From an uncultured Gemmatimonadales bacterium (lineage in GTDB: Bacteria > Gemmatimonadota > Gemmatimonadetes > Longimicrobiales > Gaopeijiaceae), in contig CAWELD010000010.1 in NCBI GenBank assembly GCA_963809895.1, positions 1,024,001 to 1,088,000 on the forward strand: DNA of 64,000 nt. Direction: 5' to 3'. Below, one piece after another: positions 1 to 64,000 of this stretch. The notes below the pieces were generated by a model. It made no database searches. It had not been told where the DNA came from and saw only the letters and a program-made list of their open reading frames with translations. Each line of letters opens with the position of its first letter. Within the stretch, counting starts at the first letter, position 1. A program made the translations under genes and the position numbers.

Positions 1-2
1 GG

Positions 3-2600
3 GGACCCGGCGCGCGGCTCCGGCTGTGGGCGGCGACGACCATGGACACCGTGCGCACGGGGTTGTCGGAGCGCGCGTCCAGACGCGGGTATCGACGCGG
101 TCGCAGCCTGCTCCGGATCCCGCGCACGGGTCTCGTGCAGTGGGGAGCCGACCTCGCGCAGGACCTTGGGTACGCCTTGCGCTCCCTGGGGCGCGCCCGG
201 GGCTACGCCGCGGTGGTGGTGGTGACGCTGGCGCTGGGCATCGGCGCCACCACGGCTCTTTTCAGCGTCGCCTGGGGGGTGCTGCTCAAGCCGCTGCCCT
301 TCGGCTCCGGGGAGCGACTGGTGCGCCTGGTCCAGGAGCACGCGCCGGTGACCGATCAGGACCAGGGGTCCCGGCGCATGGGATTCTCCGTCAAGGACCT
401 GGAGGACTTCGGGTCCCGCACGCCGGGCCTCGAGGCCGTCGCCGAGTACCACCGCATGTCGTTCTCGTTGATCGACGGCGATGGACCCCACGAGATCAGG
501 GCGGGTGTGGTGTCGTCCAATTTCTTCGATTTTCTGGGCCTCCACGCCTTGAAGGGCCGCGTTTTCAATCCGGTGGAGGACCACCTCGGCGCCGATCCGG
601 TGCTCGTGCTCTCGTACGAGTACTGGCAGAAGCGCTGGGGGGGCGATCCCGACATCGTGGGGCAAGAGGTCCGCATGAACGGGGCGGTGCACCGGATCGT
701 CGGAGTCCTCGGTCCCACATCGCAGTTTCCGGACCGCAACGACGTCTTCCTGCCCATCTCCGTGTGCCCCATCCGCTCGAGCCCCGAGTTCATGGCGGAT
801 CGACAGTCGCGCATGATGTACGCCTATGCCCGGCTGCGTCCCGGGGTCAGTGTCTCCGACGTGCGCGGCGAGCTCCACCAGGTGGCCGAGGACCTGGAGG
901 CCAGGTACCCGGAGGCCTACGACCTGCCCTCGGGCTACGGCATCGACGCGGTGCCCCTGCGCGAGGAGATGGTGGCCGGCGCCCGGCCGGTGGTGGTGGC
1001 GCTGCTCGGCGTCTCGGGTCTCGTCCTCCTGATCGCGTGCGCAAACGCCGCGTCGCTGGCGCTGGCGCGCGGCAACCGCAGAAGCCGGGAGCTGGCCGTG
1101 CGCACCGCCCTGGGCGCTGGGAGGGGCCGTCTCGTGCGGACCCTCGTCACCGAGAGCGTTCTGCTGGCGCTGGCCGGTGGCATCGTGGGGCTCGTCCTGG
1201 CGTTCGCCGGCCACGACGTGTTGGTGCACTTCGCGGCGCGCTTCACGACGCGGGCCGGCGAGATCACGCTGGATCGTGTCATTTTGGGATTCGCGCTGAC
1301 GACGTCGGTGCTCACGGGGTTGATCTTCGGCGGTGTGCCCGGTCTGCTCGCAGGCCGTGATCCCAGGGCCACCCTGCTCGATTCCGGTGGGCCTTCGACG
1401 CCGGGAGGCCGGAATCGGCGGGCGCAGGGCCTGCTGGTGACGGTCCAGGTGGCGGTGGCGTTCGGGGTGCTGGCGGCGGCGGGGCTCATGCTCAGGAGCG
1501 CCTGGGCCGTGAGCCGTACCGGTGTGGGCTTCGCCACGGAGTCCATGGCGAGCATGCGCGTCGGGCTGGGTGGGCTCCGGTACCGCAGCCGGGCCCAGTC
1601 GGACAGCTTCTTCACGGCGCTCCAGGCGCGCATGCTGGCGCATCCGGCGGTCAGGGACGTAGCGCGCACCATGGGCTCGCCCTTCGAAGGCGGTCACGAT
1701 CACCGCGACGCCTTCTTCATCCGCAGCCCCGACGGCCGCGAGCAGAATTCGGGCGTGGGGCTCTGGCGCGGAGCCGGCGCCGACGTCTTCCGGGTGTTGC
1801 AGGTGCCGGTCCTGCAGGGAAGGGGATTCCTGCCTGGCGACACGCTGGGCGCGCCCCGGGTCGCGCTCGTCAACCAGACCTTCTACCGGCGATACCTGGA
1901 GGGTGTCGTGCCCCTGGGGAGCGAGTTGGTGCGCTGCAATTCGCCCGACGATTGCGACGCGCCCATGACCGTGGTGGGAGTGATGGCCGATGCCCGCTAC
2001 GACGGGCCCGATCAGGCCGTGTTGCCGGAAGTCTATCAGCCCACGGCGCAGTTGGACTGGGGGGGAGAGACCCTCCTCGTCCGCATCGCGGGAGACCCGC
2101 GGGCCATCGGTCCGGCGTTGACCGCGCTCGTGCACGACCTGGACCCCGACGTGCCCGTGTCGCAGTTCGCTCCACTGGAACAGCTGCGTCGCGAGAGCAC
2201 GGCTCCCCGCCGCTTCCTCGCCCTCATTTTGAGCCTGTTCGCCGTAGTGGCCGTGGGGTTGGCGGTGGCGGGCATCTTCGGTGTCGCGTCGCTGGCGGCC
2301 AGCGCGCGCCTTCAGGAGCTGGGCATCCGCCGTGCTCTCGGCGCGGCCCCAGGCTCGCTGGAAGGGCTGGTCGTGGGCGAGGCATTCCGGGTGGTGATTC
2401 CGGGCCTCCTGGCCGGCGGCGTCGCCGCCCTGGCGCTGGACACCTTCCTTGCACGCTTCGTGTGGGGGGTGGCTCCCCACGACCCTCTCACCCTCACGCT
2501 GACCGCGGTGCTTTTTCTGGGGGCGGCCGTGTTGGCCTCGTGGCTTCCCGCCCGGCGGGCGAGCCGCGTGGACGTGATGACGACGCTCAACGCGCCCTGA
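3..2600 (+). CDS. ADOP-family duplicated ABC permease (MacB/FtsX domains), probably 5'-truncated by the window edge
   Basis: Hallmark motifs QDLGYALRSL, TLALGIGATTALFS, VLLIACANAASL, ELAVRTALGAGRGRL, ELGIRRALGA, ASWLPARRA. The frame is open from position 3 to the ATG at 42, so the real start may lie upstream. Confidence 0.9.
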   Translation, partial: GPGARLRLWAATTMDTVRTGLSERASRRGYRRGRSLLRIPRTGLVQWGADLAQDLGYALRSLGRARGYAAVVVVTLALGIGATTALFSVAWGVLLKPLPFGSGERLVRLVQEHAPVTDQDQGSRRMGFSVKDLEDFGSRTPGLEAVAEYHRMSFSLIDGDGPHEIRAGVVSSNFFDFLGLHALKGRVFNPVEDHLGADPVLVLSYEYWQKRWGGDPDIVGQEVRMNGAVHRIVGVLGPTSQFPDRNDVFLPISVCPIRSSPEFMADRQSRMMYAYARLRPGVSVSDVRGELHQVAEDLEARYPEAYDLPSGYGIDAVPLREEMVAGARPVVVALLGVSGLVLLIACANAASLALARGNRRSRELAVRTALGAGRGRLVRTLVTESVLLALAGGIVGLVLAFAGHDVLVHFAARFTTRAGEITLDRVILGFALTTSVLTGLIFGGVPGLLAGRDPRATLLDSGGPSTPGGRNRRAQGLLVTVQVAVAFGVLAAAGLMLRSAWAVSRTGVGFATESMASMRVGLGGLRYRSRAQSDSFFTALQARMLAHPAVRDVARTMGSPFEGGHDHRDAFFIRSPDGREQNSGVGLWRGAGADVFRVLQVPVLQGRGFLPGDTLGAPRVALVNQTFYRRYLEGVVPLGSELVRCNSPDDCDAPMTVVGVMADARYDGPDQAVLPEVYQPTAQLDWGGETLLVRIAGDPRAIGPALTALVHDLDPDVPVSQFAPLEQLRRESTAPRRFLALILSLFAVVAVGLAVAGIFGVASLAASARLQELGIRRALGAAPGSLEGLVVGEAFRVVIPGLLAGGVAALALDTFLARFVWGVAPHDPLTLTLTAVLFLGAAVLASWLPARRASRVDVMTTLNAP

Positions 2601-2693
2601 CGGTGTGATTCGAGCCGCACAAGCTGGACGACGATGACGATGACGCGGTGGAGAGCCGCGGCGACGCACCTTCCCTCCCTGGAGGAACGACAC

Positions 2694-3617
2694 ATGACGA
2701 CGCACGCATTCGAGCGCGGTGGACGGTGGATCCTGATCGGCCTGCTGGGCCTCCTGCTGGCGCCCCTGACCGCGCGGGCCCAGTCCGACCTGGTGGTGGA
2801 TGCGGCCTGGCTGAAGCAGCACCTGCACGATCCGGGGCTGGTCCTGTTGCAGGTGGGTCCCGACAGCGCCTTCGATCAGGGGCACATCCCGGGCACGCGC
2901 TTCGTCGACTACGACAGCTGGGTCACTCGTCAGGATCCGTCGGGACTCAGGCTCCAGACGCCCGACCCCGCGGCCTTCCAGGCCCTCCTCAGGAGCCTGG
3001 GCGTCGGGGAGGACTCGGAGCTCCTGGTCTATTGGAGCGAGGAGTGGGTCACGCCCACGGCGCGCATCGTCTTCACCCTGGACTGGGCCGGGTTGGGCGA
3101 GCGCACCCATCTGCTCAACGGAGGACTGGAGGCGTGGGCGGCGGCCGGAGGTGCCGTGACCACCGATGCCACGCCCGACGCCGCGCCTGGTGACGTCGTG
3201 ATCCGCCCCCGGAACTCGCTCGTCGTCGACGCAGACTGGATCCGGGATCACGCCGACGACGGCGCCCTTCTCGATGCCCGTGCGCCCGCCGTGTACGACG
3301 GCGTCAGGGAGGACCAGGGCAAGAAGGGACATCTGCCCGGCGCCCGCAGTCTCCCGTGGCAGGAGCTCTACACCACCGACGACGGTGGCCGTGCGGTGCT
3401 CAAGGATCCCCCGGGGCTGCGCGAAGCGTTCGCGGCCCGGGGGGTGACGCCCGGCGAGCCCGTGACCGTCTATTGCCACATCGGGCAGTTCGCCACGGCC
3501 GTGATCCTGGGCGCGCGTGTGCTGGGGCACCCGGTACGCCTGTACGACGGTTCCTTCCAGGACTGGGCCGCCCGCGATCTTCCGGTGGAGACGGGGGCAG
3601 GCGGGAGAAGGCCGTGA
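2694..3617 (+). CDS. Tandem-domain rhodanese/sulfurtransferase (SseA-like) with signal peptide
   Basis: GGAGGA RBS before ATG 2694; signal-like LLGLLLAPLTARA-Q; GHIPG, LNGGLEAW, LLDAR, GHLPGA, active-site loop YCHIG and C-terminal LYDGSFQDW. Confidence 0.9.
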   Translation: MTTHAFERGGRWILIGLLGLLLAPLTARAQSDLVVDAAWLKQHLHDPGLVLLQVGPDSAFDQGHIPGTRFVDYDSWVTRQDPSGLRLQTPDPAAFQALLRSLGVGEDSELLVYWSEEWVTPTARIVFTLDWAGLGERTHLLNGGLEAWAAAGGAVTTDATPDAAPGDVVIRPRNSLVVDADWIRDHADDGALLDARAPAVYDGVREDQGKKGHLPGARSLPWQELYTTDDGGRAVLKDPPGLREAFAARGVTPGEPVTVYCHIGQFATAVILGARVLGHPVRLYDGSFQDWAARDLPVETGAGGRRP

Positions 3618-4159
3618 GTCGTCGGGCCGCCCGGCCCTTCGCGGATCCGTACCTGGCGGGCGTGGGGCTGGGTCTGGTGCTGCTGGCCGCCTTCGTGACG
3701 GCCGGCCGGGGACTGGGTGCCTCGGGAGCGTTCGCCTCACTGGCGGCCACCGCCGTCGACGCCGTCGCCCCGATCCATGCCCAGGCGCGGGCCCCCTTCG
3801 CGGGCTACCTGGGAGACGGGACGCGCTCGCCCCTGGAGGACTGGATCGTGATCGAGATGGCCGGCGTGCTCCTGGGCGGGCTGGCCTCGGCGTTGCTCGC
3901 CGGACGCTTCCGGGTGGCGGTGGAGGGAGGCACCGGGGTCGGGAATCGTGCCCGGCTGGCCCTGGCCTTCGCCGGCGGTGGCCTCATGGGGACCGGCGCC
4001 ATGCTGGCGCGCGGTTGCACCAGCGGCCTGGCGCTCACCGGTGGTGCGGTGCTGAGCGCCGGCGCCTGGATCTTCATCGTGTGTGCGTTCGGGGCGGGGT
4101 ATCTGGCGGCGCCCCTGGTGCGACGGCAGTGGCCGTCCCGGGACCGGAGGGCGCGGTGA
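3614..4159 (+). CDS. YeeE/YedE-family sulfur-compound transporter, half 1
   Basis: GTG start overlaps the upstream TGA (GTGA); PYLAGVGLG, GRGLGASG and GAMLARGCTSG motifs; hydrophobic. Confidence 0.85.
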   Translation: MSRRAARPFADPYLAGVGLGLVLLAAFVTAGRGLGASGAFASLAATAVDAVAPIHAQARAPFAGYLGDGTRSPLEDWIVIEMAGVLLGGLASALLAGRFRVAVEGGTGVGNRARLALAFAGGGLMGTGAMLARGCTSGLALTGGAVLSAGAWIFIVCAFGAGYLAAPLVRRQWPSRDRRAR

Positions 4160-4713
4160 GCGGGCTGCCCGGCGCCTTCGTGGTGGGCCTGGCCTTCGGG
4201 TGGTTCCTGGAGCGCGGGGGGATGGGTCACGCGCCGAAGCTGGCGGACCAGTTCTACCTGCGTGATCTCACGGTCTTCAAGGTCATGTTCAGCGCGCTGG
4301 TCACCGCCATGCTCGGCATCTTCTGGCTGGGTCGCATGGGGGTGATGGATCCCGGGGCCCTCTTCGTGCCCGAGACCGCACCGTTGGCGCAGACCGTGGG
4401 CGGTGTGGTCTTCGGCGTCGGGTTCGTGGTGGCCGGACTGTGCCCGGGCACGTCGTGCGTGGCGCTCTCGTCGGGACGCCTGGACGGGTTGGCAGCCGCC
4501 GTGGGCATGCTCGTCGGTGTGTATGCGTTCGGCGAGGCGTTTCCCTGGCTGGCCGACCTCTACGACGCCGCCGGGGCCCGCCCGTTGACGCTGCCCCAGG
4601 TCCTGCATGTGTCCACCGGGGTGGTGGTGTCGGCCGTCACGCTCGTGGCGCTCGGGGGATTCCTCGTGGCCGAGTGGCTGGAAGGGCGGGCGCGGCCGGG
4701 CGCCGAAGCGTGA
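4156..4713 (+). CDS. YeeE/YedE-family sulfur-compound transporter, half 2
   Basis: GTGA overlap; GLAFGWFLERGG, FYLRDLTVFKVMFSA and GLCPGTS motifs. Confidence 0.85.
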   Translation: MSGLPGAFVVGLAFGWFLERGGMGHAPKLADQFYLRDLTVFKVMFSALVTAMLGIFWLGRMGVMDPGALFVPETAPLAQTVGGVVFGVGFVVAGLCPGTSCVALSSGRLDGLAAAVGMLVGVYAFGEAFPWLADLYDAAGARPLTLPQVLHVSTGVVVSAVTLVALGGFLVAEWLEGRARPGAEA

Positions 4714-5333
4714 CCGCCCGCGAGGCTCGTCCCTGGCTCGCCGGCGCCGCCCTGACCCTGGCGCTGGCGGCCGCCTTCGTGGGAGCACCCCGGCCTGGCG
4801 TCCCGGACCCCGCCGCGCTGGCCCGCCTCCAGGACGACGGCCCGGGAGTGGTGTCGCCGGTCGCCCTGGCCGAGTGGATCCGCCAGGGCCGCAGCGACCT
4901 GCGGCTCCTGGACGTGCGGAGCCGGTCGGACTTCGAGACCTTCCATCTGCCCGGCGCGGAGCACGCGCCCCTGGACAGCCTCCCGCTCCGTAGCCCGGAG
5001 GCGGGCGTCATGGTCGTGGTCTACGGGGAGCGCGACGCCGCCGGAGGCGCCCGCCTGTTGTTGCGTGCCGCCGGACAGGCCAACGTAGTGGGTCTCGAGG
5101 GTGGCGCGCGGGCGTGGGTCGATCAGGTTCTTCGGCCCGTGCTTCCGTTCGGTGCCGACACGACCATGCGGACCACCTTTGCCCATGTGGCCGAGTTGAG
5201 TCGATATTTCGGAGGAACGCCGCGCGAAGCGGGTCCCGACGACCCGGCGGCACCGGCCTGGAGCTGGAGCGACTCGGCGTCGGTGTCCCAGTGGGCGGCC
5301 CGCGAACAGGAACGCAGGGGGTGTGGATGGTAA
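4710..5333 (+). CDS. Single-domain rhodanese-like protein with N-terminal membrane anchor and C-terminal RRGCGW tail
   Basis: GTGA overlap; LLDVRS..F...HLPGA and LEGGARAW rhodanese motifs; the active-site loop reads VVVYGE (no Cys). Confidence 0.75.
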   Translation: MTAREARPWLAGAALTLALAAAFVGAPRPGVPDPAALARLQDDGPGVVSPVALAEWIRQGRSDLRLLDVRSRSDFETFHLPGAEHAPLDSLPLRSPEAGVMVVVYGERDAAGGARLLLRAAGQANVVGLEGGARAWVDQVLRPVLPFGADTTMRTTFAHVAELSRYFGGTPREAGPDDPAAPAWSWSDSASVSQWAAREQERRGCGW

Positions 5334-6706
5334 CGGCCGAGACCGCGACAGACCGTGAATTCTTCACCGAGCTCAGGGCTCGGGAATACACGCGTCTCGA
5401 CCGGCCGCCGCATGCATATCTGGACTACACCGGCAGCGGGCTCTACGGCGAGAGTCAGCTTCGGTGGCACCGGGACTGGCTGTCGGAGCGCGTACTGGGG
5501 AATCCCCACTCGGAGAACCCGGCGTCATTGGCCTCCACCCGGGAGCTCGAGCGCGTGCGCGAGCGTGTCTTCCACTTCTTCGGGGCCGATCCCGACGAGT
5601 GGGAGCTCGTCTTCACCGCCAATGCCACCTGTGCGCTGAAGCTCGTGGGTGAGGCCTTCCCGTTCACGGCCCGATCCCGCTACGTGCTCGCCACCGACAA
5701 CCACAACTCCGTGGGCGGCATCCGGGAGTACGCGCGCCGGGCGGGCGCGCCTGTCTCGTACCTGCCCCTCGACCGGGAGCTGAGGTTGGCCGTGGGCGCG
5801 GACGATCTCCCGGCGGCCGGCAAGGACGCCTCGCTGTTGGCCTTTCCGGCCCAGTCCAACTTCTCCGGCGTCAAGCATCCCCCCGAGCTCGTCGCTGCCG
5901 CCCGGGCCCGGGGATTCCGGGTGCTGGTAGACACGGCCGCCTACGCGCCCACGAACCCGCTGCGGCTCGACGAGATGGGCCCGGACTTCGCGTGTGTGTC
6001 GTTCTACAAGATGTTCGGCTATCCCACCGGACTCGGTGCGCTCCTGGCGCGACGCGACGCCCTGGCGGAGCTGCACAGGCCGTGGTACGCCGGCGGCACC
6101 GTGGACTTCGTGTCGATCCAGAACGACGTCCATCAGTTGCGGGCGTGGGGGGGCGGCTTCGAAGACGGCACGCCGGATTTTCTGGGAATCCCGGCGCTCG
6201 AGCCGGGCCTCGATCTTCTGGAAGACGTCGGCATGGGGCGCCTGCAGCGCTGGGTGAAGGCGCTCACGGGGCGCCTTCTCGAAGGTCTGGCGCAGCTCCG
6301 TCACGCCGATGGGACTCCCGGCGCCGTGGTGTACGGGCCGCGCACGGTGGAGGGCCGAGGCGGCACGGTCGCCTTCAATCTGCTGGATCGCCGCGGCCGC
6401 CCGATCCCGTACGAAGCGGTGGAGGGAGCGGCCCGCGAGGCCGGCGTCTCGGTGCGCGGGGGCTGCTTCTGTAATCCCGGTGCGGCCGAAGTGGCCTTCG
6501 ACATGCCCGCGGCCGAGACGCGACGCTGCCTGGAGTCGCTGCGTCGAGACTTCACGCTGGCCCGCTTCCGGGCTTGTCTCGGGGGTCATGTCGCCGTGGG
6601 TGCCGTACGGGCCTCGCTCGGCATCGCCAGCGTGCCCGCCGACGTCGACCGGTCTCTCGATGTCATGCAGGCCGTCCTGGAGGGCTTCTCCCCTCGCCAG
6701 CCGTGA
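5327..6706 (+). CDS. Class-V PLP aminotransferase / cysteine desulfurase resembling the NifS-like domain of Moco sulfurase (ABA3/MOCOS)
   Basis: YLDYTG, GNPHS, FTANAT, DNHNSV, FPAQSNFSG, SFYKMFGYPTGLG (PLP Lys), FEDGT, RGGCFCNPG; no MOSC domain. Confidence 0.85.
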   Translation: MVTAETATDREFFTELRAREYTRLDRPPHAYLDYTGSGLYGESQLRWHRDWLSERVLGNPHSENPASLASTRELERVRERVFHFFGADPDEWELVFTANATCALKLVGEAFPFTARSRYVLATDNHNSVGGIREYARRAGAPVSYLPLDRELRLAVGADDLPAAGKDASLLAFPAQSNFSGVKHPPELVAAARARGFRVLVDTAAYAPTNPLRLDEMGPDFACVSFYKMFGYPTGLGALLARRDALAELHRPWYAGGTVDFVSIQNDVHQLRAWGGGFEDGTPDFLGIPALEPGLDLLEDVGMGRLQRWVKALTGRLLEGLAQLRHADGTPGAVVYGPRTVEGRGGTVAFNLLDRRGRPIPYEAVEGAAREAGVSVRGGCFCNPGAAEVAFDMPAAETRRCLESLRRDFTLARFRACLGGHVAVGAVRASLGIASVPADVDRSLDVMQAVLEGFSPRQP

Positions 6707-7977
6707 TGGAAAACCTCCGCGACATCCGGGTGCTGTACGCCCGGGAGATCCGCTCCGCGCTGCGCGAGCGGACCATCGTCGTGAATGGGATCCTCATTCC
6801 CATCTTTCTGTACCCGCTGCTGCTGTGGGCCATCTTCTCGGTGATGCTCTTCGTGGAAGGCCTGGCCGAGGGCTTCGATTCGCGAGTGGCGCTTCCGGAG
6901 CAGATCACCGCGCCCGAGCTCGTGCTGGCCCTCTCGGCCAGCGAGGGCATCGAGGTGCAGATGCGGGCCGATCAGCACGCGACCCGTGCCCGTCTCGAAG
7001 CCGGCGATCTCGACGCCATCGTCCTGGTGGGCCCCGCCACCGGGGCCGCCGCCGCCCTCCCGGACAACCGTCAGGTGCGGGTGCTCTACAACCGGGCCCA
7101 GGAGCGGAGCCGCCGCGCGCTGGCGCGGGTGGAGAGCGTGGTGGACAGCCTCCGGAACGACCGGTTGGCATCGGAGGCGCGCACCCTGGGGGTGGATACC
7201 ACCAACCTCCGGGGCTACCGGATCCTGCCGGTCAACGTGGCGACCGAGCGGGAGACGGGCCGCACGCTGCTGTCGGTGATGGTGCCGTTCTTCCTCACGG
7301 TCATGGTGGCGCTGGGGTGCTTCATTCCCGCCGTGGACACCACCGCCGGCGAACGCGAGCGGGAGACCTGGGAGACGCTGTGGACCACCGGCCCGTCCCG
7401 GGGCGCCATCGTGCTGTCCAAGTACTTCTTCGTGGCGACCATGGGCACCGTGGCGGGGGTGCTCAACGTGGTGGCGGTGTCGGCGTCGCTGGGAGGAATC
7501 CTCACCCCGCTCATGGGCTCCCGGGCCGAGGACCTGGCGTTCGCGTTCCCCACGTCGGCGATCCCGGTGATGTTGGCCGGCGCCGTGCTGCTGGCCCTCC
7601 TGTTCGCCGCCGTGATGATGGTGCTGGCCGTCTTCGCCCGGACCTTCAAGGAAGGGCAGGCCATGGTCACTCCCGCCTACTGGTTGGCGCTGGTACCGCT
7701 GGTCCTGGGCAGCTCGCCGGACCGGACGCTCACCACCGCGCTGGCGCTGGTGCCCGTGGCCAATGTGGCCATGGCCGCTCGCGACGCCATCCAGGCCAGG
7801 ATCTCGGTGGACCTGGTCGTGGTGGCCTTCTGCGTCAACGCAGCCCTCGTGGTGGCGTGCCTGATCCTCGCCAACCGTCTCGTGAACCGTGAAGAAGTCG
7901 TGACCGGTGCCTTCGAGGGGAGCCTGTGGAGTTGGCTCCGCTCTCGCCGCCGTCGATCGGCTTCCGGAGCCTCGTAG
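6706..7977 (+). CDS. NatB-like ABC-2 permease
   Basis: TGATG coupling; YAREIRSALRERT, AVDTTAGERERETWETL, FARTFKEGQ motifs. Confidence 0.85.
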   Translation: MENLRDIRVLYAREIRSALRERTIVVNGILIPIFLYPLLLWAIFSVMLFVEGLAEGFDSRVALPEQITAPELVLALSASEGIEVQMRADQHATRARLEAGDLDAIVLVGPATGAAAALPDNRQVRVLYNRAQERSRRALARVESVVDSLRNDRLASEARTLGVDTTNLRGYRILPVNVATERETGRTLLSVMVPFFLTVMVALGCFIPAVDTTAGERERETWETLWTTGPSRGAIVLSKYFFVATMGTVAGVLNVVAVSASLGGILTPLMGSRAEDLAFAFPTSAIPVMLAGAVLLALLFAAVMMVLAVFARTFKEGQAMVTPAYWLALVPLVLGSSPDRTLTTALALVPVANVAMAARDAIQARISVDLVVVAFCVNAALVVACLILANRLVNREEVVTGAFEGSLWSWLRSRRRRSASGAS

Positions 7978-7981
7978 CCGC

Positions 7982-8752
7982 ATGCCCGACTCGACACCGA
8001 CGATCGCGGTCCAAGGACTGCGCAAGACCTTCCTGGAGGCGGGCCGTGGCGAGGTGCGCGCGGTGGACGGCGTGGACTTCCACTGCAATGCCGGCGAGGT
8101 CTTCGGGCTGTTGGGTGCCAACGGTGCGGGTAAGACCACGACGCTGCGCATGCTCTCCACCGTGCTGCGTCCCAGTGGAGGCCGCGCCTCGGTGCTGGGA
8201 CACGACGTGGTCGCCGAGCCCGAAGCCGTGCGCCGGTCCCTGGGCTTCCACTCCGCGTCCACGGCGTTGTACCCGCGGCTCACGGCTCGGGAGACCCTGG
8301 AGTTCTTTGCCCGCGTGAACCGCTATCCCGCGGACCGCGTCGATGCCCGGGTGGACGAGCTCGTGGAGCGCTTCGGCATCGGCGAATTCGCCGACGCCCG
8401 GGTGGAGAAGCTCTCCAGCGGCATGAAGCAGAAGGTGGCCATCGCTCGCACCGTGGCCCACGATCCCCCGGTGCTGATCTTCGACGAGCCCACCGTCGGA
8501 TTGGACGTGCTCAACGCCATGGACCTCCTCGGCCTGGTCGAGGAGCTCCGGGACGAGGGCAAGACGGTTCTCTTCTCGACCCACATCATGAGCGAGGCCG
8601 AGCGCATCTGCGATCGCATCGCCATCCTCCACCGGGGCCGCATTCTGGCGGAAGGGACGCTGGAGGAGTTCCGGGATTCCACGGGCCTCCACTATCTACA
8701 GGACATCTTCGTCCGCTTCGTGCAGGACGCCGCCGAGCCGGCGGGCCGCTGA
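7982..8752 (+). CDS. NatA-like ABC ATP-binding protein
   Basis: Walker A GANGAGKTT, signature LSSGMKQK, Walker B LIFDEPT, H-loop STH. Confidence 0.93.
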   Translation: MPDSTPTIAVQGLRKTFLEAGRGEVRAVDGVDFHCNAGEVFGLLGANGAGKTTTLRMLSTVLRPSGGRASVLGHDVVAEPEAVRRSLGFHSASTALYPRLTARETLEFFARVNRYPADRVDARVDELVERFGIGEFADARVEKLSSGMKQKVAIARTVAHDPPVLIFDEPTVGLDVLNAMDLLGLVEELRDEGKTVLFSTHIMSEAERICDRIAILHRGRILAEGTLEEFRDSTGLHYLQDIFVRFVQDAAEPAGR

Positions 8753-10761
8753 TGCAGGCCCTGGGCACGCTCCTCCGCTTCGAGCTGCTTCAGCTCGTTC
8801 GGGACCGGCGGACCGTGCTGGTGGCGGTGGTGGCGCCGCTCCTCCTCTTCCCGGGTATGCTGGTCGTGAACCGGCTCACGGGCGAGGCCGATGCGACGCG
8901 CCGCCTGGACACCGTCTATCGCTATGCGGTCACCGGCAGCGACAGCGCCGCCACGGCGGCCCTGGTGGAGCGCGCCCGCGAGCTCCCACCGGACACGAGC
9001 GACGAAGACGCCGTGGCCGAGAGCGAAGCCGGCGGACTGCAGCTGGCTCGCGTCCTGACCGGAGCTCCCGATTCCCTTCTGGCCGCGGGCGGGCTGCAGC
9101 TGGTGGTGGAGAACACGGGCCCCGACAGCACGGGGGTGCCGGTCCTGGAGCTCCGGTATCGGGCCAGCTCCGATCTGTCCCGGACCGCGGCGAACCGCGT
9201 GTCGGAGCGCCTGCGCCGTCTGCGTTCACTCCGCAGGGACTCCCTCTTCCGGGCCTCGGGCTTGCCCGTGGACCGGGATCAGGTCCTCCCGCTCAGCAGC
9301 GAGAACGTGGCCTCGGCCCAGCGCGAGGCGGGCTCCTTCCTGGGGCTGGTACTCCCGCCGGTGATCGTCATGTTGATGCTCACCGGGGGGTCCATCGTCG
9401 CGGCCGACACGCTCTCGGGCGAGAAGGAACGAGGCACGCTCGAGACGCTCCTGACCACCGCCGTGTCGCGCCGGGAGATCGTGGGCGCCAAGGCTCTCGC
9501 CATCGTGCTGGTGGGGCTTGTGGTGACGCTGATCAACGTGCTCAACCTCGGGGTCTACGTGGGGTTGGGCCTGGTGGACGTGCCCGAGGGCATGGCGGCG
9601 TCGGTGACCGGTCCCAGCCTGCTGGCGCTCCTTCTGCTTCTGCTCCCGGTCGCCGCGCTGATCGCGGCCGTCCTCCTCCTCACCTCCGGTCTCGCCCGCA
9701 GCTACCGGGAGTACCAGCTCTATTTCCCGGTCGTCTTCCTCGTCATGCTCGTTCCCTCCGCCGCGGGGGCGCTACCGGGCCTCGATCTGCGCTCGGCGGT
9801 GATTCTGGTCCCGGTGGCCAATATCGCGCTGGCGCTGCGCGAGGTGCTGGCCGGGCGTCCCGACGTGCTCTTCGGGGGATTGGCCGCGCTGATCACCGGA
9901 GGCGCGGCGCTGTGGATCGGGCTCATGGCCGAGCACACCATGTCCACGGAGCGGCTGTTGGCCGATACCCAGGCCGACCGGGCGGAGCTCGTCGGCGGCG
10001 CGAGCCTGTTCCCGTACCGGGTGCTTCGCTGGTTCGGACTGCTGTGGGTGGCCTTCCTGGCGGTGTCCGTGTGGTTCGGCGCAGATCTGGGAGTCCGGGG
10101 GCAGATCCTGGTGAACATCCTGGGTCTGTTCCTGGGGAGCGCCCTGCTCATGATCCGCTGGTATCGGCTGCCGCTCCGCCAGGCCCTGGCGTTGCGACCG
10201 GTCCACCCTCTGGTCTGGCCGGCGGTGCTGGTCGGTGCGCCGTGCGCCCTCCTGACCGGGATAGGCCTGGCGAACCTCACGGGGCGTTTCATCCCGGTGC
10301 CCGATCGGGTCATGGAGGCGTTCGGGCAGTTCGTGACGCCCGATGGGGTGGGGACGGTGCAGCTCGTCCTGCTGTTGGCCGTGCTCCCTGGAATCTGTGA
10401 AGAGATCGCCTTCCGCGGCATTCTCCTCTACGGACTGCGCCGGCGCCTGGGGCCCGTCACGCTGGCCCTGGCGGTGGGGGGCATCTTCGGGCTCTTCCAC
10501 GTGAGCCTCTTCAGGATCGTGCCCACGGCGTACCTGGGCACCATCCTCGCCACCGTGGTCATCCTGACGGGCTCCATCTTTCCCGCCATGCTCTGGCACG
10601 CCCTCAACAACGCGGTGGCGTTGCTCCCGGCCTCGGCCGGGTGGGCGCAGGCGCCGATTCCCCCGTGGGCATACGTGCTCGCCGCCGGGGGGCTGGTGCT
10701 CTCACTCGTGGTCCTGAGACGCGTCGGGAGCGGCTACCCTGGGGTGACCCGCGCGGAATAG
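8752..10761 (+). CDS. NatB-like ABC permease fused to a CPBP (CAAX/Abi) intramembrane protease
   Basis: GEKERGTLETLL permease motif; C-terminal EEIAFRG, FGLFH and HALNN CPBP motifs. Confidence 0.88.
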   Translation: MQALGTLLRFELLQLVRDRRTVLVAVVAPLLLFPGMLVVNRLTGEADATRRLDTVYRYAVTGSDSAATAALVERARELPPDTSDEDAVAESEAGGLQLARVLTGAPDSLLAAGGLQLVVENTGPDSTGVPVLELRYRASSDLSRTAANRVSERLRRLRSLRRDSLFRASGLPVDRDQVLPLSSENVASAQREAGSFLGLVLPPVIVMLMLTGGSIVAADTLSGEKERGTLETLLTTAVSRREIVGAKALAIVLVGLVVTLINVLNLGVYVGLGLVDVPEGMAASVTGPSLLALLLLLLPVAALIAAVLLLTSGLARSYREYQLYFPVVFLVMLVPSAAGALPGLDLRSAVILVPVANIALALREVLAGRPDVLFGGLAALITGGAALWIGLMAEHTMSTERLLADTQADRAELVGGASLFPYRVLRWFGLLWVAFLAVSVWFGADLGVRGQILVNILGLFLGSALLMIRWYRLPLRQALALRPVHPLVWPAVLVGAPCALLTGIGLANLTGRFIPVPDRVMEAFGQFVTPDGVGTVQLVLLLAVLPGICEEIAFRGILLYGLRRRLGPVTLALAVGGIFGLFHVSLFRIVPTAYLGTILATVVILTGSIFPAMLWHALNNAVALLPASAGWAQAPIPPWAYVLAAGGLVLSLVVLRRVGSGYPGVTRAE

Positions 10762-11308
10762 GGAAGCCGCGAACGGCGGTGTGCAGGACCCGGATCTCGT
10801 CGGCGTCGTGGACCTTCCAGCCAGCATTCGTGCGCAGCAGCGTCATCACCTTCACCTCGGGCTCCGCCCCCTGGACCAGGCTCACGATCCGGTAGACCAC
10901 GTGGGCCGTGTCGCCACCTTCCATCACCGTCCCCAGCACATGGCTCCGCCGGGACACCAGGGAGGACAGCAGCCCCGGACTCTGGGCCTGGACCCCTGCC
11001 ATGATGCGCCGGAACACCTCCTCATCGTCCAGGCGCTCGTAGGCCGCGCGATCGGGGATTCCCCCGAGAAGGTGCTCCAGGGCCCAGCCCGTGGAGTCGG
11101 TGTCCAGGACGATTCGCACCGCCAGGCGGATGTAGGCGAGAGCGTCGGGGTGCACGCGCTGAGCCAGGCCGGCCCACGCCATGGACTGGAAGCCTCGCTG
11201 GAATTCGTCGGCCACCTGTTCCGGGGGGCTCTGGGCGAAAGCGCTCGCGGGAACGGCGGACGCCCACAGCCCGAGGGCGAGCAGGCCGGCCAGCCCGGTG
11301 CGGCTCAC
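10604..11308 (-). CDS. Hypothetical secreted protein (possible NTF2-like fold); 3' end uncertain
   Basis: GTG overlaps the yjbQ-like stop; signal peptide ending AFA-Q. The last ~50 codons overlap the convergent gene. Confidence 0.6.
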   Translation of the reverse strand: MSRTGLAGLLALGLWASAVPASAFAQSPPEQVADEFQRGFQSMAWAGLAQRVHPDALAYIRLAVRIVLDTDSTGWALEHLLGGIPDRAAYERLDDEEVFRRIMAGVQAQSPGLLSSLVSRRSHVLGTVMEGGDTAHVVYRIVSLVQGAEPEVKVMTLLRTNAGWKVHDADEIRVLHTAVRGFPIPRGSPQGSRSRRVSGPRVRAPAPRRRARMPTGESAPAPTRPRPGATPPRC

Positions 11309-11736
11309 GGCTCGCCGTTGCCCAACAGCGTCACGACCACGCGGCGCTGCCTGGGGCGGGTGTCCAGATCCACCAACACGACCTGCTGCCAGGTGCCCAG
11401 CGGGATGCTGCCCTCGCGGATGGGAAGTGCCAGGGAGGGGCCGATGAGCGCGGCTCGCACGTGGCTGTGGCCGTTGTCGTCGTGCCAGGTCTCCTCGTGG
11501 GCATAGCGCCCGTCACGGGGGGCCAGGCGCTCGAGCGCCGCGGCCAGGTCGTGCTCGACCAGGCCGGGCTCGAATTCCAGCGTGGTGAGGGCGGCGGTGG
11601 ATCCCACGACCATGGCGGTGACCTGTCCCGCGGAGATCCCGCTGGCGTCCACCAGCGCCTGGAGCTGTGGGGTGAGATCCAGGATGTGGTCGTTTCCCCG
11701 GGTCTTCACGTCGAGGGTGTGGCTCCGAACGATCAT
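11305..11736 (-). CDS. yjbQ: YjbQ/UPF0047 family protein
   Basis: GSTAALTTLEFEPGL, DNGHSHVRAALIGPS, LGTWQQV motifs. Confidence 0.9.
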   Translation of the reverse strand: MIVRSHTLDVKTRGNDHILDLTPQLQALVDASGISAGQVTAMVVGSTAALTTLEFEPGLVEHDLAAALERLAPRDGRYAHEETWHDDNGHSHVRAALIGPSLALPIREGSIPLGTWQQVVLVDLDTRPRQRRVVVTLLGNGEP

Positions 11737-11776
11737 GCGCGAAAGCTAACACGTCTCCCGTCGTCGGTGGCCCGTC

Positions 11777-11803
11777 ATACCCCCTCCCCCCCGGGGGGGG
11801 ATG
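11777..11803 (+). promoter_or_regulatory. Probable CsoR operator (C-tract/G-tract pseudo-palindrome) next to a -10-like TAGATT at 11808-11813
   Basis: ATACCCCCTCCCCCCCGGGGGGGGATG lies directly upstream of csoR-copZ-copA; CsoR operators are TAC-C-tract/G-tract-GTA type. Confidence 0.7.
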
Positions 11804-11885
11804 TTGTTAGATTCCATTCGTTCCGGGAAACGAGGCCGAGCCATCGGACTCCGTCGGCCCGGACACCCGATCCCGGAGGAGCCGG

Positions 11886-12188
11886 ATGGCAGAAGCAAGA
11901 GCGGCGCCGCCCACCGACGAGACGGAGGGCCAGATCCTCGCTCGGCTGAAGAGCGTGGAGGGCCACGTGCGGGGGATTCATCGCATGGTCTCGGAGGGCG
12001 AGTACTGCGTCGATGTCGTGCACCAGATCCTCGCCGTGCAGAAGGCCCTGAAGAAGGTCTCGGCCATGGTGCTCGACCGGCACCTGCACCACTGCGCCAC
12101 GTCGGCAATCCGGGGACGCGATCCCGCCGAACGGGAGCGCGTGCTCGGGGAGCTGCTGGATCTCTTCGACGCGGCCGGCCGCAGTTGA
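11886..12188 (+). CDS. csoR: CsoR copper-sensing repressor
   Basis: RLKSVEGHVRGIHRM, YCVDV and HLHHC (Cys/His/Cys ligands); GGAGGA RBS; cop context. Confidence 0.92.
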   Translation: MAEARAAPPTDETEGQILARLKSVEGHVRGIHRMVSEGEYCVDVVHQILAVQKALKKVSAMVLDRHLHHCATSAIRGRDPAERERVLGELLDLFDAAGRS

Positions 12189-12239
12189 GGCCGGCCGGAC
12201 CAGACACCGACCCCAACCGAGAATCCCAGGGAGGACATC

Positions 12240-12449
12240 GTGGCCGACAGGACCGTCACCGTACCGAACATCAGCTGTGGACATTGCGTGAAGACCATCG
12301 AGCGCGAGCTGGCCGAGCTGGAGGGGGTCACCGCCGTGTCCGCACACCAGGACTCGAAGCAGGTCGACGTGACGTGGGACGAGTCCGTCACCGATTGGTC
12401 CGCCGTGTCGGACCTGCTCACCGAGATCAACTACCCGCCGGCGGACTGA
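12240..12449 (+). CDS. copZ: CopZ-like copper chaperone (HMA domain)
   Basis: ISCGHC metal-binding motif, 69 aa, GGAGGA RBS. Confidence 0.92.
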   Translation: MADRTVTVPNISCGHCVKTIERELAELEGVTAVSAHQDSKQVDVTWDESVTDWSAVSDLLTEINYPPAD

Positions 12450-12473
12450 TCCACCGACCCCACGTCGTCGATC

Positions 12474-14934
12474 ATGCCTGAGCGTAACCTGACCTTCCCC
12501 GTCACGGGGATGACCTGCGCCAACTGCGCGGCCACCGTGGAGCGTACGCTCCGCAAGACTCCCGGCGTGTCCGAGGCCGCGGTGAACTACGCCACCGAGA
12601 AGGCCACCGTGACCTTCGACGCCGGCACCGTGCGTGAAGACGGTCTGGCCGAGCGCATCCGGCACGCGGGCTACGACGTTCCGCTGGAACGCTTCGAGCT
12701 CGCCCTGACCGGGATGACCTGCGCGAACTGCGCGGCCACCATCGAGCGCACGCTGCAGTCCCGGATTCCGGGGGTGGTGTCGGCCGCGGTGAACTACGCC
12801 ACCGAGAAGGCGGTGGTGGACGTCATGGCCGGTGCCGTCGCCCGGGCCGAGCTGGCCCGTGCCGTCGAAGACGCCGGCTACGGGGTCGTGGAGCCCGCCG
12901 GCGGGGAAGCCCCAGACGACGCCGAGGCCCGAGCGCGAGCCCGGGAGATCGCTCACCAGACCCGCACCTTCTGGGTGGGCGTGGCGTTCTCGCTGCCGCT
13001 CTTCCTGCTGAGCATGGCAAGGGATTTCGGCCTCCTGGGTGCGTGGGCCCATGCGCCCTGGGTGAACGTCCTGATGCTCGCGCTGGCCGCGCCGGTGCAG
13101 TTCTACGTGGGTTGGGACTACTACGTCGGCGGATTCAAGGCGCTGCGGAACCGGACGGCCAACATGGACGTCCTGGTGGCGTTGGGCTCGTCGGCGGCCT
13201 TCTTCTATTCGGTGCCGGTGACGGTCGCGCTGCTGGCCGGCTCGACAGGACTGGGTGAGCACGTCTACTTCGAGACCGCCGCGGTCATCATCACGCTCAT
13301 CAAGCTGGGCAAGCTCCTGGAAGCCCGGGCCAAGGGCCGCACCAGCGAGGCGATCCGGCGGCTGCTCGATCTCCGACCTCGCACGGCGCGCCTGATCCGC
13401 GACGGTGAAGAGGTGGACGTGCCGCTGGAGCAGGTCCGGGTCGGCGACCTCCTGCGCGTACGTCCGGGCGAGTCGGTGCCCACCGACGGCGAGGTGGTGG
13501 AGGGACATTCGGCGGTGGACGAGAGCATGCTCACCGGTGAGAGCTTGCCGGTAGAGAAGGCGCCGGGCGACGCCCTGGCCGGGGCGACCGTGAACCGGAG
13601 CGGTGTGCTGAAGATGCGGGCCACCCGCGTGGGATCCGAGACGGCCCTGGCCCGCATCGTCCACATGGTCGAGGAGGCCCAGGGTAGCAAGGCCCCCATC
13701 CAGGCGGTGGCGGATCGGGCCGCCGCCGTGTTCGTGCCGGCGGTCCTGACGATCGCCGTCGTCACCTTCCTCGTGTGGTTCCTGGGAGTGGGCGCGGGAT
13801 TCACGACCTCCCTCATCCGCATGGTCGCCGTCCTGGTGATCGCGTGTCCGTGCGCGCTGGGTCTCGCCACGCCCACGGCGCTCATGGTGGGGACCGGAAA
13901 GGGGGCGGAGTACGGGATCCTCTTTCGCGATGCCACGGCGCTGGAGCGCGCACGCCAGCTGACGACCATCGTGCTGGACAAGACGGGCACCGTGACGCGG
14001 GGTGAGCCCGCGGTCCTGGACGTCGTTCCCGTCGCGGGCGCGGGGGTGGACGCCGACGAGCTGTTGGCGCTGGCCGCGGCGGTGGAGCGGGGCAGTGAGC
14101 ATCCGCTGGGGGAGGCGGTCGTGGCCGAGGCCCGACACCGGGGCATTGCCCTGCGCGAAGGGGTGGGCGCCGCGGCGGAGACCGGGCGAGGCATCCGGGC
14201 GACGGTGGACGGTCGCATGGTCCTGGTGGGGAGTCGCCGCCTTCTGGAGGAGGCCGGCGTGGACCCGACGCCCGCGGCGGCCCTGGCCGAGGCTCAGGAG
14301 GCTCGAGCTCGCACGGCCCTGTTCGTGGCCGCCGACGGCCGCGTGCTCGGGGTCATCGGCGTTGCGGATACGGTCAAGGACGGCGCGCGCCAGGCGGTGC
14401 AGGATCTGCGGAGCGCCGGGCCTCCACGTGGTGCTCCTCACCGGAGACAATCCCCGCACCGCCGAGGCCGTGGCCCGACAGGTGGGTATCGACGAGGTCC
14501 GGGCCCAGGTGCTCCCCGAGGACAAGGCGCGGGTGGTGGAGCAACTCCGCGAGCGGGGACCGGTGGCCATGGTGGGGGACGGCATCAACGATGCCCCGGC
14601 CCTGGCCACGGCCGACGTCGGGATCGCCATGGGCACGGGCACCGACGTGGCCATGGAGACGGCCGACGTGACGCTCATGCGGGGTGATCTGAACGCCGTG
14701 CCCCAGGCGCTGCGACTGTCGCGGGCCACGCTGCGCACGATCCGGGAGAACCTGTTCTGGGCCTTCGGCTACAACGTGGTCCTCATCCCGGTGGCCGCGG
14801 GAGTGCTCTACCCGTTCGAGGGCCTGCCCGGGATGCTCCGCCAACTCCACCCCATCCTGGCGGCGCTGGCCATGGCCTTCAGCAGCGTGAGCGTGGTGTC
14901 CAACAGCCTGCGCCTGAGGAAGGTGCAGTTGTAG
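12474..14934 (+). CDS. copA: Cu(I) P1B-type ATPase, split by a +1 indel at about 14418-14420
   Basis: Two GMTCANC domains, YFET, TGES, CPC, DKTGT and SEHP in the first frame; [16 protein letters not shown] and MAFSS in the next. Removing one G from GCCGGG joins the two. Confidence 0.93.
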
Positions 14935-14946
14935 GGTCGGTGACCC

Positions 14947-15627
14947 TCAGACGGTCTCCACCGGGTGGAAGAGCTCGAACCCTTCCTTCAGCCAGTGCTC
15001 CCGGAAGGGGTAGGGGGCCACCTCTTCCAGGGTGAGCGCCGCGGTCATGGGGTGCGGATAGAGGGTGATGCGGCCGCGTTCGTGCTCGTGCATGGTGTAG
15101 CGCCCGCTGATCTGCACGTCGGCCTTGAGCCGCTGCTCCCCGTCCATCATGTGCGACTGAAGCAGGTGGGTCGTGGAGTGCCACTCGTGCTGGGTGACGC
15201 TGAAGTCCACGATGGGAAGCCCTTCGGCCGAGATGCGCACCCTGACCTGATCGGCGCGTTCGATGAACTGCGCGTCGATGTTCTCGGGATAGGTGGGGAT
15301 CCGCAGCCGCTCCTCCAGGAGCGTCCGGCTCTCTTTGCTGCTGGTGGCGGTGAGAAACGGGTAGAAGCCGGCCTTGGGGTGCCGGGCCCAGCTTCCCACC
15401 ACGGGGGGCACGACCACCGCGAGGAGCAACTCCGCGTACGGACCGACCTCGCTCTCCCGGAAGTGGAACGCCGTGACGTTGAGGATGCTCCGCTGCGGCC
15501 TCACCTCGATGGGTTGGAGGTGGTCCGGGAGGATCCTCTCCGCGTCGGACGTGGCCATCTCGAAGAGAGCAGCCACCCCCGTGGAGAAGTAGGACTTGCT
15601 CACGGCGGATTCCGGTATACGCGACAT
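14947..15627 (-). CDS. Acetoacetate-decarboxylase-like fold protein, function unknown
   Basis: ILPDHLQPIE and ESEVGPYAELLLAVVV resemble the ADC-family pattern; no catalytic Lys motif is evident. Confidence 0.55.
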   Translation of the reverse strand: MSRIPESAVSKSYFSTGVAALFEMATSDAERILPDHLQPIEVRPQRSILNVTAFHFRESEVGPYAELLLAVVVPPVVGSWARHPKAGFYPFLTATSSKESRTLLEERLRIPTYPENIDAQFIERADQVRVRISAEGLPIVDFSVTQHEWHSTTHLLQSHMMDGEQRLKADVQISGRYTMHEHERGRITLYPHPMTAALTLEEVAPYPFREHWLKEGFELFHPVETV

Positions 15628-15741
15628 CGCGGCGCCGCGGGGGCCTCGGTTGGTCAGGAAAAGGGGAGGGTCGCCCCCCACACTCTCCTAATGTGGCCGC
15701 GCGAGTCGTGCCGGGGCAAGCGCGCTCCGGTCACGGATGTG

Positions 15742-15924
15742 TCAGCGCTTTCCCAGACGTCGCAGAATCTCGCCCAGATCGGGCCCGGTTTCGCATCCGG
15801 GTCCCGGGGGCTCGGGTGGCGGTGGCACCCGGGGTGGCTTCGGCGTGCAGGGTGGCTCGGGGATCCGCAAGCCGAAGGGGCGCTTGCGGTCGCGAGGTGC
15901 GTGTTGGCGTCGGTTCTTGGCCAT
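15742..15924 (-). CDS. Small basic, proline-rich hypothetical protein (60 aa)
   Basis: GGAGAG upstream of ATG 15924; fills the gap between two minus-strand genes. Confidence 0.4.
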   Translation of the reverse strand: MAKNRRQHAPRDRKRPFGLRIPEPPCTPKPPRVPPPPEPPGPGCETGPDLGEILRRLGKR

Positions 15925-16006
15925 GGCGTGACTCTCCATCGAGGTGCCGTGCACCCACTACTACGCGGCGGAGTCCCCGGAAGTGTCGTTCGCGTGCGTC
16001 GCGACC

Positions 16007-16645
16007 TTACCGCCGCCTGATCTCCAGACGGGCCACGTGGAGATTCAGGCCGTGGCTCACGCGCAGGCCGACGATGCCCACCACCGGCACGTCGTCGCGG
16101 GGGATGCTCGCCACCTGCTCGCCGTTGACGGCGAAGCGCAGCTCGTCGCGGCGCGCCTCCAGTGACAGCACGTTCTGCACCGACGCCGCGCCGGAGGGAC
16201 GGTCGGCGAAGGACCGCACGGCGCCGGAGGTCGCCCATCCCCGCAGATCCACGAGCTGGTCGCCGTCACGGACGCCCACCAGGTACTCCCCACCGTCGCG
16301 GATGAGGAAGTACAGGTAGCGGGGCGCACCCTCGGCGAGGTGTGTTCCACCCACGAAGATCCCGAATCCTTCCCGCCGTCCGCCGGGGTCGAACAGGTAG
16401 GTGTCGGCTTCCAGGCGAAAGATGCCCTCGGCGGCCTCGGCGGGATCCCAGAGGATGACCGCGGGGCCCGTGGTGACGTGCCACCCGGGAGGCATGTCCA
16501 CGAAGTAGACGTCGTCGAGGTCCGCGCCGGCATCGTCGGCGCGTATGCGCCAGGCGGGGGGCGACGTGAACTCGGCTTCCTGCGCCAGGAGCGTGCAAGG
16601 GGCCAGGGCCGCGACGGTGGCGAGCAGGGCCAGGGTGCGGTGCAT
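16007..16645 (-). CDS. Secreted beta-sandwich (ConA/DUF1080-like) hypothetical protein
   Basis: Signal peptide MHRTLALLATVAALAPCTLLA-Q; beta-rich YLYFLIRDGGEYLV, NVLSL, FAVNGEQV, GIVGLRV. Confidence 0.7.
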   Translation of the reverse strand: MHRTLALLATVAALAPCTLLAQEAEFTSPPAWRIRADDAGADLDDVYFVDMPPGWHVTTGPAVILWDPAEAAEGIFRLEADTYLFDPGGRREGFGIFVGGTHLAEGAPRYLYFLIRDGGEYLVGVRDGDQLVDLRGWATSGAVRSFADRPSGAASVQNVLSLEARRDELRFAVNGEQVASIPRDDVPVVGIVGLRVSHGLNLHVARLEIRRR

Positions 16646-16734
16646 GGTCGGGATCGGTTGGAGGGCTCCACGGACCGTACCTGCACCGTACATTGGGCGT
16701 CGCCTTCCGGGCCCGTCAACTCCGGGCCTCCCGG

Positions 16735-18549
16735 TCACGCTCCGCGCTCGCCGGAGCCCTCGGCCTGACCGGCCACCGCGCGTTCGTAAAGCGCCAGCAC
16801 GTGTCCCCTGTCCAGGATCCCGAGGAGGCGGCCGGATTCGGGATCGGTGACGGGAAGCGTAGCCACGCCGCTGGTCCCCATGCGGCCGATGGCGGCCAGC
16901 AGCGTCGAGTCGGGGTGCAGAGGCGATACGGGATTCGCCACGTCGGCCGCCAACAGAAGGTTGGAGAGCTCGTGCTGGTCCTGCGCCAGGCGACCGAGCT
17001 CGGCCACACCCACCATTCCAACCAGGTGGAGATCCCGGTCCACGACCGGGAACTGGGTCTGCGTGCCCGGCTGGAGGTGTTCCAGCAGCTGGCTCACGGA
17101 GGCCTGTTCGCCGATGACCTGCGGGTCCGGATCGAAGGCGTCCTGTACGTGGAGTGTCGACAGCAGCGCGGCGTCTCGCCCTCCGGTGAGCGTCTCTCCC
17201 CGCTGGCGCAGCCACACCGCGTACAGCGAATCGGGCTGGAGGCGACGAGCGACCACGTGCGCCATGCCCGTGGCCAGCATGAGCGGCAGGACGATGGCGT
17301 AGTCCCCAGTGACCTCGAACACCAGGAGGATCGCCGTGAGGGGCGCCTCGAGGGTTGCCACCACCAGCGCTCCCATCCCCACGAGCGCATATCCCTGGGG
17401 ATCGAGGACGGTCCCGGGCAGGAGCTGCTGCGCCGCCACCCCGAAGGCGCCGCCGGCCGCCGCGCCCACGTAGAGGGCCGGCGTGAACATTCCGCCGGAA
17501 CCCCCGGCGCCCATGGTGGCGGCGGTAGCGAAGATCTTTCCCAGCGCCAGTGCCAGGAGGAGCCACCAGGCCGCGTTGCCGAACAGCTCCGGAGGGAGCG
17601 ACAGGTGTCCTTCTCCCACCAGGAGCCCGCCCGCGCTGGCCACCGCCAGGCCCACCAGCGCTCCGCCCACCCACGGTCGCACCGCCGCGGGTCCGGGCAG
17701 CGCTCGGGCTACCCGGTAGGCGCCGTAGTAGACCTTGATGAAGAGCGCCCCCAGGACACCGGCCAGCGCCCCCAGCAGGGGATAGAGGAAGACGACCTCC
17801 CGCACCAGCGGCGTCGCATGGGTCAGGGGCACCGGAAAGGCGGGATGCGCGCCGAACACCGACTGGCTCATGACCGCCGCCACGACGCTGGCCACGACCA
17901 CGGGTGGAAAGGCCGCCACCGAGAGCGACCCCAGCACCTGCTCCAGCGCGAAGAAGGCACCGGCGAGGGGCGCGTTGAAGGCCGCGGAGATGCCCGCGGC
18001 GGCGCCGGCTCCCACCAGGATGCGCATGCGAGCGGGACCCACGCGGAACCAGCGGCCCAGCGCCGAGCCGACGGTCGCGCCCAGGACCGCCACCGGCGCT
18101 TCCGAACCCACGGACCCTCCGCCGCCCACCGTGACCGCCGCGGCCGCGGTCTTCACCAGCGCCGGCCGCGCGGGGATCTGACCGCCCCGTCGGGCTACCG
18201 CGACCTGGACGTCGGGAATGTTGAGACCGTCGTGGCCCTTGGCGAGGCGACGCATGAGCCACCAGGCGGCTGCCAGCGCGGCTCCCGTGATGAGGGGGCG
18301 GCGCACCCAGATGAAGGCGTCGGGCACGTGCGAGCCCAGGCTCTCGTAGAAGGCCTTGTAGGCCAGGTCCACGAGCACGTAGAACGACGCCACTCCCAGT
18401 GCCCCCGCGACTCCGATGGCCACGGCGAAGCTGAGGAGGACCGTGTTCTCGCTGAGGGGCTTCCGCCCGAGCCAGGCGACCAGTCGGAGCCAGGCCCGGG
18501 TCAGCAAGCGGTTGGTTCGGTGCGCGGTACGGGGTGAGAGGGGACGCAT
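16735..18549 (-). CDS. CLC-family chloride channel/antiporter with C-terminal CBS pair
   Basis: GGGGSVGSEAP, GAAAGISAAFNAPLAG, GGSGGMFTP, EAPLT, CBS motifs FPVVD and LPVTD. Confidence 0.93.
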   Translation of the reverse strand: MRPLSPRTAHRTNRLLTRAWLRLVAWLGRKPLSENTVLLSFAVAIGVAGALGVASFYVLVDLAYKAFYESLGSHVPDAFIWVRRPLITGAALAAAWWLMRRLAKGHDGLNIPDVQVAVARRGGQIPARPALVKTAAAAVTVGGGGSVGSEAPVAVLGATVGSALGRWFRVGPARMRILVGAGAAAGISAAFNAPLAGAFFALEQVLGSLSVAAFPPVVVASVVAAVMSQSVFGAHPAFPVPLTHATPLVREVVFLYPLLGALAGVLGALFIKVYYGAYRVARALPGPAAVRPWVGGALVGLAVASAGGLLVGEGHLSLPPELFGNAAWWLLLALALGKIFATAATMGAGGSGGMFTPALYVGAAAGGAFGVAAQQLLPGTVLDPQGYALVGMGALVVATLEAPLTAILLVFEVTGDYAIVLPLMLATGMAHVVARRLQPDSLYAVWLRQRGETLTGGRDAALLSTLHVQDAFDPDPQVIGEQASVSQLLEHLQPGTQTQFPVVDRDLHLVGMVGVAELGRLAQDQHELSNLLLAADVANPVSPLHPDSTLLAAIGRMGTSGVATLPVTDPESGRLLGILDRGHVLALYERAVAGQAEGSGERGA

Positions 18550-18672
18550 GCCCAAACTTCGTCAAGGCGGGCGCCCGGGCCAACACTGGGTGACGGTTAT
18601 CTGTCTCCCTTGCGTCATGTCGCGGATCCCCGCGGGAATCCGCTCGTCTGCCTTCAGCAGAGGTCCTGCCCC

Positions 18673-21600
18673 ATGCGCGTTCTGCACTCCGGGAGGCTCG
18701 CCGCCCTGGCGGGCGCCCTCCTGGCCCCGACGCTGGCGTTGGCGACGCCGGCGCGAGCTCAGCTCAGCACGCCGCTGGATTCGGCCATGTTGGCGAGCTT
18801 CCAGTGGCGCAACATCGGCCCGGCCAACATCGCCGGCCGGGTCACCGACATCGAGGGGATCGGCAGTCCTTCGAAGACCTTCTTCGTAGCCAGCGCCGGC
18901 GGGGGGATCTGGAAGACCACCAACAACGGCACGACCTTCAAGCCGGTCTTCGACGTCGGGCGCGTGGTGGCCATGGGAGATCTGGCCATCGCGCCCTCGG
19001 ACACCATGCAGGTCTGGGCGGGCACGGGTGAGGGCAACACGCGCAATTCCATCTCACCCGGCGGCGGAATCTACAAGTCCACCGACGGGGGGATGACCTG
19101 GGCGCTCATGGGCCTCGAGGAGACCCAGGTGATCGCCCGGGTCCTGGTGGATCCGCGCAATGCGGACGTGGTCTACGCGGCGGCGTTGGGCCACATCTGG
19201 GACTCGAATCCCGAGCGCGGCCTCTACAAGACCACCGACGGTGGCCGCACCTGGCAACTGAAGAAGTTCATCAGCGACAAGGCCGGATTCGCGGACATCG
19301 TCATGGATCCGCGCAATCCCGACATCCTGTTCGCATCCAGTTGGCAGCGCGTGCGCGGACCCTGGTTCCTGGACAGCGGCGGGCCCGGCAGCGGGCTGTG
19401 GAAGTCCACCGACGCCGGCGAGACCTGGACGGAGGTCGTGGGCAACGGCTTTCCCACGGCGATGAAGGGCCGGATCGGCCTCGCCATCTCTCCGTCACGC
19501 CCGGACATCATGTACGCCCTGGTCGAGGCCGAGAAGGAGACCGACGGCTCCGGCGGATCGGGCCTCTACCGCACCGACGACGCCGGCGCCACCTGGCAGA
19601 AGATGAACGACGAGAACACGCGTCCCTTCTACTACTCGCAGGTGCGTGTGGACCCGGCGAACCCCGATCGCGTCTACTGGTCGTCCACGCCCGTGCGCTA
19701 CTCCAACGACGGGGGTCGCACGGCCGGCAACGCCACCGTGGGCATCCACGTGGACCAGCACGCCATGTGGATCGACCCCAACGATCCGCAGCACTTCGTC
19801 ACCGGCAACGACGGCGGCATCGCCCAGACCTGGGATCAGGGCGGCAGCTTCGAGTTCATCAACACCTTCGCCATCGGGCAGCTCTACCACGTCTCCTTCA
19901 ACATGGACGTGCCCTACCAGGTGTGCGGAGGCCTTCAGGACAACGGCAGCTGGTGCGGACCGTCGCGGCGCGCCCGCGGTGGGATCGACAACTACATGTG
20001 GGCCACCGTAGCCGGCGGTGACGGATTCTACTCGGCGCAGCATCCCGAGCTTCCCTACCTGGTGTGGGCCGAGTCCCAGGGCGGCAACATGTCGCGCGTG
20101 GACATGCGCACCGGCCAGCGCGTGGGTCTGCAGAAGCCACAGTGGCGGGATCGCTACCTCGAGTTCGAAGACTCCATCCTGGTCATCTGGGACGACTCGA
20201 CGCACAATCCCCCGGCAGACGCCCAGCGGCGCATCGAACGGATCCGGCAGGAGCAGCAGGCGGACTCCGCCGCCCGTGAGCTGCGCTGGAACTGGGACAC
20301 GCCGTTCTTCCTGTCACCCCACGATCCCGACGTCTTCTACGCCGGTGCCAACCGTGTGCTGAAGAGCACGAAGCTCGGTGACGATCTGCGGGTGATCTCG
20401 CCGGACCTGAGCACGCAGGACCCGGGCAAGATCCATGTCTCCACGGAGACCACGGGCGGCATCACCCCCGACGTCACCGGTGCGGAGACCCACGCGACCA
20501 TCGTCACGCTGGACGAATCGCCCATCGTGCAGGGGATGCTGTTCGCCGGCACCGACGACGGCAACGTCTGGATGAGCCCCGACGACGGCGCCCGTTGGAC
20601 GCAGCTCAACGACCGCTTCACCGGCAAGGTGCCCGACAGCACCTACGTGAGCCGCATCGAGCCGTCCAGCTTCGACCGCAACCGCTTCTACGTCACCTTC
20701 GACAACCACCGCCGCAACGACTTCACACCGTACGTGTTCGTCACCGACGACGGCGGCAAGAGCTTCCGCTCCATCGCCGGCGGGCTGCCCAGCGACGGCC
20801 CCGCGTACGTGCACGTGATCCGCGAAGACCCCACCAACCCCAACCTGCTCTTCGTGGGGACCGACCTGGGGGTGTGGGTGTCCACGGACCGTGGCGGCTC
20901 CTGGCAGCGCTTCATGAGCGGGATGCCCACGGTGCCGGTGCGGGACCTGGAGATCCATCCGCGGGACCGGGAGCTGATCGCGGCCACCCACGGGCGCTCC
21001 ATCTGGATCGTGGACATCGCCCCCCTGCAGCAGATGACGGATCAGGTCATGGCACAGGGTGCCGTGCTCTTCGAGCCCGCGCCGGGACTCGAGTTCGGCG
21101 ATCGGCCCATCGGTGGCGAGTCCACCGGGCACAAGTGGTTCGAGGGTGAGAGCCGGCCCTACGGCGCCGCCATCAGCTACTATCTGCCGGCTGACGTAGA
21201 GGGCCGTCAGGTGGAGCTGACCATCACGGGGCTCCGACGGCAAGGTGTTCGGGACCGCCAACGGTGTCGGCCGAGCCGGGTTGCAGACGGCGCTGTGGAA
21301 CTTCCGGGGCGAGGCCCCCCCGGCGGCCGCGCTGTCGCCTGCCGAGCGGCGGGACAGCCTCCAGTCCGTGGCCATGATGCGGGCCGTGGCCGATTCCCTG
21401 GTGGAGCACGAGGGCGCCGACCGGCAGGAGATGGACGACGCGCTGGAGAACATGCTTTCCGGCGGAAATCGGCGCTTCCGCGGCTTCGGTGGCGGGGGCG
21501 GTGGACGAGGGGGCGCGGCTTCCGACCGGCCCGGCGAGACGCCGACGGCGCCCTTCCAGGCCGAAGGCCAGGGTCGGGGCGGCTTCGGTGGGCCAGGCGG

Positions 21601-21883
21601 CAACGCCATGCGCGATCTGCTGGGCGCGATGCGCGATCGAGGCATGGGCTTCAACGCGCTGCGTGGCCGCGGTGGCCCGAGCGCGCCCATGGCCGAGGCC
21701 GGCGTCTACACGGTTTCCATGACGGTCAACGGCAAGACGCTGAGCGTGCCGTTGGAGATCATCCGCCAGGGCGACCTGCAGCCCGACGAGTCGCCCTTCG
21801 AGATGTTCGGGGGTGCCGGCTCGTGGGACGAGCTGTTCGAGATGCTCGACGAAGGCCGGTTGGAGTTGGACGGAGGGTTCTGA
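18673..21883 (+). CDS. Secreted VPS10/sortilin-like BNR-repeat beta-propeller protein, split by a +1 indel at about 21228-21231
   Basis: Signal peptide; WRNIGP..GR, repeated Asp-boxes (KSTDGGxTW), GGLQDNGSW, RWNWDTP, ATHGRSIW. The C-terminus continues in the 21245-21883 frame. Confidence 0.88.
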
Positions 21884-21890
21884 AACAGTG

Positions 21891-21923
21891 AGGCCCGGGG
21901 TCGCGTGTCGCGGCCCCGGGCCT
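21891..21923. terminator. 15-bp GC hairpin, probably a bidirectional terminator
   Basis: AGGCCCGGGGTCGCG-TGT-CGCGGCCCCGGGCCT directly after the stop at 21883. Confidence 0.75.
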
Positions 21924-21941
21924 ACCGGCTGTCAGGTGGTG

Positions 21942-22152
21942 GCATGCCTCCTCCGTGAGAAGGTACCGACCCTTTGCTGCGGGCCCGGCACGGTGCCGGT
22001 ACACCGTGGATCCGTCCCGGTGGGGACGCCTGCCCGCGCTGCCTCCGCTCGTGCCACGCGGCCGTCTGCGTCGCCTCATTCCGAGGCTGCGGGAGCGTGA
22101 CCTCGCTCCCCTCTTGGCGGGGCCAGACCGTGGCCCACGGGGGGAAGCAGCT
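21942..22152 (-). ncRNA. Candidate structured non-coding RNA (~210 nt), family not recognised
   Basis: 5' and 3' ends pair; at least five internal helices; G-U pairs favour the minus strand; promoter-like site upstream and hairpin downstream (see findings). Confidence 0.6.
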
Positions 22153-22158
22153 AACTCA

Positions 22159-22187
22159 ATGATTGCTTCGGCAGAGCCTCCGCGCAA
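22159..22187 (-). promoter_or_regulatory. Putative sigma70-type promoter for the candidate ncRNA
   Basis: TTGCGC (22187-22182), 17-nt spacer, AATCAT (22164-22159); predicted +1 is the A at 22152. Confidence 0.5.
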
Positions 22188-22247
22188 GCTTCTCGTGGGC
22201 GTGTTTCCTGCCCCCCTCGGCGGGGTCTCCGGAGCCGTGCCGACGAC

Positions 22248-23813
22248 TCACCGGAACGGGTCGGCGCGAAGGACGTCCGGCACCGGATTGAGCGCCGCGA
22301 CGGGTGCCCATTCGCCGGGAGCGACGTGCTGGGCCGCGAACCGCCGCGGCTCGAATCCCGCCCGCGCGACGGCGGCTGCCACGTCGGTGGCGTAGAGGCT
22401 CTGGGCGGAGGTGGTCTGGATCCAGTCACCGGCCCACAGGAACGCATCGTCGGGCACGTACGCCAGCAGGGCCCCGAAGGCCGCGCGGCCGCCGATGGTG
22501 CGCAGGCGCAGCTTGCCGCCCGCCAGGTCCAGGCCGTCATCGACGCCCACGAATCGGAACGGCACCGACGCTCCGGCCCGCACCCGTTCCAGGGCGTCGG
22601 GGGTATGGGTCCAACGCCGCTCCACCAGCCGGGTGAGGAAGTCGCGTGCCGATCGGTGCGCCACCACGGTGGCGCCACGGGCCACCCAGAACCGCACGCC
22701 GCCGATGTGAGGCCAGGCGAGGTCGGTCACCACCACCACGCGGTTGGGGGCATCGGGAAAGAGCGTGGCCGCCAACGCGGAGTCTTGCCGTGCGCGCTTT
22801 TCCGAGAGGGTGGCATCGAGCACGTAGACCGTGTCACCCACCTGTACCAGGGTCTCGTTGTACGCCTGGTCCGCCAACACCACGACATGGTCGGACTGGC
22901 GCACGGTGTCCGGCGGCTGGGCACTCCACGCCGCCAGAAATACGTCCTCGGTGGCCCGGGCGGCCTCGGCGGGCACCTCCGGGATGGGGGATCGGCTCCG
23001 GGGAAGTATTTCCATGCGGCCCAGCGTCCGCTCCCGCTGGATCCCGCCATCCTCGAGCTGATGGGCCGCGCTGGGAAAGTAGCCGCCGTCGCCGGTGGCG
23101 ATCCAGGTGCTCCACAGGATCTCCTCGTGCCGCTGGCCCCAGGTGGCGTGGGGTCGGATGCGCTCGAGCTTCACGGGGAGCGCCGTGGCGAGATCCAGGA
23201 ACAGTCGGTCGGGACCGAAGGCTCCCCCGCGGCTGAGCACGATGCGCGGCAGGTCGCGGTAGTCGCACACACCCGCCACGCGCACGTCGGACGCACGACT
23301 CCAGTCCAGTAGCACGGCCCAGGGGTTCATCTCGCGTTGCGGGGCCATGGCGGCGTGGAACGACGCGGCCTCCCGCAACTGTCCCTCCACCTCCACCCAG
23401 GTCGTGCGGGCGTCGGTGACGGCGGTGCGCGGCTCCCCCGGGCCGGTCTTGGGAAAGACGCCGGTGAAGGACTCGCGTTGGACGCCCGTCCGTGGATCGT
23501 ACCAGCTCTCCGCCGACTGCAGGGCCGAGAAGAACGGCGGATACGTGCGATCCGACTGGAAGTCCATACTCTGGGTGCCCATGCTCCAGAAGTGGAACAC
23601 CCCGTCGTCCGGCACCTCCATGGAGGCGCGGGCCGCGCTCAGCCAGGCATCGGCGGATCGTGAGTCGGCGGCGGCCCGACAGGCGTCCAGGCTCTGGGCA
23701 TGTGCGGGCCGGACGGCCAGCGTGCCCAGGAGGCATGCCAGAGCGACGCGTCGGCCGGTCGCGAGTGGGGCGCGGTCGGTGGGCCGGAAGGGGCGGGAAG
23801 GGGAGGGATTCAT
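22248..23813 (-). CDS. Secreted protein with a C-terminal degenerate metallo-beta-lactamase-like domain
   Basis: GAGGAG RBS; signal ending AHA-Q; VYVLDA..VVVTDLAWPHIGGVR..GATVVAH..LLAYVP..LWAGD follows MBL-fold motif order, but HxHxDH is eroded. Confidence 0.7.
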   Translation of the reverse strand: MNPSPSRPFRPTDRAPLATGRRVALACLLGTLAVRPAHAQSLDACRAAADSRSADAWLSAARASMEVPDDGVFHFWSMGTQSMDFQSDRTYPPFFSALQSAESWYDPRTGVQRESFTGVFPKTGPGEPRTAVTDARTTWVEVEGQLREAASFHAAMAPQREMNPWAVLLDWSRASDVRVAGVCDYRDLPRIVLSRGGAFGPDRLFLDLATALPVKLERIRPHATWGQRHEEILWSTWIATGDGGYFPSAAHQLEDGGIQRERTLGRMEILPRSRSPIPEVPAEAARATEDVFLAAWSAQPPDTVRQSDHVVVLADQAYNETLVQVGDTVYVLDATLSEKRARQDSALAATLFPDAPNRVVVVTDLAWPHIGGVRFWVARGATVVAHRSARDFLTRLVERRWTHTPDALERVRAGASVPFRFVGVDDGLDLAGGKLRLRTIGGRAAFGALLAYVPDDAFLWAGDWIQTTSAQSLYATDVAAAVARAGFEPRRFAAQHVAPGEWAPVAALNPVPDVLRADPFR

Positions 23814-23926
23814 TCGGGTCTCCTCGCGTCGTCGATTCGAAGGCTGACCCGATTGTCGCGCCGTGGATCCCGTGGCGGTATCGGCCAAAAGGACGAAGCG
23901 TGCCCGCCGGACCGTGTGCCCGGGCC

Positions 23927-26521
23927 TCAGAGCAGGCCCACCGCCTCTGCTCGCGCCAGGGCCTGTATCCGGGAGCCGGCGTCGAGCTTCCGATAGAGGC
24001 GTTGCAGGTGTGTCTTGACCGTGCTCAACGACACGCCCAGCTCCCTGGCCATGGCTTTGTTGCTCATCCCCCGGGCCAGAAGGTGCAGCACATCGGCCTC
24101 CCGGGCGGTGAGCTGTGGTTGCCCGTGGAGGGAACGAGCGGACTCGGCCTCGACGGCGCGGGCCACGCGGTTGAGGTGGGCCAGGCCGTCGGGAGCGGGC
24201 CGGACTCCTTCCAGCACGGGCGCGATGTGTGCAGCCTGGTCGGCGAAGACGCGGACCCAACCCTCGGGGCGGGCCTGGTTCAGTGCGCGCTCGAGGGCCT
24301 CGACCGCGGCGTCACGGTGGCCGAGCGCTTCCAGCGCGCCGGCTTCCAGCACACCGAAGTGGACCGCGAAGGCCGAGCGACGGCCCTCCAGCGCTGCGCC
24401 GCGCGCCGCGCGGGCCAACGCCAGCGCCTCGTCGTCCCGCTCCAGGGCGAGCAACGCCTCCACCACCGTTGCGATCTCCTGAAGTCGAGCGTGGAGCTCC
24501 GACGGAGGTGATTCAGCGAGAGAGCGGGGCTCGTACCTGCGCCGTCGGAGCCAGGTGGCCACGGCGTCGAGGTCGCCGGCCGCCAGTGCGAACCCGGCGC
24601 GCACCCCGTCCAGCCATTCCCGGTTGCGGTCCGATAGGGGGGTGGTCGCCATGAGACGGCCGAGATCGTCCAGGCGGGCACGGGCCTCGTCCGGGCGATT
24701 CAGGCGGAGCAGCACCGTGGCGAGTACCCGGTAGGCGCCTGTGAGCACGCCTCGATGCTCCAGCGGCTCGGCCAGCTCCACGGCTCGGGTCAACGAGGCC
24801 TCCGACTCCTCCAGCGCGTTCCATTCATACTGCAGATACCCGAGGAATTGATGCGCCATGGCCTCGCCCACCGGTGCCGCACCGTCGTGGCTGGAGGCCA
24901 CCTGAAGGGCGCTCTCCAGCGCCTCGCGCGAGGCGTGGGAGCGGCCGAGCATCATGAGGAGCACACCGGCCATGGAGCGCCCCACGGCCGCTTCGGCCGG
25001 ACGGTCCACCCGGGCTCCGACCTGGTGGGCCAGGGCAAGGGCGTCCTCTGCCAGCTCGGGATCGCCGGTGAAGCGGAATCCGACCTGGAGCAGGCTGAGC
25101 GTCTGGAGGGCCAGGAAGGGATCCCCGGCGGGCAGGGCCCCGCGGGCGCGGCGGGCCGCGGCGGCCGTCGCCGCCACGTCGCCCCGTGACAGGGCTCCCA
25201 CGGCCCGCACCAGGTGGTCCAGGCAGCGAAGGTCGGCGCCGGCGTCGTCGGGCAGGGGGGGCAGGTCCACGCCGCCGCCGTTGCCCCGGTGATAGGCGAA
25301 CCACGCCCGCAGCCGGGTGGCCACCGGCGCGTCGCGCAGGACATTTCCGGGAATGGCCTCGAGCGTGCGCGCCAACCAGCGACTCCGACCTCGCGCCAAC
25401 AAGGGGCCCGCGTCGGCCTCCATCCAACGCAGCGCCAGGCGCGGCCGCCGCGCCGTGAGGGCGTGCTCCACCGCCGACTCGATGCGACTCTGCGCCGCAT
25501 GGTGGTGCGCCAGTTTCAGGTGCAACGAGCGCCAGTCGCCCTCCTCGTGGGTATGCAGATCCTCCGCGAGCACCTCACGGAGCAGGGGATGCAGTCGGAA
25601 GGTGTCGAGATCGGGGCCCCGGGTCACGAACCAGCCGCGAGACTCCAGCGCCTCCAGGAAGCGCGTGGGGTCGCCTTCGGGGTCGAGCAGGGTTCGGGTG
25701 GGACCGTCCAGCTCGTCGGCTACCGACAGGCGGGCGAGGCGGGCCGCCGTGGCGTCACCCAGCGCAGGCACCACCTCCTGGCGGACGAAGTCTGCCAGAA
25801 GCCCCGATGACGCCGGTTCCGAGACCAGCGCGCCGCTGCCTTCCCGGGCCAGCACCCTGAGGGCCACCGGCCAACCGCCGGACCGTGCCAGGATCTGCTC
25901 GAGGGTTTCGGCGTCCGGCTCGAGCCCGGCTCCTTCCAACAACGCGCGAGCTTCGGCCTGGTCGGCGGCGAGCTCGGCGGGCCCGATCCTGCGCAGCGCT
26001 CCAGCCACCTCCAGGCGGGCCCAGCGGAGCTCGGGCAGGGTGCGTCCGGACAGGACCAGGAGGCGCCCCCCGGGCCAGCCTCGTGTGAAGGCGTCGAGCC
26101 AGGCCGCCAGCCCGGGGTCCGGGTCCGCTTCGTGAAGCTCGTCCAGGACCAGTGCGGTGCGGGGGGCGAGGAGGTCGGCCGACCTCGCCAGGGCGGCGCC
26201 CACGGCCCGAGCCTCGGGCGAGACCGCTTCCAGCCCGGCGCGCGCGGACCCGGCGGGTGCCCCCAGCCCCTCCAGCGCCGTCGCCGTTCGCCGGGCTGCG
26301 TCGGCCCATTCGTCGCCGGGCAGGAGGGTGACCCAGCCCACGGCCTGCTTCCGGTGGTGCGCCCATCCGGCCAACGCCCAGCTCTTTCCCCATCCCCCCG
26401 CCGCCTCCACGGCCACCACCCTCACCGGCTCCGGCGCCTCCAGGAGCGTCGAGATCCGCTCCCGGTGGACGTGGACAGGCGAAAGGGGCGGTGCCGACGT
26501 CAAGGGCCTCCCCCGGTACAC
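23927..26521 (-). CDS. MalT/LAL-type large LuxR transcriptional regulator (start uncertain, 26503-26611)
   Basis: Walker A AAGGWGKS, LVLDELH, GGWPVAL, FRLHPLLRE, TPR-like region, C-terminal LTAREADVL..GMSNKAMA..TVKTHL. Confidence 0.9.
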   Translation of the reverse strand: MYRGRPLTSAPPLSPVHVHRERISTLLEAPEPVRVVAVEAAGGWGKSWALAGWAHHRKQAVGWVTLLPGDEWADAARRTATALEGLGAPAGSARAGLEAVSPEARAVGAALARSADLLAPRTALVLDELHEADPDPGLAAWLDAFTRGWPGGRLLVLSGRTLPELRWARLEVAGALRRIGPAELAADQAEARALLEGAGLEPDAETLEQILARSGGWPVALRVLAREGSGALVSEPASSGLLADFVRQEVVPALGDATAARLARLSVADELDGPTRTLLDPEGDPTRFLEALESRGWFVTRGPDLDTFRLHPLLREVLAEDLHTHEEGDWRSLHLKLAHHHAAQSRIESAVEHALTARRPRLALRWMEADAGPLLARGRSRWLARTLEAIPGNVLRDAPVATRLRAWFAYHRGNGGGVDLPPLPDDAGADLRCLDHLVRAVGALSRGDVAATAAAARRARGALPAGDPFLALQTLSLLQVGFRFTGDPELAEDALALAHQVGARVDRPAEAAVGRSMAGVLLMMLGRSHASREALESALQVASSHDGAAPVGEAMAHQFLGYLQYEWNALEESEASLTRAVELAEPLEHRGVLTGAYRVLATVLLRLNRPDEARARLDDLGRLMATTPLSDRNREWLDGVRAGFALAAGDLDAVATWLRRRRYEPRSLAESPPSELHARLQEIATVVEALLALERDDEALALARAARGAALEGRRSAFAVHFGVLEAGALEALGHRDAAVEALERALNQARPEGWVRVFADQAAHIAPVLEGVRPAPDGLAHLNRVARAVEAESARSLHGQPQLTAREADVLHLLARGMSNKAMARELGVSLSTVKTHLQRLYRKLDAGSRIQALARAEAVGLL

Positions 26522-26639
26522 GCGATCACGATCCTCCTCCCGCACGACGAAGACGCCGGTCAGGCCCGGCGCGAGGCCGCCACGATACGAGCCGGCCCGG
26601 GAGGTGGGCAACGGCGACGAGCCGGGTTCGACGCGAAGG

Positions 26640-27158
26640 TCAGCGCTCGTGACGAAAGACGGTGATGGCAGAATCTCCGACCAGATGGCGCTTGCCCCGA
26701 CCCGGTAGCGGGTGTTCCGCGCCGGTCTCCACCGTCAGCAACCCCGCCCAGGGCACCTCGCGCCAGAGCCGGACGATCCGGTCCGAAAGGCGCGAGGTGT
26801 AGGGTGGATCGCAGAGACAGAGATCGTACGCGCCGGGCTCCAGGCGCTCGATGAACGAGAGCGCGTCCATGCGGAAGATGCGGGTGCGCTCCTGGACGCG
26901 GAGCTTCGCCACGTTGGCCTTGAGCGCGTGCAGCGCCCCCGGCCCGTTCTCCACGAAATCGACGGACGCCGCTCCGCGCGAGAGGGCCTCCAGGCCCAGG
27001 GCTCCCGTGCCGGCGAAGAGCTCCAGGACGCGGGCGCCCTTGAGCTCCTTCTCCACCAGCGACATCCAGGCATCCCGCACGGGCTCGGCCGTGGGGCGCA
27101 CGCGCCCCCCGGGGGACACGAGGTCGGTACCGGCCCAGCGGCCGCGAACGATGCGCAT
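26640..27158 (-). CDS. rsmD: 16S rRNA m2G966 methyltransferase RsmD family
   Basis: MRIVRGRW, VRPT, LELFAGTGALGLEALSRGA, DPPY. Confidence 0.92.
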   Translation of the reverse strand: MRIVRGRWAGTDLVSPGGRVRPTAEPVRDAWMSLVEKELKGARVLELFAGTGALGLEALSRGAASVDFVENGPGALHALKANVAKLRVQERTRIFRMDALSFIERLEPGAYDLCLCDPPYTSRLSDRIVRLWREVPWAGLLTVETGAEHPLPGRGKRHLVGDSAITVFRHER

Positions 27159-27320
27159 GGCAGGCAGTTCCTGGGGGGCGGAGCGGTGAGCCTTCCTCTT
27201 CAACGCTACCACCGGCCGGCGGCGACTCGCCATTCTCGCGTTTAACGCTCGCCGGGGCTCGGGCCTCCCACACTCGAACAGGCGACGACGCCACGGTACT
27301 CCCTCCCACCAGGAGGCCCA

Positions 27321-28592
27321 ATGGGCATCCGGCGACGCACTCCGTTCCTGCAGACACTCCTCATGGGTCTGGCGCCGGTGGCGTTGGGGGCCTGCGCCGA
27401 TGGCGATTCCCCCGCCACGATCGGGGTGGACCTCCCGGATCCGGCCGCGGGCGCCGAGGCCTTCACCACGGCGTGCGCGGAGTGCCATGGGAGTGGCGAC
27501 GGCTTCGATCTGGCCCTCTTCGGATTCGCGGACACGACCATCGTGCGCCGGGCCGTCGCTCACGTGGACACCGCGACGGCGCTGGACATCGTGGCGCACG
27601 TGAGGAGCCTCGGCGTGGCGTCCATGGGCGAGGAGCGGCGGCCCTTCCAGCCCGCGGTCCAGCCGGTAGCCGACGACGAAGCCTTCGCCGTGGCGCTCTT
27701 CGGAGACGACGCCTGGCCGGTGATGGACGAAGGCACCCTGAGCGACATCGACCCGAGGGTGGTCGCGACGGCGGTGGCCTTCCCGCGCTGGTCCGACGAG
27801 GACAGCAACCTCGATTGGATGCCCGATGCGCCGCTACCTCCCGATCTGCTCGATGCTCGGGGTGGCATGGCCCGGGCCACGCTGGCGGGCTATTACGCGG
27901 CCCCCACCGATGACAACCTGGCCCGGACCGTCGGGTTGTTGCGCGCCCTGTCCAGAGACCCCGCCGGTGCCGGCGCCGCTTGTCGCCTGGACGAGGAGCG
28001 CCGGCTCGCGGATCCCGAAGCGTGTTTCGAGATCGACCGTTGGATCGCGGCCCTGGCGGCTCAGCACATGCTCCGCAACGGGCGTGAGCTCCAGGGGATG
28101 CCCGTCGTACGCGACGCCTTCTGGGACGTGGGCATGGCGGCGCGCCGGTCGCTGGTGTCGAACCTCGATCCGGTGGACAACGCCGAGGCCAACTGGGGCG
28201 TGTGGATGTACCTGGGGTGGACGTTCGAGCCGGGCCGGCACGCGTCGGTCTACACGGCGTCGGCGCTGACCAGGGCGGGCCTGCCTCGGCACGCGACCTT
28301 CGTAGCGCTCCGCAGTCTGGTGGCCCGTCCCCCTGGGACACCCATGCCCTTCCAGGACCTGCGCGTCGCGGCGTCGAGCGCGCCGGACCGCTGGCTGGCG
28401 ACAGCCTACGAGACCGGACTCTCGGCGCTGGAGGCTCGGGAGCGACGCGGCATGGGACCCGATGCTCCCGAGGCGCGGGCCGACGCGGCGGATGCCCTGG
28501 AGGGAGCCGCGGCCGTTCTCCGAAGGCGGCTGGGCGTCGACGCCTCGCGAACGCTGGTGGAGCGGACCCTGTCGCTGGTCAACGCGCTGTAG
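27321..28592 (+). CDS. Lipoprotein with a single c-type heme motif and an unknown helical domain
   Basis: AGGAGG RBS; lipobox LGAC; CAECH. Confidence 0.75.
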   Translation: MGIRRRTPFLQTLLMGLAPVALGACADGDSPATIGVDLPDPAAGAEAFTTACAECHGSGDGFDLALFGFADTTIVRRAVAHVDTATALDIVAHVRSLGVASMGEERRPFQPAVQPVADDEAFAVALFGDDAWPVMDEGTLSDIDPRVVATAVAFPRWSDEDSNLDWMPDAPLPPDLLDARGGMARATLAGYYAAPTDDNLARTVGLLRALSRDPAGAGAACRLDEERRLADPEACFEIDRWIAALAAQHMLRNGRELQGMPVVRDAFWDVGMAARRSLVSNLDPVDNAEANWGVWMYLGWTFEPGRHASVYTASALTRAGLPRHATFVALRSLVARPPGTPMPFQDLRVAASSAPDRWLATAYETGLSALEARERRGMGPDAPEARADAADALEGAAAVLRRRLGVDASRTLVERTLSLVNAL

Positions 28593-31197
28593 CACCCGCG
28601 CCCCGGCCGGTGCCGCCACCCTCCGGAACGGCACCGGTATCGGGAGGGGTCGTGTCGGGACGCATGCGAAGACCCGCCGAATCGGGCATGGGGGCCGGCA
28701 CGCTGTCGGTGCGCACCGGGCCGGGCCCGCCTCCGTTCAACGGCAGGCGCACCCGGGTGCGCACCCGGGCCTCGTCGCTGCCCCGGAGGGCGTCGGGCAT
28801 GAGGCCGGCGGGTCGTTGGAACGGTTCCCGCCCGATCCCGGGCAGGAGCCAGGGCCGCAGAAGCCTCTCGATCACCGTGAGCTCGACGGGGGTCGCGCCG
28901 GCGCCGGTGGTGATTCCCACCGCCACCGTGTCGCCCGGGGTGCCCCAGTGCAGGAGGGTGCGCACCGGCCCGCCCGCCGAGTCCGCCGGCGGAGGCACGG
29001 GCACGCCGTTCACCGACACGAACGCGGCCTGGCTGCCTTCCTCGAGCTCCAGGACGAGCACTTCCGCGCCGATTCCCGAGGCCACCCCCACCACCAGTTC
29101 GCCCACCGAAGCCGCGCTGTCGGTACGGGAGACGATGGCCGGGGGGGGCGCCTGTAGCGCGGGGCCGGGGCCGGTGTGGAAGCGGCCGCGCAGGAGGAAG
29201 CCCGCAAGCGAATCCTGCTGCACCAGCTCTCCCACCGCGCTCTGGGCCCATTCCAGGCCCGGATCACGGGATGCCCAGCGGGCCGTGCCCGCTTCCCGGT
29301 CCGCCACGTACAGCAGCGTGGTGGCCTGAGGTCGGGAGGGGCTGGGGCCCGCGCGCAGGATGCCGGTGGCCACGGCTCCGCCGGCCACGACCAGCGCGAG
29401 CACGGGCGCCCACCATCGGTTCGGCTCGTCGAGGCTGTCCAGTGCGGGGAGCAGCATCAGCAGGGTGAGCGCGGACAGGGCGCCCACGGCGGCGGCGACC
29501 TGGAATCCGAAGCCTCGCCACACCAGCGCCGTCAGGGGGACCGTCAGGACCATCACCGGCACCGCGAGCAGGAGGGTGAGCACCCACACTGCCAGCGGGT
29601 GCTTGCGGCGCGGGCGGGGCACGGCCACCAGCGCCGTGGCCAGGAGCGCCGCCGCCAGCGGAACCTGGAGGTTGACGGCGCCCAGGGGCACGGTCCAGGT
29701 GAGGGCCACGGTGGCGGCCAGCGGAACCACCAGGGCCCCGACCAGCAACCCACCCAGAGACATGCGGCGGCGGGCGAGGGTGAACAGCGACAGGACCAAC
29801 ACCAGGGCCACGGCCACGACCCCCAGCACATAGGGTCCCTCGCCGTAGAACGAGCCGGCGACCAGCGTGCCGTACTCGGCGTGCCGGGGACGGAGCCACT
29901 GGAACAGTCCCCACCCCGCGCCGGCGGCTCCCGCCACGGCCACGAGCCCGAGAACGAGCCCCGTGACCATCTCGCGCCAGGCCGCGCCTCGCGCCCGGGC
30001 CAGCGCGGCCACGGCGAGCAGCAGCACGGCCAGCCCCACGGTGATGGGAAGCGACCATCCGCCGGGGTAGTCCACCAGGCCCAGGAACGGCACCGTGAAG
30101 TAGGCTCGATCCGGTGCGTCGACGTCGGACAGGTCGTCGTCGCCCAGGGCCCGCGTCAGAGCCAGCACCTGCAAGCCGTGGTGTTCCAGCGTGCCCTCGC
30201 TGACGTTCTCGGGCACGTCGGTGGCCTGATGGTAGATCTCGGGGCTGCCGATGGCGGCGAAGTTGAGTCCCTGCACACCGGACTCCCTCAGCGGCGTGAA
30301 GTCCGTGTCGTTCGGCATACGCCGATACAGGGCCACCGTCAGGGAGTTGGCGAAGGGACGGGGATCGGCGCCGGCCAGCGCCTGGATGATCCACCCGTTG
30401 TCGGCGCCGGTCTCGAACATGATGGACGGGCCCGATCCCCCGCGCATCTCGACGGACAACGCGACGGAGACATCGGCCAGCCAGGGGTCGTCCCGTACGA
30501 AGGCCCGCGATCCGAGCAGGCCCAGCTCCTCGCCGTCGGTGATCAGGATGATCAGGTCGTTCCGGAGCGGCGGACCGGCCTGCATGGCCCGCAGCGTTTC
30601 CAGGATGGTGGCCACGCCCATGCCGTCGTCGCCGGCGCCGTGGGACAGCGGCACGGCGTCGTAGTGGGCCGTCAGCAGGACGGCACCGGTGGACGACGTG
30701 CCTGGCACCCGGGCCACGATGTCGTGCACCACCGCCGAGTGGACGGCGCCCCCCCGACGCACCACCGAGGTGGCGGAGTCGACCCGGGGATCGAGGCCCA
30801 GGGTGCGCAGGCGATCCACGATGAGCTCGCGCACGCGAGCGTTCTCCGGCGAGCCCGTGGGGTGGGGCGCCCGGGCGATCTCCACCAGCTCGGCCATGGC
30901 GCGTCCCGACGAGAACACCGAGTCGGGAGCGTTGGCCGCCACCGGGGCCGGCACCGCCCGGCCCGGGCTCGACATCCACGCGGCTACCAACAGGACGACC
31001 AGCGTCACGGCTCCACGCCACGGGCTCCGCGCTTCCGGGGGAGGGGCCGCGGGCGCGGGTCGAGGGGGCTCGGACCCGGGAGGCGGCGTGGCCTCGCCGG
31101 AGGCCTCGTCGGCCCCGGGCTCCTCTTCGGAGAGCCCGGCGATTCCCAACTCCTCGTCGGATGGAAGCTCGGGAATCTTGTAGTCGTCGCTGCTCAT
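28579..31197 (-). CDS. M28-family metallopeptidase with multi-pass membrane domain
   Basis: HPTGS, AHYDAV, GAGDDGMG, DGEELGLLG, NDTDF, YHQATD, followed by many TM segments. Confidence 0.92.
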   Translation of the reverse strand: MSSDDYKIPELPSDEELGIAGLSEEEPGADEASGEATPPPGSEPPRPAPAAPPPEARSPWRGAVTLVVLLVAAWMSSPGRAVPAPVAANAPDSVFSSGRAMAELVEIARAPHPTGSPENARVRELIVDRLRTLGLDPRVDSATSVVRRGGAVHSAVVHDIVARVPGTSSTGAVLLTAHYDAVPLSHGAGDDGMGVATILETLRAMQAGPPLRNDLIILITDGEELGLLGSRAFVRDDPWLADVSVALSVEMRGGSGPSIMFETGADNGWIIQALAGADPRPFANSLTVALYRRMPNDTDFTPLRESGVQGLNFAAIGSPEIYHQATDVPENVSEGTLEHHGLQVLALTRALGDDDLSDVDAPDRAYFTVPFLGLVDYPGGWSLPITVGLAVLLLAVAALARARGAAWREMVTGLVLGLVAVAGAAGAGWGLFQWLRPRHAEYGTLVAGSFYGEGPYVLGVVAVALVLVLSLFTLARRRMSLGGLLVGALVVPLAATVALTWTVPLGAVNLQVPLAAALLATALVAVPRPRRKHPLAVWVLTLLLAVPVMVLTVPLTALVWRGFGFQVAAAVGALSALTLLMLLPALDSLDEPNRWWAPVLALVVAGGAVATGILRAGPSPSRPQATTLLYVADREAGTARWASRDPGLEWAQSAVGELVQQDSLAGFLLRGRFHTGPGPALQAPPPAIVSRTDSAASVGELVVGVASGIGAEVLVLELEEGSQAAFVSVNGVPVPPPADSAGGPVRTLLHWGTPGDTVAVGITTGAGATPVELTVIERLLRPWLLPGIGREPFQRPAGLMPDALRGSDEARVRTRVRLPLNGGGPGPVRTDSVPAPMPDSAGLRMRPDTTPPDTGAVPEGGGTGRGAGATAR

Positions 31198-31430
31198 GGC
31201 CTGGGGTGGTGGCGGGGCGAGAGGGTCGGCACAGGTCCCTACGGATCATCCATGCGAATGGTGCCGACGCCGGGGTCGGGACGCCAGGGGAGCGGCCTCC
31301 TCTGCGGGCGACCTTCGGCCCGCCGTTCCGTCCGAGTCCGCGCCGTCGCCCGACCGCCTTTGACAATTGAGGTCGGTATGCGCGTATTGGGGGGTCCTCC
31401 AGACGTGGTTTCTTCGCAACTCCCGGTGGT

Positions 31431-33662
31431 ATGCGCCCCTTTCGCACACTCGTGGTCGTCGCCTGGACGGCGCTCCTGCTTCAACTCGCCGCGGGCGAGC
31501 TGGAGGCGTCGTCCGCCCCGCGACTCGTGGCCGGATCCGACACCCTGGCCGCACTCCGCATCGATCCGGACCTCGAGGGTGGGGTCCACGTCGACGGCTT
31601 GCTGTCGGAGCCCTTCTGGCAACGGGCGGCGGTGATCGACGGCTTCATGCAGAGGGAGCCCGAGGAAGGGGTGCCGGCCACGGAGACCACCGAGGTGCGA
31701 GTGGTCTACGACGACGATGCCCTCTATGTGGGGATCGTCGCCCGTGACTCGGAGCCCCAACGCATCGTCGCTCGATTGCTCCAGCGGGACCGCATCCTGT
31801 CCCGCGGAGGGTTCGGGGGATTCAGCTTCGCCGGCGACGACGCCGTGGCTCTTCTCCTCGATCCCTTCCACGATCACCGCAACGGCGTCGTGCTGGCCAC
31901 CAATCCCAACGGAGCCCAGTACGATGCCCTGGTCTCCGACGAGGGCTCGGAGATCAACACCGACTGGCGGGGGGTGTGGGAGGTGCGGGCGCAGCGCATC
32001 CCGGAGGGTTGGAGCGCCGAGTTCGCGATCCCCTGGCGCAGCCTCCGTTATCCCGGAGGCGGGCAGGACGGTGTGTGGGGATTCAACGTCTACCGCATGA
32101 TCCAGCGAAAGAAGGAGGAGGTGCTGTGGCGCGGCTGGGAGCGCGAAGGGGGCGGCTTCCAGCGGGTCAGCCAGGCCGGCCACCTGGCGGGGCTCCACGA
32201 CCTGCCGCGGCCGGGGCTCAACGTCGAGGTCAAGCCGTTCGCGCTGGCCGAGACCACCCGGGCGCGTAGCGAAGTCGGGGACTACTCCAACGACAACCAG
32301 TTCGATGTGGGTCTGGACGTGAAGAGCGAGCTCCGGCCGGGGCTGGTCATGGACCTCACGGCCAATACCGACTTCGCGCAGGTCGAGGTGGACGATCAAC
32401 AGGTCAACCTGACGCGCTTCAACCTCTTCTTTCCCGAGAAGCGGGACTTCTTCCTGGAGAACGCCGGCATCTTCCAGTTCGGCCAGCCCGGCTTCATGGA
32501 GACCCCGCCCTACCTCATGTTCTTCAGCCGGCGCATCGGCATCGGCCCGGAGGGCGAGGTGCCGATCCTCGGCGGGGGTCGGGTCACCGGGCGCGTGGGC
32601 GGTCAGACCGTGGGCGCCATGATGGTGGCCACCGACGATGCGTCGGGGCGGGACAAGGAGCTCTTCAGCGTGGCCCGCATCAAGCGCGACGTGGGCGAGA
32701 GCGACTACCTCGGTGCCATGCTCACCGACCGTCGCGGTGACGGTCCCGGCAATACCGTCGTGGGGTTGGACGGGCAATTCCACCTGCATCCGACGCTGAC
32801 CCTGGCGGGCTTCATGGCCCGAAGCTTCACCGCGGGTGAGGGGGGTGACGGGCTGGCGTACCAGGGTTCACTGGACCTGACCACCGACCTTTGGGGCGGA
32901 TACGCCCAGTTCTTTCGGGTGGACCCCGAGGCCGTGGCACGCTCCGGCTTCATCACCCGCACCGACATCCAGCGGAGCCAGCTCTTCCTGCGTCGGCGGC
33001 TCAGGCCTGCTGGACTCGGCCTGCGGCTGGTGGACTTCCGGCTGAGCGGATCCTACCAGAGTCACACCGACGGCCGCTTCCAGGACTACAGCCTCGGAGC
33101 CACCGCGGCCCCCACCTGGAACGCCGGCGACAACGTCTCGTTGGCCTACACCGCGGGTGAGACGCGCGTGGACGATCCCTTTCCCCTGGCCGACTCCCTG
33201 CCCGTGCCCGCGGGACGCTACGCCACGGACAACTGGTCGGCGTCGGCGAGCTCCAGCAGCGCCCGCCCCTGGGTGGTGAGCGGGAACTTGCGTGGTGCCG
33301 ACTTCTACGGCGGCGATCTCCTGGCCTGGGGCGGGAGCCTCTCGGTCACCCCCACGCCCTCGCTATCACTCACCGGGAGCTTCAGCCGGAACGACGTCTC
33401 CATTCCGTCGGGGTCGTTCACCGCCGACATCGTGACGCTGCGAGGGATCTGGGCGCTGTCCACCCGGGTGACCACGAACGCGCTGGTCCAGTACAACCGT
33501 CTGACGGAAGATCTGATCACCAACGTCCGCTTCAACTTCATTCACCGGCCCGGAAGCGACCTCTACGTGGTCTTCACCGAGGCGCGGGGCGTGGAGGGCG
33601 ATCTCTGGACGCTGGGGGATCGCGGGCTGGTGGTGAAGCTGACCTGGCTGCAGCGCTTCTGA
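31431..33662 (+). CDS. CBM9-like / DUF5916 outer-membrane protein
   Basis: VDGLLSEPFW, TEVRVVYDDDALYVG, WSAEFAIPW, NTDFAQVEVD, FFPEKRDFFLE; C-terminal Phe. Confidence 0.85.
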   Translation: MRPFRTLVVVAWTALLLQLAAGELEASSAPRLVAGSDTLAALRIDPDLEGGVHVDGLLSEPFWQRAAVIDGFMQREPEEGVPATETTEVRVVYDDDALYVGIVARDSEPQRIVARLLQRDRILSRGGFGGFSFAGDDAVALLLDPFHDHRNGVVLATNPNGAQYDALVSDEGSEINTDWRGVWEVRAQRIPEGWSAEFAIPWRSLRYPGGGQDGVWGFNVYRMIQRKKEEVLWRGWEREGGGFQRVSQAGHLAGLHDLPRPGLNVEVKPFALAETTRARSEVGDYSNDNQFDVGLDVKSELRPGLVMDLTANTDFAQVEVDDQQVNLTRFNLFFPEKRDFFLENAGIFQFGQPGFMETPPYLMFFSRRIGIGPEGEVPILGGGRVTGRVGGQTVGAMMVATDDASGRDKELFSVARIKRDVGESDYLGAMLTDRRGDGPGNTVVGLDGQFHLHPTLTLAGFMARSFTAGEGGDGLAYQGSLDLTTDLWGGYAQFFRVDPEAVARSGFITRTDIQRSQLFLRRRLRPAGLGLRLVDFRLSGSYQSHTDGRFQDYSLGATAAPTWNAGDNVSLAYTAGETRVDDPFPLADSLPVPAGRYATDNWSASASSSSARPWVVSGNLRGADFYGGDLLAWGGSLSVTPTPSLSLTGSFSRNDVSIPSGSFTADIVTLRGIWALSTRVTTNALVQYNRLTEDLITNVRFNFIHRPGSDLYVVFTEARGVEGDLWTLGDRGLVVKLTWLQRF

Positions 33663-33674
33663 GCCCGCCGGGTT

Positions 33675-33866
33675 TCAGCCGACGCGCCCGTCTCCGTCCA
33701 GGTCCTCGCCGAACCGCGTCTCCAGGGCCTTCAACAACTGCATCAGGGCCTGATTCGTGCGCGTCAGCTCGTCCTCGAGCTCGGCCACACGGTATTCGAG
33801 TGACGCGGCGCGGTCTCGTGTCTCGTTGATCTGTCCGTGTTGGATCAGGTCCCAGATCAGGCCCAT
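33675..33866 (-). CDS. Small coiled-coil hypothetical protein ending in DLDGDGRVG
   Basis: GGAGG RBS; heptad pattern LEYRVAELEDEL. Confidence 0.7.
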   Translation of the reverse strand: MGLIWDLIQHGQINETRDRAASLEYRVAELEDELTRTNQALMQLLKALETRFGEDLDGDGRVG

Positions 33867-33969
33867 GGCTCGCCTCCGGTGGGGAAGGTTCGTAATACGA
33901 TCGGTCGTGCACTTCCGGTACGGGCGTCGCGCCTGGATTCATCGGTGGTGCGACTGCCCCGGCGCTTCC

Positions 33970-34344
33970 TCACAGCTGGGCGATGGCCATGCGCACCGGC
34001 TCCGCGCTGCGCACCGTGGTGGCGTGGCCCCGACCGGTGACGTCCTCCAGGAAGAGCACGTCACCACGACGGAAGGTGCGCACTTCACCGTCGCTCACCT
34101 GGATCTCGATCTCTCCGGACAGGAAGGCCACCCACTGACGGGTCGGTGTGGGATGCCAGTCGCCGAACCAGCCCCCCGGGGCCGTGACGAACGCGAAGCG
34201 CGAGACAGGCGTGAAGACGGACAGGTGGAGGGGGGGCGCTGGAGGTGCGAACACCGAGGGCTCGAGGAGCGAGTCCACCTCCTGGAAGTGCGACTCGCCT
34301 GCGGCGTCGGCGAACACGCGCAGGTAGCTGGCGATCTCTGCCAT
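33970..34344 (-). CDS. Cupin-domain protein
   Basis: ADAAGESHF, WHPTPTRQ, GDVLFLEDVTGRGH. Confidence 0.85.
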   Translation of the reverse strand: MAEIASYLRVFADAAGESHFQEVDSLLEPSVFAPPAPPLHLSVFTPVSRFAFVTAPGGWFGDWHPTPTRQWVAFLSGEIEIQVSDGEVRTFRRGDVLFLEDVTGRGHATTVRSAEPVRMAIAQL

Positions 34345-34561
34345 TCCATCTCCGTGCGGGAAGGTATCGGGAGCGGGCGCTGACGAAACCGCGCATCCTG
34401 CCTCAGCGCCTGGAAATACGGCCTCGCAGCCGGCTATGGAAGGGGTGAGCGTCGGGAAGTCCCCCACAGTCGTCCACGAAGCGCTCCCCGCAGCATCGCC
34501 GGGGGCTCCTGGGGAGATTTGAAGCGTCGGGACCTGTGGACCCTGACTTCGAGACGATTTC

Positions 34562-36247
34562 ATGACCGTGGGACTTCCCGCGGTGGAGCATAGACCGGGC
34601 CTCTTCCTGGGTGACGAGGCCGTCGCCCTGGGCGCGCTGCACGCGGGCATCTCCGCCGCCTACGCATATCCTGGCACACCATCCACCGAGATCTTCGAGT
34701 TCCTGTCGGCCGCCGCCAGGCACGACTCGAAGGTTGCCGCGCACTGGTGCGCCAACGAGAAGACCGCCCTGGAGCAGGCGCTGGGCGTGTCCATGATGAA
34801 CCGGCGGGTCCTCGTGTCCATGAAGCACGTGGGCCTGAACGTGGCCATGGATCCGTTCGTAAACGCCGCCCTCGTGGGAATCCGCGGCGGTCTGGTCCTG
34901 GCCGTGGCCGACGACCCGGGCATGCATTCATCGCAGAACGAGCAGGACAGCCGGATCCTGGCGGACTTCGCCCGCATTCCGATCCTGGAGCCCGCCGACC
35001 AGCAGGAGGCCTACGACATGACACGGGAGGCCTTCGAGCTGTCGGAGCGCTTCCAGGTGCCCGTGCTCGTTCGACTGGTCACCCGCCTCTGCCACAGCCG
35101 GGCCGCCCTCGAGACGGCTGCGCCCGCCCAGCAGCGACCTGCGGGCAAGGCGTCGGATCCTTCGGACTGGATCCTGCTGCCCGCGAACGCGCGCCGGCTG
35201 TGGAGGAACCACCTGGAGAAGCAGGAGGACCTTCTGGCGTGGTCGGAGGCCAGTGGCCACAACCGCGTCGAGCACGGCGGGGGCGAGGAGCTCGTCCCGC
35301 TCGGGGTGGTGACCACGGGGATCGCCCGGGGCTACCTCCTGGAGAACCTGTCCGACCTGACGGATCCGTACCTGCACCTCCACGTGGGCGCGTATCCGCT
35401 GCCGGTGGAGCGCATCCGGTCGTTCGCGGGCAGGGTCGAGCGCATCCTGGTGCTGGAGGAGGGATACCCGCACCTCGAGCGCCTGCTGCGCGGAATCCTG
35501 CCGACGACGGCGGAGGTGCGTGGACGCATGTCCGGTCATCTGCCCGCCGACGGCGAGCTGACGCCCGACACCGTGCGCCTGGGTCTGGGACTGGAGCCGA
35601 GGCCGGCCCAGAGCTACGGCGGCCCGGGGATTCCCGCACGTCCGCCCCAGCTCTGCCAGGGCTGTCCTCACCGGGACTCCTACGGCGCGGTGCTGGAAGC
35701 CATCCAGGACTTCGAGACCCCCGTGGTGACCGGCGACATCGGATGCTACACGCTGGGGGCGCTGTCGCCGTTCCGCGCCATCGAGTCGTGTGTGTGCATG
35801 GGTGCCAGCATCGGCATGGCCAAGGGCGTGTCCGATGCCGGTGTTCGTCCCGTGCTGGCCGTGATCGGCGATTCCACCTTCCTGCATTCGGGGGTCACCG
35901 CCCTCATGGACGCCGCGGCCCGCGACACCGATATGACCGTCCTCATCCTGGACAACGAGACGGTGGGCATGACGGGCCAGCAGGACACGGTGCTCCCGGA
36001 TTCCCGGATTCTCCCCATCGTGCTGGCGTTGGGAGTGGATCCCGCCCACGTGCACCAGGCCGAGGCCCATCCGCGCAAGACACAGGAGATGGCGGCCCTG
36101 CTCCGGAGAGAGATGGACCACCCGGGGCTGTCCGTGATCGTCGGCGTACGGGAGTGCATCGTCGCCGCACGCAAGCGCAAGGCCGAGATGAAACGCGCCG
36201 TCGACCAGCTCGTCGGCGCCGGCACAGCCAAGGAGAAAGAGCGTTGA
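34562..36247 (+). CDS. iorA: Indolepyruvate:ferredoxin oxidoreductase alpha subunit
   Basis: YPGTPSTEI, NEKTALE, MKHVGLNVA, DDPGMHSSQNEQD, RPPQLCQGCPH, GDIGCY, GDSTFLHSG. Confidence 0.94.
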   Translation: MTVGLPAVEHRPGLFLGDEAVALGALHAGISAAYAYPGTPSTEIFEFLSAAARHDSKVAAHWCANEKTALEQALGVSMMNRRVLVSMKHVGLNVAMDPFVNAALVGIRGGLVLAVADDPGMHSSQNEQDSRILADFARIPILEPADQQEAYDMTREAFELSERFQVPVLVRLVTRLCHSRAALETAAPAQQRPAGKASDPSDWILLPANARRLWRNHLEKQEDLLAWSEASGHNRVEHGGGEELVPLGVVTTGIARGYLLENLSDLTDPYLHLHVGAYPLPVERIRSFAGRVERILVLEEGYPHLERLLRGILPTTAEVRGRMSGHLPADGELTPDTVRLGLGLEPRPAQSYGGPGIPARPPQLCQGCPHRDSYGAVLEAIQDFETPVVTGDIGCYTLGALSPFRAIESCVCMGASIGMAKGVSDAGVRPVLAVIGDSTFLHSGVTALMDAAARDTDMTVLILDNETVGMTGQQDTVLPDSRILPIVLALGVDPAHVHQAEAHPRKTQEMAALLRREMDHPGLSVIVGVRECIVAARKRKAEMKRAVDQLVGAGTAKEKER

Positions 36248-36834
36248 AGACCGATGTGATCCTCGCCGGGGTGGGCGGCCAGGGCGTGTTGTCCGCCGCG
36301 GCCATCCTGGCCGAGACCGGGCTCCGTCAGGGGCTCCACGTGCGCCAGGGTGAGCTGCACGGCATGGCCCAGCGCGGCGGCGCCGTGCAGGCCTCGCTTC
36401 GCCTCTCGGACGAGGGCATTCCCAGCGACCTGGTGCCCCGGGGCGCCGCGACGCTGCTCCTGAGCATGGAGCCCCTGGAGGCGCTGCGATACGTGGATTG
36501 GCTGGCTCCCGACGGCGTTGTGCTGGCCGCGGCGGAGGCCTTCGAGAACATCCCGGACTATCCGTCGCTGGACGACGTGCACGCGCGCATCCGGACGCTT
36601 CCCGACGCCAGACTGGTCGAGGCGGGGCGGTTGGCGCGGGAGGCAGGCAACGCGCGTTCGGCGAACGTGGCCATGATCGGCGCCGCCATGCCCTTCCTGC
36701 CGCTGGACCCGACGCTGCTCCAGCGGGTGATCCGTGAGGCCTTCGCCGGCCGCGGTCCTCGGGTCGTGGAGGCGAACGTGGCCGCGTTCCTGGCCGGCAT
36801 GGACGCCGTGGCACCCGCGGCCGCGGTGGTGTGA
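36244..36834 (+). CDS. iorB: Indolepyruvate oxidoreductase beta subunit
   Basis: TTG start overlapping the iorA stop; AGVGGQG, ELHGMAQRGGAV, EPLEALR. Confidence 0.92.
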   Translation: MKTDVILAGVGGQGVLSAAAILAETGLRQGLHVRQGELHGMAQRGGAVQASLRLSDEGIPSDLVPRGAATLLLSMEPLEALRYVDWLAPDGVVLAAAEAFENIPDYPSLDDVHARIRTLPDARLVEAGRLAREAGNARSANVAMIGAAMPFLPLDPTLLQRVIREAFAGRGPRVVEANVAAFLAGMDAVAPAAAVV

Positions 36835-36835
36835 C

Positions 36836-39067
36836 ATGGCCGACGGCACGCTGATGGCGGCGCCGTCCGGCTCCCACATCGGGCCCACCGAGCTGATCGA
36901 ACGGGTCCGCGCACAGGGTCGGGCCGTCCTGGTCGAGGACGAAGCGCTCCTGCTGGCTGCCGGCCTGGGCCTGCGGACCCCGCGTCATCGGTCGGTGGTC
37001 GACGCCGCCGAGGCCCGGAGCCTGGAGCTCGCGAGCTTTCCCGGTAGCCACGTGGTCGTGAAGGTCCTGTCACCCCGCGTGCTCCACCGCAGCGACGTGG
37101 GAGCTGTACGGGTGGTGCCTCGTTGGGCCGACGAGGTCGCGTCGGCGGTGGCCGATCTGGAGCGCACCTTCGGCGGCGACGACGTGCGCTATCTCGTCGA
37201 GGAGCGGGTGGTGCGTGAAGCCCGTCCCGGAGACGAGCTTCTCCTGGGCATGCGCGTCACGCGGGAATTCGGACCCGTGGTCACCGTCGCTCCCGGAGGC
37301 CTGTTGGCCGAGACGCTCGCTCCGGCGCTGCGTCCCGACCAGGGGCCCGTCGTGTGGGCTCCGGACCTCGATCTGGAAGGCGCGCTCCGGCGCGAGCTGT
37401 CGAGGCGCCACTTCCTGGCGCCGGCGGTGGAGGGAGTCCGGGGACAGCCGCCGTTGCTCGGTCTGGACGCACTCGAGGCACTCGTGCGTCGCTTCGGCCA
37501 CCTCGCGCGGGAGCTGATGGCTGCGGGCGTGGGCGAGCTGGAGTTCAATCCCGTGCTCCTCACGCCCGAGGGTCCGTGGGCCGTGGACGGACTGGGGCGG
37601 CTCGGTGAGCCGGGAATTCTCGAGGAGGCTCGCCCGCCGCGGCCCGGGGCCGCAATCGGCGCCCTGCTGCGTCCGCGCTCCATCGCAGTCATGGGGGTCT
37701 CGGAGCGCATGAATCCGGGCCGCGTGATCCTGCGCAACATTCTCGAGGCCGGGTTCGACGCCGGGGCCGTGACCGTGGTGAAGCCGGGGGTCCGGGAGCT
37801 CGACGGCTGCCGATGCGTGGCCACGCTCTCGGACCTCCCGGAGCCTGTCGACCTCCTGGTGGTGAGCCTTGCCGCGGAGCAGGTGCCTCCGGTCCTGGAG
37901 GAGGTCACCGTCCGGGATCTCGCTGCCGCCGTCATCCTGGTCGCCGGCGGCATGGACGTGGACGGCCCCGGCGGCTCCCCGGCCCGGCAGGTCCGCCAGA
38001 TCCTCGACCGGGCACGGGCCAGCGGCGGAGGACCCGTGGTCAACGGTCCCAACTGCCTGGGCATTCGCTCGGTTCCGGGCGGCTACGACACGCTCTTCAT
38101 TCCGCGCCACAAGCTGCGCGTGTCGGACGGGGCGCCGGCGCCTGTCGCGGTGCTCAGCCAGAGCGGGGCGTTCGCCATCGCTCGCATGAGCCGTCTCCGC
38201 AACCTCAATCCGCGCTATGTCGTCACCCTCGGCAACCAGCTGGACCTGACGCTGGCCGACTATCTGGATCACCTCCTGGAGGATCCCGCGGTGGCTGTGG
38301 CCGCCTGCTACGTGGAGGGCTTCGTGCCCGGCGACGGCCGGGCGTTCCTGGCCTCGGCGAGACGGTGGTCGGAGGCCGGACGCCGCGTGCTCCTGTACCG
38401 GGCGGGCCGCAGCGAGGCCGGAGCCCGTGCGGCCGCGTCGCATACCGCCTCGGTGGCCGGGGACTACGCGGTGACCCGGGAGCTCTCCGGACTGGCAGGT
38501 GTCGAGGTCGCCCAGGACATCGAGGAATTCCAGGAACGCATGGCCGTCCTGGCCGCGTGGGCAGGGCGCGGGCCCGGGGGTCACCGGTTGGGCGTCGTCT
38601 CCAACGCCGGCTTCGAATGTGTGGCCATGGCCGACACCCTCGGCGGGCGCGAGCTGGCCGATCTGGCTCCCGCCACCCGGAGTGCGCTCGCGGACCTGCT
38701 GGCGGAAGCGCGCCTCGAGGAGATCGTGGGCGTCGCCAATCCCCTGGACGTCACGCCCATCATGAGTGACGCGGGCTTCGTGGAAGCCGCGCGCCTCGTG
38801 CTGGCCGATCCCGGTGTGGACGTGGGCCTGGTCGGTTGCGTGCCCCTGACGCCGGCCTTGCAGACGCTGGCGGCGTCCGGAGAGCACGCGGAGGACCATG
38901 TCGCCGCCGACTCGGTGGTCTCGGGGCTCGTCCGGTTGTGGAACGAGACGAGCAAGCCCTGGGCGGTGGTGGTGGACTCGGGGCCGGACTACGAGCCCAT
39001 GCGTCAAGCGCTGGAGCGGGCGGGAATCCCCGTACTCCGGAGCGCCAACGCGGCGCACCTCGGCTAA
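36836..39067 (+). CDS. ADP-forming acyl-CoA synthetase, beta(ATP-grasp)-alpha(CoA-binding) fusion
   Basis: VVVKVLS..LHRSDVGAV, ELEFNP, then PRSIAVMGVS, GPNCLG, SQSGA, ASHTAS (phospho-His), NPLD. Confidence 0.9.
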   Translation: MADGTLMAAPSGSHIGPTELIERVRAQGRAVLVEDEALLLAAGLGLRTPRHRSVVDAAEARSLELASFPGSHVVVKVLSPRVLHRSDVGAVRVVPRWADEVASAVADLERTFGGDDVRYLVEERVVREARPGDELLLGMRVTREFGPVVTVAPGGLLAETLAPALRPDQGPVVWAPDLDLEGALRRELSRRHFLAPAVEGVRGQPPLLGLDALEALVRRFGHLARELMAAGVGELEFNPVLLTPEGPWAVDGLGRLGEPGILEEARPPRPGAAIGALLRPRSIAVMGVSERMNPGRVILRNILEAGFDAGAVTVVKPGVRELDGCRCVATLSDLPEPVDLLVVSLAAEQVPPVLEEVTVRDLAAAVILVAGGMDVDGPGGSPARQVRQILDRARASGGGPVVNGPNCLGIRSVPGGYDTLFIPRHKLRVSDGAPAPVAVLSQSGAFAIARMSRLRNLNPRYVVTLGNQLDLTLADYLDHLLEDPAVAVAACYVEGFVPGDGRAFLASARRWSEAGRRVLLYRAGRSEAGARAAASHTASVAGDYAVTRELSGLAGVEVAQDIEEFQERMAVLAAWAGRGPGGHRLGVVSNAGFECVAMADTLGGRELADLAPATRSALADLLAEARLEEIVGVANPLDVTPIMSDAGFVEAARLVLADPGVDVGLVGCVPLTPALQTLAASGEHAEDHVAADSVVSGLVRLWNETSKPWAVVVDSGPDYEPMRQALERAGIPVLRSANAAHLG

Positions 39068-39591
39068 CCGTTACGGTCTACGTCCGTCGCGATAATTCCC
39101 GCCATCTCTTCCCACAACGGATCACACAGACCGGGTCGCTGCACCGCGGCCTGGAAGTCGTCGTGCTCCCGACGGTACATGCGCAAGAGATCCGCTCGCT
39201 CCCGCGCGACGCACGCCCTCAGATTGGCCAACCGGTCGGCGGCCTTCACGACCAGCGCCAGGTGGTGGCGGTCGGGAGCCGCCGCCAGACGCACCAGGGT
39301 ACGCGCCTTGCGCTCACGTCGATTCCGGCCCGGGCGGTCCGTGACCAGATCGACGCAGGCGGCGACCCGTGCGCCGAATCCATCCTCCACCTCCTCCAAC
39401 GACGTCTCGGTATCCTCGACGATGTCGTGCAGGTACGCCACGACGCGTGCCCGGTCGCCGTACTCCTCGACGAGCCGCGCGACGTCGTCGAGGTGCGCCG
39501 TGTAGGGGAGGTCGCCGTACTGTTGGTTGGCGTGGCGCTCGGCGGCCAGCGCACGGGCGCGAGCCACAGCTCCGGGATCGAGGTCGTTCAT
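39064..39591 (-). CDS. Stand-alone HD-domain protein of the (p)ppGpp hydrolase/Mesh1-like type
   Basis: H..Q...PY..HL, AYLHDIVEDT, FG..VA..V..VT, VKAADRLANL. Confidence 0.85.
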   Translation of the reverse strand: MNDLDPGAVARARALAAERHANQQYGDLPYTAHLDDVARLVEEYGDRARVVAYLHDIVEDTETSLEEVEDGFGARVAACVDLVTDRPGRNRRERKARTLVRLAAAPDRHHLALVVKAADRLANLRACVARERADLLRMYRREHDDFQAAVQRPGLCDPLWEEMAGIIATDVDRNG

Positions 39592-39725
39592 CCGGGGTCC
39601 GTCCGAATTTCGTCGGTGACGTGGATGGGAATACTGTGGTCCCACACCGGGCCCGGGAACCCCCGCCCTCGCTCCCGGTATTGGACGGGTCCTGCGGTAG
39701 GACCGACTTCAGCGAGGAGACCTGT

Positions 39726-40313
39726 ATGAAGCGTGTCGTCACGCTCGGCCTGCTCGCGGGAGCGCTCACCCTGGGTCTGCCGGCTCCGTCGGCTGCCCAG
39801 GAGGGATCGGACTTCCTCCCCGTGGGCGAGATGGCCCCCGACATCCAGGTCGTGGGTGCCACCCGCTACGGAGTCCTGGAGGAGCCGCTCCACCTGAGCG
39901 ACTTTCGCGGCGAGACCGTGGTTCTGGCTTTCTTCTTCCGCGCCCGATCGCGTGGGTGAACGGTGCAAATGCAGGCGTACCGTGATCAGTACGCGAGTCT
40001 TTTCCACGATGGCCAGAACGTGGTTCTCCTGGGCATCTCCAATGATTCCCCCGCAGAGCTGGCGTCCTGGGCCGAGGACGCCGACTTCCAGTTCCTGTTC
40101 GGCAGCGACTCCGAGGGTGCGGCCTACGCCGCCTTCGGTGGAGATCCCCGCGACGATGGGATGGTGGGGAGCCGGGCCGTGATCGTCGTCGATCCGGATG
40201 GTCGCATCGCCGAGGTCATCCCGCAGTTCAACCAGGTGGATCCGGCGGCCTACGAGCAGCTCGGCGCCGCCATCGACCGGGTGACCCCCGAGCCGGCGGG
40301 CGAGGACCGGTAG
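39726..40313 (+). CDS. Probable selenocysteine-containing secreted peroxiredoxin (AhpC/TSA, BCP-like), 195 aa, Sec at TGA 39957-39959
   Basis: GAGGAG RBS; signal peptide; VGEMAPD, LSDFRGETVVLAFF..SRG-TGA-TVQM continues in the same frame into VLLGISND, FLFGSD and RAVIVVDPDGRI. Confidence 0.82.
39960..39995 (+). promoter_or_regulatory. Candidate bacterial SECIS hairpin
   Basis: GCGTAC (39975-39980) / GTACGC (39989-39994) stem with a CGTGATCA loop starting 21 nt after the UGA. Confidence 0.55.
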
Positions 40314-40340
40314 AGGTCCGAGCCCACCGGTGCGGTCCAC

Positions 40341-40374
40341 CGAGGCCCGGCGCGGGAGACCGCGCCGGGCCTCG
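40341..40374. terminator. Perfect 15-bp hairpin with GAGA tetraloop between convergent genes
   Basis: CGAGGCCCGGCGCGG-GAGA-CCGCGCCGGGCCTCG. Confidence 0.75.
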
Positions 40375-40376
40375 TG

Positions 40377-40901
40377 TCATTGGGTGGCGAGCACCGCCCG
40401 CACCGCGCCCAGCAGATCCTGGTCGGCACCCACACCGGTGTAGGCTACACGTCCCTGGGCGTCGAGGATCACCACCACCGAGGTCGTGGGCGCCTTGAAG
40501 GCCCGCACCGCGTTGCCCTTGCCGTCCCACACGTAGGGATATCCCGGATCGTGATCCTCAACGTGGCGCCTGACCCGCCGCACCGACTGGGCGACGGCCA
40601 CGGCGACCGCCACGACGTTCATGCGGTCGCCGAATTCCGACTGGATCCGGTCCATCTGGGGCTGTAGTGCCTCGCACTTCTCGCACCAGGTGGCCCAGAA
40701 CTCCACCAGGGCCGGCTTACCCCGTGTGTAGTCCATCAGCTCCACCGCGTTGCCGTCCAGATCCTCGACAGACGCCGAGGGTGCCTGGGAGCCCAACGCC
40801 GGCCCCACCTCGCCGGAGGCCTGTGCACGCAGGGTTCCGGGCCCGGCGAGGGCCAGCAGAGCGATGAGGACGGAACCGCCGGATCGGAGTTGAGAGGTCA
40901 T
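40377..40901 (-). CDS. TlpA/ResA-like exported thioredoxin
   Basis: Signal peptide; LVEFWATWCEKC; ATGA overlap with the ccdA-like stop. Confidence 0.9.
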   Translation of the reverse strand: MTSQLRSGGSVLIALLALAGPGTLRAQASGEVGPALGSQAPSASVEDLDGNAVELMDYTRGKPALVEFWATWCEKCEALQPQMDRIQSEFGDRMNVVAVAVAVAQSVRRVRRHVEDHDPGYPYVWDGKGNAVRAFKAPTTSVVVILDAQGRVAYTGVGADQDLLGAVRAVLATQ

Positions 40902-41629
40902 AGGTTGTACCCTGCGATGACGAAGTAGTATTCGGCCATTCCGAGCATGATCAGCGCCCCGATCCGCTTGGCCCACAGCATCCACGCGCCGGAGCGGGGC
41001 AGCAGTGTGACGGCTCCCGCGAAGATTCCCACCACCGCCAGGAGCGCCGTCATGCCCAGCGAGAAGGCGAACAGATAGACGAACCCCATCAAGCCGGCCT
41101 GGGTGGTCGCCACCCAGGTGAGGACCACCGCGAACGCCGGTGCGCCACAGGGGGCTGCTACGATCCCCGAGCTCGCGCCCAGCAGGAACACGGCGCCGTA
41201 GGACCCGCCGCCCTGGCGGCCGGCCCACGCGAGCAGCCGCCGGGGCACGGGCATGGGAATGACGTCGAGCATGATCAGCGCGAACAGCACCAGGACGTTG
41301 CCGATGGCGAACCTCACCCACGGGTTGGCGCTCACCGTGCCGAAGAGGGTGCCCGTGAGCCCGGCGAGGAGGCCCAGGAAGGCGTAGAGCAGTGCCATGC
41401 CCAGCACGTACGTCAGGGTCAGCGCCACCGTGCGCGCCCTGGTCTGCCGTTCCTGCGCCGTGCAGGTGATCACCGACGCGGTGATGGGAATCATGGGGTA
41501 GACGCAGGGCGTGAGGCTCGTCAGCACCCCGGCTCCGAAGAGCGTGGCGATGGCCACGAGGGGGCTCGCCGAGAGCGTCTGTGAGAGTCCGCCGGCGGAC
41601 TCGGCCTGGATCAGCGCGAAGAGGGTCAT
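40898..41629 (-). CDS. CcdA / DsbD transmembrane-domain electron transporter
   Basis: SLTPCVYPMIP, YVLGMA, AAPCGAP, LPRSGAWM. Confidence 0.9.
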   Translation of the reverse strand: MTLFALIQAESAGGLSQTLSASPLVAIATLFGAGVLTSLTPCVYPMIPITASVITCTAQERQTRARTVALTLTYVLGMALLYAFLGLLAGLTGTLFGTVSANPWVRFAIGNVLVLFALIMLDVIPMPVPRRLLAWAGRQGGGSYGAVFLLGASSGIVAAPCGAPAFAVVLTWVATTQAGLMGFVYLFAFSLGMTALLAVVGIFAGAVTLLPRSGAWMLWAKRIGALIMLGMAEYYFVIAGYNL

Positions 41630-41760
41630 GTCGGGCCCCTCCAACCCCCGCGGACCGCGGGAGGTTCCTGTTGGCGGTCACGGCATCCTTGATGCGTCGA
41701 GGGCCGAGCGCCCATGTTGCGCCACCAGCACGGAGGCTCCCCCCGGAACGAGAGGTTCCC

Positions 41761-42192
41761 ATGAAGAAGGCGACGGCACTGATCCTGGTCCCCCTCGGCA
41801 TTGGCGCCACATTGGCGTGGTCTTCGCCGCCCGGTGCACGGGCGCTCGCCGACATCCCGGTGAGCGTCGCGGTTCAATGTCAGGAGGGGCAGCCGGTGGT
41901 GACGGTGAATCCGGACCAGGTCACGGTGAACCGGGGAGACCAGGTGGTGTGGACCGCCACCGGCGCCGACTCGATCCAGATCGTGCCGGCCGGTGAGCAG
42001 TGGCCGTTCCCGGAGCTTCCTCCCAAGGCTCGGGGACGCGGGCCGGGGCAGGGCATCACCCGGTCCGGACAGCTCCCGCCCGGTCTGACTCGCGGGAATC
42101 GCTATCCGTACTCCGTGCGAGCATTTGCGTGTGGGCAGCAAGCGGACCTCGACCCCGAGATCATCATCGGCGAGGATCAGGATCTCACGTAG
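41761..42192 (+). CDS. Small secreted beta-rich hypothetical protein (cupredoxin-like topology possible)
   Basis: GAGG RBS; signal peptide; VTVNPDQVTVNRGDQVVW..YPYSV..DPEIII; two Cys. Confidence 0.7.
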   Translation: MKKATALILVPLGIGATLAWSSPPGARALADIPVSVAVQCQEGQPVVTVNPDQVTVNRGDQVVWTATGADSIQIVPAGEQWPFPELPPKARGRGPGQGITRSGQLPPGLTRGNRYPYSVRAFACGQQADLDPEIIIGEDQDLT

Positions 42193-42234
42193 TCGGGGGC
42201 TACGCTTCGATCATCCCCGGGGGGGCCGCTGGCG

Positions 42235-44496
42235 TCAGCCGCCGGCGGCCCCTTCCATCGCCTGGGCTTCGTCGTCCCGCCCCAGGGTGCGCAGAAGCCT
42301 CGCGAGGTCACGCCTGGTCTCCGCGATCTGCACGCTGTCCCCGTTGCTCTGCCGGATGGTGAGTGCCCGGCGATAGAGGGATTCCGCGTCCTGTGGACGT
42401 CCGGCGTCGCGATAGACGTTGGCCAGCCCGTTGAGGGTGATGGCCACCGAAGGATTGTCCGCGCCGTACGCGCGCTGCTTGATGTCCAGGGCCTTTTCGA
42501 ACGCGGCTTCGGCCTCCTCGTAGCGCCCTTCGGCCCAGTAGGTCTCACCCAGGTTGTTCTCGATGGCCGCGATGCGCGGGTGGTCCGGCTCCAGCGTCGC
42601 GGTCCAGATGTCCCGTGCCTTCTCGTAGGCCTGCTCGGCCTCGGGGAACTTGCCCTGATACCAGTAGAGCGCACCGAGGTTGTTGTACGCCTGGGCCAGA
42701 TCCGGATGGTCCGGCCCCAGCAATCGCTGGCGGATGGCCATGGCCCGCTCGAGGGGTCCTTCCGCGTCGGCGAAGCGCTGCTGGCGCAGGTAGAGGCCGC
42801 CCAGGTTGTTGAGGGTCAGGGCCAGCGTGGCTTCATCCGTCTCGGGCGAGGCCTCCTGGCGGGCGAGTACGTCCTTGAGCAGCGGCTCGGCCTGGTCGAA
42901 CCGTCCCGTCTCGACGTAGAGATCGGCGAGACTGCGCAGGTAGCGCAGGACCGTGGCTTCATCGGGCTCCTCGGTGTCGCGCGCCAGACCCAATGCCCGC
43001 TCGAGCACCGGCTCGGCCTCGTCGTAGGCGCCCTGCTGGCGCAGGAGAATTCCCAGGCGCTGCAGCGTCTCGGCGAGCTCGGCGGGAGCGGCTCCGCTGG
43101 ACTCGGCCAGCGCCGCGGCCCGCCGCAGCAGAGGCCGCGCGGCGTCGTACAGGCCCAGCTCCCGGTACACGTCACCCATGGTCCGCATGAGGCGCGCCTG
43201 AACGCGTGGTTGGTCCGCGAGCTCGGCATCGATGCGCTCCGCTCCGCGGTCCAGGATCTCCCGGGCCGTGATGGTGTTGCCGCGGGCCTCGCCGGGGTCG
43301 CTGACCTGGAAGAGATCGACCAGGAAGTCCGCCACGCGGCGGGCCGTCTCGGCCTCTTCTTCTGCGGTGACCTGGGCGTGGCGGGCCTGAAGCATGCCCA
43401 TGGTGGCGGCCCCGGCGCCGCCGAGGACCGCCACCAGCGCAATGCAACCCGCGATCACCGCGGCCCGATTGCGCTCCACGAAGCGGTTGAGGCGGTACGC
43501 GGCGCTGGGGGGGCGAGCCATGATCGGCTCCCGCCTCAGGTATCTCTCGAGATCCGCTGCCATGGCGTTGGCGGTCTCGTACCGGCGTGTACGATCCTTG
43601 TCCATGGCCTTGAGGATGATCCAGTCCAGGTCGCCCTTCAGCTCCCGGCGCAGGAACGAAGGCGTGGTGCGCCGCCGCCGAGCGATGGCGTCCTGGGTGT
43701 CACCCAGACTCGTCAGACGGGTGCTGGGCCGCGGAACGTCCCGCTCGCGGAGCGTCACCTGGATGGCCTGGTCGTGCTTCGACGTGAGATCGAAGGGAAG
43801 GCTCCCCACCAGCAGTTCGAAGAGAACCACGCCCAGCGAGTAGATGTCGGTGCGGGTATCCACATCGAGCCCCGACATCTCGGCCTGTTCGGGGCTCATG
43901 TACTCCGGCGTTCCCACCATCTGGCCCACGCGTGTGACCAGGGTGCGATCCGTGAGGTCGCGCCCTATGGCCTTGGCGATACCGAAATCGATGACCTTCA
44001 CCAAGGGTCGTGACTCCCGCACCGTGACCAGGATGTTGGAGGGCTTCAGGTCCCGGTGGATCACGCCCTTGTGATGCGCGTGCTGGATGGCGTGGCACAC
44101 GTCCTGGAACAGCCGGATGCGCTCCTCGGTGCTCAGCTTGTGCGTGTCCGCGTACTCCGTGATCGGCGTCCCCTGGACCAGCTCCATGACGAAGTAGGGA
44201 CGCCCGATCTCGGTGGCTCCCGCGTCGTAGACCTTGGCGATGTTGGGATGGTCCATGACCGCCAACGCCTGGCGCTCCGAGTCGAAGCGGGCCACGACGT
44301 GCTTCGTGTCCATCCCGATCTTGATGATCTTGAGCGCCACGCGGCGATGGACCGGGGCCGCCTGCTCGGCCAGGTAGACGATGCCCATGCCACCTTCGCC
44401 GAGCACGTCGAGGATCTTGTACGGCCCGATCCGCGACGGTGGGCCCAGGGGGTCGCCCGGACCCGGGACCTTGGCGAAGGGATCGTCCTTGCTCAT
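42235..44496 (-). CDS. Hanks-type Ser/Thr kinase with TM helix and TPR repeats
   Basis: GEGGMG, VALK, HRDLKPSN, DFG, GTPEYMSPEQ, DIYSLG; NNLG-type TPRs. Confidence 0.95.
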   Translation of the reverse strand: MSKDDPFAKVPGPGDPLGPPSRIGPYKILDVLGEGGMGIVYLAEQAAPVHRRVALKIIKIGMDTKHVVARFDSERQALAVMDHPNIAKVYDAGATEIGRPYFVMELVQGTPITEYADTHKLSTEERIRLFQDVCHAIQHAHHKGVIHRDLKPSNILVTVRESRPLVKVIDFGIAKAIGRDLTDRTLVTRVGQMVGTPEYMSPEQAEMSGLDVDTRTDIYSLGVVLFELLVGSLPFDLTSKHDQAIQVTLRERDVPRPSTRLTSLGDTQDAIARRRRTTPSFLRRELKGDLDWIILKAMDKDRTRRYETANAMAADLERYLRREPIMARPPSAAYRLNRFVERNRAAVIAGCIALVAVLGGAGAATMGMLQARHAQVTAEEEAETARRVADFLVDLFQVSDPGEARGNTITAREILDRGAERIDAELADQPRVQARLMRTMGDVYRELGLYDAARPLLRRAAALAESSGAAPAELAETLQRLGILLRQQGAYDEAEPVLERALGLARDTEEPDEATVLRYLRSLADLYVETGRFDQAEPLLKDVLARQEASPETDEATLALTLNNLGGLYLRQQRFADAEGPLERAMAIRQRLLGPDHPDLAQAYNNLGALYWYQGKFPEAEQAYEKARDIWTATLEPDHPRIAAIENNLGETYWAEGRYEEAEAAFEKALDIKQRAYGADNPSVAITLNGLANVYRDAGRPQDAESLYRRALTIRQSNGDSVQIAETRRDLARLLRTLGRDDEAQAMEGAAGG

Positions 44497-44580
44497 GGGC
44501 CGTGTGCTCGGTGGGGGGCGGACCAGTGATGGGATGCCGCAAGATTCCCCGGCAGGGGCGGCAAAGTCAACGCGCGGTCT

Positions 44581-44887
44581 CTAGCAGGTCGCTGAAGAAG
44601 GGGAGTACCCCGCGCGCAAGGCGCTTTCGCGCGTTCAGGCAAGGAAAGACGACGAGTCGTAGCAGCGCTACGGCGAGGAGGAGAGACGATGGATCAACCG
44701 CGGAACCGCCATGCGCCCATCCATATGCGGCCTATGAACTTGGACGGCAGTGGGTTGGGGCGGCACGGCCCCTCCTCCGTCGTTGAAGCGCCTCGACGTA
44801 GCTTTGGCTATGCCTTCGTCACTTCGCCTAGGATGAGGGGCCGTGGCGCTCCCAACGCGGGGTGCTCCCCTTCTTCAGCGACCTGCT
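44581..44887. mobile_element. MITE-like element 1 (~305 bp) with 32-bp terminal inverted repeats
   Basis: AGCAGGTCGCTGAAGAAGGGGAGTACCCCGCG (44583-44614) matches the reverse complement of 44856-44887 at 31/32; CTAG at the left end; no transposase. Confidence 0.8.
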
Positions 44888-45621
44888 CGGTGCGGCGGAG
44901 CCTCGGGAGGGCCCCAACGGATGCGGTATCCCACCTTCCGGACCGTCAGGATGTGAACCGGGTGCGCGGGATCTCCCTCGAGCTTGGCCCGGAGATTCGC
45001 GACGTGCGTGTCGATGGTGCGTGTCGGCACCGGGCGCTTGTATCCCCAGACCTCCCGGAGCAGCAGCTTGCGCGGCACCGCGGCACCCCGCGCGGCGAGG
45101 AGACGCACGAGCAGGTCGAACTCGCGGGGCGTGAGGTCCACGGGTCGGTCCATCCGCTCGACGGTGCGCGAGCCCAGGTGCACGGCCACCCGACCGAAGA
45201 CCACCGGGTCGGGAAGGGTGCTTTCCACCGATGCCGGCTCGGGGGGGCGCACCCTGCGCAGGATCGCCTCCACGCGGGCGATGAGCTCCATGACGCCCAC
45301 GGGCTTCACCACGTAGTCGTCGGCCCCCAAGCGGAAACCGCGGAGCTTGTCGAGCTGCTCCCCTCGCGCCGACAGGATGAGAACCGGGAGGTCGGACCCG
45401 CCGGCACGAAGATCCCGCAGCAGGTCGAGGCCGCTCCCTTCCGGCAACATGAGGTCGAGCACCAGGAGATTCGGCGCGGTCGTGGCCAGCAGCCTGCTGG
45501 CCGAGGGTCCGTCGTCGGCGACGTCGACGCCAAATCCGGCGGCCTCCAGGCTGCGTTGGATGGCGAGGGCGAGGGAGCCGTTGTCCTCGACGATGAGGAT
45601 CCGCTCTCGGAGGTCAGGCAT
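44875..45621 (-). CDS. OmpR-family response regulator
   Basis: ILIVEDN, LDLMLP, GADDYVVKP, LTPREFDLL, RTIDTHVANLRAK, TVRKVGY. Confidence 0.95.
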   Translation of the reverse strand: MPDLRERILIVEDNGSLALAIQRSLEAAGFGVDVADDGPSASRLLATTAPNLLVLDLMLPEGSGLDLLRDLRAGGSDLPVLILSARGEQLDKLRGFRLGADDYVVKPVGVMELIARVEAILRRVRPPEPASVESTLPDPVVFGRVAVHLGSRTVERMDRPVDLTPREFDLLVRLLAARGAAVPRKLLLREVWGYKRPVPTRTIDTHVANLRAKLEGDPAHPVHILTVRKVGYRIRWGPPEAPPHRAGR

Positions 45622-47260
45622 CGGCGGGTTCCGTCCGGCTCCCGGTGGTGGCGGGCAGCTCCACCAGGAATCGCGCGCCGCCCGTGGGGGCGTCCTCGAC
45701 GCAGGCGTGCCCTCCCGCACGCTCGGCGAGGTCTGCCACGATGGCCAGTCCCACGCCACTGCCCGTCGTGTGCGTCGCTTGAGCGTGTTCCAGACGGCGG
45801 AACGGCCGCCAGATGTCCGCGCGGGACGCGATCGGCACCCCGGGGCCCTCGTCGTCCACGACGAGCCGGACGGTCGACCCGGTCGCGGTCACCCGAATGT
45901 CGATGCGCTGCGCCTGCGGGCCGTACTTGAGGGCGTTGTCCAGGAGGTTGGACACGATCTGGCGAATGGCATCGGCGGGCGCCCGCGCCCAGGCACCGGG
46001 CGACCCGTGGAGTTGGAGGTCCGCCCCGTCGGCCAGACCCGATGCCTCGAAGCTTCGGACCGTCTCGAGGGCGACCTCGAACAGGTCCGCCTGCTCGTCC
46101 GGGTCCTGGCCGCGGTCTCCGCCTGCGAAATCCAGGAGCCGCTCCACCAGGCGGATCAGCCGCTGCGCTTCTCGCTCGATGACCTGCAGCGACGCCGCCT
46201 CCTCGCGCTGGGAGCGGAGCCCCCCCATGCGGAGCAGCTGGACGAACATGAGGATCTGCTGGAGGGGCGTGCGCAGTTCGTGGGAGACGTCGGCGACGAA
46301 GCGTTCTCGTGTATGCACCAGCGCCAATGCCCTGCGTACCTGGAGGACCGTGGCCACCAGGAGTGCACCGGCCAGGAGGACCAGCGCGGCGGTGAGCGGC
46401 AACCGCGACGGGGGAATCCCTCCGACGACCAACTGGTCGGCGACGGAGGGTCGCAGGGTGACGACGAAGGAGAGTCCGGCCAGCGGCCCGCTGGCGTCTG
46501 CCGTCCGGGTTCCCTCGAACGCGCTTCGCCATTCGACGGGTGAGCGAAAGACGGTTCGGCCCCGGGGGTCGAGAACGCGCAGGGACAGAATGGAGTCCGC
46601 TGGAGGATGCCCCACGAGGCCGGGAGGGAGGAGCACGGATGCCGATTCGGCCGTGGCGAATACGCTGCCGTTGCGCGTGGTGAAGCAGTGTGCGAGGGCG
46701 TAGGCTGCCACCGGGCGGCCGGTGGAATCGCTCTGGATGCGATAGGCAACCACACCCGGGTCCGGACCGGGAGGGAAGAGGTTGCCGTAGGGCGACACCA
46801 TCGCGTTCGTACCGCGTACGAGCACGCTGAGCGTATCGGTCAGCCACGTACGCAGGTCGGTGGGGACGGGGCCCACGATCGTCAGCCCGCTGTCCCCCGG
46901 CAGGAGGCGCGCATACCACCTGCCGCCGGGGTAGTCGGCGGCGCAGCGTTCCGCCTCGGGGGGATTCGCCGCCAGAGCTTCCGCGGTCACCGGACCCGAG
47001 CCTCTGCGCTCCGCCTGATCCGCGGCGTAGAACGCGTAGAAGAGTGTCTGCTCCAGATCGGTGGTCGCCTCGGCGGCGAGGAGCGTCGCCGCGAAATCGG
47101 CATAGTCACGCACCGTCTGCTCGGCGGCGCGACGGTGCGTCCGCTCCGCGCTCCATGCTTGCCAACCCAGCGCCCCGGCGACGGCGAGACCAAGGGACAG
47201 CGGAACGAGAATGGTGCTCGTGCGTCGAGCATGGCGGGTGGAGGAACTCGACCGGGTCAT
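45614..47260 (-). CDS. Membrane sensor histidine kinase
   Basis: Two TM segments; H-box SHELRTPL, N-box NLLDNALKY, DEGPG, GSGVGL. Confidence 0.94.
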   Translation of the reverse strand: MTRSSSSTRHARRTSTILVPLSLGLAVAGALGWQAWSAERTHRRAAEQTVRDYADFAATLLAAEATTDLEQTLFYAFYAADQAERRGSGPVTAEALAANPPEAERCAADYPGGRWYARLLPGDSGLTIVGPVPTDLRTWLTDTLSVLVRGTNAMVSPYGNLFPPGPDPGVVAYRIQSDSTGRPVAAYALAHCFTTRNGSVFATAESASVLLPPGLVGHPPADSILSLRVLDPRGRTVFRSPVEWRSAFEGTRTADASGPLAGLSFVVTLRPSVADQLVVGGIPPSRLPLTAALVLLAGALLVATVLQVRRALALVHTRERFVADVSHELRTPLQQILMFVQLLRMGGLRSQREEAASLQVIEREAQRLIRLVERLLDFAGGDRGQDPDEQADLFEVALETVRSFEASGLADGADLQLHGSPGAWARAPADAIRQIVSNLLDNALKYGPQAQRIDIRVTATGSTVRLVVDDEGPGVPIASRADIWRPFRRLEHAQATHTTGSGVGLAIVADLAERAGGHACVEDAPTGGARFLVELPATTGSRTEPADA

Positions 47261-47438
47261 GCCCTCAGCATCCGCCCGTTGCCGGCCCCGACGCAAGCGG
47301 ATGCCAGGGCTCGCAGCGTCGTGCCTCGGGATCTTTGCGAATCCTTGACGTGGGATTCACGGATCATCGACTCGGGGAGGGACCGGGAGCGCGTAGGTTT
47401 CGGACGACCTTTCCACTCACCTCCGGGAGTCGTCGGCC

Positions 47439-48185
47439 ATGCGCGCTCCGCGTTTCCTTCTCGTTCTGCTGACGGGTCTGGGTTTGGGCATCCCGTGCGC
47501 TCTCACTGCACAGATCCCGTCGGAGTTCAAGAATCTGAAGGTCCTGCCCCGGGACATTTCCCGCGACAGTCTCGTCCTTCTCATGCGGTCCTTCTCCTTC
47601 GCCACGGGTCTCCGCTGCGAGGGGTGCCACGTCATGGGCGAAGGCGGCTCGTTCCAGGGAGCCCAGTTCGATCTCGACGACAAGGAGAACAAACGCAAGG
47701 CCCGGTTCATGCTGCGCATGGTGAACCGGCTCAATGCCGAGATCCTGCCCCAGCTTCCCGATCGGGATGACCCGCCCCTGGGGGTGGAGTGCAAGACGTG
47801 TCACCGGGGGCTCCAGAAGCCCTTCCTGCTGAGGACCGAGCTGCACCGGGTGGTGAACGAACAGGGCGTCGAGGCGGCGGTGGCGCGCTACCGGGAGTTG
47901 AGGGAAACGCGCATGGGCAAGGGCATCTACGATTTCGGCGAGTGGGAGACGAACGAACTGGGCCGCGAGCTGGAAAAGGACGGGAATATCCCGGCCGCCA
48001 TCGCCATCATGGAGCTGAACGAGGAGTTCCACCCGCAGTCCAGCTCGATTCCCTTGACGCTCGGGCGCCTGTACGAGGCCACGGGGCGCCGCCAGGATGC
48101 CATCGCGGCCTACCGCCGGGTCCTCGAGCGGGATCCGAGCATCACCCGGGCGCAGGAGCGCCTCACGGCACTGGGAGGTGGGTGA
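47439..48185 (+). CDS. Secreted diheme c-type cytochrome with C-terminal TPR
   Basis: Signal peptide; KNLKVL, CEGCH, K..ARFM..M, CKTCHRG; TPR-like tail. Confidence 0.85.
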   Translation: MRAPRFLLVLLTGLGLGIPCALTAQIPSEFKNLKVLPRDISRDSLVLLMRSFSFATGLRCEGCHVMGEGGSFQGAQFDLDDKENKRKARFMLRMVNRLNAEILPQLPDRDDPPLGVECKTCHRGLQKPFLLRTELHRVVNEQGVEAAVARYRELRETRMGKGIYDFGEWETNELGRELEKDGNIPAAIAIMELNEEFHPQSSSIPLTLGRLYEATGRRQDAIAAYRRVLERDPSITRAQERLTALGGG

Positions 48186-48207
48186 CGCTCACAGGTCTCA
48201 GGGCCCC

Positions 48208-49536
48208 TCAGGTGGGCGCGCCCACCACGCCCAGAAGATCCGTCAGGACCCACCACGCACCGACCGCCAGCATGGCCCCGGGGATCACGAATCGGATCCA
48301 CATGCGCAGGAAGTGCGAGAGCCGGCCCGGAGGGTCGCCGCCCAACTGCCCCAGCGCCGTGCCGCGGTCCAACGCCCATCCGAAGGTGACGGCGGCGGTG
48401 AGGGCTCCCAACGTCTGCATGCCGGCGCCGAAGGTCAGGTCCCAAGGCACGAAGACCCGCATGTTGAGCATGGGAGGCACCGCCAGGACGAACACGGCCC
48501 CGGTCATGATCCAGGTGGCCCGGCGACGGGAGAGCTGGAGGTTGTCCACCAGCCCGGCTACCAGCACTTCCAGCGCGGCGATGGCGGACAGGAAGGCCGC
48601 TCCGCCCAGGGCCACGAAGAAGACCAGACCGAACATCCACCCCAGGGGCACGCGGTCGAACACGGAGGGGAGTGTGGCGAAGATCAGGCCCGGTCCGCTT
48701 CCAGGCTCCATGCCCAGCGCGAAGACCGCGGGAAAGATGGCGAAGCCCGCCAGGAGCCCGGCGATGGTGTCGCCGGCCACCGTGCCCAGGGCGGCGGGAC
48801 CCAGCCGCTCGCCGGCGTCGAGATACGAGCCGTAGACCACCATGAAGGTGCCGCCCAGCGCGAGCGAAAAGACCATCTGCCCGAGACCCGCCAGTGCGAC
48901 GCCGGCGGTGAGCTGGCCGGGATCGAAGGCCAGGAGCCAGCGCACGCCGGCTCCGGCGCCGGGAAGCGTGACGGCTCGCAGCACCAGTACCAGGAGCCCG
49001 GCGAAGAGCAGCGGCGTCAGGATCCGGCTGGCCCGCTCGATGCCACGGCGCAGCCCACGGACGAGTACGAGGGCGCACGCCGACAGCACGACGGCGGACC
49101 CGGCCACCTGGAGCAGGAAGGAGCGGGCGTCCAGCCCGCCGTCGGGTGGGAGGATCCAGTCGCCGCGCAGGGGGTGGCCCAACGGGGCGGTCAGCTCCAC
49201 CAGGCCGTACCAGGTCACCCAGCCGATGACGTTGACGTAGTACGCGGTGGCGGCCGTCACCACACAGAAGAAGAACCAGCCGACCCAGCGCCCCGCGGGC
49301 AGCCCGGCCCGCTGGAAAGCTCCCACGGTGCCGCGTCGCGTGGCGCGCCCCAGCGACCACTCGCCCATGAGGGCGGGCACGCCCACCAGCACCGCGGCGC
49401 CGGCGTAGGCCACCACGAAGGCCGCCCCGCCGAAGCGGCCCACCATGTAGGGAAAGCGCCACACGTTCCCCAGCCCCACCGCCACCCCGATCATGCTCAG
49501 CAGCACGCCTACGCGGCTGGCGAAGGTCTCCCTCAC
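48208..49536 (-). CDS. NSS (sodium:neurotransmitter symporter) family transporter
   Basis: GTG overlaps the upstream TGA; ETFASRVG, GVAVGLGNVWRFPY, QMVFSLALG, GPGLIFATLP. Confidence 0.93.
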   Translation of the reverse strand: MRETFASRVGVLLSMIGVAVGLGNVWRFPYMVGRFGGAAFVVAYAGAAVLVGVPALMGEWSLGRATRRGTVGAFQRAGLPAGRWVGWFFFCVVTAATAYYVNVIGWVTWYGLVELTAPLGHPLRGDWILPPDGGLDARSFLLQVAGSAVVLSACALVLVRGLRRGIERASRILTPLLFAGLLVLVLRAVTLPGAGAGVRWLLAFDPGQLTAGVALAGLGQMVFSLALGGTFMVVYGSYLDAGERLGPAALGTVAGDTIAGLLAGFAIFPAVFALGMEPGSGPGLIFATLPSVFDRVPLGWMFGLVFFVALGGAAFLSAIAALEVLVAGLVDNLQLSRRRATWIMTGAVFVLAVPPMLNMRVFVPWDLTFGAGMQTLGALTAAVTFGWALDRGTALGQLGGDPPGRLSHFLRMWIRFVIPGAMLAVGAWWVLTDLLGVVGAPT

Positions 49537-50691
49537 GCGAGCACTCGCGTGAGTGCATCCAGGGCGCGACCGATGTCGTCCAACGAGTTGTAGTAGTGGG
49601 GTGCGAGACGGATGGCGGGCCCGCGCGCCGAGGCGAGGATGCCCCTGGCCCGGAGCGCTTCTTCCACGGCGTGACTGTCCGGCACCCGGAAGGCGACGGT
49701 GGGCGCGCGGGCGTCGGGATCCGCGGGACCCATGAGCTCGAGGCCGCGCTCCAGGCCTTCGGTGACAAGGCGGCGGGCCAGGACACGATTCCAGGCGCCG
49801 ATGGCCTCGAGGCCCAGCTTCCAGGAGTCCCTCGATCCCCGCCCGCGCCACGTAGGCCGGCAGGACGGGCGGCGTGCCGGAGTCCAGACGCCGCGCGGCC
49901 GGTGCCCAGTCCAGCGTATGGGCGTCGAAGGCGAAGGGGTCGGCCCGTCCGAACCAGCCGGTGACCGCCGGCTCGAGCTGCTCCGCCAACCCGCGTCGCA
50001 CGTAGAGGAAGGCGATGCCCGGCGTGCCCATGAGGAACTTGAGGCACCCGGAGGCCAGCATGTCGAGCTCCAGCGCCTTCACGTCGAGGGGTGCGGTGCC
50101 CAGCGACTGATAGGCATCCACGAACAGCAGCGCGCCCGCGTCACGTGCGGCCCGAGCGGCACGGGGCAGGTCCAGGAGCGCCCCGGTCTGGTAATACCCG
50201 TGGGCCGCGCTCAGGAGCAGCACGTCATCGTCCAGCGCCGCCTCCACGGCTCCGGGCGAGACCCGGCCGTTTCGCACGGGAATCCAGCGCAGGGGAGTGC
50301 CCCGCGCTTCTCGCGCCTTCCAGACGTGGGCCACCGTCGGGAACTCAGCTTCGGTGAGCGCCACCGTTCGGCGGCCGCGCGCCCGTGCCAGCGGAGCCAG
50401 GGCCGAGGCCACCGCCGCCGTGGCGTGGGACACCGAGCTGAAGACCGCCACCTCGTCGGGATCGGCTCCGATGAGGCGGGCGAAGGCGGCCCTGGCCCGT
50501 TCCACCTCGTCCATCCAGCCGTCCCAGTCCATGCCGGCGCTGCTCCACGAGTTCAGATAGCGCTCGGCGGCGGCTCGGGCGGCCGTGGTGAGCGGCGCCT
50601 GGGAGCAGGCGTTCAGAGGCACGCCGCGGCGCAGGAACGGGATCTGGCTTCGCAGCTTCTCCAGGTCGTAGCCAGGCTCGGGAGCGGTCAT
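49533..50691 (-). CDS. Class-V PLP aminotransferase (kynureninase/desulfurase-like), split by a +1 indel at about 49819-49820
   Basis: EFPT, VDAYQSLG, GCLKFLMGTPG, GWFG, SGTP; the C-terminal IRLAPHYYN lies in the adjacent frame ending at 49533. Confidence 0.85.
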
Positions 50692-50713
50692 GCGCGGATC
50701 GCCGGCAGGGGGC

Positions 50714-51121
50714 TCAGCCCGTGGGCACCCGGTCCACCGCCACCACCTCGGACCGGTTGATGAAGATGCGGATGTTGTTGCTCGCCGGATCGACGGGGAC
50801 CACGAAGAAGAAGGGCCGGTTCGGTGGAAAGCGGTTCGTCAGTCCCACGATCTCCTCCTGGTCCTTGAACTGCACGCGCACCAGCGTGGACCCGCGGGCC
50901 CTGGGATCTTCCGGATCCAGGGTGCGGGCGTCGTCGCGGGCGGGATCCCCCTCGAGGGACCGGACGAAGAACAGGGCCTTCAGCTCGTCGAGACGGACCT
51001 CGGCAACGGGGCCTTCGGGGGGCCGGACATGGAAGCTGGGGCGACCCGGAGCCACGTCGAGGCTCGTCCCCTTGAGAACGCGGCCGTCGCGGTAGCGGGC
51101 GACGACGAGATTGGCGGGCAT
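50714..51121 (-). CDS. Conserved hypothetical protein (DUF6982-like)
   Basis: AGGAG RBS; VVARYRDGRVLKG, LKALFFVR, V.FKD.E.I.G, FFVVP.DP.SNN.RIF. Confidence 0.7.
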   Translation of the reverse strand: MPANLVVARYRDGRVLKGTSLDVAPGRPSFHVRPPEGPVAEVRLDELKALFFVRSLEGDPARDDARTLDPEDPRARGSTLVRVQFKDQEEIVGLTNRFPPNRPFFFVVPVDPASNNIRIFINRSEVVAVDRVPTG

Positions 51122-51280
51122 GGTCTGGCTCCTGGCTGGAGTCGGCGGGCCATGGCGGTGCGGGGCAGGGCAGAATGCGCCACGGGGGGTGGTCGGACAA
51201 GCCCCGGTGCGCGGGTGCGGCGGCGGCGCCGGCACCCTACAATACCCTTCTCAGCCACACTGCCCCGGGAGGACGATCCC

Positions 51281-54200
51281 ATGTCTCCGTTCACCAACCT
51301 CTCGCTCCGGACCGTGGTCCCCACGGCCCTTCTCGCCCTGACGCTGCCCGCGCCGCGGCCCGCCGCCGCACAGTCCACGGATCGCCTGGAACGTGCCGTG
51401 GCGAACATGGAGTGGCGCAACATCGGGCCCACCATCGTGGGCGGGCGAGTCAGCGACTTCGCCGTCGTCGAGAGTCGCCCGTCGACCTTCTACGTAGGTA
51501 CGGCCACCGGTGGCGTCTGGAAGACCACCAACAACGGCACCGACTTCACGCCGGTCTTCGACGGCCAGTCCACGTCGTCCATCGGCGACGTCACCGTGGC
51601 GCCCGGCAATCCCAACGTGGTGTGGGTGGGCACGGGCGAGCCCCAGAACCGGCAGAGCTCGCCCTGGGGCGACGGTGTCTATCGCTCCACCGACGCGGGC
51701 CGAAGCTGGAAGCACATGGGGTTGGAGGACACGCACCACATCTCCCGCATCCGCATCGATCCCCGGAACCCCGACGTGGTCTACGTCGCCGCGGTGGGCC
51801 ACCTGTGGGGCCCCAACCCGGACCGGGGCGTGTTCAAGACCACCGACGGGGGCGAGACCTGGGAGAAGGTGCTCTTCGTGAACGACAACACGGGTGCCAT
51901 CGACCTGATCATGGATCCCGGCGATCCACAGACGCTGTTCGCCGCCATGTACCAGCGCCAGCGCACCACCTGGGGCTTCAACGGCGGCGGTCCGGGCAGC
52001 GGCATCTACCGCACCACTGATGGCGGCGCGACCTGGGAGGAGTTGCACGAGGGCCTGCCCGAGGGCGACATGGGGCGCATCGGGCTGGACGTCTACCGCG
52101 GTGACGGCAACCTGGTGTTCGCCGTCGTGGAGGCCGACGCCCGGGTGCCCGACCAGGGCTTCGGCGGTGGTGGGGGCGGCGACTCCCAGAGCGGCGTGTA
52201 CCGGTCCACCGACCGGGGCGAGACCTGGGAGCAGGTCAGCACCACGAACAACCGGCCCATGTACTACAGCCAGATCCGCGTGGATCCCAACGATCCCGAG
52301 CGCATCTACCTGGGCGGCTCCAACCTGTACCGGTCATCCGACGGTGGCCACACCTTCACGCCCGACGCCTCCAGCGGCGTGCACTCCGACCATCACGCGC
52401 TCTGGATCGATCCCTCCAACTCCGATCACCTGCTGTTGGGCGGTGACGGCGGGGTCTCGACGTCGTGGGATCGCTCCGACTCCTGGCGTCAGCTGCGCAA
52501 CCTTCCCATCGCGCAGTTCTACGAGGTGGGCGTGGACATGCAGGAGCCCTATCACGTGTGCGGGGGTCTCCAGGACAACGGCTCCTGGTGCGCCCCCAGC
52601 GACACCTGGTCCGATCAGGGCATCCGCACACGGGACTGGTACAACGTGGGCGGGGGTGACGGCTTCTTCACGGTCATGCACGCCGGCGATCCGCGCATCA
52701 TGTTCGCCGAGTCCCAGAACGGAAACATCGCCCGGGTGGACCGGGTGACCGGCGAACAGCAGCGCATGCGCCCCATCGGACGTCCCGAGGCGGGCGAGGG
52801 CGAGCCCGAGCTGCGCTGGAACTGGGACACGCCCGTGCTCCCGTCGGCCACCGATCCCAACACCATCTACATCGGGGCCAACGTGCTCTTCCGCTCCCGC
52901 GACCTGGGGACCACCTGGGAGCAGATCAGCCCCGACCTCACCCGCGACATCGATCGCAGCCAGCTCGAGATCATGGGCGTGAAGGGCACCGAGCCCATGA
53001 TGTCTCCCCACGACGGCACCTCGTCGTACGGGAATCTGACGGCGCTGGCCGAGTCGCCCCTCGACGGACAGGTGCTCTACACGGGGAGCGACGACGGGCT
53101 GGTCCACGTGAGCCGGGACGGCGGTGAGAGCTGGACGGACGTGACGGCGAACGTCCCGGGGCTGCCGGATAAGACGTACGTGACCCGTCTGCTGGCGTCG
53201 CGGTTCGATGCGGGCACCGTGTACGGGGTCTTCGACGGCCACCGCAGCGACGATTTCGCACCCTACGTCTACGTGAGCCGGGACTACGGCGCGTCCTGGC
53301 GGTCCATCGCGGCCGGGCTGCCGGCCACCTCGGTCAACGCCATCGCCCAGCACCCGCGGCGGGCCGACCTGCTCTTCGTGGGCAACGAGGTGGGCATCTG
53401 GTTCTCGGTGGACGATGGCGCCCACTGGGCCTCGCTGCAGACCAACCTGCCCACCGTGCCCGTGGACGACATCCTCATCCACCCGCGCGAGAACGACCTG
53501 GTCATCGGCACCCACGGGCGTGGCATCTGGATCATGGACGACATCGGCCCGCTGGAGCACCTGACGGCCGACGTGGTGGCCTCCGCCGCGCATCTGTTCC
53601 CCGTGCGGCGCGCCACGTCGTACAACCCGTACACGCCGCAGGAGTGGAGTCCGGGGATCTTCCGGCTGCCCAACCCGCCGGCTGGAGCCCGCATCCGCTA
53701 CTTCATGGGTGGGGGCGGGGCCATGGTCACGGACGACGCCGCAGCCTCCGGTCCGTCGGCGTCGACAGCCGCGCCGGCCGACGACGACGAGGTCTCCATC
53801 GAGATCCTGGACAGCGAGGGCCACACCCTGCGGACCCTGGAGGGGTCGTCGTCACCGGGTATCCAGGAGGTGATCTGGGATCTGCGCCTCGAGCCGCCGT
53901 ACACCCCGGAGGCGTCGAACCAGGGCGGCGGAGGTGGCTTCCGCCGGGGAGCCCCGGAAGGCCCCAAGGTCCTGCCCGGCACCTATACCGTGCGGATGAC
54001 GGCGGCGGGCGTCACCGAGGAACAGCCGGTGGAAGTTCGCCTGGACCCGCGGGTCGACATCTCCCGTCAGGACCTGATGGCGCGTCAGGACGCCATGATG
54101 CGCTCCTACGGCCTGGCGGCCACCGCCTACAACGCCGGACAGGCCGTGCAGCGGCTCACGGGCCTGCTGGACGGCGTCGATCGGGTCCTGAGAGCCAGCG

Positions 54201-54514
54201 GCGACGCGCCTCAGGCGCTCCGTGACGACGCCAGCGCGCTGCGCTCCGATCTGGAGGATCTGGGCCAGCGCATCAACGATGCCAGCGACGGAACGCGCGT
54301 GTACGGCCAGATCGAGTCGGTGACGGCTCCTCCCACGGCGGATCAGCTCTGGCAGATCGAGCAGTCGTGGGCGAAGCTCCCGGGCCTGGTCCGGGAGTTG
54401 AACGCGGTGGTCACCACCCGTATGCCGGCTCTGCTGGGCCGCGTGTATCAGAACGGCGTGGTGCCCGACGTCGGGGAGCCCGTGAGCGTCCCGCAGGGCG
54501 GCGGCATGGACTGA
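51281..54514 (+). CDS. Second secreted VPS10/BNR-repeat beta-propeller protein
   Basis: GGAGG RBS; signal peptide; WRNIGP, Asp-box repeats, GGLQDNGSW, RWNWDTP, GTHGRGIW, helical C-terminus. Confidence 0.9.
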   Translation: MSPFTNLSLRTVVPTALLALTLPAPRPAAAQSTDRLERAVANMEWRNIGPTIVGGRVSDFAVVESRPSTFYVGTATGGVWKTTNNGTDFTPVFDGQSTSSIGDVTVAPGNPNVVWVGTGEPQNRQSSPWGDGVYRSTDAGRSWKHMGLEDTHHISRIRIDPRNPDVVYVAAVGHLWGPNPDRGVFKTTDGGETWEKVLFVNDNTGAIDLIMDPGDPQTLFAAMYQRQRTTWGFNGGGPGSGIYRTTDGGATWEELHEGLPEGDMGRIGLDVYRGDGNLVFAVVEADARVPDQGFGGGGGGDSQSGVYRSTDRGETWEQVSTTNNRPMYYSQIRVDPNDPERIYLGGSNLYRSSDGGHTFTPDASSGVHSDHHALWIDPSNSDHLLLGGDGGVSTSWDRSDSWRQLRNLPIAQFYEVGVDMQEPYHVCGGLQDNGSWCAPSDTWSDQGIRTRDWYNVGGGDGFFTVMHAGDPRIMFAESQNGNIARVDRVTGEQQRMRPIGRPEAGEGEPELRWNWDTPVLPSATDPNTIYIGANVLFRSRDLGTTWEQISPDLTRDIDRSQLEIMGVKGTEPMMSPHDGTSSYGNLTALAESPLDGQVLYTGSDDGLVHVSRDGGESWTDVTANVPGLPDKTYVTRLLASRFDAGTVYGVFDGHRSDDFAPYVYVSRDYGASWRSIAAGLPATSVNAIAQHPRRADLLFVGNEVGIWFSVDDGAHWASLQTNLPTVPVDDILIHPRENDLVIGTHGRGIWIMDDIGPLEHLTADVVASAAHLFPVRRATSYNPYTPQEWSPGIFRLPNPPAGARIRYFMGGGGAMVTDDAAASGPSASTAAPADDDEVSIEILDSEGHTLRTLEGSSSPGIQEVIWDLRLEPPYTPEASNQGGGGGFRRGAPEGPKVLPGTYTVRMTAAGVTEEQPVEVRLDPRVDISRQDLMARQDAMMRSYGLAATAYNAGQAVQRLTGLLDGVDRVLRASGDAPQALRDDASALRSDLEDLGQRINDASDGTRVYGQIESVTAPPTADQLWQIEQSWAKLPGLVRELNAVVTTRMPALLGRVYQNGVVPDVGEPVSVPQGGGMD

Positions 54515-54527
54515 CGGGGGCGCCGCT

Positions 54528-54791
54528 TCAGTCCGACGAGTCGACGGGGTCGGGGACCGGCGGGTCCCCGGCCTCGTCTTCTTCCTCCTTCCGCTCCACG
54601 CGCACTTCCTGCACCTGCTCCATGCCGGGCTCGAAGATCGAGTGGAGCTCCAGCGTGTGGTAGATGGGCCCGGTGCGGCTGAGCCCGGTGCGCCGGTAGT
54701 TGATCCAGACCCGCTTTTCCATCCACAGAAGGGCGCGATCCACCAGGAAGAGGACGATAGCGACGGCGGCGATCCACAGGGTCAGGCGCAT
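54528..54791 (-). CDS. Small membrane-anchored hypothetical protein
   Basis: N-terminal TM, DRALLWMEKRVWINYR, acidic tail. Confidence 0.7.
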   Translation of the reverse strand: MRLTLWIAAVAIVLFLVDRALLWMEKRVWINYRRTGLSRTGPIYHTLELHSIFEPGMEQVQEVRVERKEEEDEAGDPPVPDPVDSSD

Positions 54792-55052
54792 GCCCTACCG
54801 TCGGCTCCGGGGGGTCTCGTGGCAAGGATTCTCTTTCCAGGCAACCCTCCGGGCGGGTGTCGCATCCAAGCAAGGTTGTGGCCCCGGCGCCACTGCTTCG
54901 GGGCCTGATTCGATCAGGGTGTACCGAAGTACATCGATACGCCCGGCGATTTGCTCGGCGCGCCGGAACCCGCCACGTGGGACCGCCTGCCCTTGTAGAT
55001 GCCGTGCCGAGCCGTCGCTCGGCGTGGTGTCTCTTTCTGACAGGGGGTAGAC

Positions 55053-56051
55053 GTGATCTCCGTGGAGGGCGTGACCAAGCGATACGGTCCCGTTGTCGCC
55101 GTGGACGGGCTCAGCTTCGAGGTGGACCGAGGCGAGGTGGTGGGGTTCCTGGGGCCCAACGGTGCGGGCAAGACCACCACCATGAAGATGCTCACCGGCA
55201 CCTTGCAGCCCGACCAGGGGCGGGTGCTCTTCGACGGCGAGCCCATCGCCGAGGATCTGACCTCGGCGAAGCGACGGGTCGGCTATCTGCCGGAGTCCAA
55301 CCCGCTCTACGACGAGATGCTGGTCTCCGAGTATCTGGACTACGTGGCCGAGCTGCGGGAGCTCGGCGGCCGCGAGATGCGGAGCGGGCTCCAGGACGCG
55401 GTGGACGAGACCGGAATCCACGATGTCTTCTACCGTCCCATCGGAGAGCTCTCCAAGGGATACCGTCAGCGCATCGGCATGGCCGCGGCCATCCTGCATC
55501 GGCCGGAGGTGCTGATCCTGGACGAGCCCACCGAGGGGCTCGATCCCAATCAGCGAGTGGAGATCCGGCGCCTGGTGGGCGATCTGGGCCGCGAGCGCAC
55601 GGTCCTGCTCAGCACGCACGTCATGCAGGAGGTGGAGGCCACCTGCTCGCGGCTGCTGATCCTGCGCCGGGGCCGGTTGGTGGCCCGAGGCAGCGTCGAG
55701 GACCTGTTGGCCAGCGGAAGTGGCGCGGCGCGCTACGTGGTGGAGGTAGAGGGAGAGGGCGCGACCGCGGCCCTGGCGGGGCTGGACGGTGTCTCGTCGC
55801 ACCACACCGAAGCCGTGGACGGCCGCACGCGTGTCCATCTGGAGACCGGCGGCGACCGGGAGCTGCGTCCGGTCATCTTCGAGCTGGCCCGCGAGCGCGG
55901 ATGGACGCTCTGGGAGCTGCACCGCGAACGCGTCTCGCTGGAGCAGGTGTTCCGCGATCTCACCGGGGATCAGTCGGAGGAATCGGAGCTCGTGGGCGTG
56001 GGGGCCGCAGCGGACGACGGGAGCTCGGCGGGCGAGGAGGTGGTCCGATGA
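55053..56051 (+). CDS. GldA-like ABC ATP-binding protein
   Basis: GPNGAGKTT, GYLPESNPLY, LSKGYRQR, LDEPT. Confidence 0.93.
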   Translation: MISVEGVTKRYGPVVAVDGLSFEVDRGEVVGFLGPNGAGKTTTMKMLTGTLQPDQGRVLFDGEPIAEDLTSAKRRVGYLPESNPLYDEMLVSEYLDYVAELRELGGREMRSGLQDAVDETGIHDVFYRPIGELSKGYRQRIGMAAAILHRPEVLILDEPTEGLDPNQRVEIRRLVGDLGRERTVLLSTHVMQEVEATCSRLLILRRGRLVARGSVEDLLASGSGAARYVVEVEGEGATAALAGLDGVSSHHTEAVDGRTRVHLETGGDRELRPVIFELARERGWTLWELHRERVSLEQVFRDLTGDQSEESELVGVGAAADDGSSAGEEVVR

Positions 56052-58324
56052 TCCGTTCCGTCTGGACCGTGGCTCGCCGGGAGCTGCGGAGCTATTTCGA
56101 CCATCCCACCGCGTACGTGCTGGCGGTGGCGTTCCTGGGGCTGTCGCTCTATCTGGCCTTCCGCAACATGTTCGCCTCGGATGTGGCCACCCTCCGGCCC
56201 CTCTTCGGCCTGTTGCCCATTCTGTTCTCCATCTTCATTCCGGCGGCCACCATGCGGAGTCTCGCCGAGGAGCGGCGGGGCCGCACGCTGGACTGGCTTC
56301 TCTCGCAGCCGGTGAGCGAAGCCGAGGTCGTCCTGGGCAAGTTCCTCGGGGACTGGCTCTTCGTGCTGGTGGCGCTCGCCGGGACGCTCCCCACGGCGCT
56401 GGGCCTGCTCGCGGTGTCCGACGCCGATCCGGGCATCGTGCTGGCGCAGTACGTCGGGGCGTCGCTGCTGGCGGCGCAACTGGTGGCCCTGGGACTGTGG
56501 GCGTCGGCCATGACACGGAACCAGATCACCGCCTTCATCGTGGCGGCGGTCCTGAGCTTCGCCCTCTACCTCATTGGCCTGGACATCGTGCAGATCGGGC
56601 TACCACCGGCCATCTCGGGGGCGCTGGCGAGGCTCAGCGTGGTGGCCCACTTCGAGAATGTGGCCCGAGGCGTGGTCGACCTGCGCGACGTGCTCTATTT
56701 CGTGAGCACAGGCGCCCTCTTCCTCATGCTGGCCACCGGTGCCGTGAGTGGGGCGCGCCTCAGCCGGGAGCGGCCCGAGTTCCGGCGCCTGCGCACCGGG
56801 ACCGCCGTGGCGGCGGCGCTGGTGCTGGTGGTGAACCTGCTGGGGAGTCACGTGCGCGGCCGTCTGGACCTCACCCGTGGCGACCTCTACACACTCGCTC
56901 CGGGCACGAAGCACCTCCTGGGCGGCCTGGACGACATCGTCCAGGTGAAGCTGTTCGCCTCGAAGGAGCTCCCACCCGAGGTGCAGCTCCAGCTTCGCGA
57001 CGTGCGCGACCTGCTCTCGGACATGAAACGGGCCGGCGACGGCAAGCTGGTCGTGACCGAGCTCCACCCCGACGGCGACGAGGATGCCGCGCAGCAGGCC
57101 AGCTCCTACGGCATCCAGCCGGTGGAGTTCAACGTGCTCCGCAACGACGAGTTCCAGGTGCGCCGCGGCTACTACGGGCTGGCCGTGGTCTACGCGGACA
57201 AGCAGAAGGTCTTTCCGGTGATCCGGGGCACCGACGATCTGGAGTACCAGCTGGCGTCGACGGTCGCGTCTCTCACCGCCGACACCAAGCCCGCGGTGGC
57301 GTTCGTGAGCGGGTACGGGGCCAAGAGCCAGTATCAGATCCCCAACCTTCAGGACGCGCTGGCGGACCGCTACACGCTCCGCAGCCTGCAGGTGGGCGAC
57401 TCCGCACCCCCGATTCCCGGGGATTCGGTGCAGGTGGTGGTGCTCGCCGGACCGACGCAGGCGCTGGACAGCGTGGCGGTGGGGCAGCTCGAGCGTTTCA
57501 TCGACGGTGGCGGATCCGCGCTCCTGATGGTGGATCCGGTCCAACTCGACAACCAGTCTCCCACGGCCATTCCGGTGCGCTCCGGGCTGGAGCCGCTCCT
57601 GGAGCGCAGCGGCGTGAAGATGGACGCGGGCATGGTGTACGATCTGGCATCCAACGAGCGCGTCTCGCTGGGGCGGCGGGGGCTCTTCAACGTGGTGAGC
57701 GCCTATCCGTTGTGGCCGGTGGCCGTGCCCGTGGAGGGCCAGCCCCAGACCCGAGGACTGAACGCGCTGGACCTGGGCTGGGCCGGGGCGCTGGAGATCG
57801 AGGACTCGGTCCACGTGGTTCCCCTCTGGCAGACCACGGAGAACGCCGGGCTCAAACCGGCGGGCAGCCCCATCATGCCGGACCAGGACTGGGATGCCCC
57901 CCCTGAAGACCTGTCGGTGAGGACCGTGGCGGTGGCCGTGGATCCCTCGGCCGGGTCCGGGAGTGGCTCCGGCGGCGACGGCACCAGCGACGCCTCGGGT
58001 GGTGGGTTGGACGCTGGAAAGGGGCGCATGGTGATCGTGGCCGACGCCAACTGGGCGGAGCAACAGTTCGTGCAGGCCAATCCCCAGAACCTGGTCTTCC
58101 TGGCCAACGCCATCGATTGGCTCGCCCAGGATGAGTCCCTGATTCGCATCCGCTCCAAGAACCGGACGCCGCCGGCGCTCGTGCTCCAGTCCGATCTGTC
58201 TCGCGGCCTGCTCAAGTGGGGCAACCTGGTGGGGGTCCCGCTGCTGCTCGTCCTGGCGGGCGTGGCCCGGGTCACCGGCCGGAAGCGGAGAGCCATGAAT
58301 CGTTGGAAGGAGGTGGTGGCATGA
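56048..58324 (+). CDS. GldF-GldG-like fusion (ABC-2 permease plus periplasmic ABC_transp_aux domain)
   Basis: ATGA overlap; RRELRSYF, TMRSLAEERR, RNQITAF, GVVDLRDV, then RLDLT..YTL and NAIDWL. Confidence 0.88.
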   Translation: MIRSVWTVARRELRSYFDHPTAYVLAVAFLGLSLYLAFRNMFASDVATLRPLFGLLPILFSIFIPAATMRSLAEERRGRTLDWLLSQPVSEAEVVLGKFLGDWLFVLVALAGTLPTALGLLAVSDADPGIVLAQYVGASLLAAQLVALGLWASAMTRNQITAFIVAAVLSFALYLIGLDIVQIGLPPAISGALARLSVVAHFENVARGVVDLRDVLYFVSTGALFLMLATGAVSGARLSRERPEFRRLRTGTAVAAALVLVVNLLGSHVRGRLDLTRGDLYTLAPGTKHLLGGLDDIVQVKLFASKELPPEVQLQLRDVRDLLSDMKRAGDGKLVVTELHPDGDEDAAQQASSYGIQPVEFNVLRNDEFQVRRGYYGLAVVYADKQKVFPVIRGTDDLEYQLASTVASLTADTKPAVAFVSGYGAKSQYQIPNLQDALADRYTLRSLQVGDSAPPIPGDSVQVVVLAGPTQALDSVAVGQLERFIDGGGSALLMVDPVQLDNQSPTAIPVRSGLEPLLERSGVKMDAGMVYDLASNERVSLGRRGLFNVVSAYPLWPVAVPVEGQPQTRGLNALDLGWAGALEIEDSVHVVPLWQTTENAGLKPAGSPIMPDQDWDAPPEDLSVRTVAVAVDPSAGSGSGSGGDGTSDASGGGLDAGKGRMVIVADANWAEQQFVQANPQNLVFLANAIDWLAQDESLIRIRSKNRTPPALVLQSDLSRGLLKWGNLVGVPLLLVLAGVARVTGRKRRAMNRWKEVVA

Positions 58325-59244
58325 GTCGCAAGACGCTGCGCCTCATGGTGCAGGCGCTGGTGCTCCTGATCGTGGTGTGGGCCGGAGTGACCTTCTTCTC
58401 CAATCGGGAGGCGGCCACCGCGCCGGCCAGCGGTGCCCTGGCCGAGCTGTTCCAGGGCGTGACGCCCGAGACCGTCTCCGCCGTGAAGATCCGGCCCCCC
58501 CGGGGATCCGAGGTGGCGCTGGAGCGCCAGGGCGCGGGTGCCTGGACAGTGAACGGGCTTCCCGCGGATTCCTCCGAGATCGCACGCCTCCTGGACGGCC
58601 TCGAGGGCGCCGCCATCGGCGACCTCGTCGCCACCAATCCGGAGAATCACGCTCGCATGGGCGTCGCTGGGGACAGCGCGTGGCGCGTGGAGCTGGACGT
58701 GGATGGAGCTACGCGGACCGTGCTGCTCGGGAGCGCGGGCAGCCGGTACGGGACCACGTACGTCCGGGCTCCCGGAGAAGACCCGGTATACCTCATGACC
58801 GGGAACGTCCGCTCCCTGCTCACGCGGGGTGCCGACGCCTGGCGCAACAAGCGCGTGGCTGCCGTGGACACGGCTGCGGTGGCCCGCATCGAGGTGGCTG
58901 CGGGTGACGACGCCTACCGGCTCCAACGACAGGACAGCACCTGGACTCTGGAGGGCGGCGGCAAGGCCGATGCGGCCACCGTGCGCTCGCTCCTGGGTGA
59001 GCTGGCCTCGGCGCGGGCGTCGGGATTCGTGGCGCCGGGGGATTCCCTGGCGCAGGTCCCGGCCCGGGACCGCGTGTTGGCGCTGTCCGCGACGGGAGAT
59101 ACGCTGGCCGCTCTGACCGTGGGCGGCGAGGGGGGGGATCGCTGGGTGCGCGCGCGGGGTGACGAAACGCTCTACCGGCTGCAATCGTACCGGGCGGACC
59201 GCCTGGCACCGGCCGAGGATAAGGTGACGGGCTCGGGATCCTGA
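58321..59244 (+). CDS. DUF4340-type membrane-anchored periplasmic protein
   Basis: ATGA overlap; N-terminal TM; two internal repeats (YVR..G..VY, WRNKRV); typical position after gldG. Confidence 0.8.
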   Translation: MSRKTLRLMVQALVLLIVVWAGVTFFSNREAATAPASGALAELFQGVTPETVSAVKIRPPRGSEVALERQGAGAWTVNGLPADSSEIARLLDGLEGAAIGDLVATNPENHARMGVAGDSAWRVELDVDGATRTVLLGSAGSRYGTTYVRAPGEDPVYLMTGNVRSLLTRGADAWRNKRVAAVDTAAVARIEVAAGDDAYRLQRQDSTWTLEGGGKADAATVRSLLGELASARASGFVAPGDSLAQVPARDRVLALSATGDTLAALTVGGEGGDRWVRARGDETLYRLQSYRADRLAPAEDKVTGSGS

Positions 59245-59252
59245 GGTGCCCT

Positions 59253-59531
59253 CTAGAGGGGTGTTGAAGAAGTGGGGTGCGGCCGCGCGCCAGGGTCTTG
59301 CGGGTGTCAGGGTAGGAAGAGTGGCGAAAGCGATGCCGTAGCATCGGTGAGTCGCTCTGACGACGCCTGATGCCGCAACCCCCTGGCGCCCGGAGGGTTG
59401 GGGCGGCATGGCCCCATCTTCGTCGTTGGCACGGCTCGACGTAGCTTTGGCTATGCCTTCGCCGCACCGCCTAGAATCTGGGGCCATGGCGCTCCCAACG
59501 CGGCTCGCCCCACTTCTTCAACACCCTCTAG
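59253..59531. mobile_element. MITE-like element 2 (~280 bp), CTAG at both ends
   Basis: CTAGAGGGGTGTTGAAGAAGTGGGG ... CCCCACTTCTTCAACACCCTCTAG; its internal ~110 bp is homologous to element 1. Confidence 0.82.
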
Positions 59532-59565
59532 CGGGACGGGGGAGGCCGGGCCCAGACTGCCTGCC

Positions 59566-60651
59566 ATGCCCGGCGCCTCCCGCATTCCCGTCATCGACGG
59601 CCACAACGACACGCTCACGCGCATCCGGCGTGATCCCGAGGAGGGGCGCCGGAGTTTTCTCGAGCGCAGCGGCGAAGGACACATCGATCTGCCACGCGCG
59701 TTGGACGGTGGTTTGGCCGCGGGCTTCTTCGCCATTTTCACGGAGACCCCAGGCTACGAGCGGAGCCTCCAGCCGGTGCTGGACGAGTCCGGCACGCCGG
59801 TGGAGGGCAGCTACCGGGTGCCGCTGCCACGGCGCCTCCGCCGCATGGGGGCGCTGCGGAACGTCCTGGCGGTGATGTCGGATCTCTTTCGCCTCGAGCG
59901 GGCGTCGGGGGGGCAGGTGGCGGTCGTGCGCAGCGCCGCGGAGCTGGCAGCATGCATGGACGAGGGTCGGCTGGCCGCCATCCTCCACATCGAGGGCGCC
60001 GAGGCCGTGGACACCCGATTGGAGGCGCTGGACGTCTTCCATGCCGCGGGGCTGCGCTCACTGGGGCCGGTGTGGAGCCGCCCCAACGCGTTCGCGCACG
60101 GCGTGCCGTTCGACTTCCCCTCGGGACCCGACACGGGGCCGGGCCTCACCGCCGCCGGCCGCCGCCTGGTCCGAGCGTGCAACCGGCTGGGGATCCTGGT
60201 GGACCTGTCCCACCTGAACCAGGCCGGCTTCCAGGACGTGGCCGGGCTGTCGGACGCGCCGCTGGTGGCGACCCATTCGTGTGCCCACGCGCTGTGTCCG
60301 TCGCCCCGGAATCTCACCGATGCGCAGTTGGACACCATCGCAGCCAGCGGTGGCATCGTCGGGGTGAACTTCCACAAGGGCTTTCTGCGTGCCGACGGCG
60401 ACCCCGAGGCCGAGACCTCGCTCACCGAGATCGTTCGCCACGCGCGCTACATGGCGGATCGCATGGGCGTCGAGCACGTGGGGCTGGGCTCGGACTTCGA
60501 CGGAGCGCGCATGCCCGAAGACCTGGGCGACGTCACCGGACTGCCGCGGCTCCTCCATGCGCTGTCGGACGCCGGGTTCGACGAAGACGACGTGGAGGCC
60601 ATCGCACACGGGAACTGGCAGCGGGTGCTGGCGGAGACCTGGGGCGGCTGA
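59566..60651 (+). CDS. M19 membrane-dipeptidase family
   Basis: IDGHND, HIDLPR, HIEGAE, VDLSH, ATHS, RNLTD, GSDFDG, GNWQRV. Confidence 0.94.
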   Translation: MPGASRIPVIDGHNDTLTRIRRDPEEGRRSFLERSGEGHIDLPRALDGGLAAGFFAIFTETPGYERSLQPVLDESGTPVEGSYRVPLPRRLRRMGALRNVLAVMSDLFRLERASGGQVAVVRSAAELAACMDEGRLAAILHIEGAEAVDTRLEALDVFHAAGLRSLGPVWSRPNAFAHGVPFDFPSGPDTGPGLTAAGRRLVRACNRLGILVDLSHLNQAGFQDVAGLSDAPLVATHSCAHALCPSPRNLTDAQLDTIAASGGIVGVNFHKGFLRADGDPEAETSLTEIVRHARYMADRMGVEHVGLGSDFDGARMPEDLGDVTGLPRLLHALSDAGFDEDDVEAIAHGNWQRVLAETWGG

Positions 60652-60692
60652 AGGGCTGTGGGGGGCGAACCCAGCGCCGCGGCCTGGCCTGG

Positions 60693-62041
60693 CTAGGAGC
60701 CCTGGGCCTGTTCCGAGAGGATGCGTCGCGCGGCGGCCGCGGCGGCGGCTGCCCCCTGCTCGTTCACCTGCCAGTCGGCGTGGCGAAGGAGTTCCACCAC
60801 CAGATAGGGCGGCACCGGCGCCAGATCCACTCGGCGCGCCATGACGGCCTCCATGTAGGCCTTCACCAGGCCACCGGGGTCGTCTCGGGCTCCAAGCTGG
60901 GGTTGTCCCCCGCTCACGCCGAGCCCCATGCCCGACCACAAGGTCTCCAGCGCCCGGACATAGTCCGACCTCACCTGGTCCCGCTCCGCGCCGGTGAGCT
61001 CCAGGCCCTCCTCCTCTACACGTCGCCAGAGGATCTCCTGGCGCGACACGTCCTGCACCACCGACGCGAGCTGGGCGGGCTGCGCCGACGCCAGACGAGC
61101 CAGGCTCGCCGCCGGCAGGACCACGAGATAGCGAGCCAGCACACTGTCGTCGACGCTGCCGTCCCGATATCGCGAGACCACCGCTCCGTCGCGCAGCGCG
61201 CTCCAGGGATCCCTCGCCACCGTGCGGGCCTGGCTGTCCCAGCCATCGGCCAACGTCAACTTGCGGCGCTGGACGAGGGCCCGGATGCTGTCCGCACGCG
61301 CCGCCGCATCGCGCCGAGATGCCAGCCTGGCCGCGAAGATCGGCCGTACCTCCTCGAGGCGGGGACGATAGAGGATGTGAAAGCCCTGGCGGCCCTCCAC
61401 GACCTTCGAGATGTCGCCGGGACGCAGGTTGAAGACGGTGGCTTCCAGCGACGGGTCGAGCTCACCTCGCCCCACGAGGCCAATGAGCCCGTTGCGGTTC
61501 CTGGTCTCCGGATCCTGGCTCTGGGCCACCGCTTCTGACCAGCTGCCTCCGGCGCTCAGGGAGTCCCGGATGCGCTGCGCCTCCAGGCGCTGACGTTCGC
61601 GCTCCTCTGAGTCGGCTCCCGCGGACACGGCGCGGAGCACCTGAGCCACGAGCCGCAGCTCGCCGCTCTCGTAGGTCCGGGCGACGTCGGCCGGGGTCGG
61701 TTCCGGAACGTCCGTGCGAGCCGCCAGATAGCGGTTGGCGAGCAGTCGACGGCGCTCGGGCCAGGCGACCTTCTCGATGAGGCCCGGCGACGTCAGCGAG
61801 TCCCCCGGGCGAGCGCCTGGACCACGGCCGTCACCTCGACCCAATGGCGCGCGAGTCCGTGGGCGGTGGCGCTGTCCAGGGGTAGTGGCTGGCCCAGGAC
61901 CATCCAGTGGGCCAGCGCGTCGACCGTCAACGTGCGCCCATCGATCCGCGCTGCGGGTGGCGCGTCCGACGGCGCTCGACAGCCCGCCAGGCACGAGAGC
62001 GCAAGGAGTCCCGCTGCGAGTTTCGCGGGCGCTAGTCGCAT
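60693..62041 (-). CDS. Parvulin-type PPIase lipoprotein (PrsA/SurA-like), split by a -1 indel at about 61802-61806
   Basis: Lipobox LAGC after ATG 62041; SQD..T..NG.IG, LRPGDIS.VVE..GFHIL in the next frame. Confidence 0.8.
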
Positions 62042-62230
62042 CGGAGGACTCCCATGAACACGCTCCTCTGGGAGGGCAGGGGGGTGGACCCATTGAAAGG
62101 CGCGCCCCATCGCTCGGCGAAGGGACAATGTATGGGCCGGGGCCGAGGACGACGAGTGTGGCCCTTGCGGTGCGGGGCACCGGGCGTCACTCATTGGCCC
62201 CTCCGTCGCATCTCTTCCCGAGCGATCCAC

Positions 62231-63586
62231 ATGACCCCATCGCGCCTGCAACGGTTTGTCCTGATCACCCTGATTGCCGGGCGCATTGTCGTTCATGCGG
62301 GGCCAGGCCCAGACCACGCGCAGCTCGACGCTGGCCTCGCTGGACTCCCTGGTGGGAGACACGCTGGACACGGCCTCCTTCTGGCGACGCGTCGAGGATG
62401 CCGGCTCGCCCCTCGTGGAGCCTTGTCAGCACCGATTCGGTGCTGGTGACCTTCCTGTGGCGGGGAGGACCGGAGACCCGGAACGTGGCCGTCTTCGGCG
62501 CGCTCACCGGATGGTTGGCGCCCGCCAACCTGATGGAGCGGCTCCCCCGTACCGATGTCTGGTACCGGAGCGTGGCGGCGAGCGCTCGCGTGCGCTTCAC
62601 CTACCGGCTGTCGGAGAACGACAACCTGCGCACGTACTGGGAGGATCCGGACTTCGCCCAGCGGAGCGCCGGCTTCCGTCCGGACCCGCTGAATCCGGAC
62701 ACGGTACCGTTGAACCCCGCGCAGGAGGCATCGCACTTCACCGGCCCCGGCTTCGTGTCGAACCGCTGGACGCCCGTGCGCACTCCCAAGGGCGGGCCAC
62801 CGCGACTCTCTGTCGCTGTCGGGCCGGCTGGTGGTCGTGTACCTGCCACCGGCTGCCGAGGTGGCCGATGAGGTCGGGCTCGTGGTGGCGCTGGACGGCG
62901 GCGCGTACGATGCGCTGGTTTCGACGCCGGCCACGGTCGAGGCGCTGACCGATGAGGGTGCGATTCCGCCCGCGATCGCCGTCATGGTCCACAGCGCGGA
63001 CAGGAACAGGGAGCTGCCGCCCAACCGGGCCTTCACGTCGTTCGTGGCCGATACGTTGCTTCCGGCGCTCAGGGCGCGGTATCCGGTGTCCGGAGATCCT
63101 GCGCGCAACGTCATCGTCGGCTCCAGTCTCGGAGGCCTGGCCGCCGCCTGGCTCGGGTACCGGCTGCCGTCGGTTTTCGGCAACGTCGTCGCCCAGTCGG
63201 GGGCGTACTGGTGGTCGCCTCCGGGAGGTGACGGCGCTCCCTGGCTGCCCTGGCGCTACGCCGTCGGCGAGGTCGAGCCTCTGCGGCTCTGGGTCGAGGC
63301 CGGAGCCCTCGAGACCCAGCCCGTACGGGGCGGGGTCAGCATGCTGCGCCTGACGCAGCACTTTCGCGACGTGCTGTGCGCGCGGGGCTACGAGGTGAGC
63401 TATTCCACCTTCCCGGGCGGGCACGAGTACGAGAATTGGCGTGCCACGTTGCCGCAGGCACTCACCTGGATCTTCAGCGGTGAGCCCGGCGACAGCGGGA
63501 CGCGCTGCGGTCGGTCCGGCACCGAGGATGAACGGCAGGGTCGTGGGGTGGGATCAGGTTCCGGTGGGCCGTGCGGTACGACGTGA
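62231..63586 (+). CDS. Fes/enterochelin-esterase-like alpha/beta hydrolase with about three frameshifts (artefact or pseudogene)
   Basis: FW..V...GSPLVE, VTFLWRG, MERLPRTDVWY, DPLNP, VYLPP, LDG, GSSLGG, QSGAYWW and GGHE are spread over successive frames. Confidence 0.75.
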
Positions 63587-64000
63587 CGGAGGTCAGCGTC
63601 CAGGCGCCGTTCCGTCTCTCCCAGGTCTCGGTCCAGGCGAACTCGGTTTCGGCCTGGACCGCGGGGCCGCCCTCCGCGGTCGTCTCGGTACGTACGAGCT
63701 TGTGCACCCAGACCACGGCCATGCGTCCGTCGGGCGAGAGGTGGATCTCGGGGGGCGTGAGGTCGTCCCAGGCCAGCAGTGTCGAGCGCTGAAAATAGCC
63801 GCGGAAGCGCTCCAGGCTCTCGGCCCGCGTCGGGTGGGTGATGCGACCGTCCTGGACGCTCACGAAGTCGTCGGCGAAGAGCGACACGAGGAGCTCGGCG
63901 TCACCGTTCATGTGCGCGGCGCGCTCCGTCGCCTGCAGCTCGAGGATCTCCGCTCTGGCCGCAGCCGGTGCTCGGGCGGCCGCCGAGGGCCGCTGCGGAC
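63474..64000 (-). CDS. NTF2-like/DUF4440 protein, 5'-truncated by the window end; 3' end uncertain
   Basis: AH..GDA..L..LFADDF, IHLSPDG.MA, AWTETWERRNGAW; the frame is open to the window edge. Confidence 0.75.
   Translation of the reverse strand, partial: PQRPSAAARAPAAARAEILELQATERAAHMNGDAELLVSLFADDFVSVQDGRITHPTRAESLERFRGYFQRSTLLAWDDLTPPEIHLSPDGRMAVVWVHKLVRTETTAEGGPAVQAETEFAWTETWERRNGAWTLTSVTSYRTAHRNLIPPHDPAVHPRCRTDRSASRCRRAHR

Follow-up and report, generated by a model that had tools for sequence, protein, structure and literature searches.

The RNA Gene and Its Surroundings

The window analyzed here is a stretch of 64,000 nucleotides from an uncultured member of the Gemmatimonadota. The element of interest lies on the minus strand in the gap between a convergent gene for a VPS10/BNR protein (18673–21883, plus strand) and an upstream gene for an MBL-fold protein (22248–23813, minus strand), just where the preliminary description of the locus had put it; both neighbors are outside the element. 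The MBL-fold assignment comes from atlas look-alikes (score 0.95), while a Pfam search with this protein returned no match and no viral relative was found for it. The next gene upstream of the latter encodes a MalT-like LuxR regulator (23927–26470, minus strand). In the VPS10/BNR gene, the frame breaks at 21230–21245 (plus strand), either through an assembly error or as a real frameshift, and the C-terminal 212 amino acids are read in another frame up to 21883. An apparent frame change is also seen at 14200–14260 in the ORF of a heavy-metal P-type ATPase (from 12474, plus strand), which continues in an ORF ending at 14934 and suggests indel errors in the assembly.

The whole predicted transcript occupies 21885–22152 of the minus strand. 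At about 265 nt, from 22152 to a terminator near 21885, it is longer than the ~210 nt originally proposed. A predicted sigma70-type promoter, identified by motif inspection and by sites of the same form in homologs, consists of a −35 element at 22182–22187 and a −10 element at 22159–22164, separated by a 17-nt spacer that places the +1 at 22152. The claim that the element has its own promoter holds for this conserved form, but the site falls below the threshold of a consensus promoter scanner, which found none.

Fold coordinates and covariation define the parts that follow, all on the minus strand. The 5′ domain is a long hairpin (22038–22151) made up of P1 (22151–22145 with 22044–22038), P2 (22139–22136 with 22053–22050), a GG bulge (22135–22134), and P3 (22133–22129 with 22058–22054), and it is capped by a junction with hairpins P6 (22110–22091) and P7 (22087–22073). 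In the 3′ three-way junction (21979–22037), P8 (22037–22032 with 21984–21979) encloses P9 (22028–22013) and P10 (22008–21989), and the P10 loop (22001–21995) pairs with 21970–21964 to give a pseudoknot (21964–22001). A Shine-Dalgarno (SD) hairpin (21947–21963), placed by homologs and fold, carries the SD (21954–21947) in its 3′ strand. Comparison with homologs then identifies a putatively translated minigene, M-P-P-P-D-S-R-stop (21922–21945), which, judged from the sequence, is the only reading frame of the RNA gene. A terminator-like hairpin (21891–21923), retained in homologs, comes last and probably also ends the convergent plus-strand gene. This strong hairpin had been pointed out before, and the other motifs and hairpins named at that time are all found at their minus-strand positions; that account did not yet include the conserved Pro-Pro minigene, its ribosome-binding site, or the pseudoknot.

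The RNA has no match in Rfam at the gathering score across the 64-kb window; at E ≤ 10 only chance matches of hairpin size appear, and ten homolog loci give no match at E ≤ 0.5. ARAGORN detects no tRNA-like domain or tmRNA in the window. Family models locate the RNase P and tmRNA genes elsewhere in the genome, as well as an SRP match that lies below the family cutoff (E 1.9e-4). These results agree with the earlier statements that the element is novel with respect to Rfam and is not RNase P, tmRNA, SRP, or a common riboswitch. A genome-wide search finds the RNA gene as a single copy, which also upholds the view that it is not a dispersed repeat.

Homologs and Distribution

BLAST against 60 relatives yields short chance matches only, and homologs therefore had to be sought with covariance models. 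A model built on the single sequence finds the RNA in 8 of 150 family genomes, and rebuilt models find it in 19 and 20 of 150. None of 19 congeners has the RNA in model searches, and a model search of 150 phylum genomes gives no convincing match; one candidate from that search, L267, was dropped as it resembles coding DNA. A pattern for the 5′ part alone adds 14 further distinct copies from genome and metagenome collections, after model R2 had rejected 57 of the 70 matches in genome contigs and 22 of the 37 in metagenomes, and three duplicates had been removed. The 13 genome records that pass the model are all labeled as members of the Gemmatimonadota lineage, several of them as Longimicrobiales. 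Patterns for the tail caught copies missed by the models in families f1, f3, and f7: copies are present in 12 of 73 f3 genomes, and f7, of the same class, has one. For f1, inspection of 34 tail-pattern loci gave 16 new homologs plus one found before; among the new ones, L281, L283, and L285 have weak R3 scores and rest on the tail, the terminator, and partial structure. In total, 65 distinct homologous copies were collected, all from Gemmatimonadota, at unrelated loci, and 55–67% identical to the window copy where measured. The taxonomic range may be wider than found because the large model searches scored only ~14 candidates per genome. Among viral contigs, all 79 pattern matches were rejected by model R2 and two further scans gave zero matches; BLAST against phages and plasmids found nothing real.

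Of the genomes with the RNA, all but one carry a single copy. The exception holds a tandem pair 358 bp apart (G078:C5:200914-201496), the second member of which has neither the promoter nor the first P1 strand. The neighbors of the homologs are unrelated (M14 peptidase, amidase, response regulators, glutamate kinase-like, L21, MscS, permease, and integrase, from scans of 53 of 135 candidate frames), and the presumed gene labels proB, rny, rplU, and pheT are based in part on Pfam matches and translations. A heuristic call of the downstream gene gives 27 convergent and 22 codirectional among 49 callable cases, with at least one miscall (L145).

Several individual loci deserve mention. At L138 (G163), the RNA has a gene for a tyrosine integrase (Arm-DNA-bind_3, Phage_integrase) just upstream in divergent orientation, and the RNA gene may be an integration target. 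In genus g60 and at two metagenome loci (L139, L142, L250, and L234), a glutamate 5-kinase-like gene is directly downstream, as identified by AA_kinase scans of L139 (with PUA) and L250 and by similarity for L142 and L234; there, the Pro-Pro minigene could have been co-opted as an attenuator. In genus g84 (L145 and L146), the RNA is located between the genes for RNase E/G and ribosomal protein L21. The copy of G075 (L265/L296) has a 5′ sequence that is almost wholly different, with an apparently flipped first helix, and retains promoter, SD, MPPDS, and terminator. Four copies of genus g17 (L303, L304, L305, and L307) are shorter and without P9, and retain the pseudoknot region and the tail.

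Conserved Fold

Covariation was assessed on a MAFFT alignment of 34 copies that was not fitted to the structure. In a 42-pair model, 90.2% of the cells are paired and 24 pairs show changes on both sides, values that none of 500 shuffles reaches. Slid controls of the same model are 31–43% paired, a comparison that favors the model since it was derived from the same sequences. The pseudoknot alone has 93.1% of its cells paired with nine both-side cells, and one of 500 shuffles is as high. In the 11 f3 copies, which were found by the tail only, the bulged helix is 100% paired; the pseudoknot adjoining the SD has a different sequence and is 75.8% paired with one both-side change; and overall none of 500 shuffles is as high for percent paired. 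Folding from the predicted +1 recovers the covariation-supported helices unaided. As predicted from these comparisons, the conserved fold begins with a long 5′ hairpin bearing a two-G bulge and continues with a three-way junction, after which a pseudoknot forms immediately ahead of the SD hairpin.

Other pairings were considered and dropped. Pairing of a pseudoknot strand with the tail and pairing of a 5′ helix strand with the AUG region each show no both-side changes, and a pairing of the GG bulge with CC in the tail is not supported by variants of the bulge, in which the CC is unchanged. A mutual-information scan of the 34 rows yields one pair, the rest being too noisy.

The homologs thus support a fold other than the one first described. 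The long closing stem proposed for the element is the minimum-free-energy pairing in this sequence only: in the 34 homologs it is 46.3% paired, compared with 45.8% in shuffles. As this stem is not conserved and a multidomain fold is supported instead, the suggestion of a divergent 6S/Ms1-like RNA loses its basis. In folding energy, the minus strand from 21940 to 22155 has z = −2.6, but three of 40 random windows (mean −0.58, sd 1.1) are lower; the plus strand gives −1.5, and the minus strand from the +1 to 21925 gives −1.45. By itself, folding energy is only suggestive, and weak, evidence of structure.

Promoter and Transcription

A strict pattern for the promoter-like site is present upstream of 29 of 52 homologs, compared with 6 of 158 control windows. 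With a pattern relaxed for the sense strand, the site is seen there in 43 of 65 copies, compared with 3 of 65 on the antisense strand. Most homologs have a promoter-like site of their own, and all have the terminator hairpin.

Parts of the region are present in 11 RNA runs from ten studies. Contigs were placed from the top four runs (four studies), and X5–X11, with small shares, were left out. In all four runs, contigs fall within 21910–22132, with nothing over 22139–23000, and contigs from both sides end at 21910, in the loop of the terminator hairpin. The depth of the element contig in run X1 is 3824, as opposed to 12–13 at the end of the neighboring gene, and in run X2 the element has a depth of 55 next to 79 for an exact 148-nt contig on the RNase P gene of this genome; because the contigs are assembled and the runs were chosen for containing the stretch, these values speak for presence in RNA libraries and not for strand, ends, or level. 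The orientation is taken from the conserved promoter and terminator. The expected RNA is therefore found over the element in four of four runs, while the proposed start at 22152 lies beyond the contig end at 22132 and comes from promoter spacing. It is close to certain that the gene specifies a free-standing structured RNA, with a predicted length of ~265 nt.

Shine-Dalgarno Sequence and Pro-Pro Minigene

In all copies, a purine-rich SD is located a short distance, a few bases, ahead of the AUG, which is invariant. The duplex with the anti-SD amounts to −9.5 kcal/mol in the window copy and −6.6 to −12.7 kcal/mol in 52 homologs, and a strength of at least −9.3 kcal/mol is reached by 48 of 52 f1 copies, compared with 15% of the genome's strongest-SD candidate starts. 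In the 11 f3 copies with a terminator, the energy of the SD duplex ranges from −10.3 to −13.1 kcal/mol, against −3.2 for a chance match, and 10 of these 11 were first found by a pattern without the SD. All 14 copies from the 5′-only pattern likewise have SD and AUG, with 12 MPPG, one MTPG, and one MPPV.

Across the 65 copies, the peptide starts with MPPG in 54, MPPD in six, MPPV in two, MTPG in two, and MPPP in one, a tally that is biased since 29 copies were found by patterns requiring Pro-Pro and G-N-pyrimidine, and the copies are kin. This makes 61 of 65 copies with AUG-Pro-Pro-(Gly/Asp/Pro), placed about 21 nt ahead of the terminator, and the remaining four carry motifs outside the top set (MPPV and MTPG). 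The terminator arm begins 20–24 nt after the A of the AUG in 50 of 52 copies. Codon 3 encodes Pro in all 65, with all four synonymous codons in use, and codon 4 shows GGC/GGU synonymy and also GAC. The window minigene has a whole-codon insertion and is one codon beyond the consensus, the homologs being mostly M-P-P-G-x-x. The peptide is hydrophilic and mostly 5–14 amino acids long where a stop is present, with four conserved residues.

Stops also favor the frame of the minigene. Between nt 16 and 46 after the AUG, beyond the conserved 15-mer, 37 of 65 copies have a stop in frame, whereas the other two frames give 8 and 3; clustering the copies at 75% identity leaves 25 of 48 versus 5 and 3. 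The position of the stop varies, and 28 of 65 copies have none in frame by nt 46. Counting from the AUG and within 13 codons gives a weaker contrast between frames (28, 10, and 17 of 52). The in-frame stop bias and the synonymous changes point to translation, and we regard it as likely, from the sequence, that the minigene is translated.

The tail carries a further constraint. CCA is codon 2 in 43 of 52 copies, compared with 4 of 43 starts of this genome with Pro at codon 2; GGC is present in 54 of 65 and AGU in 31 of 52. CCA and AGU are thus the prevailing choices although both are rare codons, and 54 of 65 copies could form a GCC-loop-GGY mini-hairpin. Codon choice is far more fixed than selection on the peptide explains, which indicates that the tail of the minigene is partly conserved as RNA sequence. 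With its ribosome-binding site and Pro-Pro minigene, the RNA first described as a structured noncoding RNA keeps the structured, free-standing part of that description but is probably not strictly noncoding.

Proposed Mechanism and Alternatives

Selection seems to act on ribosome dwell, judging from the strong SD, the pause motif at codons 2–4, and the freely varying end of the peptide. PMC13602936 places PPG, PPD, and PPP in the group of five motifs with the strongest EF-P-dependent pausing, and ribosomes paused on minigenes stabilize RNA according to PMC8708949. It is quite possible, though we stop short of calling it probable, that the RNA loads a ribosome on its strong SD, pauses it at Pro-Pro-(Gly/Asp/Pro) by the terminator, and acts in trans as a ribosome-bound RNA. 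In such a scheme, 30S loading would be gated by the pseudoknot and the SD hairpin, and the ribosome would dwell at codons 2–4 for a duration set by EF-P and prolyl-tRNA supply. Ribosome occupancy would determine the stability or availability of the RNA, which could act in trans to take up or sense ribosomes, EF-P, and tRNA-Pro; the 5′ hairpin with its GG bulge is a candidate docking site for a partner. The peptide would not be the functional product, because its sequence and length are free after codon 5; with no gene to control in cis, that role would fall to the ribosome-bound RNA. Pausing at codons 2–4 may, however, lead to peptidyl-tRNA drop-off and not to a stable complex.

More tentatively, the RNA may be of a new bacterial kind, in which a built-in EF-P-dependent stall peptide captures a ribosome and reports or buffers elongation status in trans, without a target gene of its own. 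Stall peptides known so far work in cis on the gene that follows. In the present RNA, the most conserved part consists of the stall motif, the SD, and the spacing to the terminator, which persist despite turnover of the 5′ sequence and an opposed downstream gene. If ribosome holding is true, the RNA would sense or store translation capacity in a novel manner, within a phylum that is abundant, barely cultured, and without a recognized 6S RNA. The literature on structured or noncoding RNA, 6S, or pseudoknots in Gemmatimonadota and Longimicrobiales gave no earlier description, although the family could be listed in a motif table of a supplement or of a subscription journal; the phylum is absent from the main text of PMC11109978. 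The RNA is a real new family with an unusual conserved stall minigene. Its novelty rests on the architecture, from which we infer the mechanism, and a new family with covariation support and a pseudoknot stands even if the proposed mechanism is wrong.

Two other explanations concern what the tail does. A growth-braking minigene is unlikely, if worth keeping in mind. Here, round after round of translation would shed short prolyl peptidyl-tRNAs at a rate beyond the capacity of peptidyl-tRNA hydrolase and so drain tRNA-Pro, and the structured leader, like that of a type I toxin mRNA, would keep this off until a trigger comes. The strong SD and very short ORF fit it, as does the patchy distribution, and minigene toxicity through peptidyl-tRNA sequestration is described in PMC8708949, where toxicity nevertheless drops with minigene length; the last codon varies in our copies. 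The structured leaders, activating pseudoknots, and sequestered SD of timP and tisB (PMC11295053) are a further likeness, but here there are hardly any antisense promoter-like sites for an antitoxin (3/65) and no hydrophobic toxin peptide, and the apparent abundance of the RNA counts weakly against a toxin. That the RNA is purely noncoding, a protein scaffold or an RNA polymerase binder analogous to 6S/Ms1 with the SD-AUG-like tail as a structural or protein-binding motif, seems unlikely. In its favor, neither this genome nor 39 family genomes has an Rfam 6S match, the zapA-rny gap (G000 C3:803793-803949) is just 155 nt and too short for 6S, the tail is fixed at the nucleotide level, and the RNA is apparently abundant. 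Against this, conserved paired ends and a central bubble are absent, a housekeeping RNA would hardly be confined to ~14% of the genomes in the family and be missing from all 19 congeners searched, and the stop bias and synonymous changes call for translation.

Distribution and gene context bear on two more. In a cis attenuator, the progress of the ribosome through Pro-Pro-Gly would set formation of the terminator and hence read-through into the downstream gene or antisense to the convergent gene. The fixed spacing between AUG and terminator and the glutamate 5-kinase-like gene that comes next in genus g60 and at the two metagenome loci agree with such control, glutamate 5-kinase being the first step of proline synthesis. 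The downstream genes, however, have no common theme and about half, including that of the window, are convergent, so a standard attenuator is not indicated; the RNA contigs moreover end in the terminator loop. We consider this explanation quite unlikely, even with the precedent of pyrL, where a polyproline stall before the terminator raises termination without EF-P (PMC5021804). It is very unlikely that the RNA is a selfish or mobile element with no host function. The locus differs in each genus, the 19 congeners searched lack the RNA, and there are one tandem partial duplicate and one adjacent integrase, but the RNA is single copy in all genomes but one, has no linked enzyme gene and no matches in viral contigs, phages, or plasmids, and its tree joins several genera.

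Comparison with Known Systems

A riboswitch is not supported, as there is no Rfam match and no consistent downstream gene, and resemblances to cobalamin, FMN, raiA, and T-box RNAs have no Rfam support. A dispersed repeat or MITE is not supported either, given the single copy in the genome. Like the present RNA, tmRNA is a structured RNA with a pseudoknot before a short ribosome-engaging ORF; unlike tmRNA, the present RNA has no tRNA-like domain, has its own SD and AUG, and the tmRNA gene of this genome is elsewhere. It shares size, a free-standing gene, and apparent abundance with 6S and Ms1, in a host lineage without detectable 6S, but lacks an RF00013 match, paired ends, a central bubble, and conserved synteny, is patchy in presence, and contains an SD and an ORF. 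Ms1 has a central bubble with extra terminal hairpins, conserved synteny, and a presence in most of its lineage according to PMC9130861; bubble, synteny, and lineage-wide presence are all missing here.

The strong SD and tiny ORF recall minigenes such as axe-txe mg2, where ribosome dwell could stabilize RNA or drain tRNA. Another such minigene is lambda bar. Known minigenes have two codons and lie inside other transcripts, whereas here a Pro-Pro motif is combined with its own promoter, fold, and terminator. The type I toxin mRNAs timP and tisB are likewise free-standing, with a long structured leader and a pseudoknot upstream of a sequestered SD (PMC11295053); the present ORF differs in being hydrophilic, and antisense promoter-like sites that might serve an antitoxin are few (3 of 65). 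The uORF attenuators (pyrL and the ilvB and fthC uORF motifs) offer an SD, a short ORF with stall-prone codons, and a stop that in many cases falls within a terminator-like hairpin or at its base (PMC5021804 and PMC11109978). In contrast to them, the present RNA has no consistent codirectional downstream gene (27 convergent and 22 codirectional of 49), its ORF comes after a conserved fold of 200 nt that includes a pseudoknot, and the short transcript itself appears to accumulate. Judged by the features tested, the RNA does not qualify as 6S, Ms1, a riboswitch, a uORF attenuator, a type I toxin mRNA, or a repeat, and it borrows parts from several of them.

Follow-up and report, generated by a model that had tools for sequence, protein, structure and literature searches.

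The locus described here lies in a 64,000-nucleotide stretch of DNA, which is called the window. It raises the question of whether two adjacent open reading frames are the remains of a broken gene or one gene in which an in-frame TGA encodes selenocysteine (Sec), as an earlier note had proposed, and what the product of such a gene might do. With genetic code table 11, the first open reading frame ends at 39959 and the second begins at 39963, in one frame. Translation of 39726-40313 with TGA as U confirmed that a lone TGA at codon 78 separates the two fragments, and gave a 195-residue product with U78 (39957-39959) as the single recoded codon, in the context FFFRARSRG-U-TVQM. The other features claimed for the joined protein, a predicted signal peptide (recognized by eye as a basic and then a hydrophobic stretch that ends in SAA before Gln25), a later conserved arginine (Arg150, in SRAVIVVD) and the absence of cysteine from all 195 residues, were likewise found in the translation. 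The match to the Pfam family AhpC-TSA spans the TGA and covers residues 33-163 of the Sec-peroxiredoxin (E 3.5e-20). Judged from the sequence, 39726-40313 is one intact gene, not two fragments. The features of the gene and its surroundings are the following:

39714..39719, + strand: Shine-Dalgarno-like GAGGAG, 6 nt 5' of the ATG; homologues begin at the equivalent Met
39726..40313, + strand: predicted Sec-peroxiredoxin gene, 195 codons plus TAG (AhpC-TSA E 3.5e-20, BCP/AhpE fold)
39726..39797, + strand: predicted signal peptide, residues 1-24, cleavage SAA/Q25 (read by eye; by a heuristic in homologues)
39936..39938, + strand: Phe71, at the Pro position of PxxxT/SxxC (by alignment to the Pro of solved BCPs)
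39948..39950, + strand: Ser75, at the motif Thr/Ser (T 261, S 14, G 5 in 280 Sec copies)
39957..39959, + strand: TGA, predicted Sec78, at the peroxidatic Cys position (by alignment; the same in RNA contig X1)
39975..39994, + strand: putative SECIS hairpin with 6-bp stem and 8-nt loop CGUGAUCA, the loop 21 nt after the UGA (by conservation)
40173..40175, + strand: Arg150, the conserved catalytic Arg of peroxiredoxins (aligned with solved BCPs; invariant in alignment A1)
40341..40374, no strand: inverted repeat with a perfect 15-bp match, lying between the two convergent stop codons; likely terminator for both directions
40377..40901, - strand: exported TlpA/ResA-like thioredoxin of 174 aa with the motif WCEKC, candidate reductant (by profile matches and synteny)
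40898..41644, - strand: CcdA-type membrane electron transporter (DsbD_TM E 6.7e-45), its stop overlapping the tlpA start (ATGA)

An Rfam search of the region gave three matches, each of them far under the gathering score and located on the terminator-like repeat.

The TGA was found unchanged in RNA-derived data. Contig X1 from a sediment metatranscriptome corresponds to window positions 39702-40320, where it ends, with zero differences; it may derive from the genome's own sample, and such contigs give neither strand nor level. The genome holds the machinery for Sec insertion, with selA, selB and selD above cut-offs and a tRNA-Sec, and its selD itself carries an in-frame TGA.

Homologous loci were drawn from relatives and from genome and metagenome collections (the best 80 of 479 and of 487 confirmed candidates). 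Other regions were hand-picked for range and for Cys enrichment, so that the ratio of Sec to Cys copies should not be taken as their proportion in the population. The 333 aligned copies reduced to 315 distinct DNA copies from Gemmatimonadota. At the column of the TGA, 280 of these had TGA, 32 TGC and 3 TGT, and nothing else occurred. Homology extends to both sides of the TGA (median identity 0.72 before and 0.61 after). Annotation pipelines do split the gene, as had been foreseen: among the best 120 public protein matches, most were C-terminal halves of 109-119 residues, and N-terminal halves of 79-88 residues that stop at the motif Gly are also present in public proteins.

The codon state went together with selA. 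Among 80 hand-chosen genomes, selA was present in all 45 with a TGA copy versus 4 of the 35 that were Cys-only, the Cys state of 10 of the 35 being taken from a match free of stops and not from fetched DNA. Three of the four selA-bearing exceptions had a weak or distant match only, and their Sec copy may be unassembled; genome G026 carries selA and yet has a close Cys orthologue. Of the 301 genomes sampled from all over the phylum Gemmatimonadota, 242 had a match at E 1e-25 or better, a tally that includes one genome flagged as unpublished (G191).

Gene callers do split this open reading frame, and Met82 could initiate a product of 114 residues, as might be expected if this were a pseudogene, a sequencing error or a pair of small genes. 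However, the same TGA recurs in 280 distinct copies with conserved flanks, the break falls within the fold, at the catalytic residue, and Met82 is not invariant. In addition, the RNA contig matches the window exactly, and the codon state goes together with selA. We regard these explanations as already refuted by the comparative data, with a negligible residual probability.

An in-frame TGA inside a conserved gene could also mean that TGA is reassigned throughout the genome (to Trp or Gly) or read through with another amino acid, but this is extremely improbable. TGA is an ordinary stop in this genome, because the neighbouring tlpA gene terminates with one (40377-40379), at the place where tlpA homologues end. 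Many relatives close the Sec-peroxiredoxin gene itself with TGA, the sole tRNA found with a UCA anticodon is tRNA-Sec (tRNA-Trp has CCA), and the column is Cys in every DNA copy that lacks TGA. The proposed reading as a selenoprotein with UGA at the peroxidatic site is thus supported by the RNA contig, the sel genes and the TGA/Cys column. UGA78 is almost certainly decoded as Sec, with SelB and Sec-tRNA binding the hairpin at 39975-39994.

This hairpin has a GCGTAC/GTACGC stem (39975-39980/39989-39994), the loop CGTGATCA with G in second position, and an energy of -8.7 kcal/mol. The 6-bp stem and the second-position G were correctly described in the earlier note, but the 21 nt given there as the distance to the hairpin is the distance from TGA to loop; the stem begins 15 nt after the TGA. 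With 8 nt in the loop, 6 bp in the stem, G second, 21 nt to the UGA and -8.7 kcal/mol, the hairpin lies within the bacterial SECIS consensus as given in a 2026 review, which specifies a loop of 3-9 nt, a stem of 4-16 bp, a G among the first two loop nucleotides, a UGA-to-loop distance of 16-37 nt and a minimum free energy of at most -7.5 kcal/mol (PMC13188914).

Energy as proof of a SECIS element was dropped, since it was not significant in context (z = -2.0 for the hairpin alone, +0.4 within 60 nt) and a similar loose hairpin follows 3065 of the 104196 TGA trinucleotides in the genome (about 3%). A genome-wide hairpin scan for more selenoproteins was also abandoned, because chance matches swamped the signal. 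It is conservation, not energy, that raises the hairpin above chance. The 20-mer is exact in 265 of the 280 Sec copies and the remaining 15 vary in the loop only, the stem being whole in all 280; none of the 35 Cys copies contains the exact 20-mer, even those encoding the same residues. After dereplication at 82% protein identity (134 Sec copies), the codons beneath the hairpin were GCG in 134, TAC in 134, CGT in 130, GAT in 129 and TAC in 134, compared with 41% for GCG, 6% for CGT and 29% for GAT elsewhere in the same genes. In these 134 copies, the first base outside the stem (codon position) varied freely. The sole change in the Arg codon under the hairpin is GU to GG, so that the loop opens with C-G-U or C-G-G, in agreement with the bacterial SECIS loop rule G[G/U] (PMC13188914).

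The six stem pairs never vary, and therefore show no covariation among themselves. Flanking the stem, the pair +17/+38 was Watson-Crick in 75 of 134 Sec copies (C-G 33, G-C 31, U-A 10), compared with a mean of 28 and a maximum of 40 in shuffles, and in 14 of 35 Cys copies versus 13 expected; this count takes no account of relatedness, the most frequent single state is A-A, and in the window's own copy the two positions do not pair. Columns +15/+40 were also slightly above their shuffles in Sec copies. Covariation in the hand-picked 27-row alignment A2, with five Cys rows, was borderline (19-23 of 500 shuffles), and the count over 134 rows tests it more strongly. In three genomes (L311-L313), tandem Cys and Sec paralogues show the difference in the hairpin between Cys and Sec copies within one locus. 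The gene also offers a compact 20-nt SECIS with a negative control built in.

SECIS remnants in Cys copies were considered as proof of reversion and rejected, as CGT (3 of 35) and GAT (6 of 35) were not above background. We also noted that the Gln codon in the spacer (window 39966-39968, +3) is CAA in 97 of 134 Sec copies versus 9% elsewhere and 4 of 35 Cys copies, which we read as a further RNA-level constraint between UGA and hairpin.

What kind of protein does the gene encode? Alignment with solved BCPs places U78 at the peroxidatic Cys, Ser75 at the motif Thr/Ser, Phe71 at the motif Pro and Arg150 at the conserved Arg. An AlphaFold model, made with Cys for Sec from a 14-row alignment, had a mean pLDDT of 86.6 (residues 1-26 below 50), and BCP and AhpE were its best matches in a structural search. 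The solved BCP/PrxQ and AhpE structures (3hjp, 2ywn, 5epf, 1xvw) have the same fold (TM to target about 0.84) at about 25% identity; the window protein differs from them in the replaced Pro and the signal peptide. AhpE, too, is of the one-Cys type. Thr or Ser occupies the motif position in 275 of the 280 Sec copies (PF00578 domain, T/SxxU). The score was below the cut-off both for the BCP equivalog model NF006960 (55.4 bits, cut-off 140) and for the PrxU model NF040737 (28.9 bits, cut-off 270). PrxU of Eubacterium acidaminophilum, the reference bacterial Sec-peroxiredoxin, shares Sec at the peroxidatic position, but by model score it belongs to a different subfamily. We place the window protein in the TxxU class of Sec-peroxiredoxins, outside the strict PxxxT/SxxC definition of BCP/PrxQ. 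It had been called peroxiredoxin-like with a divergent motif. The fold, Ser75, Arg150 and the replacement of Pro by Phe bear this out, but the divergence is not a quirk of this copy; it is a family-wide trait that tracks Sec versus Cys.

TxxU Sec-peroxiredoxins (PF00578/COG1225) are a long-catalogued class (PMC1088965, PMC1794560, PMC2398784, PMC13188914). Those reported from the Sargasso Sea and GOS data share the peroxidatic UGA, T/SxxU, Cys homologues and a bacterial SECIS (PMC1088965, PMC2398784). The same motif and hairpin occur in close relatives listed in both surveys: AACY01587908, from the 2005 Sargasso Sea supplement, JCVI_READ_1288519 and JCVI_READ_1095898793142. As deposited, these relatives are N-terminally truncated, begin at an internal Met and do not include the signal peptide of the window protein. 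Signal-peptide-like N-termini are found in other GOS Sec-peroxiredoxins too, so that export is not unique. The selenoprotein is therefore hidden in the sense that public proteins are split, as the earlier note had it, but the subfamily is not undiscovered, given its relative in the 2005 supplement; later selenoproteome surveys may list the family in their supplements.

Term searches found no mention of export or the periplasm for these Sec-peroxiredoxins in the main texts of the Sargasso and GOS papers (PMC1088965, PMC2398784), and none of Gemmatimonadota in the searched text of the GOS paper (PMC2398784) and the 2026 review (PMC13188914). Literature searches, with few subscription journals covered, found no paper on a Gemmatimonadota Sec-peroxiredoxin or on Pro loss in Sec-peroxiredoxins. 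Calling the protein a selenoprotein is in itself unremarkable; what merits experiment is the repeated coupling of a motif residue to Sec or Cys.

In Cys peroxiredoxins, the motif Pro packs beside the catalytic sulfur. It has been called absolutely conserved in BCP/PrxQ (PMC3322552), and its proximity to the catalytic residue has been noted (PMC7231847). For Sec-peroxiredoxins, PxxxTxxU has been called highly conserved (PMC13188914), yet the family of the window protein has Phe or Tyr. At the Pro column, 272 of the 280 Sec copies have a residue other than Pro (Phe 211, Tyr 56, Ile 4, Val 1) and 8 have Pro, versus Pro in all 35 distinct Cys copies. In a set of 120 database proteins of at least 150 residues, the Cys motif could be scored in 118, of which 117 had Pro, the exception being P0002 with Phe; two Phe proteins of the same set carry Leu or Trp at the catalytic column. 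Distant representatives had Pro in 86 of 92 Cys motifs. Two Cys proteins break the rule by carrying Phe, namely P0002 and P0260, the latter a fragment.

A tree was built from 207 dereplicated rows (of 429) on 150 columns, after masking of the Pro and catalytic columns and of the seven residues encoded by the SECIS; 95 of its 204 branches had less than 80% support. On this tree, Sec/Cys required 17 changes and Pro/non-Pro 16. Eight independent Sec/Cys pairs were on strong branches, and on average 5.9 of them differed in Pro the same way, 0 the opposite way and 2.1 showed no difference (sign test p 0.031, range to 0.063). A tree with a single Sec clade was rejected (p-AU 6e-49, 34 hand-picked rows). 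The Pro and Sec/Cys states thus switch together repeatedly on the tree. Genus g86 has Sec-Tyr and Cys-Pro copies in one clade (99/95), and genus g36 has Sec-Pro copies in selA genomes and Cys-Pro copies in genomes without selA, which suggests Sec-Pro as a stepping stone.

The sharing of one identical SECIS by all Sec copies speaks for Sec having arisen once and Cys having been regained repeatedly, chiefly in genomes that have lost selA; the change counts themselves give no direction. Exchange of the active-site segment between copies may be an alternative source of the pattern. Repeated Sec-to-Cys loss with convergent changes in the catalytic domain is known for GPX6 of mammals, a different enzyme family, in which the classic activity was lost (PMC10958145). 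Unlike in GPX6, one defined motif residue switches in the family studied here, in many bacterial lineages and with natural intermediates.

We also inspected by eye parts 18-19 (of 59) of the GOS sequence file (PMC2398784), in which 114 of 130 scoreable Sec-peroxiredoxins keep Pro and 3 entries were unscoreable. Since most keep it, Sec does not require Pro loss. The 16 entries without Pro comprise two of the window's family and unrelated groups (Thr, Ser, Ile, Tyr, Phe, Leu), some of them perhaps read errors. The unrelated groups, which include a phosphatase-fused form, hint at a general relaxation of the need for Pro with Sec. Sec thus seems to relax this need, and the window's family seems to have gone further, fixing an aromatic residue.

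The coupling is an observed pattern; that selenium chemistry is its catalytic cause is the explanation towards which we lean. Selenium chemistry would lift the need for the motif Pro, an aromatic residue would be favoured, and lineages that lose the Sec machinery would return to Cys plus Pro. The reason for the aromatic residue is speculative. Glutathione peroxidases shield oxidised Sec as a reversible Se-N bond (PMC8533274). One tentative and rather doubtful idea is that the family has a distinct selenium-adapted active site, in which Phe or Tyr would provide a ring and a free backbone N-H beside Se, so that the Cys-free enzyme could park its oxidised form (for example as Se-N) in the oxidising periplasm until TlpA arrives. 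Sec-Phe and Cys-Pro would then be two epistatic optima between which the family has shifted repeatedly by way of Sec-Pro and the rare Cys-Phe, intermediates still found in nature.

Alternatively, the switch might serve translation, if Pro seven residues before the UGA, or a Pro codon, lowered Sec insertion. During decoding of the UGA, that residue would sit inside the exit tunnel of the ribosome, and other spacer codons are biased too (CAA at +3, 97 of 134 copies versus 9% background). This explanation is nevertheless unlikely. Varied codons are tolerated at the position (TTC, TAC, TTT, TAT, ATC), most other Sec-peroxiredoxins retain Pro at the same spacing, and the need of the Cys copies for Pro would be left unexplained. 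A conserved RNA helix 5' of the UGA, which could have accounted for the Phe codon, was unsupported in the 134 Sec copies; mean pair probability there was 0.4 or less, and the consensus fold contained the SECIS only.

All four states exist in nature: Sec-Phe/Tyr and Cys-Pro are common, Sec-Pro was found in 8 copies and Cys-Phe is rare. A small soluble protein with all four would permit a direct four-way kinetic comparison, which bears on the long-standing question of why some enzymes use Sec and their orthologues Cys. As to copy number, three genomes of one genus have tandem Cys-Pro and Sec-Pro paralogues (L311-L313), possibly a selenium-independent backup, and L068, L084 and L196 each have two Sec copies inside one locus.

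The remaining question is where the protein acts and what reduces it. A heuristic for signal peptides (basic n-region plus hydrophobic h-region) was positive for 114 of 122 full-length Sec copies, and 111 of the 122 had small-x-small followed by Gln at the predicted cleavage site. The signal peptide very probably directs export of the chain, with cleavage before Gln25. The Gln after the predicted cleavage site (window 39798-39800), and a Gln after the Ala-rich c-region of the TlpA neighbour, recall the pyroglutamate Q-rule of Bacteroidota.

No Cys was found within 50 residues before the TGA or anywhere after it in the first 179 Sec copies; two Sec copies sampled later have one Cys each, far downstream of the TGA. 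Since the protein has no Cys, it would have no resolving residue, and a partner dithiol would have to reduce the oxidised Sec. The TlpA/ResA-like neighbour has a CxxC motif and its own signal or anchor, and lies on the opposite strand beyond the 15-bp inverted repeat. Of the 242 Sec copies with 1300 nt or more of flank, 155 have a tlpA gene next to them, downstream and in convergent orientation, these copies falling in genome families f1 and f3-f8. A CcdA-type gene was present in 154 of the 269 loci for which 1300 nt or more of downstream sequence was available. None of 33 Cys copies has tlpA in this position, an absence that is confounded with family; upstream, tlpA accompanies two distant Cys paralogues (L329 and L330).

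A precedent comes from Caulobacter, where electrons pass from ScsB to TlpA and on to the periplasmic peroxiredoxin PprX (PMC3322552). PprX of Caulobacter crescentus is an exported protein of BCP/PrxQ type served by a TlpA-like protein and a DsbD-family transporter; for the window protein, TlpA and the CcdA-type transporter are candidates for these roles. PprX has Cys at the peroxidatic position, a second Cys and the complete PxxxTxxC and is fed by ScsB (PMC3322552), whereas the window protein has Sec, no Cys and no Pro, and a CcdA-sized transporter adjoins it. By synteny and this precedent, the neighbouring TlpA is a reasonably likely reductant, which CcdA would recharge from cytoplasmic thioredoxin.

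Pairs of ccdA and tlpA commonly serve cytochrome c maturation, and the linkage might be merely inherited gene order, with another thioredoxin-like protein or a small thiol recycling the enzyme. The genes are convergent with a strong hairpin between them, no neighbouring tlpA turned up for 87 of 242 Sec copies or for 31 of 33 Cys copies, and the whole genome has 10 AhpC-TSA and 3 DsbD_TM matches above cut-off, all of which leaves room for a different reductant. However, the linkage persists across several genome families, whereas the other neighbours tested, the HD protein and the acyl-CoA ligase, were found only in the window's own locus among the loci compared. The same pair also stands beside the distant Cys paralogues L329 and L330, and TlpA does reduce PprX in Caulobacter (PMC3322552). 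A reductant other than TlpA is thus possible but the less probable choice.

With TlpA as the favoured partner, a catalytic cycle can be outlined. From the chemistry of the family, it is quite probable that the selenolate of Sec78, assisted by Ser75 and Arg150, would reduce H2O2 or organic peroxides and be converted to the selenenic acid. A partner dithiol, likely that of TlpA, would then reduce oxidised Sec78 and be recharged by CcdA from cytoplasmic thioredoxin.

With the motif Pro missing, peroxidase activity should not be taken for granted. The protein, whose score is also far under the BCP cut-off, could be a genuine exported selenoprotein that is not mainly a peroxidase, but a redox relay, a sensor or a reductant of another envelope substrate. 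The family-specific RxRT and TxQM residues would fit such a role, and PrxL of Caulobacter, which appears to act in such a way, showed no peroxidase activity (PMC3322552). PrxL, however, has neither the Thr/Ser nor the Arg (PMC3322552), both of which are retained here, and orthologous Cys forms bear the full PxxxTxxC plus Arg. Moreover, Sec and Cys states interchange within genera, which suggests one function. We consider a mainly non-peroxidatic role improbable. The best model overall, and taken as a whole a probable one, is that of a one-Sec peroxidase in the periplasm that is kept reduced through CcdA and TlpA. If so, annotations of Gemmatimonadota lack what is likely a major defence of the envelope against peroxide, since its gene is routinely annotated as two fragments.

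Several further observations were made in the window and the genome. Upstream of the peroxiredoxin and divergent from it, window 39064-39645 (-) encodes a free-standing HD-domain protein that resembles the hydrolase domain of RelA/SpoT and was found beside the peroxiredoxin in no other locus. Window 34562-39067 (+) carries genes resembling indolepyruvate:ferredoxin oxidoreductase subunits, then an ADP-forming acyl-CoA ligase, an ordinary catabolic cluster. Copies 65-67% identical to the query were found in records titled archaeon or Gammaproteobacteria (L074, L079, L083, L085), and these records are probably mislabelled or come from mixed bins. Locus L004 (G000:C3:232157-233324, +) gave a translation-GTPase match that looks like a second EF-Tu copy; it is in two pieces with an in-frame TAG and is either a broken copy or an assembly error. 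At G000:C10:356346-358464 (+), 17 tRNA genes lie within about 2.1 kb. Finally, the genome has a second AhpC-TSA-family gene with an in-frame TGA (L048, G000:C3:2553007-2553384, -), in UxxC context and with a G-loop hairpin downstream; by these marks, it is a peroxiredoxin-like selenoprotein of the known UxxC kind.
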